A DNA stretch of 64,000 bases from SAR202 cluster bacterium bin22. Its GTDB lineage: Bacteria > Chloroflexota > Dehalococcoidia > Lucifugimonadales > UBA3495. The notes beneath the pieces are model-generated. The model ran no database searches and had not been told where the DNA came from. It was given only the letters and a program-made list of their open reading frames with translations. Numbering within the stretch: position 1 is the first letter of the stretch; each line of letters opens with the position of its first letter. The position numbers and the translations under genes were made by a program. Location of the stretch: positions 34,589 to 98,588 of the forward strand of contig MPMM01000008.1 of assembly GCA_002238505.1 (NCBI GenBank), written 5' to 3'. Below, piece by piece: positions 1 to 64,000 of this stretch.

Positions 1-673
1 GTACGTCCGCTATGATTATTTACGGTTGCAAATTAGGAAAAACGCCCAAACCATGCGTGCGGGGAGGTGGCAAGGACGAAATTTCGGCTTGAATTTCGTA
101 GGCATGATATGGAACCTTGGAGGCAATGGTTTACCGGTTGCGCCAATCCTATCTCTCTCAATTCATCTCAAGTACTTAGACGTGAAGGGTGAATCTACAC
201 AGAAATGCTCCGACGAGGCGTTCAGGCCAGAAGGCAGGGCAAGTTCAATAAGCGTCAGGCTGGCGTCCACCAGGATAACACCTGCTCATAGCGTTGGCTG
301 AATGCCAAGAAGATGAGCTTCACTCCAGTGCGAGAGAGTGGCATCAAGCTCCGCCACTTAAGAAACAACTGGTTGTGCCTCAGCTTCCCACCTATGGCCC
401 TCGCCAATTCGTGCACTAGAGCGGAAATGTTGGAGGCTACAGTCGGGCGCCGCTTGCAAGCAATTAGGTTGAGCCATGGATGTGCAAGGCTTTCTGGTTC
501 CGTAGTTGCGCCTACCGACGACATTTTCCCACCGTTGCATGAATTTGCAACGGACCTGTTAGACGCGATACCACTCCCTGTCTATGCCGAATGTCAGTTT
601 CACCTGCCAACCACAATAAGGAAAGCGTTACCAAGAGTAGCGATAGGGGGCCAAGTCTTGGTCCTATTTCTCG

Positions 674-713
674 TTGACGGGTTTATCTGGCTGGCAGTAT
701 CATGTTGTGATAC
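674..713 (+). promoter_or_regulatory. candidate hicA promoter with overlapping operator-like palindrome
   Basis: -35 TTGACG (674-679), 18-nt spacer, -10 TATCAT (698-703). A perfect inverted repeat GTATCA-N5-TGATAC (697-713) overlaps the -10 and ends 10 nt before the hicA ATG. The HicB part of the downstream ORF has an RHH-like DNA-binding tail. Confidence 0.4.
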
Positions 714-722
714 TATACGTCT

Positions 723-980
723 ATGCGAAAGAAACACCGAGAAACGTTGGCCGCGATTTTCCGCCACCCCACTCCGTCGGACATAAGGTGGCAGGACGCC
801 ATGGCATTGTTGCAGGCCTGTGGGGCCGAGATTGAAGAACGAGGAGGTTCGATGACGGCTGTGCTCCTCAACGATGAGTTGATATTGTTGCATCGGCCTC
901 ATCCAGGCAACGAGATTGACAAGGGTGCTGTGGCTTCGCTGCGCAGGTTCTTGGGGCAAGTTGGCATCGGGCCAACCTGA
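723..980 (+). CDS. hicA: HicA-family toxin (mRNA interferase type)
   Basis: 85-aa ORF. N-terminus 'KHRETLAAIFRHPTPSDIRWQDAMALLQACGAEIEERGGS' and C-terminus 'LHRPHPGNEIDKGAVASLRRFLGQVGIGP' fit the HicA subfamily consensus as I recall it. It lies 14 nt upstream of a HicB-type ORF, the usual toxin-first hicAB order. Confidence 0.75.
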   Translation: MRKKHRETLAAIFRHPTPSDIRWQDAMALLQACGAEIEERGGSMTAVLLNDELILLHRPHPGNEIDKGAVASLRRFLGQVGIGPT

Positions 981-994
981 AAGGAGGTAGATAG

Positions 995-2470
995 ATGGAA
1001 TATAACGGGTACCACGCGGTTGTGACCTTCGACGAAGAGTTAGGTATCCTTCACGGAGAAGTAATCAACACGCGCGACGTGATTACCTTCCAAGGAAAAT
1101 CTGTGGACGAGTTAGAGCAGTCCTTCAGAGCCTCGGTAGGAGAGTACCTCAAGATATGTGAAGAGAGAGGGCGAGCGCCTGACAAACCCTTCTCTGGACG
1201 GGTAGTTCTACGTATGGAACCAGAGACGCATCGTGCCGTTGCTGGGGCCGCTAGGATCAGCAGAAAGAGCCTCAATTCCTGGATCTTGGAAGCGATTGAC
1301 GGCCATCTGACTCGCGCTGATGAAGAGAAGGATCCGATAGAATGCGACCTCCAGTTGACTGCCTTGCCTGCCGACTCCGCATTCGAAGCATTTTTGGACG
1401 AAGTTTCACTACGGAATGGTGGGCAGGACCCGGTTAGTCCTGTCATACCCTTCTGGGTAGATCTTCACAACGGGCGCATATGGGCCAGCGACGTCCGGCC
1501 GGCTCATGAAGTCTTTACATTCGAGGCCAGGGCGCCCTATCACCACCCGGTCAGATACAGCCCATTGAGTGAGTTCCTCACAGATAAAGTGAACCTTAAT
1601 CAGAGCCGGCTGGATCGATTGGCAACCAGCGTCGGCGCGATAAACAGTCAGCTCAAAGAGCAACTAGCCGGCTACCAGAGCCTGCACCGGCATGGCTCTT
1701 ATGCCTCGGGGACTCTCATCAAGCCAGGGGGCGACAAAGGCGAGTACGACGCGGACATTCTGGTCGTGATGAACCAGAACTCTCAGTGGGAACCCAAAGA
1801 CTACCTCCTTGAGGTCCGCCGCACTTTGGCGACCAACAAGACTTACGCCGATAAACTAAGGTTGAAGACCAGATGTGTTACTGTGGACTATCCTGGGGAT
1901 TTTCACTTGGATGTGGTGCCGCGATTGGAGATGGAGGGCAAGCATTACGTCTGCAACCGGATTGACAACAAATTCGAGGAAACTGATGGCGATGGGTTCA
2001 GGGACTGGTTCAACGAAAAGAACCGCATCACCGATGGCAATTTGAAGCGGGTAGTCAGGTTGCTGAAATACCTCCGGGACCACAAGAACAGCTTCGCCGC
2101 CGAGTCGATTCTGCTGACCACCCTTGCCGGCAACACCATTAAGGCGTCGGATGAAGGGAAGGAAGAAGTGAGTACTGTTGCTGACACTCTGGTCACCGTC
2201 CTCACCCGAATGGACGATTACCTGCAGCAGCAACCCAGCATGCCAGAGATCAAGAATCCTGTTCTGGACACGGAAGACTTTGATCGGCACTGGAACCAGC
2301 GGAAATACGTGAACTTCAAGAACCGTGTGCACTCGTACGCCCAAACAGCGAAAAGGGCCAATAAGGAAGTCTACGGCGAAAAGGAGATCAAACTGTGGCG
2401 CGAACTCTTCGGTGACGCCTTTGGCGAACCCGCAAGCTCTGGCGGTAGTGGCCGGTTCGTGGAGCGGTAG
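995..2470 (+). CDS. HicB antitoxin fused to a SMODS/CD-NTase-like nucleotidyltransferase (single 491-aa ORF)
   Basis: aa 1-~107 'MEYNGYHAVVTFDEELGILHGEVINTRDVITFQGKSVDELEQSF..YLKICEERGRAPDKPFSGRVVLRM..RKSLNSWILEAI' form a full HicB with an RHH-like tail. aa ~190-491 carry the Pol-beta NTase signature: G234-S235, D252xD254 ('GSYASGTLIKPGGDKGEYDADILVV'), D306 ('HLDVVP'), then 'LKRVVRLLKYLRD' and a C-terminal 'WRELFG', as in SMODS/CD-NTases. There is no stop codon between the two parts. Confidence 0.7.
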   Translation: MEYNGYHAVVTFDEELGILHGEVINTRDVITFQGKSVDELEQSFRASVGEYLKICEERGRAPDKPFSGRVVLRMEPETHRAVAGAARISRKSLNSWILEAIDGHLTRADEEKDPIECDLQLTALPADSAFEAFLDEVSLRNGGQDPVSPVIPFWVDLHNGRIWASDVRPAHEVFTFEARAPYHHPVRYSPLSEFLTDKVNLNQSRLDRLATSVGAINSQLKEQLAGYQSLHRHGSYASGTLIKPGGDKGEYDADILVVMNQNSQWEPKDYLLEVRRTLATNKTYADKLRLKTRCVTVDYPGDFHLDVVPRLEMEGKHYVCNRIDNKFEETDGDGFRDWFNEKNRITDGNLKRVVRLLKYLRDHKNSFAAESILLTTLAGNTIKASDEGKEEVSTVADTLVTVLTRMDDYLQQQPSMPEIKNPVLDTEDFDRHWNQRKYVNFKNRVHSYAQTAKRANKEVYGEKEIKLWRELFGDAFGEPASSGGSGRFVER

Positions 2471-3162
2471 CATGGTCTCCATCGCCGCGGGACCGGAAAT
2501 TGTCACCGTCGGAGAACTGCGGCAAGTTCAAACTTTGAAGGTTGGACCCGGGTCCAACTAGCGTTTAGACCCGCCGCACCAGTGCAACAATCTTTAGGCG
2601 AATTTGACGGCCCTCCACCAGAATGTTGACAAGTGAGCTAATACGGCATTCCAAGAGCCATAACCAGAAACGCACACGATCTTGGTCGTTAGGAACGTAG
2701 GTGCTATCGGGACACCGTGTTGACCAGCGCGATGATCGACTCTACCGGAAGGATTGCTTTGAATATCCGCAAGTCCCAATATTTGGGGGCTGCCAGGGCG
2801 AAATTTCAGCTGTACCTGGTGGCTACCATGCCTAACCTGACCTTGGTGGCGAGAAAACCGGGCGGGCGGAACAGGCGGCGTTACCAGCAGCTGGGACACT
2901 TCTGTATGGAGGTGGACCATTCCTCCTTTGATTGCTTCCATGGGCGGCCAGATCGAGTCTTGATACCGGACTGGCTTGCACTGGCATCATCTTTGGAGTA
3001 CATGTCTCCGAGCAAGTATTCCTCGTCAAAGTTCTGCCGGGGGAGTGCAGAATTAACTACCATTTAGTCATTCGTACATGACCCGCACGCTGAGGCCAGC
3101 GAGCGAGCCGGAGCCTTCGGACCGCGTGACGTTAGCATAGAGAGCTTCCCCAGGAGGATCAT

Positions 3163-4020
3163 TTGATACAAGGAACAACCGTCATCCGGGAGGGAGCTAG
3201 GCGAGATATAGTCGACCTGATTCTTCTCAGGGGAGTGCCCTTTCACGGGCGTCTCAACTGCATGGATTTCCTTAAACGGGTCTGGCCTCTCGAAGAGATG
3301 CCGTCGGAGGACCATCGGTTCCGTACTGCGACCGGCGATATAGCGACTCACATTGGCTTCCGCGACTGGGACGACTCACACCTCCTTTTGGAGCGTTTGA
3401 AGCTAGCACGTGGACCCGACGAGGAGTTCCTGCGGTTTATTGAGGAGGTAGTGCACCCGTTGGTCGTCCCCGATGAAACGGAAGTGCTCAGCCTAGTTGC
3501 AGCCATCAACGGGCCCCTCGGAAGAGAAGGCTATCATCTTGTCGAAACAGACCGGATTTCCGGGAAGACCGTTTATGGGGCCAAACCGGTTACTTTCGTG
3601 CGGGCAGATCCTGACCCGACACCGTGGGAGAAGGTCGACAGGCAGGCTAACGCTATGCGTGAGCAACTTACGCTCGCCTTGTCTCACGGTGCGGCTGAGG
3701 AAGGGTATCAGGTCGTCGGCCATCTTGGGCGTGAGGTGATGATTTCACTTGCCCAAGCAGTGATTGACCCATCCGAAGCCATCGGCGAAGACGGCAAGCG
3801 CCCAAGCGAGACCGACGCAGTCCGATTGCTCGATGCCTACATCGGAAGGACATTGCCCGGCAGTGGCCATGAAGCTCTACGAAGGGCTGTCCGCGGAGTC
3901 GTTCAGGCCACAAGCGCGGTTCTACACGTCCGTAGCGCAACATACAAAGACGCCCTGCTGGCAGTGGAACTCGTCTCCGCCACTGTTCACCTCACGCACA
4001 TACTCGCAAACTATCCCTAG
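3163..4020 (+). CDS. AbiJ-N-terminal-domain-like protein with helical, possibly HEPN-like C-terminal half
   Basis: TTG start 5 nt after AGGAGG (3152-3157). The N-terminal half 'FLKRVWPLEEMPSEDHRFRTATGDIATHIGFRDWDDSHLLLERLKLARGPDEEFLRFIEEVVHPLVVP..LVAAINGPLGREGYHLVETDRISGKTVYG' matches the AbiJ-NTD3-type pattern from memory. The C-terminus is 'LHVRSATYKDALLAVELVSATVHL'. The CDS call is firmer than the function call. Confidence 0.5.
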   Translation: MIQGTTVIREGARRDIVDLILLRGVPFHGRLNCMDFLKRVWPLEEMPSEDHRFRTATGDIATHIGFRDWDDSHLLLERLKLARGPDEEFLRFIEEVVHPLVVPDETEVLSLVAAINGPLGREGYHLVETDRISGKTVYGAKPVTFVRADPDPTPWEKVDRQANAMREQLTLALSHGAAEEGYQVVGHLGREVMISLAQAVIDPSEAIGEDGKRPSETDAVRLLDAYIGRTLPGSGHEALRRAVRGVVQATSAVLHVRSATYKDALLAVELVSATVHLTHILANYP

Positions 4021-4316
4021 CTATTTGGCCAGAGAGTCGAGGCTGTCGGATGGGCGGGGATACCCGTGGCAACAAGGGTAGCGAGGGCTGAGTATGCGGG
4101 AAGAACGGTCGGAGCAGCGGGGTTTGTGCGAAGCCGACAGTTTGTATTTGAACCACGTATGAGGGGACACCTGGACGGGCTGCCTTTCATCTGAGGCGAT
4201 CACATTCTCAGCGGGGAGTTTGACCCTGCGTAAAGCCTACTTGCGTATCTGCCGAGAGTGAACTACAAGAGAGTAACAGAGTCATTTCTCTGTAACTAGG
4301 GAAAAATAGGCGAAGG

Positions 4317-5555
4317 TCACGAGGGGCAATTTAATAAAGCCGCCGACCGATAGATTCCTATCGCGTCTGACTGAACGTGCTCGTAGGTCTGAACCGGACC
4401 CAGGGTGTTCAACAGTTGACCTACGAGCATAGCCAGTCCAACTGGAACCGCCATGAATAGATGGACCCGTCCGCCGGTTGAGTACTCGCTCCGGGCCCTG
4501 CGGGCCGCCTCAATTGTCTTCCGGGCAAGGTCGACAGCTTGGCCAGGGGTGTCCAAGGTGGCTCCCTGCCTGCTGTTGTGGTGGTTGAGATGCACGTAGG
4601 CTCTGAATGGACCAACTTCCCCCACCGACGACGCAACTGCCTGAGTGACGTCATTGTTGACGGAAACTAGAACTGCCAAATCGTCAGATCCCAGTTCTCC
4701 TTCCAGGATGTTGATTGAAAAGCCAGCATCTTCACGGCCGCAACTCAGGTTCCAAATTTGGCAATTGCCGTCGGGCATTCGCTGTTCCCAAGCGGTTTCG
4801 ATGCCGGAAGTGGCCATAAACTCAAAGCCCAAGGCAGTAGCTGCTGGCAGCGACGCGAATCCGCAGATCAATAGCTTTCTGTGGGGGAGCACTTGCTCGA
4901 CGGTGCTTCTTACATCGGTCAGGGCCGGCAGCAACTTCCGCTGCCAGTCCGCGGCAGACGCTTCACGGTTATAATCTCCTCCGAACCTGTGGCTCCAGTC
5001 GATTGCCAATGCCGACCCAAGTTGGGGTCCCATGGCCCGTCTGGTATTGAACGATATCCTCAGTGGCTCGCCTTGCGGCAGTCGTGCATCTATTGCCTGC
5101 AATCGCTGTTTGAGTACCTGATTCGCCACCCTTGAAATATCCGCATCTGTGGCAGGATCTGCGTCGAGCTTGATCGTGTTCCAGTTGGCTATATTGGTCA
5201 GGCTTACGCTGTTTCGTATCGCCTGCGCAGCTTCCTGGTAACCGAGACCGCCAGCGGCAACAGGCACCACAAAGAATCCGTCAGCCCTGCCGTGTCGTTC
5301 AAAGGCTATGGGCGCCTCGACGTTCCGTATCATCAGGGAGTCAGCCGTTTCAGGACTCATCCAGAGCACCACGTTGGCAATACCATCGTCTCGCAGGACC
5401 CTGCGAAGTTCCCTTTCGGTGGGTTCCGTGTTCAAGTCGTCGACGTCGCGCCAGGTGGGAATTCCCCGTTCGCGCTGCGCGGCAATTAAACGGGCGCATT
5501 CATCGCTTCGGCTCCTGCGATAACTGAGAAAGGAACGGCCGGTTGGGTCAGTCAT
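4317..5555 (-). CDS. CBASS effector, TIR-SAVED
   Basis: N-terminal TIR-like 'FLSYRRSRSDECARLIAAQRERGIPTWRDVDDL...VVLWMSPETADSLMIRNVEAP'. The C-terminal ~250 aa are SAVED-like and end 'VHLFMAVPVGLAMLVGQLLNTLGPVQTYEH'. Overlaps cap3 by 8 nt and is the last gene of the operon. Confidence 0.8.
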   Translation of the reverse strand: MTDPTGRSFLSYRRSRSDECARLIAAQRERGIPTWRDVDDLNTEPTERELRRVLRDDGIANVVLWMSPETADSLMIRNVEAPIAFERHGRADGFFVVPVAAGGLGYQEAAQAIRNSVSLTNIANWNTIKLDADPATDADISRVANQVLKQRLQAIDARLPQGEPLRISFNTRRAMGPQLGSALAIDWSHRFGGDYNREASAADWQRKLLPALTDVRSTVEQVLPHRKLLICGFASLPAATALGFEFMATSGIETAWEQRMPDGNCQIWNLSCGREDAGFSINILEGELGSDDLAVLVSVNNDVTQAVASSVGEVGPFRAYVHLNHHNSRQGATLDTPGQAVDLARKTIEAARRARSEYSTGGRVHLFMAVPVGLAMLVGQLLNTLGPVQTYEHVQSDAIGIYRSAALLNCPS

Positions 5556-6060
5556 TCATAATCTCCATCAAGCTTTGAGGCCCTTCGGGATCTAGCCTTA
5601 ACGTTCCCTGCTGGCGAGGGAAGACATGGGCCGTCAGAGCATAGCCATTACCGACGACCAGCAGGAGTGGTTCGGGACAATTGGCCTGGTCGCTGTTGGC
5701 AATCTCCTGCATCCGCCTGACGTCTTCGGCGCTTGGTTCTGGGGAGCTTCCCGGGTGGTAGTGCCATTCTCCCAGGTAGTACTCTTCCTTGGGCCACAGG
5801 GCCCGAAGGAGTTCCTGTAGTCCCTGGGTGCCCCGGTAGAAGGAAGTCCGTTTCCGCTGTGAGTCGGACGGCGGACCGGTAACGCGGGTTACGGTCGCGG
5901 TGTCGAGCCCAGCGTTGTATTGACCAATCAGCACACCACCGGTCTCCAGCGGGTGAGAAGCCAGGCACAAATGCCTGATTGTCCCCAACTGGTCATCACC
6001 AATGACCATTCGGAACCGCCCGTCCGGGGACCCGTAGGCAACGTCACCTCGGCAAGCCAT
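5548..6060 (-). CDS. cap3: CBASS Cap3, JAB/JAMM isopeptidase
   Basis: JAMM motif 'ETGGVLIG' ... 'GEWHYHPGSSPEPSAED' (E, HxH, S, D). 170 aa. Overlaps cap2 by 17 nt. Confidence 0.85.
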   Translation of the reverse strand: MACRGDVAYGSPDGRFRMVIGDDQLGTIRHLCLASHPLETGGVLIGQYNAGLDTATVTRVTGPPSDSQRKRTSFYRGTQGLQELLRALWPKEEYYLGEWHYHPGSSPEPSAEDVRRMQEIANSDQANCPEPLLLVVGNGYALTAHVFPRQQGTLRLDPEGPQSLMEIMND

Positions 6061-7852
6061 CGCTCTCGATCATTCTGATGCCCGTGAAGTTTCCGCCTTC
6101 GCTTTCCTGCTGCTCCAGAACGACAAAAATTGGAACCGTCGGGGGGCTGCCGATGGCCCATTCGATGAGCCTGACGGCGGCGGCGGTCATCATCCAGACG
6201 TCATCTATGCGGGCTGGATGCCTTGGGTGCCAGCAGCCAGGGCCGTCACGCGGTAGTTCGTTTGGGTCGTAATCCTCCCTCTCCAAACGAAGCCAGGGCT
6301 GAAGATGTTCCGTGAACTCTTCGCCGGGGAACGACGTACCGTGCGCGGCAAAGAAATACAGTCGGCGGGCGTGCAGGCCTAGCGAGACCGATATGAAGGT
6401 CTTGCTGTTGCGCCAGGCGAACCGGCTCATCGCTGCTATTGTTTCGTCATCCCCGGTGGTATCAATGACGACGCCTGCGCTGTCTATGCATTCGGGGCTC
6501 TGGGCAGCATCGGGTGGGAATGCTTCATCGAGGCCTGTGACTTGAGTGTGCAGCGTAGCGTCTCTGAGCCTGTCGGCCACCCCGGTTGCCTTTGCCCGGC
6601 CGATATCCGAAACCTGCAAGGTATGCCGCACCAGATTTCCAGCTTCCAGAAGGTCATGGTCGATAACGGCGAGATTACGGACACCGGCGCGAGCCAGCAT
6701 CTCGGACAGCACCGAGCCGACCGCACCCGCCCCTATGATGAGAGTTGGACTATGGGCTGCCACATCACTCAATCTGCCCCTGACGGAAATCTCTTCCTGG
6801 TGCCAGTTTTCAGTGGTGATCCACTGCAGAGCGGCGCCATCGGGTATGGCGCTTTGCTTATACTCCAGCCACTTGCCTTGCTCGTTGTTTCGGAATCCGG
6901 ACTGTATCCCGAAAATCTGGTCAGGAAGTCTCAGGGCAAGCCAGTGCATCCTCCGGTCCGGCCCATCCACTCTCTCCGGAATGGGAAAACCGATGAGCAG
7001 CATGGTGTAATTTGGGGGTGCCACAACGGCCGAACGCAAGAGTTTGTCCAGATCGATGGACTGCTCTTTCAACACCTGTCTGAGTTCACCCCACGAGGCC
7101 GGTACTTGATAGGGCTTCAATATAGGCGCACTCTCTGATCTGACCCAAACAACTGACTGTCGCCCTCGGGAATCCAAGCCCCGACCCCACTCCTGGTCGA
7201 TGGCCGTGCGGCCTTTTCCTACATCGAATCTGGTGACTGCCAAGATTGATGAAGCTGTTTCCAGGATCTCCATGTGGGCTTCTCCACATCGCTTGCCGCT
7301 AACTTGCCATTGCTCCAGGGTTGCGCCGCTCTCGGCGAAGACAACCTTCGTTATTTCCCCCGAGGGGACGAAAGGCAGTTCGTAGTAGTCGCCAGCCTCG
7401 ACAAGTTCATCGCGCGAAGCTAATTCAATCCAGGTTCGTGCTCGCTCCACATGCCAGGCCAAATTGCTGGAGGCTTCCGCTGGCTCGATGTCATACCCCC
7501 GTCGCCGCAGCGGCGCCGCTTCGGTCCAGGTGCACAACTTGCCCGTCCGCCAAGGGCAATCCGGTTTGCCAACTCCATTGAAGTTCTGATGGGGAAACGT
7601 TTGTGTTATTCCTCCCACCTTGGCAGGGAAGATGCCGATGCTGTCGTCCGGGTAGTCGTCGCCGACGAGAACGAACCAATCCGTCACCCGTGGTATTGGG
7701 CCACTGTCTACCGTATCCGCTGCAATGCGGAGATGGACTGCCCAGCGTCGCTCCCGCGAATACCACTTTGGCCCTTCCGATGTTATTACACCGGGCAGGT
7801 CTGCCAGGGAAGACAGGCCTGCCCGAAGTTTGTCGTTTAGCTGCATTTGCAC
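6044..7852 (-). CDS. cap2: CBASS Cap2, E2-E1 fusion (ubiquitin-transferase-like)
   Basis: N-terminal E2-like 'FPHQNFNGVGKPDCPWRTGKLCTW'. Central ThiF/E1 Rossmann fold 'LIIGAGAVGSVLSEMLARAGVRNLAVIDHDLLEAGNLVRH'. 602 aa. Confidence 0.85.
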   Translation of the reverse strand: MQMQLNDKLRAGLSSLADLPGVITSEGPKWYSRERRWAVHLRIAADTVDSGPIPRVTDWFVLVGDDYPDDSIGIFPAKVGGITQTFPHQNFNGVGKPDCPWRTGKLCTWTEAAPLRRRGYDIEPAEASSNLAWHVERARTWIELASRDELVEAGDYYELPFVPSGEITKVVFAESGATLEQWQVSGKRCGEAHMEILETASSILAVTRFDVGKGRTAIDQEWGRGLDSRGRQSVVWVRSESAPILKPYQVPASWGELRQVLKEQSIDLDKLLRSAVVAPPNYTMLLIGFPIPERVDGPDRRMHWLALRLPDQIFGIQSGFRNNEQGKWLEYKQSAIPDGAALQWITTENWHQEEISVRGRLSDVAAHSPTLIIGAGAVGSVLSEMLARAGVRNLAVIDHDLLEAGNLVRHTLQVSDIGRAKATGVADRLRDATLHTQVTGLDEAFPPDAAQSPECIDSAGVVIDTTGDDETIAAMSRFAWRNSKTFISVSLGLHARRLYFFAAHGTSFPGEEFTEHLQPWLRLEREDYDPNELPRDGPGCWHPRHPARIDDVWMMTAAAVRLIEWAIGSPPTVPIFVVLEQQESEGGNFTGIRMIESDGLPR

Positions 7853-7859
7853 GATACGG

Positions 7860-8891
7860 TTATCCGAATCGGCCCCCTCTCAGCTGGCTGGGTTGCTCAG
7901 GTCGGGTGTAGCCACGCTGGTTAGGTCGCAAAGGGTACCGGTTGCCAAAAAGCTGTTGCCAGCGCTGTGCGCTTTCGGCGGAACTGGTACTATTCATTGC
8001 CTGCCGAGCCACCTTGGCAGCCTTCTGGGACTTCCCGTGAAACTGGTCAAAGTCCTGACCGGTGATGCGCTTCATAACATTCTGCTCAGGCACACCGCGG
8101 TCCGGCGAAAAAGGGACCTGGCCCGAACTGGCGAACATTTGGTATCGCCGGTCAATTTCTTCGACGGTTTCCGTGAAGGCCTGGGCCAGGCTGGTGACCC
8201 CATCGGGGCAACAATCGCCGACGATGTGCTCCAGCGGGTAGCTTTTGGGATATTCCTGCTCCGGATGCTGGGACTGCCACCACCACTTGACCAGCCGCAC
8301 CACTGGCGTGTAATGGCCATTTGTCTTACTGTTCTTCTCCTGCGTCCACCTGATCTGCTCCCTGGGATGTGTGCGTTGCCAGTTGTGGGCCTCCCTGTCA
8401 GGAATCCACAGAGGTTCAGTCTTCCACTCCTGGCTGCCGTTCAAGGAGTCCAAGCCGGCGTACTCTTGCGCGAGTTCCGCCAGCAGGAGCCGCTCTTCCG
8501 TTTCAGACGGAGCTGAGGTGAGCACCACATCCAGCTTTACGCGAGCCATTTCGATGCCGATAGAACGGCCTTTCTTCTTCCATCTGCCGGGGTAGTGTCG
8601 GTTCAGGAAGGGAACCAGCAGATTCATCGCCTGTTCCGGGGTGAATTTGTGCCGGTCGACCCGGGTAACCACTACCACATCCACGTCCGGCTTGTCACCG
8701 CCTTCTGGACGTATACTGGTGTGGCGCCGGTAGCTGCCCTGGAGGAAGGTCTCAACAATCAGCGATTTAAGATCCTCGTCCGCCATGAGTCGTTCTCGAA
8801 GGCGGATATGAGCGTCCCGCAGTGCGCTCTGTTGAGTGTCAGTAGGGCTGATTTCGCTCACCAGTTCTCTCAATTGGTCGTTCAATTCCAT
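7860..8891 (-). CDS. CBASS CD-NTase (cGAS/DncV-like nucleotidyltransferase)
   Basis: 'FLQGSYRRHTSIRPEGGDKPDVDVVVV' (G52-S53, D69xD71) and 'KLDVVL' (D121). The C-terminus ends '...QLRGGRFG', a terminal Gly as expected for Cap2-dependent conjugation. GGAGG RBS (complement of 8897-8901). First gene of the operon. Confidence 0.8.
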   Translation of the reverse strand: MELNDQLRELVSEISPTDTQQSALRDAHIRLRERLMADEDLKSLIVETFLQGSYRRHTSIRPEGGDKPDVDVVVVTRVDRHKFTPEQAMNLLVPFLNRHYPGRWKKKGRSIGIEMARVKLDVVLTSAPSETEERLLLAELAQEYAGLDSLNGSQEWKTEPLWIPDREAHNWQRTHPREQIRWTQEKNSKTNGHYTPVVRLVKWWWQSQHPEQEYPKSYPLEHIVGDCCPDGVTSLAQAFTETVEEIDRRYQMFASSGQVPFSPDRGVPEQNVMKRITGQDFDQFHGKSQKAAKVARQAMNSTSSAESAQRWQQLFGNRYPLRPNQRGYTRPEQPSQLRGGRFG

Positions 8892-8976
8892 CTATACCTC
8901 CTGGGAATGCGATTAGCAATATGTTGTAGTTGAAGTGCCTGTCAAGCAGTTACACCAACGTGCAGCCAATTAATAA

Positions 8977-8990
8977 GTAGTTTGAACTAC
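8977..8990. promoter_or_regulatory. perfect palindrome GTAGTT-TG-AACTAC in the CBASS / crp-like divergent spacer (candidate operator)
   Basis: Seen directly. Additional half-sites are GTAGTT (8926-8931) and GACTAC (9008-9013), and there is a TTGA-TG-TCAA palindrome (8998-9007). The 201-bp spacer is AT-rich. Confidence 0.3.
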
Positions 8991-9092
8991 ATACCTATTG
9001 ATGTCAAGACTACTATATAATTAGAGCAAGCATCTCTTCCCCAATGCGGTAGTGAACGCTATAATTGGCTCCAGCATCGAGGAGGTTGAAGT

Positions 9093-9857
9093 GTGATGCC
9101 TGTTGAGATCACTGGATTCGCTCAAGCCCTCGCTCGTTGTCCCGACTTTGCTGCAGTCGATCCGCTGGAATTGGAGGGCGTACTCACGGAAGCAACCGAA
9201 CCGCTTGAGATGGAATACGCCGGCGCCTCCGCAGATTCGCCATTGATACGGTCAGGGTCGCTGTTTACTCATGTGCTCTTCGTGCAGCACGGAACGTTGG
9301 CTCCATGGCAGTATCCGTACTCACAGCTGGAAGCCCCCTTCTTAATTGGTGACCACGAATTCCTGATGGACGCCGAGCGTTGGGTCGCAAGCTATTCGGC
9401 CGTGACCGAAGCCATAGTTGTGTGGATTCCCGTAGCCTGGATGAGACTTGTGGTAGACCGGTTTCCAGGTGTCGGAGAACAAATGCACCAACTGGTCATG
9501 CGCCGCCTCGCGCGTTTCTATTGGACGTCGCTAGCTACCAGTGGTACTCCCTCCTCTCGTGTGGCTGCGGCGCTGGTTTCCAGGCTCGCCCTCCTGGGCA
9601 GCGACTACGGCCAAGACCGCACCATCTCAATCAGGCAGAGGGACCTCACCCGTCTTACGACAATGTCTCGCTCCGCGGTCGCAGATGGGCTGGCCACCTT
9701 GGTGGAAGGACACGCGATCCGCCTGGGCGGCGACCGTCCGTCAAGATTTTCGGGAGTCGTGTTGGTTCCAGAAGTTGACCTGTTGAAGGATCATGCGTTT
9801 GCAGAGGTGCGCGACAGGGATATCCGGTCTCTGCTCGCTCAACCCGATGATGAATGA
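9093..9857 (+). CDS. Crp/Fnr-family transcriptional regulator (cNMP-binding-like barrel + wHTH)
   Basis: The N-terminal ~130 aa fit the beta-barrel layout ('LFVQHGTL..FLIGDHEFL..AVTEAIVVWIP'). The C-terminal part 'RVAAALVSRLALLG...ISIRQRDLTRLTTMSRSAVADGLATLVEGHAIRL' is a Crp-type HTH. GAGGAGG RBS at 9079-9085. Divergent from the CD-NTase. Confidence 0.7.
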   Translation: MMPVEITGFAQALARCPDFAAVDPLELEGVLTEATEPLEMEYAGASADSPLIRSGSLFTHVLFVQHGTLAPWQYPYSQLEAPFLIGDHEFLMDAERWVASYSAVTEAIVVWIPVAWMRLVVDRFPGVGEQMHQLVMRRLARFYWTSLATSGTPSSRVAAALVSRLALLGSDYGQDRTISIRQRDLTRLTTMSRSAVADGLATLVEGHAIRLGGDRPSRFSGVVLVPEVDLLKDHAFAEVRDRDIRSLLAQPDDE

Positions 9858-9880
9858 ACAACGTGCGCCGAACCCTGGGC

Positions 9881-10521
9881 CTACGTACATTCAAGAGCAA
9901 ATCTGTTGACCGCAGTTGGACAGGCCCGGGGAGGAATTAAGCGAGAGTCCTGCAACGCATGCGAGCGAAACGGACACCCGTTTCGTTGATCCTTCCACCA
10001 CTGTTGAACAATGTCCCGCGGCATTCCTAACAAGGAGCTCCGCCACCATTCGAAGATAACCAAGTCCTTGGTCGTTGCCGCGTAAGTGGAATTTGCCAGG
10101 AACCAGAACCCTACACCCCTTTGAGGTGCGACTTCGATTAACTGGGAAACGTAGGTCAAGCCCCGCGCAACCCGGTCGAAGTAGTTAACCACCAGAATTT
10201 CTCCCACACCAGGTCCAGCATCTCTAATTGTCTGTACCAGGCGGTTCTTCCTCGGCTGTCCTCATTGCCTAGAATGTTGCCGATGGGGCGGCCGGCGTGT
10301 ACCCACTACCCCATGAGCAGCCGGGGTGGTTGACGCCACGGTCGCCTGACCGTAACGCGGGAATAATCAAGAAAGGCGGTGATTCCCTGCGCCTGGCTGA
10401 AATACCCAAAGTATAATTTCCCTCCAAGGGTGATTAAACCGGATTTTCCAGCCATCCACTCAGCTACAACGTGTGAGGATTTACAGCCATGGCTGTAAAC
10501 AGGGCTGTTTCCAGCTACCAA
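9881..10521 (-). pseudogene. serine recombinase (resolvase/invertase) remnant
   Basis: The 9881-10300 frame reads '..RTAWYRQLRDAGPGVGEILVVNYFDRVARGLTYVSQLIEVAPQRGVGFWFLAN..', matching the resolvase catalytic-core pattern. However, there is an in-frame stop near 10303, no catalytic-Ser N-terminus in frame, many odd Trp substitutions and no C-terminal HTH. The upstream ORF 10306-10521 is in another frame. Confidence 0.5.
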
Positions 10522-11041
10522 TTATCTAACCACTGGGCTCCACGAGAATTGCGGCGGAGCCGGCGGGGCAAGGTAGCAGGTACCTAATGGTGTCGAGATG
10601 TAGGCCTCATGGCCTACGGGCCGGGGAAATTGGGAGGGTCGAGGACTGGCTATTCAATAGAGTGGAAAGTTCCGTGAACAATCTGCCACCAATGAAGTTT
10701 CGAGTCCACTCAGTCCCATCACCGGAACAGTTGTTCGTGCCATTGGTTTGAGCATCTCGGATCATAGTTTAACTCTACTCCGATCGTGTCCAAATAACCG
10801 GGTCCACCTCAAACGGCTGAACTCTTCAATGATCAAAGTGGCTTCGTCCGACCTCCTCTCCACGTTTAGAGCGGCAGGGAAATATCCAACCGAATGATTT
10901 AAAATGCAGTATTGATTCGTGCGGTGTTCATGTTACATGAAGAAAGGTGGAATATTGGCAATTGTCTCTCTTCCATCTGGGTGACATTTCCAACAAAAAA
11001 GTGAATGCCAGCATAAAATCCAGCGCTATCCCAGGTTTATA

Positions 11042-11932
11042 ATGCAAACGACTAGCACAATCGGTAACGGCAATTACATCATTCAGATTCAGGGCGATGG
11101 AATTTCCGTCGTTACTGGTTTACCACATCTGGAATTGACTCGTCGCCGTGGCCTAGCCAGTTATATTGGGACGGACCCTGGTACCGGTAAGCCATGCGAA
11201 ATCGACGTAATCCGCCCCCTCACTCGCAGCATTGATATGGTGGGCCGCGAGGCGGAATTAGCCGACTTGCGCGCTTGGCTGTACTTGGAGAAGCCTATTT
11301 CAGTGCGGGTAATCACCGGTGGCGCCGGCTATGGCAAGACTCGTTTGGCTTTGGAACTGATCGAGGAGATGGTACCGCAAGGCTGGCGTGCTGGTTTCCT
11401 GACTCGGGCGGAGATGAAGCGGTTTCGCGAACAACGGGACCTACGGGGTTGGGGCTGGAATGCGCCGATTTTGGCGGTAGTGGACTACGCCTCGGCCAGT
11501 ACTCGCGAACTCCATGCCTGGCTAAAGGAATTGGAAGACAACTCGGTCTGGGACGGGGCTGAGGCAAGTAATGGATTTCCACTACGCTTGTTACTGCTGG
11601 ATCGCCAAGCGGAACCCGGTGGTGGGTGGTGGGCAGAGGTGTTCGGGATTGGCGACGATGCAGCAGTGTTTGAGAGATTGGTCGTTCCGTCTGAACCCGT
11701 GGCCATGCGATCACTGGATAACGCCAACCAGAGACGGGCTATTCTGACAAAGACCTTGGAGAGACTCGGCAGCACGGTGATGTTGCCAGCGCCAGGCGAC
11801 GATTCGGATTTCGACCGCCGTCTCGCAGAGTTGACCTGGGCGGGTGTGCCACTGCTGCTGATGCTCGCTGCCGCCACCGCGGCGCGAGAAGGTTTCGGTC
11901 AGGTACTGGCAATGTGCCGTTGGGGTTCATAA
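11042..11932 (+). CDS. P-loop NTPase, STAND/NACHT-like, apparently C-terminally truncated
   Basis: Walker A 'ITGGAGYGKTRLALELIEE' and Walker B-like 'ILAVVDYA'. The N-terminus 'GNGNYIIQIQGDGISVV' is typical of STAND leader segments. Only 296 aa, with no sensor repeats, followed by non-coding or decayed DNA. Confidence 0.55.
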   Translation: MQTTSTIGNGNYIIQIQGDGISVVTGLPHLELTRRRGLASYIGTDPGTGKPCEIDVIRPLTRSIDMVGREAELADLRAWLYLEKPISVRVITGGAGYGKTRLALELIEEMVPQGWRAGFLTRAEMKRFREQRDLRGWGWNAPILAVVDYASASTRELHAWLKELEDNSVWDGAEASNGFPLRLLLLDRQAEPGGGWWAEVFGIGDDAAVFERLVVPSEPVAMRSLDNANQRRAILTKTLERLGSTVMLPAPGDDSDFDRRLAELTWAGVPLLLMLAAATAAREGFGQVLAMCRWGS

Positions 11933-12280
11933 TCTTCCGCCTGATTGCCCTGTCCAAAAGGAAGACTTGCTTTGACCCGCAAAAGTCCGGTAACATAGGC
12001 ATGACAAGGTTCCTTTGGGTAAGGGGTTCCTGTTATTTGCCCTTCAAGTGTTGAAGCCCTTGAAGGGCGTCTTCATTTAGAGCCTTTCAAGTTCCAGCCC
12101 TGCCGGCAAATCCGCTCTTGACCGGGATCAGGCCAGATTAGCAGTCAATCCTATTCCTCGGACAATCGGCTCTTGCTTAAGTTTGAAACGAAATCAGTGG
12201 ATCACCTGGCTGGCTACTTTCGGGGTTGCTAAGACTGCTCTGTATAGCCTGCAAGAGTTCGTGGAGGTGAATTCGGGATC

Positions 12281-12469
12281 ATGACCTATATTTGTGAAGT
12301 ACCCCTGAAGGAAGCACGGGAAGATTTAGAACGGCTGGCAAACACCTTGGGAGAACAGGGGAACCCTGAGGAACTGGCAACCATCATCCGGTCCCTGCAG
12401 GACAATCACAAGGCTGCCACATTCCTTCTGAAGCAAATGCTTCACCAATACGCTCGAACCATCCGCTAA
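12281..12469 (+). CDS. hypothetical small protein (62 aa)
   Basis: ATG is preceded by GGAGGTG at a suitable distance. Helical, charged composition. No recognisable family. Confidence 0.35.
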   Translation: MTYICEVPLKEAREDLERLANTLGEQGNPEELATIIRSLQDNHKAATFLLKQMLHQYARTIR

Positions 12470-12532
12470 ATCGATTTATTTCAATGTGATACAGGTGCTT
12501 GACACTTTAGCGGCCCTCGCTATGATCCGGCT

Positions 12533-12870
12533 ATGGTCAGGAAGCTATCACACACCCAACGTTCTCAAATACTCCACTTGCTCGTTGAATGGAACTCCCT
12601 TCGGGCCACTTCCCGGATAATGGGCGTATCCATCAACAGCGTTACCAGCCTGCTGGTCTTGGCCGGTGAGACTTGCGCTACCTTCCACGATGAGACAGTC
12701 AGGGGCGTGAAATCCAAGATCATCCAAGGCGATGAAATCTGGAGCTAACTGTACTCAAAGGACAAGAACGTAGATAAGGCCATAGCTGAACCTGCGGAGG
12801 CCGGTTCGCTCTGGACCTAGACTACCTTGGTGGACTCGAACCAGAAGCTCTTGGGACCGCGCAACCACAT
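12533..12870 (+). mobile_element. IS1-family transposase remnant (pseudogene)
   Basis: 'SQILHLLVEWNSLRATSRIMGVSINSVTSLL' resembles the IS1 InsA-type HTH. '..IQGDEIWS' lies at the first DDE Asp region and is followed by TAA (12746). The same frame continues 'LYSKDKNV..AGSLWT*TTLVDSNQKLL' with a second stop. The rest of the DDE domain is missing and no terminal IRs were identified. Confidence 0.5.
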
Positions 12871-13016
12871 TCAGGCAGGGACTTCCTCAAGTTACTATGC
12901 CTGGATTATTCAATCCTAACTTATATCGACTAATCCTAAGGGACCTCCTGCTAATCTTGAATTCTCTATCGCTCTGACACCCCTCGTAGTTTTGTCCAGA
13001 ATCCATACTTGTTTGC

Positions 13017-14285
13017 TCAGTGAATGGTGCCGGACGCAGTTTTAGCCTTTTTGGTTATTCTCTTTTTGCCTCTTCGCCAACTACGCATGACTGGCATTGG
13101 TTTGGGTATCACAAAATTGGCCCAGCCTTGCATCAAGGACCTTCTCTTGTTAAATAGGTCACTCCTGGCGTAGGCCGTCTCCGTAGAATTACCCAGATTA
13201 TGGGCCAGAGCCGCCTCCCCTATTGCCCAGGGCGTGTCCGTCTGCTCCATGACCCAATCTCGAAAGCTGCTGCGGAAGCCGTGGGCCACGGCGGGAATTT
13301 CCAGCCGCCTGAGCAGGGTGGTGTAGGTCATGTCCGATAGTGGGCCGCCGTTCCTGCTGCCTGGAAACACCAGATCTCCGCACTCGAGCGCCAACTTCCT
13401 GGCCTCATCCAATATTCCCAAAGCCTGCCACGATAGTGGTACTCTGTGCTCCTTCCTTGCCTTCATGCGGTCTGCGGGAACGGTCCAAGTTTTGGAGTTC
13501 AAATCAATCTCAGACCACGAAGCCTTCCTCACTTCTCCGGAACGGGCTGCGGTAAGCACCAGGAACTCAAAGGAGAGTCGGGTCACTGCAGCGGCATTGG
13601 ATTTCCGCACTTTATCCAGGGCAGATGCGACTTCGGAGTAAGGTAGCGCCTGGTAGTGTTTCCTGGATTTAGTCCGCGGTGGCAAAACTCTGGTGATGGA
13701 CTTTCCCGCGGGATTATCGTCCCTCCACCCCTGGGCTATGGCCAAATCCAATACCGTTTCCATCCGCTGCCGAACTCGGCTGGCCGTCTCGGGTTTGGTG
13801 TGCCATATGGGAGTGAGGACCTGAAGGACATCCCCGCTGTTGATATCAGCCACCTTCCTGTTACCCAATACGGGGAATGCGTAAGTGGTCAGGGTATTCC
13901 GCCACTGAGCGGCGTGCTTGGCATTGGACCAGGTGGGGGCTCTCAGGACGATGACCTCCTCAGCAGCCTGGGCGAAGCTGGGACAGGAAGGCCGGCTCAG
14001 TTCAAGGGCTGCTTGATGTTTATCCGCCAAGGGGTCCAGCCCCTGCTTGATGGCTCTCTGATTTGAAGCAGCCTTCTCTCTGGCGTCTGCCAGTGACACC
14101 GACCCGAGGCTGCCCAAGCCGATGTTGTGGCGTTTGCCCTTGATGGTGACGCGTTGGACCCAATGTTTGGACCCGGACCGTTCCACCCGGAGAGTGAGGC
14201 CGTTGCCATCGGAATACTGTCCGGGTTCCGAAACAGTCCTGACCTGGGCGGCGGAAAGTCTGTGGGTTGGCGGCATGGGGTACAC
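13017..14285 (-). CDS. int: tyrosine integrase, P4-like (DUF4102 N-terminus)
   Basis: 'LSAAQVRTVSEPGQYSDGNGLTLRVERSGSKHWVQRVTIKGKRHNIGLGSLGSVSLADAREKA' is a typical P4-type arm-binding N-terminus. The C-terminal catalytic region includes 'HGFRSSFRDW' and '..LAH....TETAYARSD'. It lies adjacent to the tRNA 3' end. Confidence 0.9.
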   Translation of the reverse strand: MYPMPPTHRLSAAQVRTVSEPGQYSDGNGLTLRVERSGSKHWVQRVTIKGKRHNIGLGSLGSVSLADAREKAASNQRAIKQGLDPLADKHQAALELSRPSCPSFAQAAEEVIVLRAPTWSNAKHAAQWRNTLTTYAFPVLGNRKVADINSGDVLQVLTPIWHTKPETASRVRQRMETVLDLAIAQGWRDDNPAGKSITRVLPPRTKSRKHYQALPYSEVASALDKVRKSNAAAVTRLSFEFLVLTAARSGEVRKASWSEIDLNSKTWTVPADRMKARKEHRVPLSWQALGILDEARKLALECGDLVFPGSRNGGPLSDMTYTTLLRRLEIPAVAHGFRSSFRDWVMEQTDTPWAIGEAALAHNLGNSTETAYARSDLFNKRRSLMQGWANFVIPKPMPVMRSWRRGKKRITKKAKTASGTIH

Positions 14286-14478
14286 CTCAAATCATCGTGG
14301 TGTCCCCATTATACAGCAACTGTATACCACTTTGTGTACCAACAATTAAGCGACTGCCCCGTATTTCGGGGGACTAATTGAGACTGCCTCGGAATCAGTA
14401 CTGGAGCTATTACGTACTAATACGTACGTACTGACACGGACAAAATGGAGGAAAACTTGGTTGAGGTAAATGAGACAG

Positions 14479-14570
14479 TGGCGGAGGGAGTGGGATTCGA
14501 ACCCACGATCCCAGTTTCCCAGGATAAGCGCTTAGCAGGCGCCCGCACTAGACCACTATGCGATCCCTCC
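14479..14570 (-). tRNA. tRNA-Ser (anticodon GCU)
   Basis: 92-nt cloverleaf read by hand on the minus strand: acceptor GGAGGGA/TCCCTCC, anticodon stem GGCGC/GCGCT with loop CU-GCU-AA, a long variable arm, T-arm GTGGG-TTCGAAT-CCCAC and an encoded CCA. Confidence 0.9.
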
Positions 14571-14658
14571 ACAAAGCGGATAACCAATATAGCAGATTGG
14601 GCGAATTGCAACAACAAGCCCCAACCCACGGCCCAGGGTCTTTCGATTTTCCAAGATG

Positions 14659-14900
14659 TCCCTTCCCCCTTGATGGGGGAAGGTTAGGATGGGGGTGAAA
14701 GTGCAAGGCAACGAGTCATCTGGCCGAAAAACGCCCCCCTCACCCTAACCCTCTCTCGCCAGGGGAGAGGGAAAATCGAAAGACCCTGAACCGGCGCCCT
14801 CAGGGTCTCTCGATTATTGTGGTAAAGTCTCTTCCACCGTTCGCCCTGAGCCCGTCGAAGGGCCGCCCGGAATGGTTCTACAAGCCCACCACAAACGGAC
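14659..14900. repeat. cluster of hairpin (REP-like) elements
   Basis: 'tcccttccccc-ttgat-gggggaagg ttaggatgggggtga' (14659-14697) has other copies at 31398-31437, 31633-31698 and 57060-57098. Other elements here are 'ccctctctcgccaggggagaggg', 'gaccctga..tcagggtc' and 'ccgttcgccctgagcccgtcgaagggccgcccggaatgg'. Confidence 0.8.
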
Positions 14901-15064
14901 CCGAGTAGTCGCCACCGACAATCGAAAGACTCTGCCCTGTGCCCTTCCAGACCTTGACGCTAGTGGCGGCATATTCTACACTGCATTCGGCTTGAACCGA
15001 TCTATTCAGCTTCCCGATTCAGCCGCCAATCTTCTGCTCGTTCAGATTGCCGAGTCGCCACTTT

Positions 15065-15577
15065 ATGAACCTCAAGGACTATATCCGAGACATCCCCGAC
15101 TTCCCCCAGCCGGGCATTCTCTTTCGCGACATTACTCCCCTTCTGCGCAACCCCGCTGCCTTCAATTACTCCATAGACCGCATGGCCGAAATGTGCCAGG
15201 CCTGGCCCGTGGACGCCATCGTTGCCATCGAGTCCCGGGGCTTTATTTTTGGCGCCCCCCTGGCCTGCCGCCTCGACAAGCCCTTCGTTCCCGTCCGCAA
15301 GGAAGGCAAGCTGCCGGGCGATACTATCGCCTCCGAATATTACCTGGAATACGGCTCCAACACCGTGGAAATGCACAAGGGCGATGTCGCGCCCGGTGAC
15401 CGAGTCGTCATCATAGACGACCTGCTGGCCACCGGCGGTACCCTGGCCGCCGCCGCCTCTCTCGTTGAAGAGTCTGGTGGCGAGGTCTCCGGCTTGGGCT
15501 TGCTCATTGAACTGGAAGCCCTGGGCGGTCGCAATGTCCTGGGCGCTTACGATATCTTCTCCCTTATCCAGTATTAG
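15065..15577 (+). CDS. apt: adenine phosphoribosyltransferase
   Basis: 'MNLKDYIRDIPDFPQPGILFRDITPLL' ... 'VVIIDDLLATGGTLAAA' (PRPP motif). ATG at 15065 is preferred over the TTG at 15047 given by the track. Confidence 0.9.
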   Translation: MNLKDYIRDIPDFPQPGILFRDITPLLRNPAAFNYSIDRMAEMCQAWPVDAIVAIESRGFIFGAPLACRLDKPFVPVRKEGKLPGDTIASEYYLEYGSNTVEMHKGDVAPGDRVVIIDDLLATGGTLAAAASLVEESGGEVSGLGLLIELEALGGRNVLGAYDIFSLIQY

Positions 15578-15681
15578 CCAGGGCGCAGGCCCCGCGTACG
15601 TCCCCCTGAAGCCCCGGCCAGCGCATCAACGCTGCCCCTTGTTAAAAAATTAGACCAACTAAGTACAGGAGGAAAAGTTTC

Positions 15682-16554
15682 ATGGCAGAAAAAACTACTG
15701 TAGGTAGTTACGAAATTACCGCCGTTATCGATATGGTCCCTCCCCCGCGGCCTACCTCTGCGATGTTCCCCGACGTTCCCGACACCGCCTGGACCGACCA
15801 CCAGGATGTGCTGGAAGACGGTCAGCTCCAGCTCTACTACGGCGTATTCGTGGTCCGCTCCGACAACCACACCATTCTGGTGGATACCGGCATGGGCCCC
15901 GGACCTCATCCCAGCCGCGGCAACATTGTCGGCAATCTCTACGAGGAACTGCGGCCCGTTATGCTGCCCCCCAACGTGGACATCCATAACACCAACGTTT
16001 CCCCCTCCGACCAGGTCAACTACGTCATTCACACCCACCTCCATCCCGACCACGTGGGCTGGAACCTCCGCTACTCCGGCGGTATGCCCGCTCCCAATTT
16101 CCGGCGCGCCCGCTACATCATCCCCAAGGACGACTACGACTACTTCACCCAGCCGGAAATCCTGGAACAGAACCCCCACGTGCAGCAGCAGATTATGCCC
16201 CTGCGCCGCCTCCGCCTCCAGCAAATCGTTGAGGGCGAATACGAGGTCACCGACGGCGTTTCTACCATGCCGGCCGTCGGCCACACCCCGGGCCACCAGG
16301 TAGTCCTGGTCAATTCCGGCGGCGAGAAGGCCATGCTCGTTGGCGACCTGCTCCACTGCATCGCCCAGGTCACCGAGCCCAGTTGGTGCGCCTCCGTGGA
16401 CTACGACAAGGCCGCCAGCCACGCCAACCGCGAAATGCTCCTGGACAAGGCCGAAAGCGAAGACTGGATCGTCTGCGCCGGCCACTTCCCCCCCGGCAAG
16501 CAGATTGGGAAGGTCGTCACCGAGGGCGGCAAGCGGGTCTGGCAGTCACTCTAA
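15682..16554 (+). CDS. MBL-fold metallo-hydrolase
   Basis: 'HTHLHPDHVGWN' (HxHxDH) and 'AVGHTPGH'. AGGAGG RBS. Confidence 0.85.
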   Translation: MAEKTTVGSYEITAVIDMVPPPRPTSAMFPDVPDTAWTDHQDVLEDGQLQLYYGVFVVRSDNHTILVDTGMGPGPHPSRGNIVGNLYEELRPVMLPPNVDIHNTNVSPSDQVNYVIHTHLHPDHVGWNLRYSGGMPAPNFRRARYIIPKDDYDYFTQPEILEQNPHVQQQIMPLRRLRLQQIVEGEYEVTDGVSTMPAVGHTPGHQVVLVNSGGEKAMLVGDLLHCIAQVTEPSWCASVDYDKAASHANREMLLDKAESEDWIVCAGHFPPGKQIGKVVTEGGKRVWQSL

Positions 16555-16585
16555 TCCCGGCCTGCGCTTTGACCCCTTCTGAAAC

Positions 16586-16625
16586 AAGGGCGCACGGATC
16601 TTCCGTGTGCCCTTCTTCCTTTCCT
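16586..16625 (+). terminator. candidate intrinsic terminator after the MBL hydrolase gene
   Basis: Stem aagggcgcacgg / ccgtgtgccctt (one G-U pair), 5-nt loop, then a pyrimidine/T-rich tail cttcctttcctttc. Confidence 0.45.
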
Positions 16626-16998
16626 TTCAGCCAGTAATCTAATGCCTGAAGCCACTCAAAAGCAGCAACTCCACCCTTCACGGAAATCCGCAAAGGCAGG
16701 GCGTATCCAGCTCCGGGTTACGTAATACTCGCAGCATATCCTTACGTGTTCCTTCGTGGACCAGCTTCTATTCCCGCTCGTTTTGGCTTCGTGGAAACCC
16801 TCCCCGCAGGTTCACCGCTTGTATAACCCCGACACCTTTGCTACAATCGCCGCATTAAGCCCGACGCCATCAGATAGGGAATGTGTAGCTGATACGGCGG
16901 CAAACCGCCAGGGTAAGTGCCCGGGTGAGTGTCGGATTGAGGCGCTCTGCCGTGGCAATCCGGAAATGGCTAGAAATGTGACAGGAGGAGGAAGCATT

Positions 16999-17778
16999 AT
17001 GCCATCGTTTTGGGAGAATCTAAGGTTCGCCGGTGACCGAGGCTTTGACGACATGCATGGCTACCAGGGTCTGGACATGGTTGCCTACATCAGCCATCCC
17101 GCACCCAGCGAGGGTGTCAGTTGGCCCGCCGTCATCGTCATCCAGGAAATCTTCGGCGTAAATGAGCACATTCAGAAGGTTTGCGACCGATTCGCCGCCA
17201 ATGGCTACGTCGCTATTGCCCCGTCCCTTTTCCACCGCGAACATCCCAACCCCAAGCTCGGCTACAGCGGCGAAGATATGCAGGCCGGCATCAACTACAT
17301 GTCCGCCATGCGGGATGAAGAGATCGTTACCGACGTCAACGTCACCCTCAACTACATCCGCAACGAGTATCAGCGCACCACCGGCCAGAAGGTCGGCATC
17401 GTCGGCTACTGCGTCGGCGGCCGGATTACCTACCTCGCGGCCACCAGTTGCCCGGGCCTCGAAGCGGCCGTTGCCTACTACCCCGGCCGCGTACTCGTCC
17501 CCTTCGGTGACGACAACCCCGCGCCCGTCGACCTGACCGGCAACATCAAGATTCCCCTGATGGGCCATTTCGGCGACCAGGACGGTAACCCATCGCCTGA
17601 TGATGTGACGGCCATCGAGGCAAAGCTTGACGCCGCTGGCGTCAACTATGACTTCAAGATGTACGCCGGCGCCGGCCACGGCTTCAACTGCGACGAGCGC
17701 GACAGCTATCACGCCGAAGCCGCTGAGGACGCCTGGGCCCGAACCCTCGGCTTCTTCGACCAGCACCTCAAGAGCTAG
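16999..17778 (+). CDS. dienelactone hydrolase family protein
   Basis: 'AVIVIQEIFGVNEHIQKVCDRFAANGYVAIAPSLF', nucleophile elbow 'GYCVGG', 'GAGHGF'. ATG at 16999 follows AGGAGGAGG. The longer track ORF from 16756 was rejected. Confidence 0.85.
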   Translation: MPSFWENLRFAGDRGFDDMHGYQGLDMVAYISHPAPSEGVSWPAVIVIQEIFGVNEHIQKVCDRFAANGYVAIAPSLFHREHPNPKLGYSGEDMQAGINYMSAMRDEEIVTDVNVTLNYIRNEYQRTTGQKVGIVGYCVGGRITYLAATSCPGLEAAVAYYPGRVLVPFGDDNPAPVDLTGNIKIPLMGHFGDQDGNPSPDDVTAIEAKLDAAGVNYDFKMYAGAGHGFNCDERDSYHAEAAEDAWARTLGFFDQHLKS

Positions 17779-17822
17779 AAGCTCTGCTCCCGCAAATGGG
17801 CGCCAGCGTCCACTAATGCGCC

Positions 17823-17858
17823 AAAAAAGGGCCCGGCTGTCGAACAGCCGGGCCCCTT
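17823..17858. terminator. bidirectional hairpin terminator between convergent genes
   Basis: gggcccggctg-tcgaa-cagccgggccc (17829-17855), flanked by A6 on the left, which becomes a U-tract for the minus-strand gene. Confidence 0.6.
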
Positions 17859-17886
17859 CATCATGCCGATATTTACCTTTCCCCCG

Positions 17887-18177
17887 TCACCGCCACGCCA
17901 GATCCACCTCTGCGATGATCCCATACTTGTCATACAGCCGTTCCGCAATGTTGATGCGAAAACCGTCATCCTCCGGAAAAGCGTTCCGGACGTGTACCCT
18001 CCAGACATCCTGGTCCATGTCATTAACGTCGGGAAATGCGTCGTCGCACCGCACGCCGGGGTCGTACTCGTAAATCAACTCCGACGGCGGCCGCTCCAGG
18101 TACTCGGCTATGAACACCTGCACGGCGTCAATAATCTCGGTGGGCGTATGCTGATGCACGGGCTTCCTTCCGGTCAA
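17887..18177 (-). CDS. hypothetical protein (96 aa), co-transcribed with the upstream protease
   Basis: Starts 18 nt after the protease stop. Acidic composition. No recognisable family. Confidence 0.5.
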   Translation of the reverse strand: MTGRKPVHQHTPTEIIDAVQVFIAEYLERPPSELIYEYDPGVRCDDAFPDVNDMDQDVWRVHVRNAFPEDDGFRINIAERLYDKYGIIAEVDLAWR

Positions 18178-18195
18178 GCTGCCAGAATGAGGGCT

Positions 18196-19797
18196 CTATC
18201 TGTTCCCCTGCCTGGGAAGTGATTTGGGCGAATTAAACCTGAAACTGCCCAGCATCTGGTCTATGTGGTCTGCGCAATCGGGCAGATAGGTCTCAAAGGT
18301 GTCTGCCGTTATGGTGTACTCCTGGCTTCCCACCCTGCCCGTCTGCACAATGCGAAAGCACGACTCCTTGTCGTCCTCTCCCTGGTACCGGTAGTTCACC
18401 CGAAACCAGTCATGGTCTCCGAAGTCGTCCTCGTGGGCCGACAGAAGTTCGTAAGACGCCCAGGAATTTGAGCGGCTCAGGTGTTCCCACACCTCCTGCC
18501 GGCACAGTTCCTCCACCGGGGAATCATCGGCCAGGTCCACTATCGAAATGTGCACGTACGCCGGCCCGTTATCGGGCGCCCAGAGCGTCAGATCATCATC
18601 CTCGTATTCACTGGGCAGCCAGCCCGGGGCGGCGGCAACGCGCCACTGGTAAACATCGCTCCAGTATGGTGTCCATAACGCAATGCTGTTCAGGAAAACT
18701 CTGGCCAGCTCCTGCAGCCCGAAGGCATCGTCGAAACTCAGCTCGTTGGTTTCCAGTTGCAAATAGCACACGTGCACGCTTCCCGTGGGCGACGTCATCA
18801 GGAGTATGCAGTGGATTCCCTTGATGGTTCCGCTGCCCTCCACCCGTTCCCCTGCAAATTCAAAGGCCCAGCCCCCGAATTCTTCGATTGCAGACAGCGG
18901 ACCTATCTCGGCCCTGGACCATGACTGGACCATTTGAAACAGGTCTTTCCTTCGGTCCTGCGCGAAGGATTGAAGGGGAAATTTTGCGTGGGTAGTGGTC
19001 AACAGCAGGCTGGCGACACTTTCCTCGTTATGAAAGGCGGCCCCTCTTGCGTCAGCTTCGTACCGTATCCACCATTCGGGCAGCCGGATGCTGAATCCCG
19101 ATTCGCCGATGTCGTGGGTCACCCAGTTCGTGCCCTTGGGTTTCGCGCCCTTAAGCTTGGCCCCTGCCGGTTCCTGGTCCTGGTCGGCCTGCTTGTTAAC
19201 TACGCCCCCGCCCTTGAGGAACTCCAGCCGTTCCCTTACGGCGTTTATCGGTATCGCGAAGCCCACACCCTGGACATTGTGCTCGCCAACCCGGTCAATT
19301 CCCCAGGTGTTTACTCCTATCACGTGACCGTAGATGTTGACCAGCGGGCCTCCGCTGCTTCCCGGGTTTATTGCCGCGTCCGTCTGCAGCAGGTTGTAGC
19401 GCTTCGCCGAAATTATCCCTCGCGTGACCGTCGGGGTTCCCTTGAGCATATCTCCCAGGGGATATCCCATAACCACCACATCTTCACCCACCCTTTCCGC
19501 GTCCGAGTCCCCCGTGGTGACCGCCGCCAGGTCGGGCCGGCTGCTGACCTGCACGCATGCCAGGTCCATCTCTTCGTCCCTGCCCAGAACGACGCCCGCG
19601 GCCGCAGTCCCGTCGATGAATTCAACCGATACCGAGTCATTCCTCCCAACCACATGGGCGTTGGTTACGATGCAGCCCTGGGCATCAATAACAAAGCCCG
19701 AACCGTTGCCGTCGTCAGTCCGAATATGGACCAGGCAAGGCTCGAGCTGGCAGACAATTTCCGATAACCGAGGGGCAGGTGGGTAGTTCAATGTCAT
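18196..19797 (-). CDS. trypsin-like (S1/HtrA-type) serine protease with two C-terminal PsbP/DUF1795-like modules
   Basis: 'GNGSGFVIDAQGCIVTNAHVV', 'DLACVQV', 'INPGSSGGPLVN' (H-D-S triad). The C-terminal ~330 aa contain 'GFSIRLPEWW' and 'RVAAAPGWLPSEY' type strands. No PDZ domain and no signal peptide are evident. Confidence 0.75.
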   Translation of the reverse strand: MTLNYPPAPRLSEIVCQLEPCLVHIRTDDGNGSGFVIDAQGCIVTNAHVVGRNDSVSVEFIDGTAAAGVVLGRDEEMDLACVQVSSRPDLAAVTTGDSDAERVGEDVVVMGYPLGDMLKGTPTVTRGIISAKRYNLLQTDAAINPGSSGGPLVNIYGHVIGVNTWGIDRVGEHNVQGVGFAIPINAVRERLEFLKGGGVVNKQADQDQEPAGAKLKGAKPKGTNWVTHDIGESGFSIRLPEWWIRYEADARGAAFHNEESVASLLLTTTHAKFPLQSFAQDRRKDLFQMVQSWSRAEIGPLSAIEEFGGWAFEFAGERVEGSGTIKGIHCILLMTSPTGSVHVCYLQLETNELSFDDAFGLQELARVFLNSIALWTPYWSDVYQWRVAAAPGWLPSEYEDDDLTLWAPDNGPAYVHISIVDLADDSPVEELCRQEVWEHLSRSNSWASYELLSAHEDDFGDHDWFRVNYRYQGEDDKESCFRIVQTGRVGSQEYTITADTFETYLPDCADHIDQMLGSFRFNSPKSLPRQGNR

Positions 19798-19839
19798 TGA
19801 AGTCCTTCCTGACCTCTTCGTGCTTCTTCCTGTTCCTTA

Positions 19840-20230
19840 GGGCGTGTCGTCAAATGCCGAGTTTCGTCATTCCGGCGAAAGCCGGAATCCAGAGCCCTCG
19901 CAAGAATGGCTGATATGCGCAACGATATACTCGGGGTTGTCGTCAAATTGAAAGTAGAACTCTCCGAGCCTCCCTTTTCGTCATTCCGGCGAAAGCCGGA
20001 ATCCAGAGCCGTCGCAAGAATGGCTGATATGCGCAACGATATACTCGGGGTTGTCGTCAAATTGAAAGTAGAACTCTCCGAGCCTCCCTATTCGTCTTTC
20101 CGGCGAAAGCCGGAATCCAGAGCCGTCGCAAGAAAGGTCGATATGCGCAAAGATATTCCAGGACTCTGGTATACCCCCCGCTTACACCCGACACCCAACC
20201 GGCAGGAAGGACTAATTTGACGACAGCCCC
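19840..20230. mobile_element. MITE-like element, family 1 (copy A, contains an internal 114-bp tandem triplication)
   Basis: Terminal inverted repeats are 'ttagggcgtgtcgtcaaa' (left) and 'tttgacgacagcccc' (right). There are internal hairpins 'ttccggcgaaagccggaa' and 'ataccaggactctggtat'. Units start at 19863, 19977 and 20091. Other copies are at 24272-24409 and 29818-30023. Confidence 0.6.
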
Positions 20231-20267
20231 TGGTGTCCTTCGTACCCCTCGTGGACTCTGGGAATCG

Positions 20268-20831
20268 CTACACCCCGCTGGCTCCAAAACTCTCCCGGAA
20301 CCGGTACAGCGTCATTTCCGGCTCAATGGGCGCCACCGGCATGTACTCCGACTCCTCAATCTTGGCCACTATGAACCAGGGCCCGTCCTGCTCCAGCGCG
20401 TCGCAGAACACCGCCTCCAGGTCTTCCAGGTTGTTGACCGTGGCCGTGCGCGGTATGCTGCAGCTCTGCGCCACCTGCTCCAGGTCCGTTCCGAAGGCCG
20501 TGTGGCTCGACTGGTGACCCGTCTGGGCCCACTCTTCGTTGTCCCACACCACCACCACCAGGTTCTTGGGCTTTTCCCGGCCTATGGTGGCTATGGATCC
20601 CAGGTTCATCAGCAGCGACCCGTCCCCGTCCAGCGACACCACCTTCTCCTCGGTGGAAACTGCCATTCCCAGCGCAATGGACGAGCACAGCCCCATGTTT
20701 CCGTAGGTGTAGAAATTGCGGTCTCGGTGTCCGGCGTGCCACAACTCGTCGGTTGTGGGGCCCAGGTTGCTCACAATGGGAAGGTCGCCAATGTGGCGCA
20801 GCAGCATTTGGGTAGCTTCGAACCTAAGCAA
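20268..20831 (-). CDS. TPP-dependent decarboxylase beta subunit (sulfopyruvate/phosphonopyruvate decarboxylase-like)
   Basis: 'VVSLDGDGSLLMNLGSIATI' (TPP GDG..N motif). Its size and its pairing with an alpha-subunit gene overlapping by 8 nt support the call. Confidence 0.75.
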   Translation of the reverse strand: MLRFEATQMLLRHIGDLPIVSNLGPTTDELWHAGHRDRNFYTYGNMGLCSSIALGMAVSTEEKVVSLDGDGSLLMNLGSIATIGREKPKNLVVVVWDNEEWAQTGHQSSHTAFGTDLEQVAQSCSIPRTATVNNLEDLEAVFCDALEQDGPWFIVAKIEESEYMPVAPIEPEMTLYRFRESFGASGV

Positions 20832-21330
20832 GTTTGCCTCCGTGCAGCAGTTGCGTCATGCAGATGGCCACCGGTTGCCGGTTGGCGTGGCACAGCTTCA
20901 GCGCTCCATCCACAATCTTCTCCATGTTGTATTCGTCTTCCAGCGTAAAATGCACCAGCCCGAAAACGTCCAGGATGGGCCGCGTGGCTCGACCCATGGG
21001 CACCTGCGCGATGTTGAACTCCCCCGGGCCTCCCCGCAGGTTCATGAAAATCGGTATCGGCGTGCGGGCCGGTATGCACAGGCTGGCTATGGCGTTGATG
21101 CTGTTTCCGAACCCGCTGGATTGCATGAACACCGCCGAATTGCGCCCCGTCGCGTATCCACCAACCGCCACCCCGATGGCTTCCTCCTCTCGCGTTGCCG
21201 ATACCAGGTGGAAGTAGGGGTCCTCGTCTATCAGGGTGGTCACCCGGTCAATCGAAATATCGGGCACATACGCCACCAAAGAGGTATCCCACTTCTTCAG
21301 TGAGTCAACTATTATGTCGTTCCATGCCAT
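20824..21330 (-). CDS. TPP-dependent decarboxylase alpha subunit (ComD-like)
   Basis: 'MAWNDIIVDSLKKWDTSLVAYVPD..ATREEEAIGVAVGGYATGRNSAVFMQSSGFGNSINAIASL'. The ATG at 21330 is chosen; the track ORF extends to 21579 through repeat DNA. Confidence 0.75.
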   Translation of the reverse strand: MAWNDIIVDSLKKWDTSLVAYVPDISIDRVTTLIDEDPYFHLVSATREEEAIGVAVGGYATGRNSAVFMQSSGFGNSINAIASLCIPARTPIPIFMNLRGGPGEFNIAQVPMGRATRPILDVFGLVHFTLEDEYNMEKIVDGALKLCHANRQPVAICMTQLLHGGKLA

Positions 21331-21540
21331 GGCTGTTTCCTTTCTGCAGCCCCTTGATTTGTATCTGAAAAGGGCAGTCACTAAAGTATCAGCAATGCTT
21401 CCGAAAGTCAAAAACCGCGCCAACCAGGTATGGTGTCGTTTCAGGCGTTTTGGAATATCGGAATGGTAGGGGCAGACCTGTGTGTCTGCCCTGGTCCCAC
21501 AAATGAAACCACCTGAATCGGAGCGCCAATTATCAAACAT

Positions 21541-21614
21541 CGATGCACAGGATGCACAGGATGTGGTGGACCAGGACAAACCCGAAAATCCTGTATATCC
21601 TGTCCATCCATGTT
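21541..21614. repeat. imperfect palindromic element, family F ('gatgcacaggatgcacaggat ... atcctgtatatcctgtccatccatg')
   Basis: The arms are reverse complements of each other. A second copy lies at 40031-40126. A hairpin 'gtaggggcagacctgtgtgtctgccc' lies nearby at 21466-21491. Confidence 0.7.
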
Positions 21615-21663
21615 AATATCTCGGTTAATATCTTGGGCAGCCTGACCCTCGAGAGGTGCCATC

Positions 21664-22278
21664 TTGCAGATAGACCCCAACACCTTTGAGCATAACTTCT
21701 ACCGCGTCCTCACCGGCGTGGTCGTCCCCCGCCCCATCGCCTTTGTTTCCACCATCTCCACCGACGGTATCGTAAACCTGGCCCCCTACTCCTTCTTCAA
21801 CGCCGTGGCTTCCGACCCGCCCACCATCGTCTTCTCCTCCTCCCGCCGGGCCGGTTCCAAGGCCAAGGACACCCTGACCAATGTGGAGGAAACCGGGGAG
21901 TTTGTGGTGAACGTGGTGGTGGACGACATCGCCGACGCCATGAACCGGACCGCCGCCGAGTTCCCCGTCGAGGTCAACGAGTTTGAGATCGCCGGCCTAA
22001 CCGAGGCCTCATCGGTGAAGGTCAAGGCCCCCCGCGTCGCCGAGTCCCCCGTCAACATGGAGTGCCGGTTGAAGCAGGTGGTGGACCTGGGCGTCAACCC
22101 CGAAAGCGGCCACGGCCTGGTCATCGGCGAAGTAATCTACATGCACATCCGCGACGACCTGATAAACGGCCACCGCATCAACCACCAGTTGCTCAAGCCC
22201 ACCGGCCGCCTGGCTGGCAGCATGTACTGCCACACCGCCGACGTCTTTGAAATGGAACGCCCCACTTACAACGGCTAG
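21664..22278 (+). CDS. flavin reductase-like (FMN-binding split barrel) protein
   Basis: 'FYRVLTGVVVPRPIAFVSTISTDGIVNLAPYSFFNAVASDPP' is a typical flavin reductase domain. Confidence 0.85.
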   Translation: MQIDPNTFEHNFYRVLTGVVVPRPIAFVSTISTDGIVNLAPYSFFNAVASDPPTIVFSSSRRAGSKAKDTLTNVEETGEFVVNVVVDDIADAMNRTAAEFPVEVNEFEIAGLTEASSVKVKAPRVAESPVNMECRLKQVVDLGVNPESGHGLVIGEVIYMHIRDDLINGHRINHQLLKPTGRLAGSMYCHTADVFEMERPTYNG

Positions 22279-22545
22279 CGAAAGAGGGGCAAGGAGTCCG
22301 GAGAAGCTCAGAAAAAGTCAGAACAAGATAGAAAAAGTACAGAAACCCAGCCCGCCAACCCCGTCGTTCCCCCGCCGGCGAACCCCTCAAACCTGCTTCC
22401 GACCCCCGCATGTAGGGGCGCACGGCCGTGCGCCCCTAACGGTTGCCATCGCCCTGCCCCAACCCGGGGCAGTCGCATTCCAGCTTTGGTTCAACCCGGT
22501 CGTTCCCGCCCAGCCGGTAACCTCGAACCTGGAGGAAACTAGTAG

Positions 22546-22650
22546 CTCAACAGAATTGTAATGAAGGGTTGGGGTTTAACCGTCATTCCAACTCAGGGCC
22601 CGAATGACGATACAGATTTAGCAGTCCTTATTTCAAACCTGTTGGTCTGC
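22546..22650. mobile_element. MITE-like element, family 2 (short copy)
   Basis: Aligns end-to-end, in reverse orientation, with the termini of 56867-57039 ('ctcaacagaattgtaatgaagggttgg.gtttaaccgtc' ... 'acagatttagcagtc..atttcaaa.ctgttgg.ctgc'). It abuts the TAG stop of the 22650-23408 gene. Confidence 0.6.
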
Positions 22651-23408
22651 TAGTAAAAGCCCTGGCTTCCTGGCTCCCGCGGCTTGTCCTCGTCCGTCTC
22701 GGCAGCGGCGTCTTCCGACTCAGCCCCTGCAGGCTCGGCCCCTGCGACTTCGGACGATTCCACCGTATCTTCGACGGCAGAGTCCGTAACCGAATCCACT
22801 GCGTCCTCTGCCCCTTCGGCCACTGTAGCCTCAACAACTTCCGTGGGTTCCGCCTCCTGCACCGGCGCTGCCTCCGCTGCCGGGGCCCCCGCCTCTGCCA
22901 TAACCACCGGTTCGCCCTCAATCACATCCACATCCGTCGGCTGCGGACGTCCGGTGACCTGGAACGGGACGTTCTCCTCTGGATGGGTGTCGCGGTATCG
23001 GTTCAGCGCCCCCTCCAGCGCATCAAAAAAGGCGTCCGGCTCCCGCACCCGTATCGACTGGCGACGTCCCCGCACCGGTCGCACCCGCAACTGGTCCAGG
23101 GTTGCCATAGACCCCATTTCAATCACCGCTATGTTGTTGAAGTGGATGGTCTTAACCCGTGGCATGCCGTAAGCGACGCAAAAGGCGTCGTCGTACACCA
23201 GGTATTCCCGTGGCGTGAACAGCCACGTATAAATGGCTACCGCAATACCCAGCATGAAGATAACCGAGGGATTCCCACCCATGTCCCAGAGTCCAAAAAC
23301 GGCTCCGGCCCCCCAGGCTGCGATTCCCAGTGCCAGTACCAGGGTGAGGTTGAAGGGGACGCGGTCTTTGGCCGCGTAAAGAGGCTGGCCGCCGTGCGAT
23401 TGCATCAT
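22650..23408 (-). CDS. membrane protein with PH-like (bPH) domain and acidic A/E/V-rich tail
   Basis: Two TM helices ('LTLVLALGIAAWGAGAVFGLW', 'VIFMLGIAVAIYTWLF'), then 'REYLVYDDAFCVAYGMPRVKTIHFNNI'. Start is MMQSHGG at 23408. Confidence 0.55.
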   Translation of the reverse strand: MMQSHGGQPLYAAKDRVPFNLTLVLALGIAAWGAGAVFGLWDMGGNPSVIFMLGIAVAIYTWLFTPREYLVYDDAFCVAYGMPRVKTIHFNNIAVIEMGSMATLDQLRVRPVRGRRQSIRVREPDAFFDALEGALNRYRDTHPEENVPFQVTGRPQPTDVDVIEGEPVVMAEAGAPAAEAAPVQEAEPTEVVEATVAEGAEDAVDSVTDSAVEDTVESSEVAGAEPAGAESEDAAAETDEDKPREPGSQGFY

Positions 23409-23661
23409 ATACGTTTTTCCTGAATTCGGTGGCGAGGTTTTGGTGTTTACCCGCCGTATCCGAGGCGAAATCCGAAGCGCCCACATTATATACCATCACC
23501 ACCATCCCAGCTACCAACCCTGCATCCCCCGGCAACCCTCGCCAAAATGTGGTCAACCTTCGTAGGGGCGGGTTTCAAACCCGCCCTCGCCGCCCCTCGA
23601 TATTTCCCCCAACCCAATTTCCGTAAAGAACCCCCTCAATGCAGTCCCGTTCGCCCCTGCG

Positions 23662-24171
23662 CCCTGCCGAAGGGCCTCAAATCCCTCCTGCCTGTCCGCT
23701 TGCAGGTCCGAAACCCCCTTTGCGGTATACGGCCGCCACTCCGCCTGGCATAAGTCCTGTCGCCCTGAGCTTGCCGAAGGGCCTCAAATCCTTCCTTCCT
23801 GTCCAGCCAAAGGCCCGAAATCCGGTTTGGGGAATGGCATAACCCCCGTCGTCCCCGCCCTCAACCCCGTCTTTCCCGCGCAGGCGGGAACCTCGCACCC
23901 GTCCGCCCCTAACCTGAATCCGTTCGTGGTTAACCTCGCCCCCGTTCGTGGTGAGCCCTTCGAACCACCTCGCCGCCACCCACAAGCCATGCCACCCCTG
24001 CACCCAGCCGAAGGGCCTCAAATCCCTCCTGCCTGTCCGCTTGCAGGTCCGAAACGCCCTTTGCGGTATACGGCCGCCACTCCGCCTGGCGTAAGTCCTG
24101 TCGCCCTGAGCCTAGCCGAAGGGCCTGAAATCGCCGCCCCACTACAAGGCAGGGGCAAATCAACCATTGCC
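23662..24171 (+). repeat. composite repeat block (left copy) flanking the TPR-CAP gene
   Basis: Built from units 'cgccctg.gc.tgccgaagggcctcaaatcc.tcc...gtccg...ccgaaa...' plus 'ccgttcgtggtgagccc.tcgaaccacc'. It aligns over ~400 bp, in the same orientation, with 27077-27479 and has one extra ~110-bp unit. Confidence 0.8.
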
Positions 24172-24271
24172 ATCGGTACTCTCTCCGCAATGCAGCCCCG
24201 TTCGCCCTGCGCCCAGCCGAAGCCCCCAAACCACGGTAGGGGCAGACACGCTGGTCTGCCATGGCTGCTTA

Positions 24272-24409
24272 GGGGGGCGTCGTCAAAAGCCGGAATCCAG
24301 ATCCATCACGTAAATGGGTGATATGCTCCGCGATATACCAGGACTCTGGTATATCGCCTGTTCATTCCCGATACCTGACCGGCAGTAATGGCTAATTTGA
24401 CGACACCCC
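24272..24409. mobile_element. MITE-like element, family 1 (copy B, 138 bp)
   Basis: TIRs are 'ggggggcgtcgtcaaaa' and 'aatttgacgacacccc'. Internal palindrome 'gatataccaggactctggtatatc'. Confidence 0.6.
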
Positions 24410-24661
24410 TTGGAGCAACGTTTACCCGGGAATCTCCATAATGCCATTGCCCTGGCCGGAACATGGCGCTGCTGTCCCCTGCTCCTCAAATAGCCTATAC
24501 TTGCCACCGGGCAATACCAGGGCGAAGGAAGCATGTATCCCCAACAGTTGGAGCGCTTCCTGGAAGAAAACCCCCAGTACCTGCTTGGCCTGCGGGTAAA
24601 GATCATCACCTCGGCCGTGTTGGTGCCGCAGTGAGTGGTGGCGGCTGAACCGAGCTTGGAT

Positions 24662-26929
24662 ATGGCGAATAACCCGGACATCCTGAAGGGCAGTGGTCCC
24701 CGCCTCCTGACCGTATCGGCATTGGCCCTCTTACTGCTCTTGTCAGTGGCCTGTCAGACATCGGCCCCTGCTACCAGTGTCCCAACTCCCACGCCAAACA
24801 TCGCAGAAAGCGACCGTCTCCTGGCCCTGGCCCGGAAGTCCTACGACCAGGGCAAGTTCCAGGAAGCCTTCCAGTACTACCAGAAGTCCCAGCAGGCACG
24901 GGTTATTCCCGACGCCGCGATCCAGAACGAAACGGGGCAGACCCTGGCGCGGTTGGAACTATATCAACAGGCCCTGTCCCACTACTCCCAGGCCATAGAA
25001 CTGAATGACAACACTGCCACCAGGGTAAAGCGCGGCTTTGCCCTCATCGCCACTGGCCACTGGGATGAAGCCCGGAACGACGCCCAGGTCGCCCTGGACT
25101 TGATCTCCCAAGGGCAAGGATCCGCCGACCTGCAAGCGCAAGCCCACGAAATCCTGGCCTATTCCCACGCCAGGCTCCAGCAGCACGAAAAGGCCGTGGA
25201 ACACGTTGACCAGGCCATTGCCTCGGTAGCCGACGCCGCGGGCATCAGTGGCAGCTGGGTTCAGCGGCTGAGCCACTTCGTTGACATGGTGAACGAGGTG
25301 CGCCGGGAAAAGGGAACCTCCCAGGACATTGCCGTCTATCCCGCACTGGACCAAATGACTGAAGCGATAGCATGGTTGGAAACGGGAGACCTGGACAGAG
25401 CCCAGGCGCTGCTCGAAAGGAGCGCTCATCTCCATCAGGGTGATTCCTGGTTCATCGAATCCATGATGTCCAAGTCCGCCGGACAGATGGGGCATACGGA
25501 AAGAGCCGATGAGAAACACGTTTGGGCTGTAACGCTTCGGGACGGCCCAGCCCACCCGGGGAACCGCGCAGAGATAGTTCGGGCGGTGAAGGAATGTCCT
25601 TCGCCGGAGAGTTACTCCACCATATACGGGCCTCACCCGTGGAGCGCCTGCCCCGCGGAACAGGTGACGGCAGCCCAACTGATGGACCGAGCTGAAGCGA
25701 TAGCCGGCATCTACCAGGAAGCAAAGGCGAGGGAGATAACTACTCCCATACCTTCGCCTACACCTCAGCCGACGCCGAGACCTACCTCTACGCCCAGAGC
25801 CCCAACGCCAACGCCAACGCCAACACCAACGCCGACTCTGACCCCCACTCCAACCTTGCGGCCACCGACCGCAACGCCAACAGTTACGCCAACTCCGACG
25901 CCGGTACCTGACCCGGAGCTGCGTCACCTTGAAGAGAAGCAGTACATGCTGGAGCTAATCAACTCAGAGCGAAAAAGGGCCGGCTTGGGCACTGTGTCGC
26001 TGGGCGACAACACTGCCGCCCAGTTGCACGCGGAGTCCTCACTGGACAACTGCTTCTCAGCTCATTGGGGCGCCGACGGGCTGAAGCCTTACATGCGGTA
26101 CAGTCTGGCCGGCGGCTATCAGAGTAATGCTGAGAACGGGAGCGGACTTGACTACTGCATAAGGGCGGCGGATGGATACCGGGCAAACCAGTCCATCAAG
26201 GAAGAAATCCGGGAAGCTATGCAAGGTTTAATGGATAGCCCGGGCCACCGCAGGAACATCCTGAACAAATGGCACAAGAAGGTAAACATAGGATTGGCAT
26301 GGGACAGGTACAACTTTGTTGCCTACCAACACTTTGAAGGGGACTACGTGGAGTACGACTCTCTACCGACCTTGGCAGACGGAAAATTGACCATGGCCGG
26401 CGATACCAGGAACGGTGCCGGTTTCAGGAACAGGCGCGACCTGGGAGTGACCGTGTTCTTCGACCCGCCTCCACATCATCTGACCCGGGGGCAGTTGGCA
26501 AGAACTTACTGCGTGACTAGCGGTCTTCGGGTAGCCGGACTGAGAGAACGCCTGACGGGAGGTTCCTACTGGACAACCCATAACTATACTACGACGATGA
26601 CAGCATGCCCTGATCCATATGACGTGCCGGCCTCGGCGCCTGGGCCCAGGTCACCCAATGAGGCTCATGCGTTTTGGCGAGAAGCATATACAAAAAGCTC
26701 CCTCACCCCTTCACGAATTGTAACGGTTCCATGGATCGACGCTGAGAAATTTGAGGCCAGTGGCAATTCCTTCTCCGTTAAGGCGGATCTCAAGGATGTA
26801 ATCAGGAAACACGGCGACGGAGTCTATACAATCATCGTCTGGGGCAAGTCGGGCGGGGAGACACTGCTGATATCCGAATATTCCATCTTCTATGGCACAG
26901 ATCCCCCGGATACCTACTCTTCCAGGTAA
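24662..26929 (+). CDS. lipoprotein with TPR repeats, PT-rich linker and CAP/SCP (YkwD-like) domain
   Basis: Lipobox 'LLLLSVAC'. TPR-like '[16 protein letters not shown]'. Linker '[16 protein letters not shown]'. CAP motifs '[12 protein letters not shown]', 'AHWGADG' and '[11 protein letters not shown]'. Confidence 0.8.
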
Positions 26930-27076
26930 TAGCCCTATGGTCTTGCGTGTGAAGAGTTAAGGCTCAGTTATTCGTCTGAGTCCGCAAACCGAAACTCCCA
27001 CCAGACAAGACTATCGCATCTTAACATTGTCCCAATCTGCACAAGGTCCCTCAACAAAAAGGAACGCCACCCCGCG

Positions 27077-27479
27077 CCCCCAGCCGAAGGACCTCAAATC
27101 CTTCCTGACTGTCCGCTCGCAGGTCCGAAACCCCCTTTGCGGTATGCGGCCGCCACTCCGCCTGGCATAAGTCCTGTCGCCCTGAGCTTGCCGAAGGGCC
27201 TCAAATCCCTCCTGACTGTCCGGCTAAGGCCCCGAACCCCGGTCTGGGGAATGGCATACCCCCCGCCGCCCCCGCCCCACCCCCGTCGTTCCCGCCTGCG
27301 GGGGAACCTCGCACCCGTCCGCCCCTAACCTGAACCCGCCCGTGGTTAACCCCGCCCCCGTTCGTGGTGAGCCCGTCGAACCACCCCGCCGCCACCCACA
27401 AGCCAATGCCGCCCTGCGCCTAGCCGAAGGGCCTGAAATCGCCGCCACACTACAAGCCAGGGGCAACTCAACCCTCGCC
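27077..27479 (+). repeat. composite repeat block (right copy) flanking the TPR-CAP gene
   Basis: Direct repeat of 23662-24171, high identity by eye. Confidence 0.8.
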
Positions 27480-27535
27480 AACGTAAGTCCCTCAACAAAA
27501 ATCCCATGCCACCCCGCCCCCCGCCGAAGGGCCTA

Positions 27536-27698
27536 AACCAAATCCGGGGTGAGATGTGCATTGCATTTCCATCGGCTATGGTATGCCATCTATCGGGCAT
27601 GACGCTTAAGCCGAATTTGATATGGCTCCCGGGTAGGGGCGCACGGCCGTGCGCCCCTACGGTTCGGGGAAAATCTGAACCACTCCAATGCCAGGTAC
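27536..27698 (+). repeat. ~165-bp dispersed repeat, family E
   Basis: The reverse complement of 37442-37603 aligns along its whole length. The element contains the hairpin 'gtaggggcgcacggccgtgcgcccctac'. Confidence 0.8.
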
Positions 27699-27880
27699 GC
27701 TCGATCTAGTTTTCACCGTGGCTTTGGCCCCAAACCCTTCTCCGTTGCCCCGCTCGCAGGTCCGATATCCGGTCTGCGGCATGACGTTTGCACCCCCAAA
27801 CCACCACCCACCACCACCCCCAACCCTCCTCCTGCTAAAATTACCCAAACCCTTACCTGCTGCAGGAGGACACCCAACGG

Positions 27881-29068
27881 TTGGCTCGCCTGTCACGCCT
27901 CATACTCACCAACTTCCGCAACTTCGCCGCGCTGGACCTGGCTGTCCCTTCCGGCGTCGTCGTCTTCTATGGCGCCAATGCCCAGGGGAAAACCACCCTC
28001 CTGGAGGCCGTGTACCTGCTGGCCATCGCCCGCTCCTTCCGTGCCGAGAACGAACGCGAGGTTGTCAGCTTCTCCGCCGCCGCCTCCGGTGAGCCGGCCC
28101 TGGTGGGCGGTATCCTCGACAAAGCCGGCGATCGGGTTCAGGTCTATGTCGGGTATTCCTGCACCCTGCCCTCCTCCACCGTCCCCCGCCAGGGCAGCGG
28201 CGGGGCGGGGCTCAACTACTCGGTGCGCAAGGAAATTCGCGTTAACCGCATTCGCCGCACCGCCGCCGACCTCGTGGGCACCGTCGGCGCCGTCCTCTTC
28301 AACGCCGAGGACATCGACCTGGTCCAGGGCCCTCCCTCCGGACGCCGCCGCTACCTCGACATCCTCATTTCCCAGGGCAATCCCCTCTATCTCAAGGCCC
28401 TCCAGCGGTACACCCAGATAGTCCGCCAGCGGAACCGTCTCCTGCGTCTCCTCCGCGAGGGCCGCGCCGAAAGCGGCGAGCTTGAATTCTGGGACGACCG
28501 CCTCGTAACCGAGGGCGCCTGGCTCTGCTGGCAGCGCTCCGAAGCCCTCACCCGGCTCGGCCAGTTGTGCGCCGACCACCACCGTTCCCTTACCAGCCCC
28601 GGGGAACTCCTGTCCCTTCATCACCTCCCCAGCGTTCCCGTGGGCGACAGTGTTGAAGCCACGGCCCAGCATTTTCGGAGCGCGCTGGCCGACCTCCGCC
28701 CCCGCGAACTGGCCACTGGCAGCACTGCCCTGGGTCCCCACCGCGACGACTTCAAGCTCCTGGTGGACGGCGTGGACATGGGTACCTTCGCCTCTCGCGG
28801 ACAGGCCCGCACCCTGTCCCTGTCCCTCCGCCTGGCCGAGGCATCCTACCTGCTCCAGGTCCGCCAGGACGAACCGGTGGTGCTGCTGGACGATGTGTTG
28901 TCCGAAATGGACGAGGATCGTCGCTCCCGCGTTCTCGGGAAGATTGTCCACTACGGCCAGACCCTCATCACCACCACCGACCTCGACCTGGTTCACAGCT
29001 ACTTTGGCAGCCAGGCCACCTACTTCCGCGTCCACAACGGCGCCGTCACCCCCCTGCAAACCATGTGA
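27881..29068 (+). CDS. recF: DNA replication and repair protein RecF
   Basis: 'LILTNFRNF..FYGANAQGKTTLLEAVYLL' (Walker A) and 'VVLLDDVLSEMDEDRR' (Walker B/D-loop). TTG start. Confidence 0.9.
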   Translation: MARLSRLILTNFRNFAALDLAVPSGVVVFYGANAQGKTTLLEAVYLLAIARSFRAENEREVVSFSAAASGEPALVGGILDKAGDRVQVYVGYSCTLPSSTVPRQGSGGAGLNYSVRKEIRVNRIRRTAADLVGTVGAVLFNAEDIDLVQGPPSGRRRYLDILISQGNPLYLKALQRYTQIVRQRNRLLRLLREGRAESGELEFWDDRLVTEGAWLCWQRSEALTRLGQLCADHHRSLTSPGELLSLHHLPSVPVGDSVEATAQHFRSALADLRPRELATGSTALGPHRDDFKLLVDGVDMGTFASRGQARTLSLSLRLAEASYLLQVRQDEPVVLLDDVLSEMDEDRRSRVLGKIVHYGQTLITTTDLDLVHSYFGSQATYFRVHNGAVTPLQTM

Positions 29069-29817
29069 CGCTCCCCCGGTACGGTCAGGTTTCAAACCCG
29101 CTCCTGACCCTGCCAACAAAGGAACCTGAAAGAACCCCAACACCCACGGCAATGGCCCAGGCCAACAGCGCCATCGCGCCCAAAGCTCAAACCATAGGAG
29201 GCCCCAACCCCCCCAACCCATAACCCATGTCGCCCTGAGCCTGCCGAAGGGCCTCAAAACCTTCCCGACTCTCCGGTTGCAGCCACGATACCTGCTCTTC
29301 CGGATGCGGCCCACCCCCCCAACCCGCCAGTCATGTCGCCCTGAGCCTGCCGAAGGGCCTACAATCCATACCACATACCATGCCCAGCCGACCGCAACCA
29401 ACACCAAAACCGAAGTTCCCCCCTCGCCCTATGGGAGAGGGGCCGGGGGTGAGGGCCCCCCTCCGCGTACAACTCCCCCCGTTCGCCCTGCGCCTGGCCG
29501 AAGCCCCCAAACCCTCGTAGGGGCAGACCCACGTGTCTGCCCTGGCTGCTGCCCATTCAACCAACCCAATTCCCAAAAATTAGTCCCCCCGTTCGCCCTG
29601 CGCCTGCCGAAGGGCCGCAAAACCTTCCCTACTGTCCGGCTACGGGCCCGATAGTTGGTCTGCCGGATGCGGCCGAAGCCCCCGACCCGCCAGTCATGTC
29701 GCCCTGAGCCTGCCGAAGGGCCTCAAAACCCTACCGACTGTCCGGCTACGGGCCCAAAAGCTACTTCGCGGAATGGTGTTTCGATTCCTTTATCCTTCCA
29801 CAACGACAATTTCCTTA
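29069..29817. repeat. intergenic mosaic of short repeat families
   Basis: Contains 'gtcgccctgagcctgccgaagggcct.aaa' units (about 29229, 29336, 29590, 29697), 'ccccctcgccctatgggagaggggccgggggtgaggg' (29417-29455), and hairpins 'ggtttcaaacccgc' and 'gtaggggcagacccacgtgtctgccc'. Confidence 0.8.
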
Positions 29818-30023
29818 GGGAGCGTCGTCCAAAGCCGAGTTTCGTCTTTCCGGCGCAGGCCGGAATCCAGAGCCCTCGTAAGCTTCGTCATTCTGGCGAA
29901 AGCCGGAATCCAGACCCGTCGTAAGAATGGGTGATATGCTCCGCGATATACCAGAGTCCTGGTATATCGCCTGCTTACACCCGCTACCCAACCGGCAGGA
30001 AGGACCAATTTGACGACAGCCCC
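29818..30023. mobile_element. MITE-like element, family 1 (copy C, 206 bp)
   Basis: Left end 'ttagggagcgtcgtccaaa', right end 'tttgacgacagcccc'. The right TIR runs into the MFS stop codon (minus strand reads gat-TAG-gggctgtcgtcaaa). Confidence 0.6.
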
Positions 30024-31255
30024 TAATCCAGCCGTCGTATGTTTGGCATGCCGATCATGGTCATGATGCTGACGACGCTGAGTATGGCGCCGTTTATCAG
30101 CAGTGCCCCCGGGGCTCCCACTATCCCGGCCAGTGCTCCCACTCCCACGTGTCCCACCGGCGCAAATCCGATGCTCAACACCCAGGAACCCATGGCTCGC
30201 CCCCTTTCCTCGTCAGACACAAGCTCCTGCATGAGGGTCTTGTACAGGGTGTCAACTGCCATGGCACAGGCGTTGACGAACAGCAGCACCCCCAGGAATG
30301 AGTAGATGTTTCCGGACAGGGAGAAGCACATCAGCCCGCCGCCAAATCCGATGGCCGTTACGAACATCAGCAGTCCCTTCTTCCGGTAAGCGCCCAGGCC
30401 GGCCAGCAGCCACAAGCCCAGCAGGCCCCCGGTCTGGCGTCCTGCGGTCATAATGCCCAGTCCCGTCGGCCCCACGTGCAGAACGTCCTTGGCAAACACC
30501 GGGAGCAGGGTCATGTGGGTAAAGCCCAATACCTCGGTAACCGCCGTCAGCAGCATCAGCGCCAGAAGGAAGCGACGACTGCGCAGGAGGCTGAGGTAGC
30601 CCACCAGGTTCCCCCATACCGATACGAAGGCTGTGCGGGTGGACCTCCCCGGGTTGGTGAGGGCCAGGGTTGCCAGCGCGCCGCACAGGTAGCAGACCCC
30701 CGCCGCCACAAATTGCCAGCCGGCGCCGGCAATCTCGATGAGAGCCCCGGAAGCCAGGGACCCGACTATTCCCCCACCCTGCATGGCCATGGCCCCTAGG
30801 GCCAGCCCGTTCAGGGAAAGGCCGGAACCCACGATGTCGAAGGTATAAGTCTGCCGGACCGTAAGGGTGAAGGCGAACATGGTGCCCAGGGCCGCAACCA
30901 GTCCAATCACCAGCCACACATTGGTCAGGCTCCCCAGTAGCAGCAACAGGGCCATCACGAACGCCACTGCCGCAGCGCCCACGTTGCCGATTCGCAGCAG
31001 CAACCGCCGGTCCCAGCGGTCGGTGATGGCCCCGGACAGTATGCCGAACAGGAAGAAGGGCAGCATGCGGGCCGCGGCCCCTACGCCCACCATCAACTCG
31101 GACCCGGTAAGCTCGAAGATGAGCCACCCCACCGAGACTTGCTCCATCCCCGTAGCCAGGGAATAAAGGAGCGTGGATGCCCAGAGCAGGCGGAAATCCC
31201 TGATGCGCAGTGAGGCCGACCAGTTCCCAATACCAATCATTGGCCGATGATACAC
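30023..31255 (-). CDS. MFS transporter
   Basis: 410 aa with ~12 hydrophobic spans. 'GAITDRWDRRLLL' loop motif. Confidence 0.85.
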   Translation of the reverse strand: MYHRPMIGIGNWSASLRIRDFRLLWASTLLYSLATGMEQVSVGWLIFELTGSELMVGVGAAARMLPFFLFGILSGAITDRWDRRLLLRIGNVGAAAVAFVMALLLLLGSLTNVWLVIGLVAALGTMFAFTLTVRQTYTFDIVGSGLSLNGLALGAMAMQGGGIVGSLASGALIEIAGAGWQFVAAGVCYLCGALATLALTNPGRSTRTAFVSVWGNLVGYLSLLRSRRFLLALMLLTAVTEVLGFTHMTLLPVFAKDVLHVGPTGLGIMTAGRQTGGLLGLWLLAGLGAYRKKGLLMFVTAIGFGGGLMCFSLSGNIYSFLGVLLFVNACAMAVDTLYKTLMQELVSDEERGRAMGSWVLSIGFAPVGHVGVGALAGIVGAPGALLINGAILSVVSIMTMIGMPNIRRLD

Positions 31256-31299
31256 CCATCACCGGCGCTGTCCCCTGCGGCCCCAATCCTTCCAGGGTA

Positions 31300-31900
31300 T
31301 TTCGATTATCTTGATAGAGTCTCTCCCCCCGTTCGTCCTGAGCCTGTCGAGGGGCCGCCCGGAATGGTGTTTGGACTACTTGGAGACTATCTCAAAATCC
31401 CTTCCCCCTCGACGGGGGAAGGTTAGGATGGGGGTGATCCCTTCCTCCCATGACGGGGGAAGGGCAGAGCCTGTCCTGAGCCTGCCGAAGGAATGGGGGT
31501 GAGGGCCCATCCGCAGGTCAACCCCTGCATTTGTACTCAAAATCCCCCCTCGCCCTATGGGAGAGGGGCCGGGGGTGAGGGCCGTCCCCCTCTCACCTAG
31601 GCGCAGGGGAAAGACAGAGGCCATTCCAATAATCCCTTCCCCCTCGACGGGGGAAGGTCAGAGCCTGTCCTGAGCCTGCCGAAGGAATGGGGGTGAAGGC
31701 CCACCCGCAACCGACCCTGAAAACCCAAAATCCCCCCTCGCCCTATGGGAGAGGGGCCGGGGGTGAGGGCCACCCCCCAAACCATGTCGCCCTGAGCCTG
31801 CCGAAGGGCCTGAAACCCTTCCCGCCAGTCCGGCTACGGGTCCGAAACCCGCTTCGCGGAATTGTGTTGGTATTACCTAAACCTTCCACAGCAACAATCT
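31300..31900. repeat. intergenic mosaic of short repeat families
   Basis: Copies of 'tcccttccccctcgacgggggaagg..' (31398, 31437, 31633), 'ccccctcgccctatgggagaggggccgggggtgaggg' (31544-31581, 31732-31770) and 'gtcgccctgagcctgccgaagggcctgaaa' (31786-). Confidence 0.8.
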
Positions 31901-32039
31901 CCCCAAAGCCCGATTGCTCGTGGTAAGGGCCCCCGTCAAAAAAGGCCCCGGTGATATACTTTTCGTAGTCAAAACGCAGAAACCATTTCTTAATCTCCCC
32001 CATGGCATTCTGCAGGCGCGGGGAAGGCAGAGGAGAAAA

Positions 32040-33305
32040 ATGCATTTCCTGGAACCCTGGCTGCAAGAACTGGGCCTCGTAGCCCAGGCGTGGCATCCCG
32101 TTATCGCCTTTTCCATATTCCTCACCGGGGCGGTCTTTGCCTTCCTGTTCCACACGGTCATCTACCCCGTTGTTCTGAGGTTCACCAACTTCACCCCCCC
32201 CAACCTCGACGTAAGCCTGCTCCAGGCCTTTCGCCGCCCGCTGACCCTGGGAATTCTCGTGGGAGGCCTCTACCTGTCCCTGGTCCTGACCTTCGACTTC
32301 ACCCTTACGGTAAGGCATGCCATCGACCGCGCCGCCGGCCTCATCGGCCTGGTGTTGGGAGTCTTTGCCGCCAGCGGTTTGGTATCCGCCCTGTTCAACT
32401 GGTACTACGACGAGATTTCTCCCCATACTCCCACCACCCTGGACGACCGCATCATCCCCATGCTCCGGCGCATTGGCATGGGCCTCGTTTATGCCTTGGG
32501 CGGCCTCCTGGTCCTAGACCTGTTGAATGTCAACATCAGCCCCATCCTGGCCAGCCTTGGCCTCGGCGGTCTGGCGGTGGCCCTCGCCCTCCAGCCCACC
32601 CTGTCCAACCTCTTTGCCGGTACCTACGTTATGACCGAGGGGGTCGTAAGCCAGGGCGACTACATCGAACTGGAGAACAACGTGGCCGGCTATGTCATCG
32701 ACGTCGGCTGGCGCAGCACCCGTCTGCGCACCTGGACCAATAACCTGGTGGTTGTGCCCAACTCTCGTTTCGCCGAAACCATCATCACCAACTTCCAGGG
32801 ACCCATCCCGGCGGTGAACATCTACCTCACCTGCGGCGTAAGCTACGACAGTGACCTCGTCCGGGTGGAACAGGTCTGCAGGGAAGAAATGGACCGCCTT
32901 CTGGAGTCGGACCCTCGCGCTGTGAAGGACTACGGCGCCTACTTCGCCTACGAGTCCTTCGACGATTCCAACATTACTTTCTATCTCTTCATCCAGGCTC
33001 GCGACCGCATCGCCAGCTTCGAGGTCCAGTCCGAGCTTATCCGCATGGTTCACCAGCGCTTCCTGGAAGAAAACATCGTCATCAACTACCCCATGCGCAC
33101 CATCAACTTCGCTGGCGAGCCGGTTTCCGGAATGTCAGCGCAGGCAAACGCCGGAAGCGGTCAACCCGGCCCCCAACGGGCAGTCGCCTACCGAGCCCAG
33201 GGTACTGCGCCAGTGGGCAGCGGCGGTCAGGAAGCCCCGGCCTCCAGCGTCGCCCACGCCGAAGGCCCGGATGGTCCGGACGCGCCGGGACCGGACTTCG
33301 GGTGA
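32040..33305 (+). CDS. mechanosensitive ion channel (MscS family)
   Basis: 'LASLGLGGLAVALALQPTLSNLFAGTYVMTEGVVSQGDYIEL..GYVIDVGWRSTRLRTWTNNLVVVPNSRF'. The ATG at 32040 follows GGAGAAAAA. Confidence 0.85.
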   Translation: MHFLEPWLQELGLVAQAWHPVIAFSIFLTGAVFAFLFHTVIYPVVLRFTNFTPPNLDVSLLQAFRRPLTLGILVGGLYLSLVLTFDFTLTVRHAIDRAAGLIGLVLGVFAASGLVSALFNWYYDEISPHTPTTLDDRIIPMLRRIGMGLVYALGGLLVLDLLNVNISPILASLGLGGLAVALALQPTLSNLFAGTYVMTEGVVSQGDYIELENNVAGYVIDVGWRSTRLRTWTNNLVVVPNSRFAETIITNFQGPIPAVNIYLTCGVSYDSDLVRVEQVCREEMDRLLESDPRAVKDYGAYFAYESFDDSNITFYLFIQARDRIASFEVQSELIRMVHQRFLEENIVINYPMRTINFAGEPVSGMSAQANAGSGQPGPQRAVAYRAQGTAPVGSGGQEAPASSVAHAEGPDGPDAPGPDFG

Positions 33306-33536
33306 TTGCAGGGTCTCCCACCGAATCCCGGATTACTGAATGCATGCGTCATATCACCCGCTCTTGCACGTAATCCCACCAACCTTTTCTATATATAGAT
33401 AACATACGCTATAAATGCCAATTTAATTGCGAATTATGAGCGCAATGTGTATATTTGCGCTTGTTCCCTACTGTTGTTCTGGGAAACCCTCACACCGGGA
33501 GTCCTGCCCTTAAATCCAGACTAATCGAGGTTAAGC

Positions 33537-33923
33537 ATGATGTACCTGAGAAGGCTTTGTCTCTACGCATTCCTCGGCCTTATCCCCATCATGCTGCTTG
33601 CCTGCCAGGGGGAAAGCGCCCCGGACACCCAGCCTGAGCCCGCCAGCGCAGCCCAACCTTCCCAGCCCAGTGGGGGCGCGCCTGCCAACGCAGCCCAGTC
33701 CGCGGTAACCCCGGCCCCCATAGAACCGCAACAATCTGCCGCATCCATGTCCGCCGCCGCGCCGGGCAACACGCCAGAATCCGCTGCCACCCCCGCTGTC
33801 GAGCCAACGGCAATACCCATACCAACCGAGACGCCCGCTGCTACCCCTACCCCTACCCCTGCTCCGACTCCGACGCCAACTCCGACGCCGGAACCCCCGC
33901 CGCCACTCCGGCGCCTCCTCTGA
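33537..33923 (+). CDS. lipoprotein signal peptide + PT-rich linker (probable 5' part of a frameshifted gene)
   Basis: Lipobox 'IMLLAC', followed only by a low-complexity A/P/T linker up to TGA at 33921. Confidence 0.5.
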   Translation: MMYLRRLCLYAFLGLIPIMLLACQGESAPDTQPEPASAAQPSQPSGGAPANAAQSAVTPAPIEPQQSAASMSAAAPGNTPESAATPAVEPTAIPIPTETPAATPTPTPAPTPTPTPTPEPPPPLRRLL

Positions 33924-33943
33924 CTCCCACCGAAATCAGTGAC

Positions 33944-35347
33944 TTGGTGGAATCCAGTTTCCCCTGGACACAGGCCCAGAACCCTGACTACCTGCCACAA
34001 TTAGCTCAGGAGTTTCTTAATAGAATCTTGCAAGCGCAGCCACAACTTTCTACCTGGATTCAAGATGTCAAATGGCTGGAACAGGAGCCCGGTGTTAGTG
34101 AGCTGATCGCCTTGTTAGTACTCCAATTGATTGCTGAGAGGTACGGTGTCTATGATGGCTCTTTGCCCCACGCAGTAGGGGAGGCGCAATGGCTCTTGGA
34201 TGGCATAAGCGAAGATGAAGCCACGTATCTCTTCAACGTGGCTATCCTGATTAGTGAGTCGAGTGCTGCGGTTCCCGGAATCTCCGACTCGTCGGGTCTT
34301 CTTCAGGCAATTGAGCAACCGGACAGCTACTTGGCCTCGGCCCTCAATAAATACCCTCCGGCTGAAGTGGAGAGAAATCAGCAAATTGCTTCGAGATTCC
34401 CGTGGGCGCAGGCCGAGGGGCTCGATTATGTTGGACTTTTCTCCCTGCAGTTCCTTGAAGGTATCCAGAGGAAGTATCCCATGATCCTCGACCTGATACA
34501 GGATGTTCCGTGGTTGAAGCAAAGTCCGAACTACTTGGAGACAATGATGTTAGGGGCGCTAGAGGATACCCTTACTGTTTACAAGGGAGACGATGCAGCC
34601 TTGTTGCAAGCCGTTGGGAATGCCAATTGGCTTCTGGACGGCATAACCGATTCAGAGGCTACTTTCCTCACCAACTTGACTTACGGAAAACCCGACTCGG
34701 CGGCCATTCTGCAGGCGTTTGAAAGCCCACCCGCCGGCCTGGTTTCGGTCTCAGCACCGTCGGCGACAACGGAACTGGCATGGGCCGAGGACGGGCTTAC
34801 TGCCATAGAGGAGGAGGCCCTGTCTTATCTGCAGGAAACTCAGCGCAGGCATCCATCCGTAGCGGCCGCGATAATGGACGCCCCCTGGCTTGCCAACGGC
34901 ATCGATGAATACGACCGCTTCATGCTTTGCACCCTTGCGACCATCAACGAAACCGCAACTGCGCAAGCTGTCATAGACAGCATGATTCGAAAGGGCGCAG
35001 CGAATATCTCTCCAGGAGTAAAGGACTCCTTGCCTCCATGCTCAGCTTCGCCAATTCGAGATAGTTCGGGCGAAATCGACTGGATACAAGACGGTTTGAC
35101 GGAAATTGAGGAAGAGGCATTGAGTTATCTGCAGGAAACTCAGCGCAGGCATCCATCCGTAGCGACCGAGATAATGGATGCCCCCTGGCTTGCCAACGGT
35201 ATCGATGAATACGACCGCTTCATGCTTTGCACCCTTGCGACCATCCACGAAACCGCAGCTGCGCAATCTGTTATAAACAGCATGATTCCCAGGGGATCAT
35301 CGATTATCCCGCCAAATGTAAAGGATTTCTTGCCTCCCTGTCCTTAG
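33944..35347 (+). CDS. repeat-domain protein (probable 3' part of the same lipoprotein gene)
   Basis: This frame is already open and linker-like ('GTPAATPAPPLTPTEISDL') from ~33890. It contains four related ~100-aa modules ('FPW.QA......L..LQ.....P.......D.PWL'); the last two are near-identical. Confidence 0.6.
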   Translation: MVESSFPWTQAQNPDYLPQLAQEFLNRILQAQPQLSTWIQDVKWLEQEPGVSELIALLVLQLIAERYGVYDGSLPHAVGEAQWLLDGISEDEATYLFNVAILISESSAAVPGISDSSGLLQAIEQPDSYLASALNKYPPAEVERNQQIASRFPWAQAEGLDYVGLFSLQFLEGIQRKYPMILDLIQDVPWLKQSPNYLETMMLGALEDTLTVYKGDDAALLQAVGNANWLLDGITDSEATFLTNLTYGKPDSAAILQAFESPPAGLVSVSAPSATTELAWAEDGLTAIEEEALSYLQETQRRHPSVAAAIMDAPWLANGIDEYDRFMLCTLATINETATAQAVIDSMIRKGAANISPGVKDSLPPCSASPIRDSSGEIDWIQDGLTEIEEEALSYLQETQRRHPSVATEIMDAPWLANGIDEYDRFMLCTLATIHETAAAQSVINSMIPRGSSIIPPNVKDFLPPCP

Positions 35348-35667
35348 TTGCCCTGCATCACTCTCGCCAGCTGAGTCTGGTCCCAGGACCGGTTGGCTGC
35401 AACCGGGCAGCAGACAATGAGCTTCCCGCAAGTCTTGCAGCGACGGATGTCCAGGTGGCCAGCGAGGTATTGAAGGCGCCGCTTGCCCCTGGCCAGCGAT
35501 TTTCCGGGTACAAATCGGCCGGATTTCACGACAGCCCTCCGGCCGGGTTCGTACCCTCCCAGGTCCTCCGGCATGGGGAAATCCCCGGTGCGTACAATGC
35601 CAGGGTAACCCGGAAACCCCCGCCAAACCCGGCGACGGCGGCAATCCAACTCAAGGCCCGGTGACAT
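35344..35667 (-). CDS. hypothetical Cys-containing small protein
   Basis: Best frame in this gap. C-terminal 'RRCKTCGKLIVCCPV'. No family recognised. The start was chosen at MSPGLE; the track ORF extends to 35787 through an AT-rich promoter region. Confidence 0.3.
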   Translation of the reverse strand: MSPGLELDCRRRRVWRGFPGYPGIVRTGDFPMPEDLGGYEPGRRAVVKSGRFVPGKSLARGKRRLQYLAGHLDIRRCKTCGKLIVCCPVAANRSWDQTQLARVMQGN

Positions 35668-35853
35668 CAACAATGAACATTTCCTTTTCGGCAGGACTTG
35701 CCATGTTTTGTTACGCTTTTCGTAAAACGCCTGTTTCTGAAGCGCTATCAATCCTTCATAAATTGCAATAGTTGACAATTGGAACAAGAACTATTATCGT
35801 TCACTGCACCAATGTAAACTTTTTGCCTGTCAAGCAGAAATAGGAGGAGAACT

Positions 35854-37131
35854 ATGCTAAAGATTGGGCACGAGGTTGTCCGCCCGGGAAGGAACATGGG
35901 CGAAGCCGAAGTAACCATTCCGGTCCCCGAGGAATTGGAAACAGTTCCTGGTATTCCTATGACTTCGCGTGAAGTTGACTGGTACGCCCGCGAGTATCCG
36001 CTGGAATCCATCAACATCACCGAGCGCGCTTCCCGCGACTGGGCCAACACCCTTCGCGACCAGCACGCCGAAATGCGCGAAATCCGGAAGGAGCACGAAA
36101 AGCTCAACCGGCCCCTGATCATGGCCTGCCGCATGACCGGCGACCTGGAGCCTACCGCCGAGCCCACCGGCGAGGACGTCAGCGAGCTGATCAAGTCCAA
36201 GGCCCGCGAGTTGGGCTTCGTCGAAGTCGGCATCACCGCCTTCGACCACCGCTATACCTTCCAGAGCAAGAAGGGCAGCACCACTTACTACCCGCACTTC
36301 GTCGCCCTCGCTTACGAGCAGGACTTCGAACCCACCCAGACCATCCCCAGCGTTGACGCCGAGATCGTGCACTCCAGCACCTATCGGACTGAAGGCGCCG
36401 CGGCTCTGGAACTGGGCAACTTCGTCCGCGGCCTGGGCTACCACGCGCAGGTAATGGGCTCCGGCGACTCCGCCGGCCCGTACATTCCCATGCACGTGGC
36501 CGCCGGTACCGGCCAGCTGGGCGCTTGCGGCTACCTGCTGACCCCCCACGTCGGCTCTCGCTGCCGCCTCGTCGGTCTGACCACCGACGCCAATGTCACT
36601 CATGACTCCCCAGTGGACTATGGCATCCACGCTTTCTGCCAGGTGTGCCAGGTCTGCGTGAACCGCTGCCCCGGCCGCGCCCTCATGCGCGACAAGATCT
36701 GGTGGCGGGGAATTGAGAAGAACAAGCTCTACTTCAAGCGCTGCCGCCCCGTCATGGCCCGCTACCTGGGCTGCGGCATCTGCATGAAGGTCTGCCCCAT
36801 CCAGAAGTATGGCCTGAAGAACGTCATGGACCACTATGCCGAGACCGGTCAGGTACTGGGCAAGGGCACCCACGACCTGGAAGGCTACACCCTGGAAGGC
36901 AAGGGCTACTTCGGCCCCGGCGAAATGCCCGTCTTCGACGCCGCTTTCTTCGACATGCCTCACGGCGGTACTGACGAGCACGCTTTTGAGCTCTTCAAGC
37001 AGAAGGCCACGGCTGCCGGTGGCGAAGTCACCGAGGACATGATGGATGAACTGAAGGACGGTCTGGTCAAGGCCCTCTTCCAGGCCACCGACAACCTCGG
37101 CATGATGGACGAGGACGCCGACTACATCTAG
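35854..37131 (+). CDS. 4Fe-4S di-cluster protein, reductive-dehalogenase/QueG-like, cytoplasmic
   Basis: 'CQVCQVCVNRCP' (CxxCxxCxxxCP) and 'CGICMKVCP' near the C-terminus. 'KSKARELGFVEVGITAF' is like the RdhA/QueG N-terminal region. No TAT signal. AGGAGGAG RBS. Confidence 0.55.
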   Translation: MLKIGHEVVRPGRNMGEAEVTIPVPEELETVPGIPMTSREVDWYAREYPLESINITERASRDWANTLRDQHAEMREIRKEHEKLNRPLIMACRMTGDLEPTAEPTGEDVSELIKSKARELGFVEVGITAFDHRYTFQSKKGSTTYYPHFVALAYEQDFEPTQTIPSVDAEIVHSSTYRTEGAAALELGNFVRGLGYHAQVMGSGDSAGPYIPMHVAAGTGQLGACGYLLTPHVGSRCRLVGLTTDANVTHDSPVDYGIHAFCQVCQVCVNRCPGRALMRDKIWWRGIEKNKLYFKRCRPVMARYLGCGICMKVCPIQKYGLKNVMDHYAETGQVLGKGTHDLEGYTLEGKGYFGPGEMPVFDAAFFDMPHGGTDEHAFELFKQKATAAGGEVTEDMMDELKDGLVKALFQATDNLGMMDEDADYI

Positions 37132-37168
37132 TCACTGTCCCCTGTCCGTCCCGGACCAGACCAGAAGA

Positions 37169-37200
37169 GGCCAGCATCCCTGCGATGCTGGCCTTTACTT
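37169..37200 (+). terminator. intrinsic terminator
   Basis: ggccagcatc-cctgc-gatgctggcc followed by tttactt. Confidence 0.7.
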
Positions 37201-37441
37201 ATGCCTCCCTGGTTCGCCGCCCCTGCCCTCCCGGTCCGCCGCCCGGGTTCTGCCAGTCCCCGTTAACTGCCCAATGGGATCTGTCCCCGGGGTAGCGTTT
37301 CGCATTAGGCAATGCACAATGCCAGGTCGGGGTGATGTCTCGTGGAAATCCCTTGTCCACCGGCATCCAGCGGGGCGTCGGCTGACTGTTGAAGCAGCTT
37401 GTAAACCAAAGCCACCGTGGAAACTACGTCGAGGGTACCTG

Positions 37442-37603
37442 GTACTGGAGTGGCATTAGTTCAGATTTCTCCTGAACCGCAGGGGCGGGCTGCCGTGCGC
37501 TCCCACCCGGGCGCCATATCAAATTCGCCTTAAGCGTCACGCCCTCATAGATGGCATACCATAGTCGATAGAAGGGTAATGCACATCCCACCCTGGCTTT
37601 GGT
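37442..37603 (-). repeat. ~165-bp dispersed repeat, family E (inverted copy)
   Basis: Reverse complement aligns with 27536-27698. It ends exactly at the TAA stop (37604-37606) of the neighbouring lipoprotein gene. Confidence 0.8.
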
Positions 37604-38365
37604 TTAGTTGAACCCTCGGGCCTCGGAACGGTAGCCGTAGAAGTTGTCCCCGTCTCCGTCATTCTCCACGAAGACGTAGATGGGCGAGTCGTCGCCCTGG
37701 CTCCACCTGGCTGTACCCGCGCATTCCACCCTGGAGGGGCTGCTGACAAAGACCCGAAGGTTGTAAACCTTCAGGATCGCCGCGTCCTGCTGCCGGCTCA
37801 ACTCCTGGCTCAGTTCCGCAACCGCGCTGCAGTTGGTGGAGCCCAGAATGTGTGTCCGCAGAATCTGGTCTGCCCTTCCCGAGGTGTCCAGTTCGGCGAA
37901 AGAGCCAAGCGGGGCCCGCTGCACGGCTGAAGGGTCAACCGGAGCGGAGGTCGGTACTTCCTGCCGCTGTATAACCAGCGTCGGCGCCGACGGAGTGGGA
38001 TAAGGGGTATAGGTTGGCTGCGGCGTGGGCGTTGCTGCCGCTGTGGGCGCGGGGTAGGGAGTATAGGTCGGATAGGGCGTCGCCGTGGGATAGGGCGAGG
38101 CCGTGGGCAGCGGTGTACCCGTCGGGTATGGAGTGGAGGTGGGATAAGCCGTGGCCGTAGGGTAGGGCGTATTGGTGGGCCAGGCCGTCGCCGTGGGGAC
38201 CGCCGCCAGTTGATTGACTACTTCGGCCTGTACGGTGGCCTGAACGTTCGGGACAGTAGCCGTCGGCTGCGGTTCGGAAGTGCACGCTATCGCCACCGCC
38301 GCCAGACTCAGGGGAACTGCCAACCGCAAAGCCCTAGCCAGTACCTTAAAGTTAACTGTCATCAT
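37604..38365 (-). CDS. lipoprotein with Pro/Thr/Tyr-rich linker
   Basis: Lipobox 'AVAIAC'. Linker 'TPYPTATAYPTSTPYPTGTPLPTASPYPTATPYPTYTPYP'. Globular C-terminal ~110 aa of unknown family. Confidence 0.65.
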   Translation of the reverse strand: MMTVNFKVLARALRLAVPLSLAAVAIACTSEPQPTATVPNVQATVQAEVVNQLAAVPTATAWPTNTPYPTATAYPTSTPYPTGTPLPTASPYPTATPYPTYTPYPAPTAAATPTPQPTYTPYPTPSAPTLVIQRQEVPTSAPVDPSAVQRAPLGSFAELDTSGRADQILRTHILGSTNCSAVAELSQELSRQQDAAILKVYNLRVFVSSPSRVECAGTARWSQGDDSPIYVFVENDGDGDNFYGYRSEARGFN

Positions 38366-38652
38366 CTAAAAGTGTCCTCAATCGGTTGCATATTAGCAAG
38401 AGACTATAGCAGACCCGCCCGCTTCTTACCTTGCCCACGGGCGTTGCCTTTTAGGCAGTTTGGGGACTTGGCCTTATCCCGAATTGCCGGGATTCTCCAA
38501 TTCGAGGTCCGGCAATAACGCAATTCCTGTAAGAGAGAGAGCATTGCTATACAGTTTGACAATACATCACAAATATAATACTATAAGACTGTAACAGTAT
38601 CACAGTGTTATAGTAATATCAGATGAAACCTGACTAATCAAGGAGGTTAACC

Positions 38653-39090
38653 ATGCCGACTGTAAGGATCGACGACGAAGTTTACGAGTGGCTTCAGTCC
38701 TTGGCAGTACCATTTCAAGATACCCCAAACTCAGTGCTGCGACGAGTGGCGGGGCTAGAGGACGCGTCCACATCCCAAACGGAAATTCAAACAAATTCGA
38801 CGATGAGCGAAAGCGAAAATGAAGGAGAAAAAATGGCTTCAACTAGAACATCGGGAAGAGAACTAAGTAGAACTTTCGGAATTAGCGGTAAGCAGAGCTT
38901 GTACAGCGACACCGGAACCTTTTACGAAAATCTGACAAGGTTCCCTGGCATTCTTTGGGATAGACACGGCTATGTTAGGTTCCTAGCTGAAGATGACTAT
39001 TTGAGATCACCCTACCTACAAATTGGCAAGAAGCTAAATGTTCCCAACGGAGGAATTTCCTCTATCCCTGGGTACACTTGGGCCAGGTAG
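38653..39090 (+). CDS. orphan protein with SeqA-N/RHH-like N-terminus, in a low-GC patch
   Basis: 'MPTVRIDDEVYEWLQSLAVPFQDTPNSVLRRVAGL' parallels the SeqA N-terminal segment 'MKTIEVDDELYSYIAS....GESASDILRRML'. The C-terminal 'GILWDRHGYVRFLAEDDYLRSPYLQIGKKLNVPNGGISSIPGY' is unassigned. AAGGAGG RBS. Confidence 0.5.
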   Translation: MPTVRIDDEVYEWLQSLAVPFQDTPNSVLRRVAGLEDASTSQTEIQTNSTMSESENEGEKMASTRTSGRELSRTFGISGKQSLYSDTGTFYENLTRFPGILWDRHGYVRFLAEDDYLRSPYLQIGKKLNVPNGGISSIPGYTWAR

Positions 39091-39234
39091 TTAAGAGTAA
39101 TCAACAGCATCTCATATAAAGCGTTATTGGGCAGCCCCATGAAGATTGGAAGCTAGATTGCCCATCCTTGACCCACGCCCTTGCTGCGGGTAGGATTGTG
39201 CTGACAATCAGGCAAGCTTGGAGGCCACGCAAAC

Positions 39235-40014
39235 ATGCCCAATTACACCGAAGAATTTGTCGAGGTTGGAGGCTCAAAAGTACAGTTGCGCAAGGGAGGC
39301 TCCGGCGATCCCCTGCTGGTGCTGCACGGGGCCGGCGGCAGCGGCGGCTGGCTGCGCTACCTCGATGCCCTGGCAGAACGGTTCACCGTTTATCTGCCCT
39401 CCCATCCCGGGTACGACGAATCCGAGCGGCCCGAGTGGATGGAAAACATGCACGATATGGCCTGCTTTTACAACTGGTTCATTGAGAGCCAGGGCATCCA
39501 GGGCTGCCGGGCCATGGGATTCTCCATGGGTGGCTGGCTGGCCTCGGAATTGGTGGCAGCCGCCGGACCCGTCTTCAGCAAGCTTATGCTGGTGGCTCCG
39601 GTGGGCATCAAGCCCAATGAGGGGGAGATTGCCGACGTCTTCATCATCACCCCGGCCCAGGTTATCGAATTGCTGTTCCACGACCCTTCCCAGGCTCCCG
39701 AGTACGATCAGGTTTTCGGCCAGACGCCCACCCCTGAGCAGATGGCCGTACTGGAGCGCAATCGGGAAATGTCGGTCCGCATCTGCTGGAAGCCCTACAT
39801 GCACAGCCTGAGCCTGGCCGACCGTCTGGCCCGCGTCAACATCCCCACCCGCATCCTTTGGGGACGGGACGACCGGCTGGCTCCCGTCGAGTGCGGCAGC
39901 CTGTACCAGCAGGCCATCCCCGGGTCCGACCTGGTAGTTATTGACAACTGCGGCCACCTGCCCCAGATGGAAAAGACCGACGAGTTCCTGCAGGCGGCCA
40001 ATTCGTTCCTGTAA
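39235..40014 (+). CDS. alpha/beta hydrolase
   Basis: 'LLVLHGAGGSGG', nucleophile elbow 'GFSMGGW', C-terminal 'DNCGHLPQME'. Confidence 0.85.
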   Translation: MPNYTEEFVEVGGSKVQLRKGGSGDPLLVLHGAGGSGGWLRYLDALAERFTVYLPSHPGYDESERPEWMENMHDMACFYNWFIESQGIQGCRAMGFSMGGWLASELVAAAGPVFSKLMLVAPVGIKPNEGEIADVFIITPAQVIELLFHDPSQAPEYDQVFGQTPTPEQMAVLERNREMSVRICWKPYMHSLSLADRLARVNIPTRILWGRDDRLAPVECGSLYQQAIPGSDLVVIDNCGHLPQMEKTDEFLQAANSFL

Positions 40015-40030
40015 GTCCGATCTTTATTCA

Positions 40031-40126
40031 CATGGATGGGCAGGATGAACAGGATATTTATTCTTCAGGGCGGGAGATTTCTGCCCTCAATCCAACACAA
40101 TCCTGTACATCCTGTACATCCATGTT
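40031..40126. repeat. imperfect palindromic element, family F (second copy)
   Basis: Left arm 'catggatgggcaggatgaacaggat', right arm 'atcctgtacatcctgtacatccatg'. It ends 19 nt before the Ldh_2 start. Confidence 0.7.
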
Positions 40127-40144
40127 TTGCAGAGGAGGAGAGCT

Positions 40145-41221
40145 TTGCTGCCACGATTCCGAGTTAACCTGGAAGATGCCATCAACGTATCCGGCGACGA
40201 CCTGAAGGCCACCGTCGCCGCGATTTTTGAAAAGGTGGGCGTGCCCGCCGCAGACGCCGAACTGGGCGCCGACGTGCTGGTGCTGGCCGACCTGAGGGGT
40301 GTGGACAGCCACGGTGTCTCCAACATGCTCCGCAGTTACCTGGGCGGTTACCAGCGGGGCGAAATCAATCCGCAACCCAACATCAGCATAGTCCGCGAAA
40401 CCGCCGCCACCGCCAGCATAGACTCGGACCGGGGATTGGGCACCATCGTAACCCCCAAGGCCATGGACATCGCCATCCAGAAGGCCAAGGAGGTTGGCGT
40501 TGGCATGGTGACCATCGGCAACTCCCGCCACCTGGGAATGGCCTCTTACCACGCCATGCGGGCTGTCGAACACGACATGATTGGCGTCTGTATGACCAGC
40601 GCCCCGCCGCGCATGGTTCCTACTTTCGGCGCGGAACCCCGCCTTGGCACCAATCCCATTGCCGTAGCAGTACCGGCCCGCAACGAGGCCCCCTTCGTAT
40701 TTGACGCCGCCACCAGTTCCGTGGCCCAGAACAAGATCGAAATCGCCCGCCGCCTGGGCGCCGACCTGGAGCCCGGCTGGCTGGCCTCCGAGGATGGCAC
40801 CCCCATCATGGAGGAAGTGCCCGTACCTGAGAACTACCACCTGCTCCCCGTGGGCGCCACCCGGGAACTGGGCTCGCACAAGGGCTACGGTCTCGCCTGC
40901 GTGGTGGACATCCTGGCCGGCGTGCTGACGGGCTTTGGCTACGGCGCCGTTCCCGGACGCCCCAACTTCGGCCACTACGTCGCTGCCTACAACGTCGCCG
41001 GATTCGACGACCCCGACCACTTTAAGGACGAAATGGACGGCTGGCTCCAGATGATGAAAAGCACCAAGCCCGCCCCGGGCCACGACCGCGTCCTGGTGGC
41101 CGGCCAGCCCGAGGCCGAAATGGAAGCCGTCCGCCGCAAGGAAGGAATTCCCCTGCACCCCGAAGTGGTCCAATGGGTACGGGACACCTGCGCGGAACTG
41201 TCGGTCCGCTGCGTGTTTTAG
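40145..41221 (+). CDS. Ldh_2 family oxidoreductase (malate/L-lactate/ureidoglycolate dehydrogenase type 2)
   Basis: 'LVLADLRGVDSHGVSNMLRSYLGGYQRGEINPQPNI' and 'GSHKGYGLA'. The TTG at 40145 after GAGGAGGA is preferred over the track start at 40127. Confidence 0.85.
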   Translation: MLPRFRVNLEDAINVSGDDLKATVAAIFEKVGVPAADAELGADVLVLADLRGVDSHGVSNMLRSYLGGYQRGEINPQPNISIVRETAATASIDSDRGLGTIVTPKAMDIAIQKAKEVGVGMVTIGNSRHLGMASYHAMRAVEHDMIGVCMTSAPPRMVPTFGAEPRLGTNPIAVAVPARNEAPFVFDAATSSVAQNKIEIARRLGADLEPGWLASEDGTPIMEEVPVPENYHLLPVGATRELGSHKGYGLACVVDILAGVLTGFGYGAVPGRPNFGHYVAAYNVAGFDDPDHFKDEMDGWLQMMKSTKPAPGHDRVLVAGQPEAEMEAVRRKEGIPLHPEVVQWVRDTCAELSVRCVF

Positions 41222-41294
41222 GGGATCGGGACAGGTCGGAAACCTGTTGACATCGGATTATCCGGACTTGGTAGAGAGAAGGACTCACACAACC

Positions 41295-42275
41295 ATGAAA
41301 GCAGTCTGGTTTGAACAAAACGGCCCGGCGGAAGTAATGCAGGTGGGCGAGATGCCCGAACCCGAACCGGGCCCCGGCGAGGTCCGCATCAAGGTGATCT
41401 CCTCCGGCGTAAACCCGTCGGACTGGAAGAGGCGCCTGGGTACGACCTCCCCCATGGCTTTCCCCCGGGTTATTCCCCACCAGGACGGCGCGGGAGTTAT
41501 TGACCGGGTGGGGCAAGGAGTCCCGGATTCCCGCATTGGCGAAAGGGTCTGGCTTTTCGAGTCCCAGTTTGGGCGTCCCTTTGGCTCGGCGGCGGAATAC
41601 ACGGTACAGCCAGCGGGCCACGCCGTGCAGATGCCCGACTCCATCACTTTCGAGCAGGGCGCCTGCCTGGGCGTACCCGCCATGACCGCCCACCGCTGCC
41701 TGTTCGCCGACGGCCCACTGGATGGCAAGGTGGTCCTGGTGCCCGGTGGCGCCGGCGCTGTAGGCCACTACGCGGTCCAGGAGGCCAAACTGGCCGGGGC
41801 CACCGTCATCAGCACCGTCAGTTCCGACCACAAGGCCGCCATTGCCACCGCCGCTGGCGCCGACCACATCATCAACTATCGGTCCGAAGACGTGGTCGCC
41901 CGCATTATGGACATTACCGGCGGCGAGGGAGTTGACCACATCGCCGAGGTGGACTTCGCCGGCAACTTCCCGGTGACCAGCCAGGTTTTGAAGACTAACG
42001 GCGTGGTAGCCATCTACTCGTGGGGAACCATCCAGCAGCCCCCGGTTCCGCTCCAGTTCCGCAACAGCAACACCCTGGTGCGCAACGTGCTGGTGTACGA
42101 AATGCCCGAGCCGGCCAAGGAAGCCGCCATTGCCGACATTACCGCCTGGCTGGAGTCCGGCGCCCTTTCCCACCAGGTCGGCCCCCACTTCCCGCTGGAG
42201 GAGACGGTGGCCGCCCACCTGGCCGTGGAAGGCGGCGCTGTCGGCAACGTGATCGTTGACGTGGGGGAAGAGTAG
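41295..42275 (+). CDS. NADPH:quinone reductase-like MDR-family oxidoreductase
   Basis: 'MKAVWFEQNGPAEVMQVGEMPEPEPGPGEVRIKVISSGVNPSD' and 'VLVPGGAGAVGHYAVQ'. Confidence 0.85.
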   Translation: MKAVWFEQNGPAEVMQVGEMPEPEPGPGEVRIKVISSGVNPSDWKRRLGTTSPMAFPRVIPHQDGAGVIDRVGQGVPDSRIGERVWLFESQFGRPFGSAAEYTVQPAGHAVQMPDSITFEQGACLGVPAMTAHRCLFADGPLDGKVVLVPGGAGAVGHYAVQEAKLAGATVISTVSSDHKAAIATAAGADHIINYRSEDVVARIMDITGGEGVDHIAEVDFAGNFPVTSQVLKTNGVVAIYSWGTIQQPPVPLQFRNSNTLVRNVLVYEMPEPAKEAAIADITAWLESGALSHQVGPHFPLEETVAAHLAVEGGAVGNVIVDVGEE

Positions 42276-42393
42276 CCCACTCAGCGCAAGGCCGGGATCA
42301 GATTCTCGCAGCTTGTGATGCCGGGGTTGTACCGCTCAGGTCTGAATACCCCGGCTGTTTTCTATCTGGCCGATTTCTATTTGGAGGGAAGCC

Positions 42394-43539
42394 GTGAAAG
42401 GAAGCGAAACCCGTATCCTGACCACCCACACCGGAAGTCTGCCCCGCCCGGAAAGTCTGGTGGACATGCTGGCAGAGGTGGCCCAGGGCGCGCCTGTTGA
42501 CGAGGTCGCCCTGGAGTCCGCCGCCAGCGAGGCCACCAGGAAGGTGGTCGCTTCCCAGTTGGCGGCCGGGGTGGATGTAATTAACAACGGTGAGCAGTCC
42601 CGCGTCAGCTTCTCCACCTACGTCGTCCAGCGCATGTCCGGGTTCGGAGGGACCTGGCAACGGCGGGGCCACCGCGACCAGAACGAATACCCCGGTGTGG
42701 TTCGCCCCCGCCGCATCCAGCTGACCCGCGACGTCCCCGCCTGTGTGGGTCCGGTATCCTACCAGCGGCTGGACCTGGTGGAAAGCGAATGCCGCCAGTT
42801 TCTCGACGCTGTCAGCGCTGCCGGTGAAAAGCCCGAGGACATGTTTATGACCGCCGCATCCCCGGGCATCGTCGCCCTGACCCTTGGCAACCAGTTCTAC
42901 GACAGCCACGAAGAGTACGTCTTTGCCCTGGCCGAGGAACTGCGCAAGGAATACGAGATTATCGTAGCCAGCGGCCTTACGCTGCAGCTGGACTGTCCCG
43001 ATCTGGCCATGGAACGCCACATTTCCTACCAGGACGAACCCCTTTCGGCCTTCCAGGAGGTCGTAGCCCTGCACATACGGGCCATCAACCACGCCCTGGC
43101 CAGCATCCCCCGGGAGCGGGTGCGGCTGCACGTTTGCTGGGGAAACAGCGAGGGCCCCCACATCTACGACGTACCCCTGGAAGACATTCTGGACATTCTG
43201 TACGAGGCAAATGTGGGCGCCCTCGTCATGGAAATGGCCAACCCCCGCCACGGCCACGAGCACCGCGTGTACCGCGACCGTCCTCTGCCCGAGGGCATGC
43301 TGCTGGTTTCGGGCGTCATCGACACCAAGACCAACTATGTGGAGCACCCCAGGCTGGTGGCGGATCGCCTGATCCAGGCTGCGGCGGCCGTGGACGGCGA
43401 CCCTACCCGCCTGCTGGCCGGCACCGACTGCGGCTTTGACACCTCCGCCGGCTCCAACCGAGTGGTCCCCGACGTGGTCTGGCTGAAACTCCGGGCCATG
43501 CGGGAAGGCGCCGAAATTGCCACCCGCGAACTTTACTAG
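42394..43539 (+). CDS. cobalamin-independent methionine synthase II (MetE C-terminal-like) family protein
   Basis: 'ILTTHTGSLPRPESL' N-terminus, and 'HVCWGN', 'GTDCGF' Zn-site-like motifs. Confidence 0.8.
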   Translation: MKGSETRILTTHTGSLPRPESLVDMLAEVAQGAPVDEVALESAASEATRKVVASQLAAGVDVINNGEQSRVSFSTYVVQRMSGFGGTWQRRGHRDQNEYPGVVRPRRIQLTRDVPACVGPVSYQRLDLVESECRQFLDAVSAAGEKPEDMFMTAASPGIVALTLGNQFYDSHEEYVFALAEELRKEYEIIVASGLTLQLDCPDLAMERHISYQDEPLSAFQEVVALHIRAINHALASIPRERVRLHVCWGNSEGPHIYDVPLEDILDILYEANVGALVMEMANPRHGHEHRVYRDRPLPEGMLLVSGVIDTKTNYVEHPRLVADRLIQAAAAVDGDPTRLLAGTDCGFDTSAGSNRVVPDVVWLKLRAMREGAEIATRELY

Positions 43540-43617
43540 CGAAGGCAGAAGCAGCGATTCTCCGGCGAAAGGGTTCTTGCGCCTAATGCCGCCCGCCGGC
43601 CACCCCCGGACCGTGTC

Positions 43618-53759: not shown

Positions 53760-54485
53760 TTGCGTCATTACGAACTTGTTACCATCCTTAGCCCCATGCT
53801 TAGCCAGGACCAGGCCACCGAAGCCTGGGGACAGATTAACGACTTCATTACCAACCGCGAAGGGGATATCTTCCAGGAACAGCCCTGGGGCACTCGCCGG
53901 TTGGCCTATCCCATTCACCAGGGTTCCTACCACTTTTTGGAAGGAAACTACCGTCTTATCCGGTTCTCCACGGAAAGGCCCTTCAACCAGGCCCTGGAGA
54001 ACTTCCTGAAATTTGACGAGAGGGTCTTGCGCTCCCTGGTCATTTCCATACCCGACCGGGAGATTCTGCCCGATCCGGTGGCAGCCAGGCCCGCTCCCGC
54101 CGCCGCGACTGCGACTCCTGCGGAGGGTGGCGCAGAATCGTCTGCCGAGGCCACCAGCGAGACCGCCACCGAAGCAGCAGCCGAGGCAACTCCTGAAGCC
54201 GCCCAAGCCCCTGCCGCCGAAGCGGAAGAGGCCCCTGCGGCCGAGGCCGTAACCGAAGAAGAAACCCCGGCTGCTCAAGCAGAAGAGACCCCATCGTCTG
54301 AAGCCGCCGAAGCCCCCGCCGCTGAAGCTGAAGAGGCTCCCGTGGCCGAGGCAACTCCAGAAGCAGCCGAAGCCGTCACCGAAGAAGAGGCCCCGACTGC
54401 TGAAGCGGAAGAGGCTCCTGCAGCCGAGGCCGAAACCCCCGCTGAGACATCGGATGCCCCCGCCGAAGAAGAGTCCCAGGCTTAG
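53760..54485 (+). CDS. rpsF: 30S ribosomal protein S6 with ~140-aa A/E/P/T-rich C-terminal extension
   Basis: 'MRHYELVTILSP...WGTRRLAYPI..GNYRLIRF' is the S6 core (aa 1-~100). This is followed by 'AAEAEEAPAAEA...' low complexity to aa 241. Confidence 0.9.
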   Translation: MRHYELVTILSPMLSQDQATEAWGQINDFITNREGDIFQEQPWGTRRLAYPIHQGSYHFLEGNYRLIRFSTERPFNQALENFLKFDERVLRSLVISIPDREILPDPVAARPAPAAATATPAEGGAESSAEATSETATEAAAEATPEAAQAPAAEAEEAPAAEAVTEEETPAAQAEETPSSEAAEAPAAEAEEAPVAEATPEAAEAVTEEEAPTAEAEEAPAAEAETPAETSDAPAEEESQA

Positions 54486-54494
54486 GCAGAAGAC

Positions 54495-54992
54495 GTGCAC
54501 AAGATTGTTATCATAGGTAATCTGGGCCGCGACCCGGAAATGCGTTACACTCCCAATGGACAGGGCGTAACCTCATTCAGCGTGGCTTCTTCTCGCCGCT
54601 ACCGCACCGCTGATGGTGAGCAGCGGGAGGAGACCATGTGGTTCAACATCAATGCCTGGGGACGGAACGCGGAAATCTGTAACCAGTACCTTACAAGGGG
54701 AAGGCAAGTGTACATCGAAGGTACATTGACCACCCGGATCTTCACCGGCAGCGACGGGCAGCCCCGAGTGTCCAATGATGTTCGTATGACAGAGATGCAG
54801 ATGCTTGCTGGTCCCCGCGACGGCGGGATGGAAGACGACCGCGCTCCCTACGGCGGAGACATGGGCCGCGGTGGAATGGATGACTATAACAACAATCCCG
54901 GCGGCTACGGGGGCGGCGGCATGGCTGGCGAACGCAGCATGAGCGGCGGCTTCGGCAACCAGTCCGACGATATCGACGACCTGCCTTTCTAG
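54495..54992 (+). CDS. ssb: single-stranded DNA-binding protein
   Basis: 'IIGNLGRDPEMRYTPNGQGVTSFSVA', 'WFNINAWGRNAE', Gly-rich tail ending 'DDIDDLPF'. GTG start. Confidence 0.9.
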   Translation: MHKIVIIGNLGRDPEMRYTPNGQGVTSFSVASSRRYRTADGEQREETMWFNINAWGRNAEICNQYLTRGRQVYIEGTLTTRIFTGSDGQPRVSNDVRMTEMQMLAGPRDGGMEDDRAPYGGDMGRGGMDDYNNNPGGYGGGGMAGERSMSGGFGNQSDDIDDLPF

Positions 54993-55055
54993 CCCAACCC
55001 GTTGACCCTGGTACTCGGCAATTGTCCTGATTTATAGCGGAGGAACAGTACAGGA

Positions 55056-55478
55056 ATGACTACACCCGCACCGGCAACACCCACAACCCCGGAACAGCCG
55101 GCCCAGGCCAGCCCAAGCCCCAGTCCCAGCCCCGCTCCTGCAGGGCAGGGTCCCAGGCCCGGTGGCCCCGGCGGTTACCAGCAGCGCGGCCCGCGCCCGG
55201 CGGGAGGACCCCGACCCGGCGGCCGTCCCCGGGGACGTTATGCGCCGCGACGGCGGGTATGTTCCTTCTGCGTGGAACACGTCAAGCATATCGACTACAA
55301 GGACTACGAGCGACTGCGCCGCTACGTGTCCGACCGGGCCAAGATTGAGCCCCGTCGCAAGAGTGGCGTATGCGCCAAGCACCAGCGGGCCCTGAGCAAC
55401 GCCATCAAGCGTGCCCGGCACCTGGCCCTGTTGCCCTTCGTTCCCATGCAGACCATGCGCAGCGGCATCCGCCGCTAG
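55056..55478 (+). CDS. rpsR: 30S ribosomal protein S18 with ~65-aa P/G-rich N-terminal extension
   Basis: Core '[60 protein letters not shown]'. Confidence 0.9.
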
Positions 55479-55512
55479 CCGCGTCAGGTTCGCTTCCCAG
55501 GTTTCGAAATAC

Positions 55513-55548
55513 GGCTGAGCTTTCCAAGCGGAAAGCTCGGCTTTCGTT
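55513..55548 (+). terminator. intrinsic terminator after rpsR
   Basis: ggctgagctttcc-aagc-ggaaagctcggc followed by tttcgtt. Confidence 0.7.
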
Positions 55549-55630
55549 GGGCAGTAGAGTCCGCCGGCTGGTCTCCTCCGTAATACCTGCCAGGCGGCCC
55601 AAATTTACCGGATATCCCTAGAGGTCAAGG

Positions 55631-56866
55631 ATGGTCTTTCCCCGGTCCCCCGAAGAATCCCTTCCCCAGGCTCCTACGCAACGCCGGCGTCGGCGAAGGC
55701 GGATGTCGGCCGAGGATGCCCAAAGGCAATCGGAACGCCGCGTCCAGGAACGCCGCCGCCAGAAAATCGCCCTGGGCATCGGCGCGGCCCTGGTCCTGGT
55801 TGTTGTCGCTATCGTTAGCATTGGTTACTATGTGGAATTCTACAAGCCCCCCCGGGAACTGGCCGGCCAGGTGCGGGACGTGCGTTTCACCATGGGCGAC
55901 CTGGTGGACCGCATACGGGTTCTCCAGGGCGTCAACCGCTACCAGGGCGGACGGGTTGACCTCAGCACGGTCCCCTTCGAGTACCTTCAGAATATGATCC
56001 AGGCGGAGATTATCCGCCAGGCTGCCCCGGGACTGGGCTTCAGCGTTACCGACGAGAACATCGACCAGGAACTGCGCCGCCGCTTCCGCCCCATTCCCCC
56101 GCCAGGACAACAGGTGGACGAAGGCCAGCTTGACCAGGAATACGCCAACGGCCTGACTACCTTCCTGACCTCCACCAAGCTGTCGGAGGATGACTACCGC
56201 AGGCTGGTGGAAGAGGAACTGTTGCGCAGTCAGCTTTCCCTGCTCATTGACGCCGGTATTCCCGACGAAATGGAGCAGGTAGAGGTGGCCTGGATCCGGA
56301 TGGATCAGGACGGAGCCGCTGACCCCCAGGAGGTCCGCAACCGTCTGCAAAGAGAAAGCTTTGCCCAGGTGGCTGCCGAGGTCAATGTTCCCGACGGCTT
56401 TACCAATCCCGAGGGCTACGTCGGCTGGGTTCCCGAGGGCGCCTTCCCCGAGTTGGACGATGAACTCTACGGAAACCCGGCCAGGGAACTGGAACCGCTG
56501 CCCGCCGGCGAAACCAGCGAGCCCATTTTTACCCAGGAAGGCGTGTACATTATCCACATAATTACCGGTCCTGAAGTGCAGCCGCTGCGTGGCTTCCAGG
56601 CCCTTGCCGATATGGGGGAGGGCGAATTCGAAAGCCTTACCCAGGAAGAACGCGAAGCCATTCGCCAGGAACTGCGTATTCGGGGCAAGCTGGCCCAGCA
56701 AGAAGTTGACCAGTGGTTCGAGGACCAGATTTCCCGTGGCTCCGACGAGGAGTGGCTGAAAATCCGGTTCGACAGCGAACTCTACGGCTGGGTTGCCGAC
56801 CAGGTACAGCTATCGGCTCCCCGGGTTTCCGGGGGCCCGCCCGTAGGTGGCCCCGGTGTCCCCTAG
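55631..56866 (+). CDS. membrane-anchored SurA/PpiD-like chaperone with degenerate parvulin PPIase domain
   Basis: Basic N-terminus, TM segment 'IALGIGAALVLVVVAIVSIGYY', SurA-N-like helical part, then 'FAQVAAEVNVPDGFTNPEGYVGWVPEGAFPELD...GETSEPIFTQEGVYIIHI'. Confidence 0.6.
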   Translation: MVFPRSPEESLPQAPTQRRRRRRRMSAEDAQRQSERRVQERRRQKIALGIGAALVLVVVAIVSIGYYVEFYKPPRELAGQVRDVRFTMGDLVDRIRVLQGVNRYQGGRVDLSTVPFEYLQNMIQAEIIRQAAPGLGFSVTDENIDQELRRRFRPIPPPGQQVDEGQLDQEYANGLTTFLTSTKLSEDDYRRLVEEELLRSQLSLLIDAGIPDEMEQVEVAWIRMDQDGAADPQEVRNRLQRESFAQVAAEVNVPDGFTNPEGYVGWVPEGAFPELDDELYGNPARELEPLPAGETSEPIFTQEGVYIIHIITGPEVQPLRGFQALADMGEGEFESLTQEEREAIRQELRIRGKLAQQEVDQWFEDQISRGSDEEWLKIRFDSELYGWVADQVQLSAPRVSGGPPVGGPGVP

Positions 56867-57039
56867 CAGGCCAACAGATTTGAAATGATGACTGCCAAAT
56901 CTGTTTCGTCATTCCGGCCTTGAGCCGGAATCCAGGCAGGTTGCGAAAGGTCAACTGCCTGGTACAAGAGAGGCTCTGGATTCCGGCTTTTGCCGGAAAG
57001 ACGGTTAAACTCCAACCCTTCATTACAATGCTGTTGAAG
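56867..57039. mobile_element. MITE-like element, family 2 (long copy)
   Basis: Termini match 22546-22650 in inverse orientation. The internal part has the 'tcgtcattccggc..gccggaatcc' module and a long hairpin (ccggaatccaggcagg...cctggt..ctggattccgg). It starts immediately after the TAG stop at 56864-56866. Confidence 0.6.
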
Positions 57040-57287
57040 TACTAACAGTTGTTTCAAAGTCCCTTCCCCCGTCAAGGGGGAAGGCCGGGATGGGGTGACG
57101 TGTTGCGGACATCGATTGTCCACCGGCATCCGACACAGCGGCCGCTTGTCTTGAAACAGATTCTGGCTGTTCAACTACTTTGGAATGATGAACGATTCTC
57201 AATTTGCCCTGAGTCTGCCCGGGGCCGGCTGCGAATCAAGTCCCGGCAAAACCTTCACTGCAATTTTGATGGGCCGTTAAGCTGTTT

Positions 57288-58595
57288 ATGAGCGATTTAT
57301 CCCACGGTAACCCGATAAATGTTGGGCTGCTCGGTCTGGGCGTGGTCGGCGGTGGCGTTGCCGCCACTCTGCTGGAACACTCCGAAAGCATCGCGGCCAA
57401 GGTTGGCCGTCCGGTCAACCTGAAGAAGGTACTGGTTCGCGACGCCGCCAGAAAGCGGGACGTGTCAGTTCCCGACAGCCTGATCACCACCAACCCCGAG
57501 GACATTCTTTCCGACCCCGATATACCCCTGGTGGTAGAGGTGATTGGGGGCGAAAGCCCCGCTGCCCAGTACCTCAAAGATGCCCTCCAGTCCGGCAAGC
57601 ATGTGGTTACGGCCAACAAGGAGGTTATGGCCAAGCGGGGGCCCGAGCTATTGTCCGTGGCCAGCCGCAATGGCGTAAGCCTGTTGTACGAGGCCAGTGT
57701 GGGTGGCGGCATACCCATTATCGGGTGTCTGGTCAAGGAACTGGTGGCCAACCGGTTCCACTCCGTCCGCAGCATAATCAACGGGACCACTAACTACATC
57801 CTGACCCGTATGGCCAACGACCACACCGACTTTAGCCTGGCGCTGGCTGAAGCCCAGGAAAGGGGCTATGCCGAGGCCGACCCCACCAACGATATTGAGG
57901 GCTTTGACGCAGTTTACAAACTCTCCATCCTGGCCGGCCTGGCTTTCCACCGCCGTGTGCCTCCGGAAAGCATCTATCGCGAAGGCATCACCCGCCTCCA
58001 GCCCCAGGACTTCAGGTACGCCCACGAACTGGGTTACGCCATCAAGTCCCTGGCTATAGCCACTGAAGAAGGGGGCGCGATTCAGGCCCGAGTGTATCCG
58101 GCCCTGGTTCCCCAGGATAATATGTTGGCAAAGGTGGATGGGGTGTATAATGCGGTGGAAGTGGAGGGGAGCCTCTGCGGTCGGGTGCTGATTCACGGAC
58201 GGGGAGCCGGTCGCGGCCCCACCACCAGCGCGGTGGTGGGAGATCTGGTTGAAATCGCCAGGAACATTAGCTCCGGTTCTACCCCCTTGCCGTCAGTTGC
58301 CCCGGAAGATTCGGGCCAGACCAGGTCAATTGATGACCTGGAATGCCAGTACTTCCTGCGGCTTAACATTGCCGACCGCCCCGGGGTGCTGGCTCAAATT
58401 GCCCGCATTCTGGGCGACCAGAATATCAGCATAGCGTCGGTGCTGCAGAAGGATGCCAACCCCGAGGCGCAAACGGCGGAAATCGTAATAACCACCCACC
58501 CCGCGCGGGAATTATGGGTGCAGAGGGCCCTTCAACAGGCGGAGGACCTGGAGGTAGTTCAGGAAATCAATAGCCTGTTGCGTATCGAGGACTAG
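57288..58595 (+). CDS. hom: homoserine dehydrogenase (with C-terminal ACT domain)
   Basis: '[13 protein letters not shown]', '[10 protein letters not shown]', '[12 protein letters not shown]', '[10 protein letters not shown]'. Confidence 0.9.
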
Positions 58596-58615
58596 CAAGG
58601 GCTGCGTGCAAAAGT

Positions 58616-59674
58616 ATGGGCGTCGGCGTACTAAAGAAATACGGAGAGTTCCTGCCTCTTACCGAGGATACCCCCATTTTTTCCCTGGGTGAGGGCGACA
58701 CGCCCCTGGTCAAGTCCAACCGCCTGGGAAAGGAACTGGGTTGCAAGGAGCTTTACTTCAAGCTGGAGGGCTGCAACCCCACCGGCTCCTTCAAAGACCG
58801 TGGCATGGTGGTAGCCATCGCCAAGGCCGTGGAAGAAGGGGCGGTGGGTATTATGTGCGCCTCCACCGGCAACACCAGCGCCTCGGCGGCGGCCTACAGC
58901 GCATATCTGGATCTTCGGGCCTTTGTCCTGATTCCCAAAGGGGAGGTGGCGCTGGGCAAACTCGCCCAGGCTATGGCCTACGGCGCCAGGATAATCATGG
59001 TGGACGGCAATTTCGATGCCGCCCTTGCCCTGGTCCGCGAATTTACCCAAAATCACCCCATAACCCTGGTTAACTCCGTAAATCCCCACCGCATTGAAGG
59101 CCAGAAAACCGCCGCCTTCGAAATCGCCGACGTTCTGGGCGACGCCCCCGATTACCTTTTCATACCCGTGGGCAACGCTGGCAACATTACCGCCTACTGG
59201 AAGGGTTTTGTCGAATACCATCAACTGGAACGCACCCGGACGCTTCCTCGCATGATGGGCTTCCAGGCAGCCGGCGCCGCCCCCATAGTTCACGGTCATC
59301 CCATTGCCAATCCCCAGACTATCGCCTCTGCCATTCGCATCGGGAACCCTGCAAGTTGGCAGCAGGCCCTGAAGGCAAGGGACGATTCCGGCGGCACCAT
59401 CGACAAGGTCAGCGACGACGAAATTCTGGAAGCGTATCGGCTTCTTGCCTCCCGCGAAGGGCTCTTTGGCGAACCTGCCTCGGCCGCATCTGTGGCCGGA
59501 CTGATAAAGCAGGTGAAGCAGGGGTTGAATCTGTCCGAGCGGCGTGTAGTATGTATCATTACCGGGTCCGGCCTGAAGGACCCCGATCTGGCCGTCAGCA
59601 GCGTGACTGCCCAGACTATTGAAGTGGAACCAACCATGGAAGCGGTAGAGGCGGCAGCCCTGGCCACCGCTTAA
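58616..59674 (+). CDS. thrC: threonine synthase
   Basis: '[10 protein letters not shown]', '[14 protein letters not shown]' (PLP-Lys), '[13 protein letters not shown]'. Confidence 0.9.
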
Positions 59675-59747
59675 CTGCGCACCCTGATTTTCCCAGAGGG
59701 CGGTTAATACCATTCAGTCCAGCATCGAACATATCGTCGCGGACCTG

Positions 59748-60269
59748 TTGTCCGCGATGGGTGAAGACCCTCAGCGTCAGGGTTTGCGGGATACACCCCA
59801 GCGGGTGGCCCGCATGTACGGTGAACTGTTTTCCGGCGTGGGCATCGACCCCCAGGATGCCATAGACGCCGTCTTCGATGAAGAAAGCTCCGACCCTGTG
59901 GTCCTCCGTAACGTCTCCTTTTATTCCATGTGCGAGCATCACCTGCTTCCCTTTTTCGGTACCGCCCGCATGGCATACATCCCCAACGGCAGAATAGCCG
60001 GAATCAGCAAGCTGTCCCGGGCCCTCGACCTGGCCTGTCGGCGTCCCCAGGTCCAGGAACGGCTGACGGGACAGGTGGCCGATGCCATTTGCGCTGCCCT
60101 GGCTCCCCAGGGTGTGGTGGTGGAACTGGAGGCGGAGCACCTGTGCATGGCCATGCGCGGGGTGCAAAAGCCCGGCGCCAGAATGGTTACGACTGCCGTC
60201 CGCGGCAATTTCCCCGATGGCAGGTGGACCCATGACAGCCTCCTGGCCCTGCTGCGGAGGGATGCCTGA
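59748..60269 (+). CDS. folE: GTP cyclohydrolase I (FolE)
   Basis: 'GLRDTPQRVARMY', 'FYSMCEHHLLPFFG', 'RRPQVQERLT'. TTG start from the track. The frame is open from 59688, but no better start codon is seen. Confidence 0.85.
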   Translation: MSAMGEDPQRQGLRDTPQRVARMYGELFSGVGIDPQDAIDAVFDEESSDPVVLRNVSFYSMCEHHLLPFFGTARMAYIPNGRIAGISKLSRALDLACRRPQVQERLTGQVADAICAALAPQGVVVELEAEHLCMAMRGVQKPGARMVTTAVRGNFPDGRWTHDSLLALLRRDA

Positions 60270-61260
60270 TTTGACCCAGGGCCGCAGCACCACTCCCCTG
60301 AACTCCTTTGAGGAAATTCGCAGCGAATGGCTGAATTTGCTGGAAGAATGCCCCGTTAACACCTTCTACCTGATGCCCCAGTGGCAGGAAATCTGGTGGG
60401 AAGCCTTCCGTGACAGCCGCGAAATGGCCGGTTTCTACCTGAAGCAGTCCGATGGTGTCACCGCCATTGCCTCCCTGGCCCGCCAGGGCGACGAAATGTC
60501 CTTCGTGGGTAACACCGAAACCTTTGACTACAACGACTTCATGATTCGTCCCGGCAGCGAGGACGACTTCTTCTCCGCCCTGATCGGCTGGCTGGGCCAG
60601 GAGGACATCAGGGCTTTGGAACTGCCCTCGTTGATTGAGAACTCCCCCACCCTCGAGTACCTCCCCGGCCTGGCTCGCCAGCAGGGGTATTCTGTGGAAG
60701 TCATCGAGGAAGACGTGACCCCCGGCCTGGACCTGCCCGACAGCTGGGACCAATACCTGGCCGGCCTCACCAAGAAGAACCGCCACGAACTCCGACGCAA
60801 GCTTCGCAGGCTGGAAGGAGTGGAAGGCTGGCGCTGGTACTGCGTCCAGGATCCCGAATCCATCGACACTCGCCTGGACGACTTCCTGGCCCTGATGCGC
60901 CAAAGTGATCCGGAAAAAGATGCCTACATGACCTCCGAGCGGGAGGCTTTCTTCCGTCGCATCGCCCGTCGCACCGCCGAACTGGATATGCTCCGTCTCT
61001 TTTTCCTGGAAATGGACGGGCAGGATGTGGCGACGTCGCTCTGTTTCGACTATAACGGCACCCGTTTCCTTTACAACAGCGGCTATAATCCTGAATACGG
61101 TTACTACAGCGTAGGTCTGCTGCTCAATGCCCTCTGCCTCCGCGAAGCCATCGAGCAGGGCAAGACCTACTTCGACTTTCTGCGAGGACCCGAGCCTTAC
61201 AAATACCACCTGGGCGGCCTTGACCGGACCATATATCGCATGGTTGTAAGTAAACCCTGA
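60262..61260 (+). CDS. GNAT-type acetyltransferase (CelD/BioF2-like, Acetyltransf_6-like)
   Basis: 'FYLMPQWQEIWWEAF' N-terminus and 'YFDFLRGPEPYKYHLGG' C-terminal motif. The ATG at 60262 overlaps the folE stop (ATGCCTGA). The track ORF from 60082 lies inside folE and was rejected. Confidence 0.65.
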   Translation: MPDLTQGRSTTPLNSFEEIRSEWLNLLEECPVNTFYLMPQWQEIWWEAFRDSREMAGFYLKQSDGVTAIASLARQGDEMSFVGNTETFDYNDFMIRPGSEDDFFSALIGWLGQEDIRALELPSLIENSPTLEYLPGLARQQGYSVEVIEEDVTPGLDLPDSWDQYLAGLTKKNRHELRRKLRRLEGVEGWRWYCVQDPESIDTRLDDFLALMRQSDPEKDAYMTSEREAFFRRIARRTAELDMLRLFFLEMDGQDVATSLCFDYNGTRFLYNSGYNPEYGYYSVGLLLNALCLREAIEQGKTYFDFLRGPEPYKYHLGGLDRTIYRMVVSKP

Positions 61261-61273
61261 GGGTAGGCTTTCG

Positions 61274-62509
61274 GTGAACGAAGCAAGAGTAGCCTTCATT
61301 TCCTTTCATGCCAGCCCCCTGATGGCCCCGGGCGAAGGCAAGGCCGGGGGTATGAACGTTTACGTTCGGCAACTGGCCCGGGCCCTGGGCAATGTCGGCA
61401 TACCCGTTGACGTATTCACCCGCGAGCACCGTCCGGGCGCCACCTCCGCGAACATGGTGGAAAGCCTCTCGGACAACACCCGGGTAATCCACCTCCCAGC
61501 CGGCGAACCCGATACGCCCATGGAGGACTTTTTCGACCTCCTGCCCCGCTTCCTGGCTGAGATGCAGCACTTTACCCGCCGGAACCGTTTGCAGTACCGT
61601 GCCGTTCACTCTCACTACTGGCTGTCGGGGTGGCTGGGCCAGAGATTCAGCCGCTGGCTGGACATTCCCCACGTCATCACCTTCCATACCCTCTCCCGCA
61701 TCAAAATGCAGTCTCGCCCCGGCGAGCGGGAACCCCTCCAGCGGCAGGAAGTGGAAGAACAGATAATCAATTCCGCCGACCGCATAGTGGCCTTCAGCCC
61801 TCACGAGCGGGACGCCATGTCGCGCCTCTACGGCGCCGACGTCAATCGCATTCAACTGGCCCCCTGTGGAGTTGATCTGGGCACTTTCCGTCCTCTGGAC
61901 CGGGAGGAGTCCCGGCGTCAGCTTGGCCTTAACGGGGACAAAGTCCTGCTTTGCGTGGGCCGTATCGAGTCCCTGAAGGGCGTTGAACTGCTTGTCCGCA
62001 CCACGGCCCAGCTGGATACCTGCGAACCCGTGCGGGTACTGGTAGTGGGCGACGATAACGGACAGGACCGGGAAGTGGATCGCCTGCGGGAACTGGCCGA
62101 AAGCCTGGAAGTTGGCGACACCATCGACTTTGTTGGACGGGTTGCCCAGGAAGAACTGCCCGTCTATTACAGCGCTGCCGATGTTTGCGTCGTGCCCTCC
62201 TTTTACGAAAGTTTCGGGCTGGCCGCCCTGGAGTCCATGGCCTGCGGCACGCCGGTGGTAGCCTCAAGGGTGGGTGGCCTTTCCACCGTCATCCAGCATG
62301 GCAGCACAGGGTATCTGAAGTCCTGGCGTTGCCCCGAAGCTTTCGCTAACTCTCTTGAAATGCTAATATCAAGCAAGAGCCTGCAGCAGAGCATGGGCTT
62401 GGCCGCCCGGCGCCGTGCAGAAGATATGAGCTGGGACAAAGTGGCCGAACAGATTGCCGGAATTTACGATATTCTGGCCATGGAAAGAGCCGCCCCTGGC
62501 GCGGCCTGA
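61274..62509 (+). CDS. GT4 glycosyltransferase, MshA-like
   Basis: 'VAFISFHASPLMAPGEGKAGGMNVYVRQLARALGNVGIPVDVFTR' closely parallels the MshA N-terminus. 'PSFYESFGLAALESMACGTPVVASRVGGL' is the GT4 E-x7-E region. Confidence 0.8.
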   Translation: MNEARVAFISFHASPLMAPGEGKAGGMNVYVRQLARALGNVGIPVDVFTREHRPGATSANMVESLSDNTRVIHLPAGEPDTPMEDFFDLLPRFLAEMQHFTRRNRLQYRAVHSHYWLSGWLGQRFSRWLDIPHVITFHTLSRIKMQSRPGEREPLQRQEVEEQIINSADRIVAFSPHERDAMSRLYGADVNRIQLAPCGVDLGTFRPLDREESRRQLGLNGDKVLLCVGRIESLKGVELLVRTTAQLDTCEPVRVLVVGDDNGQDREVDRLRELAESLEVGDTIDFVGRVAQEELPVYYSAADVCVVPSFYESFGLAALESMACGTPVVASRVGGLSTVIQHGSTGYLKSWRCPEAFANSLEMLISSKSLQQSMGLAARRRAEDMSWDKVAEQIAGIYDILAMERAAPGAA

Positions 62510-62725
62510 ATATTCTTGAAAGACGTTTCCGGGCGCTAAAGCTTCCCCTTTCACGCTCCGCCCTTAATTCGCTGTTGTGATGAATTGAGGAGCAGTCAAT
62601 GCTCTTCCGGTCTGGCGTGTTTTCTCCGCTGGTAGCACCGGTCTTGTATTCACGGTATTTCGATCTCGAATACCGGGGTGCGTGGAATCTTGCTCATTCC
62701 CACCCCGGCTTAAAAGGCACGGTAA

Positions 62726-63403
62726 TTGTCTATGGCCCGATCCAATGATGAGGAACGGAGTTTTCCCCGCAAGATAATATTTCATTTTGAGGCAACGCTG
62801 GCTGCCGGCCTGCTGGTAATTCTGCCGCTCTTCATCACCATATGGATCCTCAAGTTCATTTTCGACCTGGTTGACCCCGTGGTAAAGGACTTGATCATCG
62901 ACAGGCTGCCTGGCCCCCACTATCCAGGCACGGGCGTTGGCGTCATGCTGGTGCTGCTCTACATCGCCGGGTGGTTCACCACTCACGGTCTGGGTCAGCG
63001 GATGATTAACGGCGTCCATTGGCTGGTCGAACGCATTCCCGGCATCGGAAGCATTTACAGTCCTTTGCGCAGCGCCATGCAGACCTTGAGCCGCGGCGAG
63101 GACCATCCCTACCGGGGCGTTGTGCTGGTGGAGTTTCCCCGCCAGGGGTCCAAGTCCCTCGGACTGATTACTTCCTACCTGGGTGAGGTTGATGGCGAAG
63201 ACAAGGTGGCGGTTTACGTTCCCACCACTCCGGTCCCTTCCTCCGGCTTCCTGATTGTCGTGCCCTACTCCGACGTCACTTTTACCGACATTACCGTGGA
63301 TGACGCCATGAAGATCATCATCTCCGGTGGTCTTCTCGCCGGCTCCCTCATGGCTGAGTTGAATGTGGAGGTTCCGGTTATCAACGAACGCGAGCACGAC
63401 TGA
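62726..63403 (+). CDS. DUF502 membrane protein
   Basis: 'GLLVILPLFITIWILKFIFDLVD' and 'TPVPSSGFLIVVP'. Confidence 0.75.
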   Translation: MSMARSNDEERSFPRKIIFHFEATLAAGLLVILPLFITIWILKFIFDLVDPVVKDLIIDRLPGPHYPGTGVGVMLVLLYIAGWFTTHGLGQRMINGVHWLVERIPGIGSIYSPLRSAMQTLSRGEDHPYRGVVLVEFPRQGSKSLGLITSYLGEVDGEDKVAVYVPTTPVPSSGFLIVVPYSDVTFTDITVDDAMKIIISGGLLAGSLMAELNVEVPVINEREHD

Positions 63404-63636
63404 AGGGTCTTGCCAGGGCCCCTTTGCCTGCTAGGTATTTCCTGCAGGCACATATCCCTCAACCGTACCACCGGTTCCTATCCCCTTGGCTCCTGCGCCC
63501 TCAACTCCCGTAACCGACAGAAAAGCTGCTCCGCTGTCCAGTCACCCGTGACTGGTTCAGGTTTACAACCCCGGTTGCGACTCCCATAATGGCCCCACTT
63601 CTGCGGAGTCCATTTCAGGAACACCTTGGAGGCAGT

Positions 63637-64000
63637 ATGAGTGTTGACCAACAGACTTGGCGCCGAGTAGCGCGTACCGGCCTTACTGGCCTGGACCGGG
63701 ACAAGGCCTGCCCGGGTAATTTTGTTTATTCACCCTACAACGGGGACGGGAATGGGAATGGTGTAACTTTCCTGCTGGACATGGAAGGCAACGAGTTGCA
63801 CCGGTGGCACCCGCCCACCCCTCCGGGCTCCTGGGGCTACCTGCTGCCCAATGGCAACCTTTTCTACATGGCCAAGGCCGAGCAGTCCAACCCCCGGGCT
63901 ATGCCCGCCACCAATTTTGTCGGCGGCTGGCTGGTGGAGTTGGACTGGGACAGCAACATCGTCTGGGAGCACGTCAACCCGGCCCAGCACCACGACGCCC
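63637..64000 (+). CDS. partial CDS (5' end), beta-propeller / arylsulfotransferase-like
   Basis: ATG follows GGAGG. The frame is open to the window edge. 'GVTFLLDMEGNELHRWH..GYLLPNGNLFY..GGWLVELDWDSNIVWEH'. Not in the ORF track because it is open-ended. Confidence 0.45.
   Translation, partial: MSVDQQTWRRVARTGLTGLDRDKACPGNFVYSPYNGDGNGNGVTFLLDMEGNELHRWHPPTPPGSWGYLLPNGNLFYMAKAEQSNPRAMPATNFVGGWLVELDWDSNIVWEHVNPAQHHDA

Follow-up and report, generated by a model that had tools for sequence, protein, structure and literature searches.

A HicB antitoxin is joined in frame to a complete CD-NTase in the open reading frame at 995-2470 (+) of the window, by which we mean the whole 64,000-nt stretch of DNA analyzed here, from an uncultured member of the Dehalococcoidia. 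Our preferred reading, held tentatively and with less than even confidence, is that the cassette is a working class 4-type hicAB operon whose antitoxin bears an active auxiliary cyclase signalling to CBASS effectors in trans. No paper pairing HicB with a CD-NTase or SMODS domain was found in the literature, and nothing relevant was found there on HicA/HicB with CBASS or a cyclase. The view that this architecture is undescribed survives the literature and database checks made.

The frame is uninterrupted over 491 codons (491 aa), as originally predicted, and its parts are listed in the table together with neighboring features. Pfam matched HicB at aa 51-101 (E 2.9e-14), and the PHROG profile 'HicB-like antitoxin' spans aa 1-109 (E 2.2e-34). 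AF2 folds this part as beta-beta-beta-alpha followed by strand-helix-helix, with pLDDT above 90 over aa 1-60 and between 80 and 90 in the RHH domain; the best PDB folds in Foldseek were B. pseudomallei HicB (6g26/6g1c) and Y. pestis HicB3 (4p78), at weak E-values of 8e-3 to 0.16. Pfam, PHROG and AF2 thus agree with the original assignment of aa 1 to ~107 to a HicB with an RHH domain. The C-terminal part was matched by Pfam SMODS (aa 191-343, E 9.5e-32), by the DncV-like NTase profile (E 7.9e-8) and by PADLOC CBASS cyclase models covering aa 192-488 (E 1.7e-105 and 3.5e-103), so that the profile searches proposed with the prediction returned significant matches for both halves. In the full-length AF2 model, the cyclase domain has pLDDT >90 and aa 62-188 fall below pLDDT 50; this model contained no confident or usable inter-domain contacts or geometry. 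A missed stop, frameshift or assembly artefact, for which nt 1300-1560 had been marked for inspection, is ruled out: the ORF is intact on independent contigs of at least nine metagenome samples, as it is in two Dehalococcoidia MAGs (GTDB), and the junction segment has a dN/dS of 0.33.

Features of the fusion locus and its surroundings (positions in the window)
Feature	Position	Strand	Basis
Sigma-70-like promoter, predicted: -35 TTGACG (674-679), 18-nt spacer, -10 TATCAT (698-703)	674..703	+	consensus scan
Inverted repeat AGTATCA-N5-TGATACT over the -10, operator-like	696..714	.	conserved arms
hicA, 85-aa long-form HicA toxin	723..980	+	Pfam, PHROG
Shine-Dalgarno AGGAGG of the fusion gene, 7 nt 5' of the ATG	982..987	+	read from sequence
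HicB N-terminal toxin-binding domain (aa 1-60) and RHH DNA-binding domain (aa ~66-107)	995..1315	+	Pfam, PHROG, AF2, Foldseek
C-terminal extension of HicB (CTE), aa 108-190	1316..1564	+	matches ends of ~190-aa HicB proteins
CD-NTase (cGAS/DncV-like cyclase), aa 191-491 plus stop	1565..2470	+	PADLOC, SMODS, AF2, Foldseek
AbiJ_NTD3 gene, next same-strand gene after the fusion	3163-4020	+	Pfam
Convergent type II CBASS operon (membership in the system not shown)	4317..8891	-	Pfam, NCBIfam, PADLOC
TIR-SAVED effector	4317-5555	-	
Cap3 JAB	5548-6060	-	
Cap2 E1/E2	6044-7852	-	
CBASS operon CD-NTase	7860-8891	-	

The canonical hicA proposed 14 nt upstream was confirmed by Pfam HicA_toxin (PF07927; E 7.3e-8, 32.8 bits against a 27-bit cut-off) and by PHROG 8887 'toxin', which covers the product at full length (E 1.2e-19). 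The 14-nt gap between the hicA stop and the fusion ATG (995) is identical in all intact homologous loci, and hicA in other fusion loci is 80-91% identical, unchanged in position, with a dN/dS of 0.13. Neither single-sequence nor profile searches found PDB sequence relatives of this 85-aa HicA. Studied HicA toxins carry a catalytic histidine in a 'GSH' motif, which we take to correspond to G42-S43-M44; in this manual register (Pfam alignment of aa 23-79 with profile positions 1-55), the long-form HicA appears to lack that histidine. Residue 44 is R in the HicA of a stand-alone hicAB module (locus L014), and H57 and H60 (HRPHP) are invariant.

Position 674, where the region of the original prediction starts, belongs to a -35 hexamer and not to a gene. 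The promoter has 10/12 consensus matches, and its -35 and -10 are both conserved across homologous loci. The palindrome that had been proposed as a HicB operator (GTATCA-N5-TGATAC, 697-713) is real: its arms, AGTATCA and TGATACT in the extended form, are invariant in eight loci, including L014, and the spacer is variable. By analogy with HicB-RHH autoregulation known from studied systems (PMC6327479, PMC10865869), the repeat at 696-714 is presumed to be the HicB-RHH binding site. The conserved operator supports the autoregulation part of the suggestion that a CBASS-type cyclase is controlled through the HicB RHH domain; this suggestion and another early one, that a signalling enzyme is coupled to release of the toxin, are both tenable.

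The CTE of ~80 aa is modelled by AF2 as one helix and a three-strand beta-meander (pLDDT 60-79) and contains the motif PVSPVIPFWVD..G..W.SD. A matching extension terminates stand-alone ~190-aa HicB proteins (P0270-P0284 and P0189), whose genes adjoin hicA with no cyclase there; the fusion proteins themselves are unexpectedly absent from the matches of the homologue search made with the N-terminal part, which we ascribe to a quirk of the search tool. The CTE is thus an extension domain inherited from this 'extended HicB' subfamily, not a linker. It had no match in Pfam or PDB, and its fold is without a PDB counterpart. Given that the CTE and the long HicA occur unchanged in cyclase-free modules, nucleotide sensing is not what they evolved for. 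Everything ahead of the cyclase, from the promoter/operator and hicA to the HicB N-domain, RHH domain and extension, is inherited without change from stand-alone hicAB modules of the lineage.

The catalytic set proposed for the NTase (G234-S235, D252/D254 and D306) is intact in the fusion. Among 61 fusion and stand-alone homologues, no variation occurs at G234, S235, D252 or D254 and almost none at D306, and the catalytic residues are kept in all fusion clusters but one. CdnD, CdnB, CdnC and CdnG were all matched by the cyclase domain in Foldseek (E 1e-16 to 1e-14), with CdnD 7d4j at E 1.6e-16 and CdnB 7ljo at TM 0.81. The domain has both the GS...[DE]x[DE]...[DE] active site and the two-lobed CD-NTase fold of CBASS cyclases and is predicted to be catalytically competent. 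The fused NTase is 72-77% identical to stand-alone 336-aa cyclases and 72-90% identical, over the whole cyclase domain, to stand-alone patatin-type CBASS cyclases, the closest of which adjoin patatin genes with or without ThiF/Cap2. It is a full-length CD-NTase from a clade whose usual partners are patatin (CapV-like) phospholipase effectors. Its stand-alone relatives end in ..NEARRFG and the fusion in ..GSGRFVER, and the Cap2-type tail ..NEARRFG is missing in 14 of the 15 fusion clusters; the fusion cyclase has lost the C-terminal tail used by Cap2-type E1/E2 enzymes to regulate its relatives. Type II CBASS has a glycine-terminated cyclase tail and its own Cap2/Cap3 genes, and the fusion has neither; the Cap2 and Cap3 genes of the window are part of the minus-strand operon.

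The fused NTase domains do not group together among the stand-alone cyclases but are polyphyletic. One protein, P0004, coincides with fusion P0009 over aa 1-240 and 376-465, but its aa 241-375 match the stand-alone cyclase P0081 at 90-100%. Such mosaics indicate that the fused NTase swaps sequence with resident stand-alone cyclases by gene conversion, a process that requires only sequence similarity and is no proof of common function. The dN/dS of the NTase is 0.15 (0.13-0.25 against other loci).

A search for the same fusion elsewhere, also proposed with the prediction, found it in 15 protein clusters of 67-96% identity. Two scans of JGI metagenomes gave no further loci, and a phage origin was rejected because no relative was found in IMG/VR. 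Five of eight distinct contexts have a CBASS operon or its remnant at most ~4 kb away: the window, L001-3, L004/9/10, L056/L062 and, as a remnant, L061, where the patatin-cyclase-ThiF genes were lost and the fusion carries D306A (a single case). No CBASS effector was found within 8 kb in the other three (L051, L052/53 and the IS-flanked L054/55). The adjacency counts in favor of the preferred reading, although it may reflect nothing more than clustering in defence islands or the way in which the fusion arose.

In the window, a complete type II CBASS with TIR-SAVED lies 1.8 kb downstream of the fusion on the opposite strand. The fused NTase is not a paralogue of the cyclase in that operon (22% identity in a single C-terminal aligned stretch, BLASTP). 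The original statement that no effector follows the fusion held for 2471-3162, where tblastn with patatin, SEC-C, CapH/CapP-like and neighbor proteins of homologous loci found nothing, which rules out a degraded effector gene; it failed beyond this gap, given the TIR-SAVED gene on the minus strand. The gap contains no recognisable coding sequence, had no Rfam match and shares only ~300 bp of non-coding-like similarity with L001-3. The AbiJ_NTD3 gene was ruled out as a system component, as it is missing at all other fusion loci. The neighboring type II CBASS with TIR-SAVED, the CTE as a HicB domain, the loss of the tail and the narrow lineage had all been missed in the original prediction.

In the preferred reading, the HicB part would neutralise HicA and repress the operon at the palindrome, and the cyclase part would produce the cyclic nucleotide of the resident patatin-type cyclases. 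It would thereby give an auxiliary signal to CBASS effectors in trans, which are often encoded close by. The toxin-antitoxin (TA) module would replace Cap2/Cap3 in gating the amount and activity of the cyclase, through autoregulated expression, RHH-mediated oligomerisation or HicA occupancy. Infection would then disturb the HicA-HicB complex, both freeing the RNase and turning nucleotide signalling on. However, no patatin gene was found in the 64 kb, and the cyclase of the TIR-SAVED operon is unrelated, which counts against the trans-effector reading for the window copy.

Alternatively, the two genes could form a self-contained abortive-infection module, in which the cyclase domain is an infection sensor or a bait that mimics resident CBASS cyclases and is attacked by phage anti-CBASS factors, and HicA is the effector, set free when that domain is engaged, inhibited or broken down. 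We consider this unlikely. The smallest unit that moves consists of hicA and the fusion gene, in some loci IS-flanked and remote from CBASS; together with the three contexts without a CBASS effector, this fits a self-contained system equally well. hicA is highly conserved and tightly linked, continual conversion would keep a decoy resembling its real cyclase targets, and Panoptes and PanDA offer a precedent for cyclase-plus-toxin guards. A bait, however, needs no catalytic residues, yet these are almost always kept, although conversion could maintain them. Moreover, hicA carries an IS disruption in L001-3 and an apparent frameshift in L056/L061 with the fusion gene intact, so that the fusion persists without its proposed effector, and no mechanism is known that would carry an event at the cyclase domain to the HicB-HicA interface.

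It is also possible, though again improbable, that the protein is an evolutionary chimera whose halves do not work together: hicAB, as a selfish cassette, would have gained a cyclase by read-through fusion, with both halves keeping their old independent activities or the cyclase merely carried along. The distribution is narrow and apparently young: among 1.84 billion representatives the fusion makes up a single cluster at 50% identity, restricted to one narrow Dehalococcoidia lineage. All parts pre-exist separately in this lineage (HicB at 73-80% identity, cyclase at 72-90%), and IS activity is frequent near the loci. On the other hand, the fusion has persisted through a divergence of dS 0.5-1.6, survives in at least eight distinct genomic contexts and was re-split in no lineage. 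Across its segments, dN/dS is 0.08-0.33 (0.08 for HicB, aa 1-107), which places every segment, junction included, under purifying selection.

A related idea, which we regard as decidedly unlikely, is that the HicB-tethered cyclase is an integrated guard: a look-alike of resident CBASS cyclases, maintained by gene conversion and engaged by anti-CBASS factors or an infection cue, with the engagement passed to HicB-HicA to yield an RNase toxin and/or a nucleotide signal. Very improbable is a Panoptes-like arrangement, in which a constitutive cyclase makes a product that keeps the system silent, e.g., by stabilising HicB-HicA through the CTE, until phage sponges or nucleases deplete the nucleotide and HicA is freed. 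Constitutive minimal cyclases that repress a toxin are a reported precedent (PMC12657218 and the PanDA report), loss of the Cap2 regulatory tail could mean unregulated activity, and the CTE is positioned between antitoxin and cyclase; but the CTE and long HicA exist unchanged in cyclase-free modules, and no nucleotide-binding domain was detectable with Pfam or Foldseek. Least credible is the early suggestion that the NTase nucleotidylates HicA to neutralise it: despite the type VII TA precedent and the tethering of the NTase beside a toxin-binding domain, the enzyme is no minimal MNT but a two-lobed full CD-NTase 72-90% identical to ordinary patatin CBASS cyclases, HicB aa 1-107 already is a complete conventional antitoxin, and conversion tracts from CBASS cyclases replace the catalytic core, which would be intolerable for a specialised protein-modifying enzyme.

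The fusion physically joins two otherwise separate anti-phage strategies, TA and cGAS-like signalling, in a protein whose function we infer. For most CBASS of types I and II, what keeps the cyclase off and turns it on at infection is an unsettled question. In this fusion, the Cap2/Cap3 control handle, the C-terminal tail, is exchanged for a complete, presumably autoregulated TA module at the N-terminus, and an analogous swap for a STAND/TPR module occurs in the same lineage. Should the TA module gate the cyclase, type II TA logic, with its labile complex, conditional repression and RNase release, would be linked to cyclic-nucleotide immune signalling for the first time, and the cassette would be a compact two-gene system for studying cyclase activation. 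If the cyclase domain is instead a bait, the 'guard or decoy' idea of Panoptes and PanDA would be extended. An integrated guard would provide a direct mechanistic bridge from type II TA to cGAS-like signalling, similar to the integrated decoys of plant NLRs. Annotation pipelines of today would call the fusion gene just an orphan cyclase.

Among known systems, the locus resembles class 4 hicAB (Gerdes 2024, PMC10865869) in gene order, with hicA directly upstream in one operon at 14-nt spacing, in the HicA_toxin (dsRBD-like) domain, in the HicB N-terminal fold followed by a C-terminal RHH domain and, at the sequence level, in a palindromic promoter operator over the -10. The stand-alone module L014 is 76% (HicA) and 79% (HicB) identical and has its operator in common with the fusion loci. 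In contrast to class 4 hicAB, HicB of the fusion runs beyond the RHH domain into the ~80-aa extension and a 300-aa CD-NTase, and none of the 14 HicA contexts in the Gerdes 2024 survey (PMC10865869) includes a nucleotidyltransferase or cyclase.

CBASS CD-NTases from patatin (CapV)-type operons of Dehalococcoidia, which are type I or type II-like, occur in a 336-aa form and in a ~575-aa form with a C-terminal SEC-C motif. Fusions share with them the catalytic residues, the predicted fold and ongoing gene conversion, but lack an effector in the operon of the cyclase as well as the ..NEARRFG tail, possess an N-terminal 190-aa HicB module and place the cyclase behind a TA promoter/operator.

In type VII TA, MntA nucleotidylates HepT, neutralising the toxin. 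MntA/HepT and other NTase-containing TA systems likewise have an NTase-fold domain on the antitoxin side and an RNase toxin, but they pair a minimal MNT with a HEPN RNase (Rx4-6H), whereas a full ~300-aa CD-NTase and HicA are found here, in a fusion that already holds a conventional protein antitoxin domain.

Panoptes (PMC12657218) and PanDA (bioRxiv 10.64898/2026.08.10.743972) are reported to employ constitutive minimal cyclases that repress a toxin, forming cyclase-plus-toxin pairs able to guard against phage counter-defence. They are similar in being two-gene units of a nucleotide cyclase and a toxic protein that may serve to detect the anti-CBASS measures of phages. Their cyclases, however, are mCpol or DAC and their effectors are membrane proteins with nucleotide-binding domains, whereas the present locus combines a SMODS/CD-NTase with an 85-aa HicA that matched no membrane-effector or nucleotide-binding family.

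A parallel in design comes from the lineage itself. In L005, a STAND/TPR-CD-NTase fusion (P0121-type, ~990 aa) carries a cyclase of the same clade, likewise placed C-terminally after a large regulatory or sensor module and truncated at its end (..LFGxxFG), and adjoins a patatin CBASS operon, whose own cyclase is 97.5% identical to its NTase. It differs at the N-terminus, where an AAA_16/TPR STAND-type NTPase takes the place of the TA antitoxin. Comparison of the two fusions suggests that an extra sensor module plus the same cyclase may be a recurrent design in this lineage.

The first 2.5 kb of the window carry a compact plus-strand operon of two genes, in which hicA is followed by a single gene whose product joins HicB, a C-terminal extension and a complete CD-NTase. 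In AF2 models built with a deeper alignment, the HicB N-domain had pLDDT >90 and the RHH (strand-helix-helix) 80-90; the closest PDB folds, all at weak E-values, were B. pseudomallei HicB (6g26/6g1c) and Y. pestis HicB3 (4p78). The NTase domain (AF2 pLDDT >90) matched CdnD, CdnB (TM 0.81), CdnC and CdnG in Foldseek at 1e-16 to 1e-14, and G234-S235, D252/D254 and D306 were invariant or nearly so across 61 homologues. The domain calls, catalytic residues and palindrome at the presumed HicB operator, all made in the original prediction, were borne out by these searches, and only its start at 674 failed, this being the promoter -35 and not a gene start.

Features of the window (dN/dS by Nei-Gojobori, mean over eight loci; aa, residues of the fusion protein)
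Feature	Position	Strand	Details	dN/dS
Sigma-70-like promoter	-35 TTGACG 674-679; -10 TATCAT 698-703	+	18-nt spacer; from sequence	
Palindrome	696-714		AGTATCA-N5-TGATACT; overlaps promoter	
hicA	723-980	+	85 aa; Pfam HicA_toxin 7.3e-8; PHROG 'toxin' 1.2e-19, full length	0.13
AGGAGG	982-987	+	within 14-nt gap between hicA and fusion gene	
Fusion gene	995-2470	+	491 aa, single frame	
HicB	aa 1-107		Pfam HicB 2.9e-14 (aa 51-101); PHROG HicB-like 2.2e-34 (aa 1-109)	0.08
C-terminal extension	aa 108-190			0.33
CD-NTase, complete	aa 191-491		PADLOC cyclase models 1.7e-105, 3.5e-103 (aa 192-488); SMODS 9.5e-32	0.15
Conserved DNA	2471-2775		~300 bp 3' of fusion gene	
AbiJ_NTD3 gene	3163-4020	+	285 aa; AbiJ_NTD3 E 6.4e-41; C-terminal half unassigned; weak PADLOC PDC-M01A match	
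Type II CBASS, complete	4317-8891	-	convergent with hicA/fusion operon	
TIR-SAVED effector	4317-5555	-		
Cap3 JAB	5548-6060	-		
Cap2 E1/E2	6044-7852	-		
CBASS CD-NTase	7860-8891	-	ends ..GGRFG	
ORF	11042-11932	+	weak nSTAND/AAA_16 ATPase matches	
Tyrosine integrase plus tRNA-Ser	13017-14570	-	Arm-DNA-bind_3 / Phage_int_M / Phage_integrase; adjoins tRNA-Ser	
tRNA-Ser(GCT)	14479-14570			

The same fusion was found in 15 clusters at 90% identity (representatives P0001-P0015; 67-96% identical, 477-532 aa). The contigs that carry it derive from at least nine metagenome samples, and it is also present in two GTDB MAGs of Dehalococcoidia. Given this recurrence and dN/dS below 1 in every segment (0.13-0.25 for the window NTase against each other locus), an assembly artefact was rejected; the intact frame also settles the concern about a missed stop or frameshift.

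The palindrome arms were invariant in seven fusion loci and in a stand-alone hicAB locus (L014), with a variable spacer, which is the pattern expected for an operator of the HicB RHH and makes it a candidate for that role. Intact hicA lies immediately 5' of the fusion gene in the window and in homologous loci L004, L009, L010, L051, L052/53, L054/55 and L062. In L056 and L061 it is apparently frameshifted near codons 8-10, which may be an error since these are long-read assemblies. In L001-3, hicA is split at codon ~59 (window nt ~897) by an IS607-like element encoding a serine recombinase and a TnpB/Cas12f-like protein (L001:6141-7842, L002, L003); the fusion gene downstream is still intact. 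In a manual register against the Pfam consensus, the position of the canonical catalytic histidine of HicA would read GSM. Overall, the toxin-antitoxin scaffold is intact and, judging from the operator pattern, autoregulated.

Stand-alone hicAB modules of the same lineage, Dehalococcoidia, are close relatives (HicA 76%, HicB 73-80% identical), and the L014 HicB terminates just past ..ELTH, where the fusion reads on. Residues 108-190 were considered as a linker, and this was rejected: the same helix, beta-meander and motif PVSPVIPxWxD..G..W.SD terminate ~190-aa extended HicB proteins (P0270-P0284, P0189; 52-64% identical over 90-98% of a 195-aa query), whose genes adjoin hicA with no cyclase nearby in the loci examined. 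The fusion is therefore best described as extended HicB plus CD-NTase, and all parts but the cyclase pre-exist as an ordinary toxin-antitoxin module. One extended HicB (190 aa) lies directly 3' of a 254-aa protein with Fic and HicA_toxin domains (L057:5224-5988), which looks like a Fic-HicA fusion toxin.

The nearest relatives of the NTase half share 72-77% identity with the copy in the window, and as much as 90% with other fusions. They comprise highly abundant stand-alone cyclases of 336 aa and longer forms (~575 aa) that carry the zinc-binding SEC-C motif at the C-terminus; SEC-C is found either fused in this way or as a separate gene 3' of a 319-aa cyclase (L004:10059-10742; L006:7001-8731). 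In the loci inspected, these relatives share an operon with a patatin phospholipase, in some cases together with a ThiF/Cap2-like gene and regulators resembling CapH/CapP. The 336-aa cyclases finish with a low-complexity tail, ..NEARRFG, the handle with a terminal glycine that characterises CD-NTases under Cap2 regulation (type II CBASS). This tail is absent in 14 of the 15 fusion clusters, which end ..GRFVER or ..LFGDKFG and have lost the handle. In a neighbour-joining tree the fusion NTase domains were polyphyletic among stand-alone cyclases. In addition, a sliding comparison of fusions P0004 and P0009 gave ~100% identity at aa 1-240 and 376-465; at aa 241-375, P0004 matched stand-alone P0081 at 90-100% identity but P0009 at only 50-83%, a clean tract of gene conversion with resident cyclases. 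Together, polyphyly and conversion imply that the fused domain is still exchangeable with working CBASS cyclases. The fused cyclase, a member of the patatin-associated clade, keeps its catalytic residues and is under purifying selection.

Eight contexts were distinguished. The fusion occurs beside a convergent type II CBASS with TIR-SAVED (window), a convergent patatin-SMODS-SEC-C operon with CapH/CapP (L004/9/10), a same-strand CapH-CapP-patatin-cyclase-ThiF operon (L056/L062) and patatin fragments (L001-3); L051, L052/53 and L054/55 have no CBASS within 8 kb, the last with IS elements on both flanks. The mobile unit is therefore the two genes, often but not always beside a CBASS operon. L061 is the same locus as L056/L062 but has lost patatin-cyclase-ThiF downstream, the one locus to have done so, and its fusion (P0004, L061:8001-9434) combines D306A in HLDVVP with the conversion tract, a single case. 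In the window, the AbiJ_NTD3 gene is missing from all other fusion loci and is probably a separate defence gene. An ~84%-identical alignment with L001-L003 spans the fusion gene and runs on to nt 2775; this 3' stretch is not conserved with L004 and showed no consistent reading frame or Rfam match. The integrase and tRNA-Ser appear to delimit an integrated defence island (window 1 to ~14.5 kb).

We tentatively favour a model, held with somewhat less than even confidence, in which HicB would neutralise HicA and repress the operon, the fused cyclase would make the same nucleotide as resident cyclases and feed CBASS effectors in trans, and the toxin-antitoxin module would take the place of Cap2/Cap3 as cyclase control. 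Its design logic, a sensor module joined to the same cyclase, is supported by a parallel case beside a patatin CBASS, a STAND-type AAA_16/TPR protein fused to a C-terminal CD-NTase (L005:1578-4538; representative P0121, 996 aa). Its NTase domain and the cyclase of the adjacent operon (L005:7001-8011) share 97.5% identity. This protein, a second type of sensor-cyclase fusion within the same lineage, ends ..LFGENFG, without the Cap2-type tail. Against the favoured model stand the three contexts without a nearby effector, the lack of a patatin gene in the 64-kb window and the unrelated neighbouring cyclase there (22% identity, single aligned stretch). A self-contained system in which the cyclase domain acts as sensor or decoy and HicA as the effector is unlikely, and so, to the same degree, is a chimera without integrated function; the latter fits poorly with a fusion that has persisted through dS 0.5-1.6 while every segment stayed under selection. 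A Panoptes-like nucleotide-repressed toxin is improbable. Least credible is MNT-like modification of HicA, proposed in the original prediction, given a domain that is a complete cyclase and is overwritten by ordinary ones; that prediction stood as observation, the start apart, and only in part as interpretation.

Its claim of an undescribed architecture held: the full architecture formed one cluster among 1.84 billion 50%-identity representatives, no family member was found in NCBI, UniRef, IMG/VR viral contigs or JGI metagenomes, and our literature search found no paper pairing HicB with CD-NTase or SMODS. Neither a cyclase nor a nucleotidyltransferase is mentioned anywhere in a dedicated survey covering 14 HicA contexts (Gerdes 2024, PMC10865869). 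A link between toxin-antitoxin modules and CBASS, with natural replacement of Cap2 control, would be surprising and is testable; the small family, uncultured organisms and a mechanism that we infer limit its weight. The system belongs to neither MntA/HepT nor Panoptes/PanDA, and differs from CBASS operons in having no cis effector and no Cap2 handle. By sequence its toxin-antitoxin half groups with class 4 hicAB (PMC10865869), except that no firm counterpart of the canonical catalytic histidine of HicA was placed, and its cyclase half groups with CD-NTases. It is a new domain architecture of narrow distribution and presumptive function, joining two known systems.

Follow-up and report, generated by a model that had tools for sequence, protein, structure and literature searches.

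The analysed stretch of 64,000 nucleotides (the window), from a Dehalococcoidia genome, contains a tRNA-Ser integrative island in which two genes encoding CD-NTases are located 5.4 kb apart, one within a type II CBASS operon and the other fused to the antitoxin gene hicB. The similarity of their C-terminal tails raises the question whether the HicB-linked enzyme is primed by the conjugation machinery of its neighbour and signals through the same effector, as a sequence-only reading had proposed. Our analysis favours, with moderate confidence, a different answer, in which the island carries two independent cyclic-nucleotide modules side by side and where the tail of the fusion is a relic of its ancestry in a patatin-linked CBASS.

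Organization of the two modules

The first module (4317-8891, reverse strand) contains the neighbours of the CBASS cyclase that had been named in the initial reading, all of which were confirmed with Pfam and PADLOC. These include a TIR-SAVED effector (4317..5555; PADLOC SAVED_TIR, E 2.5e-69; Pfam SAVED, E 1.1e-25; PDB 7qqk TIR-SAVED, E 3.9e-17), the JAB isopeptidase Cap3 (5548..6060; PADLOC JAB, E 6.9e-46; Pfam Prok-JAB, E 5e-14), whose JAMM motif HYHPGSSPEPSAED (HxHx7Sx2D) is readable in the sequence, and the E1-E2 fusion enzyme Cap2 (6044..7852; PADLOC E1-E2 PDLC00848, E 6e-183; E. cloacae Cap2 7to3_A, E 2.1e-72). The catalytic residues of Cap2 and Cap3 are intact, and Cap2 contains Cys at both positions that are mutated in 7to3_A (C109A, C548A) and that are catalytic in the E. 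cloacae enzyme (10.1101/2022.03.31.486616). The CdnD-type cyclase of 343 residues (7860..8891; PADLOC PDLC00822, E 4.1e-129; Pfam SMODS, E 5.9e-26) ends in ...PSQLRGGRFG, with its conjugation tail QLRGGRFG encoded at 7863-7886 on the reverse strand. Its alignment with E. cloacae CdnD (7ljl, 7d48, 7to3_C; E about 1e-89) reaches the penultimate residue and matches GGRF with TGRF, the termini differing in that E. cloacae CdnD ends in ...TGRFA and the window orthologue in ...GGRFG. As judged from these matches, the module is a canonical CdnD-type type II CBASS, whose cyclase is an orthologue of E. cloacae CdnD and is accompanied by intact Cap2, Cap3 and TIR-SAVED. By analogy with E. cloacae CdnD, Cap2 would be expected to adenylate and conjugate the free ...GRFG terminus of the cyclase and Cap3 to reverse this modification, with TIR-SAVED acting as effector.

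The second module (723-2470, forward strand) is a hicA/hicB::CD-NTase cassette, which constitutes an undescribed architecture; in the literature searched, we found no mention of HicB together with a CD-NTase or SMODS domain. Its first gene (723..980) encodes a HicA toxin of 85 residues (Pfam HicA_toxin, E 7.3e-08, above the cut-off) and is separated by 14 nt from the downstream fusion gene (995-2470), whose product of 491 residues ends in ...FGEPASSGGSGRFVER (...SSGGSGRFVER). The fusion starts with a HicB antitoxin part composed of an N-terminal HicB fold and an RHH motif (residues 1-105, 995..1309; Pfam HicB, E 2.9e-14 at residues 51-101), for which dN/dS between divergent orthologues amounts to 0.04-0.08. 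The following segment of about 80 residues (106-187, 1310..1555; dN/dS 0.3-0.6) shows no family match in Pfam and is of low confidence in the AF2 model. Since it also forms the end of stand-alone HicB proteins of 182-190 residues with their own hicA (G029, G070, G176), it is part of a long subtype of HicB rather than a scar of the junction. The cyclase domain (residues 188-476, 1556..2422; Pfam SMODS, E 9.5e-32; PADLOC cyclase PDLC00793, E 1.7e-105) contains the intact catalytic GS, DxD and D residues at a dN/dS of 0.13-0.25 and is predicted with a pLDDT of mostly 80-95. It is followed by the C-terminal tail GEPASSGGSGRFVER (2423..2470, read directly from the sequence).

Relationship between the cyclases

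The landmarks GSY..T.I.P.GGDK (HGSYASGTLIKPGGDKGEYDADILVV in the fusion, QGSYRRHTSIRPEGGDKPDVDVVVV in the CBASS enzyme), LDVV, VVRL.K and W..LFG, which had led to the description of both enzymes as paralogues, are found in the same order in both open reading frames, and both proteins are confirmed as members of the CD-NTase/SMODS family by the Pfam matches given above. The landmarks are, however, elements of the core common to the CD-NTase superfamily, and the term paralogous overstates the relationship, as the BLASTP alignment between the two proteins extends over only 153 residues, with 22% identity (E 3e-6). The best PADLOC models differ (PDLC00793/00787 for the fusion, PDLC00822 for the CBASS enzyme), and sequence comparison with the PDB reveals nothing closely related to the fused cyclase (best E 4.7e-13), whose best Foldseek match is B. 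fragilis CdnB (7ljo, TM 0.78), whereas the CBASS enzyme matches CdnD. On these comparisons the two proteins are assigned to different clades and are not close paralogues. The true paralogue of the fused cyclase is a cyclase-E2 protein of 576 residues on contig 44 of the same genome, which is 74% identical over 288 residues and whose gene adjoins a patatin gene.

About 70-77 stand-alone cyclases share approximately 75% identity with the fused domain. They are located in patatin-cyclase-Cap2-like operons (L077, L008), where the Cap2-like E1-E2 gene directly follows the cyclase, and this cognate Cap2-type enzyme, with a length of 517 residues, shows only 32% identity over 120 residues with Cap2 of the window. 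The module would have originated through the fusion of a long-type HicB with a cyclase acquired from this patatin-linked type II CBASS lineage, which is common in this bacterial family. The cyclases of the lineage possess a Gly/Ser-rich tail that is long and disordered and terminates in ...RRFG, and have their own 517-residue Cap2-like gene directly downstream.

Properties of the C-terminal tails

Direct reading confirmed both tails, ...QLRGGRFG and ...SSGGSGRFVER. Their proposed common core GG.GRF stands in so far as G-R-F is shared, but its literal form is absent from the CBASS enzyme, which contains GGRFG. This likeness is not due to chance, because E. cloacae CdnD ends in TGRFA and the 77 stand-alone cyclases related to the fused one end, with few exceptions, in ...RPNEARRFG (RRFG or GFG), preceded by a Gly/Ser/Ala linker of 40-50 residues. 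It is the conserved C-terminal motif of type II CBASS, probably reflecting shared ancestry, rather than a specific matching of the two genes, and such shared ancestry of a functional motif provides no evidence of priming by the adjacent Cap2 and Cap3. The view of the fusion tail as a Cap2-type handle is in part correct, since the closest stand-alone relatives end in an invariant RRFG and have a Cap2-like E1-E2 gene next to them: it is, by descent, a type II conjugation handle, but one whose cognate Cap2 is of a different type.

The fate of this handle is illustrated in the orthologous fusions, for which nine types of neighbourhood, the window and eight others, were compared. Among 15 clusters of HicB fusions and the N-terminally cut P0016, eight clusters end in GRF(V/A)(E/D)R(L), including one GRLVER, six have no tail and end in (K/N)FG, one retains the full tail extended by QTP and one is divergent. 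The terminal Gly is thus replaced by Val or Ala and followed by two to three extra residues; other fusions have a deletion of the linker or have lost their stop codon. The full tail is found in the fusion of L006/L007 (...EAQGFGQTP), where a TAA to CAA stop loss is visible in comparison with the stand-alone junction; at L006 (P0013) it is directly followed, at the usual position, by a 49-codon stub of a cap2 of the different type (tblastn, E 5e-4). The ancestral fusion would on this basis still have carried an RRFG-type tail and its own cap2, and its tail would have decayed once cap2 was lost. In the lineage of the window, the linker would have shrunk to SSGGSG, the terminal Gly changed to Val and the frame extended by Glu-Arg, although this putative origin of RFVER by deletion and stop loss is based on only about 14 aligned nucleotides. 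The tail shows a dN/dS of about 1 (from few sites), compared to 0.13-0.25 in the cyclase core, and its AF2 pLDDT of 21-29 predicts it to be disordered. It looks like the shortened, decaying remains of a handle for a lost Cap2 partner of a different type, and not like a handle for the adjacent enzymes.

The alternative, in which the HicB-cyclase is a pro-form whose terminal Glu-Arg is trimmed by the adjacent Cap3 (or Cap2) so that Cap2 conjugates the exposed ...GRFV, has to be weighed against this relic. C-terminal extensions can be removed by Cap3 and by E2 enzymes (10.1101/2022.03.31.486616; 10.1101/2022.05.25.493364), Cap3 cuts cGAS-GFP fusions precisely after the last cGAS residue and the CdnD tail, with which the fusion shares G-R-F, binds the E1 site of Cap2 (10.1101/2022.03.31.486616). 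Besides the intact catalytic residues of both window enzymes and the disordered character of the tail, the conservation of G-R-F-(V/A)-(E/D)-R in eight clusters whose overall identity is no more than 70-96% would fit such processing. The last approximately 55 nt are also better conserved as DNA than the preceding cyclase segment (82-95% compared to 58-70%), which would not be expected of a purely neutral relic. Orthologues with GRFA|ER would, if trimmed, even expose the exact terminus of E. cloacae CdnD (GRFA). In the window, however, the position that requires Gly or Ala is occupied by Val. The G406V/L mutations abolish the linkage of cGAS to its E2 partner in S. marcescens (10.1101/2022.05.25.493364), and in V. 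cholerae G436E abolishes protection and tail mutations disrupt cleavage by Cap3 (10.1101/2022.03.31.486616). No JAB or Cap3 gene was found at any other fusion locus, either by tblastn with the window Cap3 (L001-L011, L030/L031, L077, L078, L080) or among the called genes. A CdnD-type Cap2 was not found at the eight other neighbourhood types, and G184 and G189, which contain the fusion, show only partial ThiF-core matches to the window Cap2 model, none of them full-length. An E1-E2 or E2 enzyme is present in three of the nine types (window, L077, L004 type), and the tail state does not correlate with it: at L077 a Cap2-like gene is adjacent, yet the fusion lacks the flexible tail. The expected retention of the tail together with cap2 and cap3 is thus not what the orthologues display, as the tail is variable and most fusions have neither gene nearby. 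Together with the distant relationship of the cognate Cap2 and the convergent arrangement of cassette and operon, with a patatin stub and an unrelated AbiJ-like gene lying between them, these findings make priming in trans improbable.

Effector of the fused cyclase

Between the convergent modules, the window retains on the reverse strand a stub of a CapV-like patatin effector (2648..2746), comprising only its last 26-33 codons (tblastn with the contig-44 patatin: 58% over 26 residues, E 1.4e-05; 48% over 33 residues). The same convergent position is occupied in L001-3 by a full-length but frameshifted patatin, and homology continues for about 310 nt past its stop codon (78% identity in a 369-nt alignment, of which 60 nt still belong to the end of the gene). 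The effector that receives the signal of the fused cyclase would probably be a patatin phospholipase, of which this stub is the cis copy; the only intact patatin of the cognate type in this genome is found on contig 44.

We consider it similarly improbable that the HicB-cyclase shares its oligonucleotide product with the CdnD-type enzyme and in this way feeds TIR-SAVED. Both cyclases do reside in one island, and purifying selection on an enzyme that has lost its cis effector implies that some receiver is needed. Still, every close relative examined is paired with a patatin effector and never with SAVED, and the nearest fold (CdnB) and the low identity set the two enzymes apart. Patatin effectors of the CapV type respond to cyclic dinucleotides, TIR-SAVED (7qqk) to a cyclic trinucleotide. 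An arrangement of two synthases and one effector does exist at the orthologous L077, with the order hicA, hicB-NTase, capH, capP, patatin, cyclase, cap2, but its cognate effector is the patatin phospholipase and not TIR-SAVED.

The reduction of patatin to a stub next to a repeated element, the decaying tail, the loss of one catalytic Asp in the orthologue P0004 and the splitting of hicA by an IS in L001-3 might also be taken as signs that the window cassette is a functionless remnant, drifting to loss after its cap2 and patatin. This we regard as hardly credible in light of an intact open reading frame of 491 residues, a dN/dS of 0.04-0.25 over HicB and cyclase, and catalytic residues that 16 of 17 fusion-lineage sequences (the window, the 15 HicB clusters and P0016) have retained, the window being among them and P0004 the exception. 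The fusion moreover persists in three species-level genomes and in proteins that have diverged to as little as 67% identity. Because of this purifying selection and the intact catalytic residues, we infer the cyclase domain to be a working enzyme.

Role of the toxin-antitoxin pair

Every fusion examined is immediately preceded by a hicA orthologue, with 80-92% identity. In the proposed module of independent, patatin-linked ancestry, HicA may serve as the toxin and HicB as a DNA-binding antitoxin, together regulating or stabilizing the cassette, or HicA may provide a second output. The latter could be extended to a self-contained hybrid of toxin-antitoxin system and CBASS, where infection is sensed by the cyclase and HicA is freed from HicB to act as effector, through cyclase activity, through the product formed or through turnover of the fusion, with no involvement of Cap2, patatin or a SAVED protein. 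The two genes form an isolated pair between IS elements in L010/L011 and are not accompanied by CBASS genes in L006/7 or L078/79, which is consistent with such autonomy, as are the selection on both parts of the fusion and the novelty of the architecture. Conversely, hicA is split in L001-3 while the fusion remains intact, a patatin CBASS or its remnant adjoins the fusion in five of the nine neighbourhood types, neither HicA nor HicB contains a domain recognizable in Pfam as nucleotide-binding, and, in an alignment by eye, the usual histidine of the HicA GSH motif appears to be replaced by Met. We thus view this hybrid as a minority possibility, which would be compatible with the tail being a relic.

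The interval between cassette and operon further contains a separate, unrelated gene for an AbiJ_NTD3-domain protein of 285 residues (3163..4020, forward strand; Pfam AbiJ_NTD3, E 6.4e-41), which had no match in the loci searched for Cap3. A repeated element adjoins the patatin stub. A perfect palindrome of 18 nt, GTTGGACCCGGGTCCAAC (2541..2558), detected as self inverted match by blastn between the fusion gene and the stub, is possibly a terminator shared by both.

Two cyclases in one integrative island

The window contains two CD-NTases encoded in opposite directions. On the plus strand, ORF and domain scans place hicA (723-980), followed after 14 nt by a gene coding for a 491-residue fusion of HicB to a CD-NTase/SMODS domain (995-2470), a gap of about 690 bp without a convincing gene (about 2471-3162) and a gene for an AbiJ_NTD3 protein (3163-4020). 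The minus strand harbors the genes for a TIR-SAVED protein (4317-5555), a JAB-type Cap3 (5548-6060), a Cap2 of the E1-E2 type (6044-7852) and the 343-residue CD-NTase of a CBASS operon (7860-8891). A P4-type integrase (13017-14285) adjoins a tRNA-Ser (14479-14570), thus marking the region as an integrative island. The tails described in the sequence-only reading, ...QLRGGRFG* for the CBASS enzyme and ...SSGGSGRFVER* for the fusion, are as reported, and the core motifs that it listed are all found in the ORF translations of both cyclases.

The operon at 4317-8891 contains the constituents of a type II CBASS of the E1E2/JAB class, which are a cyclase, its tail, Cap2, Cap3 and a nucleotide-sensing effector. 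The active site of the cyclase (GS...DxD...D) is complete in the translation (QGSY, DVDVV, KLDVV), and the protein matches SMODS with an E-value of 5.9e-26 and the E. cloacae CdnD structures 7ljl, 7d48 and 7to3_C with E-values of about 1e-89; on sequence grounds, the window enzyme and E. cloacae CdnD are orthologous. The alignment of both proteins extends to the penultimate residue (GGRF vs. TGRF) and positions the free C-terminal Gly of the window enzyme (...GGRFG*) at the location of the terminal Ala of its counterpart (...TGRFA). The tail of E. cloacae CdnD reads ...KPAEPQKTGRFA, of which residues 375-381 occupy the adenylation site of Cap2 (10.1101/2022.03.31.486616). The window Cap2 matches the PADLOC E1-E2 model PDLC00848 (E 6e-183) and 7to3_A (E 2e-72), with a Cys placed opposite both Ala substitutions of the latter (C109A and C548A, the E2 and E1 catalytic cysteines). 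Cap3 matches the PADLOC JAB model (E 6.9e-46) and its translation contains the JAMM motif HxHx7Sx2D, whereas the effector is recognized as TIR-SAVED by PADLOC (E 2.5e-69), by Pfam SAVED (E 1.1e-25) and by the structure 7qqk (E 3.9e-17). Collectively, the CdnD orthologue, the Cap2 cysteines, the JAMM motif of Cap3 and the TIR-SAVED protein define a type II CBASS that is complete and of ordinary make-up. Its four-gene logic, the cyclase terminus ...GRF(G/A), the Cap2 Cys pair, the Cap3 JAMM motif and the SAVED domain of the effector are shared with the E. cloacae CdnD02-Cap2-Cap3-Cap4 system (7TO3; 10.1101/2022.03.31.486616), from which it differs in its host, a Dehalococcoidia MAG, and in its effector, which is TIR-SAVED, as in the type II CBASS with the effector structure 7QQK, instead of the nuclease-SAVED Cap4. 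As a textbook example of its class, the operon adds little to what is known.

Relatives of the fused cyclase are linked to patatin effectors

The cyclase part of the fusion (residues 188-476) shows the Pol-beta-like fold, the GS/DxD/D motifs (GSYA, DADI, HLDVV) and the C-terminal helical lobe of a CD-NTase. It matches SMODS with an E-value of 9.5e-32, and an AF2 model is confident across the domain, with the best Foldseek match to B. fragilis CdnB, followed by CdnD and CdnG (TM 0.62-0.78). The two cyclases of the island, which had been taken as paralogues, are both CD-NTases but not close paralogues, with 22% identity over 153 residues (BLASTP) and different best PADLOC cyclase models, although their clade placement, which combines PADLOC models, PDB sequence matches and Foldseek, is approximate.

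Database searches revealed 15 clusters of full HicB fusions that are 67-96% identical, a sixteenth whose N-terminus is cut (P0016) and many further cyclases of about 75% identity to the cyclase domain, with the related loci originating from Dehalococcoidia MAGs. These relatives are either stand-alone proteins of about 336 residues or proteins of about 575 residues with a fused C-terminal SEC-C-motif domain, which corresponds to a CBASS E2 (PADLOC PDLC00872). One of the latter, encoded on contig 44 of the same genome, shares 74% identity over 288 residues with the fused cyclase and is its true paralogue. This second CBASS (L016, 5934-8786, minus strand) consists of a 576-aa cyclase-E2 followed by an intact 355-aa patatin, and it adjoins a type I restriction-modification system. 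In the cyclase-E2 protein, a P-Y-A-G motif located just ahead of the E2 corresponds to the RRFG* end of the stand-alone enzymes. The operons of the stand-alone relatives encode a patatin, the cyclase (RRFG*) and a Cap2-like protein of 517 residues, as found at the loci L077 (11729-16469, with CapH- and CapP-like genes upstream) and L008 (6950-10552). No JAB/Cap3 gene was seen in either operon, and both resemble a variant of type II CBASS that has an E1-E2 enzyme but no isopeptidase.

The cyclase of the fusion is 73-79% identical to these patatin-linked enzymes and their cyclase-E2 variants (contig 44 and L009), a tree places it within their group and its tail opens with the same FG-x-x-SSGG. 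Unlike its relatives, it bears an N-terminal HicB antitoxin and an 80-residue segment, its tail is shorter and devoid of a free terminal Gly, and no intact patatin, Cap2 or E2 adjoins it in the window. In the same tree, the HicB fusions do not form the expected monophyletic group but occupy at least four positions among stand-alone and E2-fused cyclases, with weak branch supports. This scattering, together with the near-identity of the L077 fusion to the adjoining cyclase across the last 50 residues, is read as gene conversion with co-resident CBASS cyclases, a process that may also account for the frequent location of the cassette beside CBASS operons. A fourth, weak SMODS match in the genome (E 8.5e-07) is located in a 264-aa open frame on contig 37 (G000:C37:51699-52019, L015/L017).

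All close relatives of the fused cyclase that were examined occur together with a patatin effector. What is left of this partner in the window are 26-33 codons from the 3' end of a convergent gene (2648-2746) within the seemingly empty 690 bp, and an adjacent intact CapV-like effector is absent. The counterpart of this stub at the related loci L001-3 is full-length but frameshifted, and the homology between both regions continues for about 310 nt beyond the patatin stop codon (the alignment spans 369 nt, of which 60 nt are the end of the gene itself). Downstream of the stub, at about 2765-2978, we find a repeat with four more copies of 70-75% identity on contigs 50, 11, 44 and 26, for which no family was recognized and which is probably the remnant of a mobile element that took out most of the patatin gene. 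A perfect 18-nt palindrome (GTTGGACCCGGGTCCAAC, 2541-2558) located between the fusion gene and the convergent stub may act as bidirectional terminator. Intact patatins of the cognate type are encoded on contig 44 and beside fusions at L077 and at loci of the L004 type. In light of the pairing in its relatives and of the stub in the window, the likeliest receiver of a signal from the fusion in its own genome would be the patatin of contig 44 and not TIR-SAVED.

The tail of the fusion descends from a conjugation handle

Essentially all readable tails of stand-alone relatives (77 listed) consist of a Gly/Ser/Ala-rich linker of 40-50 residues ending with ...RPNEARRFG* or, in few cases, with ...GFG*; the exception among those listed is P0030, which ends with ...ARGRR instead of Gly. 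The E2 fusions have their P(F/Y)AG equivalent inside the protein, immediately ahead of the E2 domain. Among the HicB fusions, 8 of 16 clusters carry SSGGSG-RF(V/A)(E/D)R(L), including one GRLVER and P0016. In six others the core motif LFGDxFG forms the end of the protein (477 aa), in one (P0013) the full linker is followed by ...EAQGFGQTP* and in one (P0015) the tail is diverged and extended. Within one tight cyclase clade, these tails can serve as a natural experiment on the fate of the ubiquitin-like handle in cGAS-like enzymes of bacteria, where the ...RFG end is invariant if followed by a Cap2-like gene, internal if an E2 is fused and eroded in several independent ways after fusion to HicB and loss of Cap2.

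The origin of the tail is illustrated at the P0013 locus (L006/L007), where the DNA across the junction corresponds base by base to that between stand-alone cyclase and cap2 genes. Here, a change of the stop codon from TAA to CAA has led to the translation of three extra codons, and next, at the canonical position, a Cap2-like gene begins, of which 49 codons remain before an IS-type transposase fragment cuts it off. From this arrangement we infer an ancestral cassette composed of hicA, hicB::cyclase and cap2, with the tail serving as handle for the product of this cap2. The tail of the window type would have emerged from an in-frame deletion in the linker, a Gly to Val exchange (GGG>GTG) and the loss of the stop codon, a path that is delineated by only about 14 aligned nucleotides. 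Two readings of the sequence downstream of the fusion in the window were not retained. A tblastn alignment of the contig-44 cyclase-E2 that reads in frame past the stop codon reaches position 2587, but its extra 39 residues are weak and of low complexity. The segment 2474-2520, which reads MVSIAAGPEIVTVGEL compared to DLAAVGFEPVTIAGL in the Cap2-like sequence, is about 49% identical on the nucleotide level with no match in tblastn and thus only suggestive, unlike the solid case of a cap2 stub in L006/7.

By ancestry, the tail of the fusion thus carries a genuine conjugation-handle motif, and it is most likely the relic of the handle of a different Cap2 that was lost. It is predicted to be disordered (pLDDT 21-29 in the AF2 model), and its dN/dS of about 1 (from about 45 sites) compares to 0.04-0.08 for the HicB part, 0.13-0.25 for the cyclase and 0.3-0.6 for the 80-residue segment. 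However, the last approximately 55 nt of the gene (2418-2473) are 82-95% identical to orthologues, compared to 58-70% in the preceding 60 nt, and synonymous change is far lower in the tail than in the cyclase core. Such conservation would not be expected of a relic under purely neutral evolution and possibly reflects recent recombination or a constraint at the DNA or RNA level.

The sequence-only reading had instead proposed that the neighboring Cap2 and Cap3 would prime the fusion in trans and that both cyclases might feed the same TIR-SAVED effector. A precedent for a short extension behind the conjugation position is found in the E2-CBASS of Serratia marcescens (CdnG-E2), where the conjugated Gly is followed by an extension (G406-E407) that is removed by the partner enzyme, and naturally occurring cyclase-E2 fusion proteins were described in the same context (10.1101/2022.05.25.493364; PMC12948482). 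Unlike CdnG, the fusion carries a Val in place of this Gly, with no E2 nearby, and in the S. marcescens protein the mutations G406V or G406L abolish linkage (10.1101/2022.05.25.493364). In the Cap3 system, a cGAS-GFP fusion is cleaved exactly behind the last cGAS residue, mutations in the tail prevent cleavage and G436E abolishes defense (10.1101/2022.03.31.486616). The fusion ends with ...GRFVER*, where Val aligns with the terminal Gly and is succeeded by two residues, and it thus lacks the free C-terminal Gly or Ala on a flexible tail that characterizes a Cap2 substrate. Moreover, the cognate Cap2 type of the fusion shares just 32% identity with the neighboring Cap2 over 120 residues. We therefore consider trimming and conjugation by these neighbors as highly improbable. 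With the Val at the Gly position, the different cognate Cap2 and the pairing with patatin, a two-synthase, one-effector arrangement around Cap2, Cap3 and TIR-SAVED is unlikely, and tail motifs common to two cyclases of one island should not be annotated as shared priming.

Tail state does not follow the presence of conjugating enzymes

Among the fusion loci compared, a CdnD-type Cap2 together with Cap3 is found only in the window, where the fusion (GRFVER) resides near the patatin stub and the CdnD-Cap2-Cap3-TIR-SAVED operon. The same tail occurs in L001-3 (cluster P0002), which contain an IS-split hicA and a convergent frameshifted patatin, by eye very similar to that of contig 44, with no cyclase, E1, E2 or JAB gene. 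Fusions ending with GRFAER (L004/5 of P0005, and L030 and L031 of the related genomes G184 and G189) are accompanied by a convergent patatin, 319-aa cyclase, E2 operon. The P0013 fusions (L006/7), with their full tail plus QTP, adjoin a cap2 stub only, and those of P0014 (L010 and L011, GRFAERL) stand alone between IS copies with different flanks. A tail is absent in L077 (P0009), located directly upstream of capH, capP, patatin, cyclase (RRFG*) and cap2-like genes, and in L080 (P0004, catalytic Asp lost), beside a capH-like gene and a capP-like 268-aa ORF only, whereas the diverged tail of P0015 (L078/79) is found with no CBASS gene. Conjugation genes beside fusions other than in the window thus comprise the Cap2-like gene in L077, the stub in L006/7 and the E2 of the L004 type; no Cap2, Cap3 or E2 was found in L001-3, L010/11, L078/79 or L080. 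The sole fusion beside a Cap2-like gene (L077) is without flexible tail, and tail state does not follow the presence of a conjugating enzyme.

Taken across its orthologues, the fusion shows no co-occurrence with a cognate Cap2 (and Cap3), either in these neighborhoods or in a search with the Cap2 model, which in the fusion carriers G184 and G189 gave partial ThiF-core matches and no full match. The full fusion is present in 3 of 203 genomes of the family, and a pattern scan of GTDB species representatives recovered the other two fusion genomes and no further carrier.

At L080 (10001-11434), the 477-aa P0004 fusion has lost its third catalytic Asp (HLDVVP>HLAMVP); it looks like a decaying copy next to a CBASS reduced to a CapH-like gene and the 268-aa ORF.

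A toxin-antitoxin cassette with an appended cyclase

The hicA gene (HicA_toxin, E 7.3e-08) directly precedes a HicB (E 2.9e-14 in Pfam) that combines an N-terminal HicB fold with a DNA-binding RHH domain, in the order known from type II toxin-antitoxin systems of the HicAB type, and the pairing of hicA with the fusion is conserved across all loci. At the position that we take to hold the catalytic His of a usual HicA (GSH), the window protein reads GSM. The 80-residue segment also ends stand-alone HicB proteins of 182-190 residues in related genomes, each with its own hicA (L033, 2525-3344; L034, 3237-4079; L032, 3258-4048), and it is thus not a junction scar; the fusion instead consists of a complete long HicB and a cyclase without its first few residues. 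Since in L033 the resemblance to the fusion continues for about 20 residues beyond the HicB stop codon, some of the stand-alone pairs may derive from a fusion by truncation instead of being ancestral to it.

In contrast to known HicAB systems, the antitoxin of the window carries an active-looking CD-NTase of 300 residues at its C-terminus. No description of HicB combined with a CD-NTase or SMODS domain was found in the literature searched, and no such fusion is apparent in the available portions of the literature on HicA and CBASS. The cassette, which recurs beside patatin CBASS operons, represents a novel form of CBASS cyclase with an apparently active CD-NTase. It might constitute a mobile plug-in second synthase that recombines via its cyclase domain into or beside a resident CBASS and couples a toxin-antitoxin switch to cyclic-nucleotide signaling, with GRF(V/A)ER as a pro-form handle to be processed by the E1-E2, E2 or JAB of the resident system, which in the window would be Cap2 and Cap3. 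We regard this proposal in its entirety as unlikely. A self-contained toxin-antitoxin/cyclase unit, which is compatible with the tail as relic, is a possibility that we still rate as rather unlikely. If the cassette works as a unit, it would tie toxin-antitoxin control to cyclic-nucleotide immunity.

Mobile elements were noted at two sets of loci. Identical P0014 hicA/hicB-cyclase pairs on two different contigs of the same sample (L010, L011) are flanked by DDE_Tnp_1_4 transposase genes, which suggests that the pair may have moved within a composite element. In L001 (7953-9983) and L003 (5075-6648), an IS607-like insertion encoding a serine resolvase and a TnpB-like protein splits hicA at codon 59, and the hicB-cyclase gene downstream is intact.
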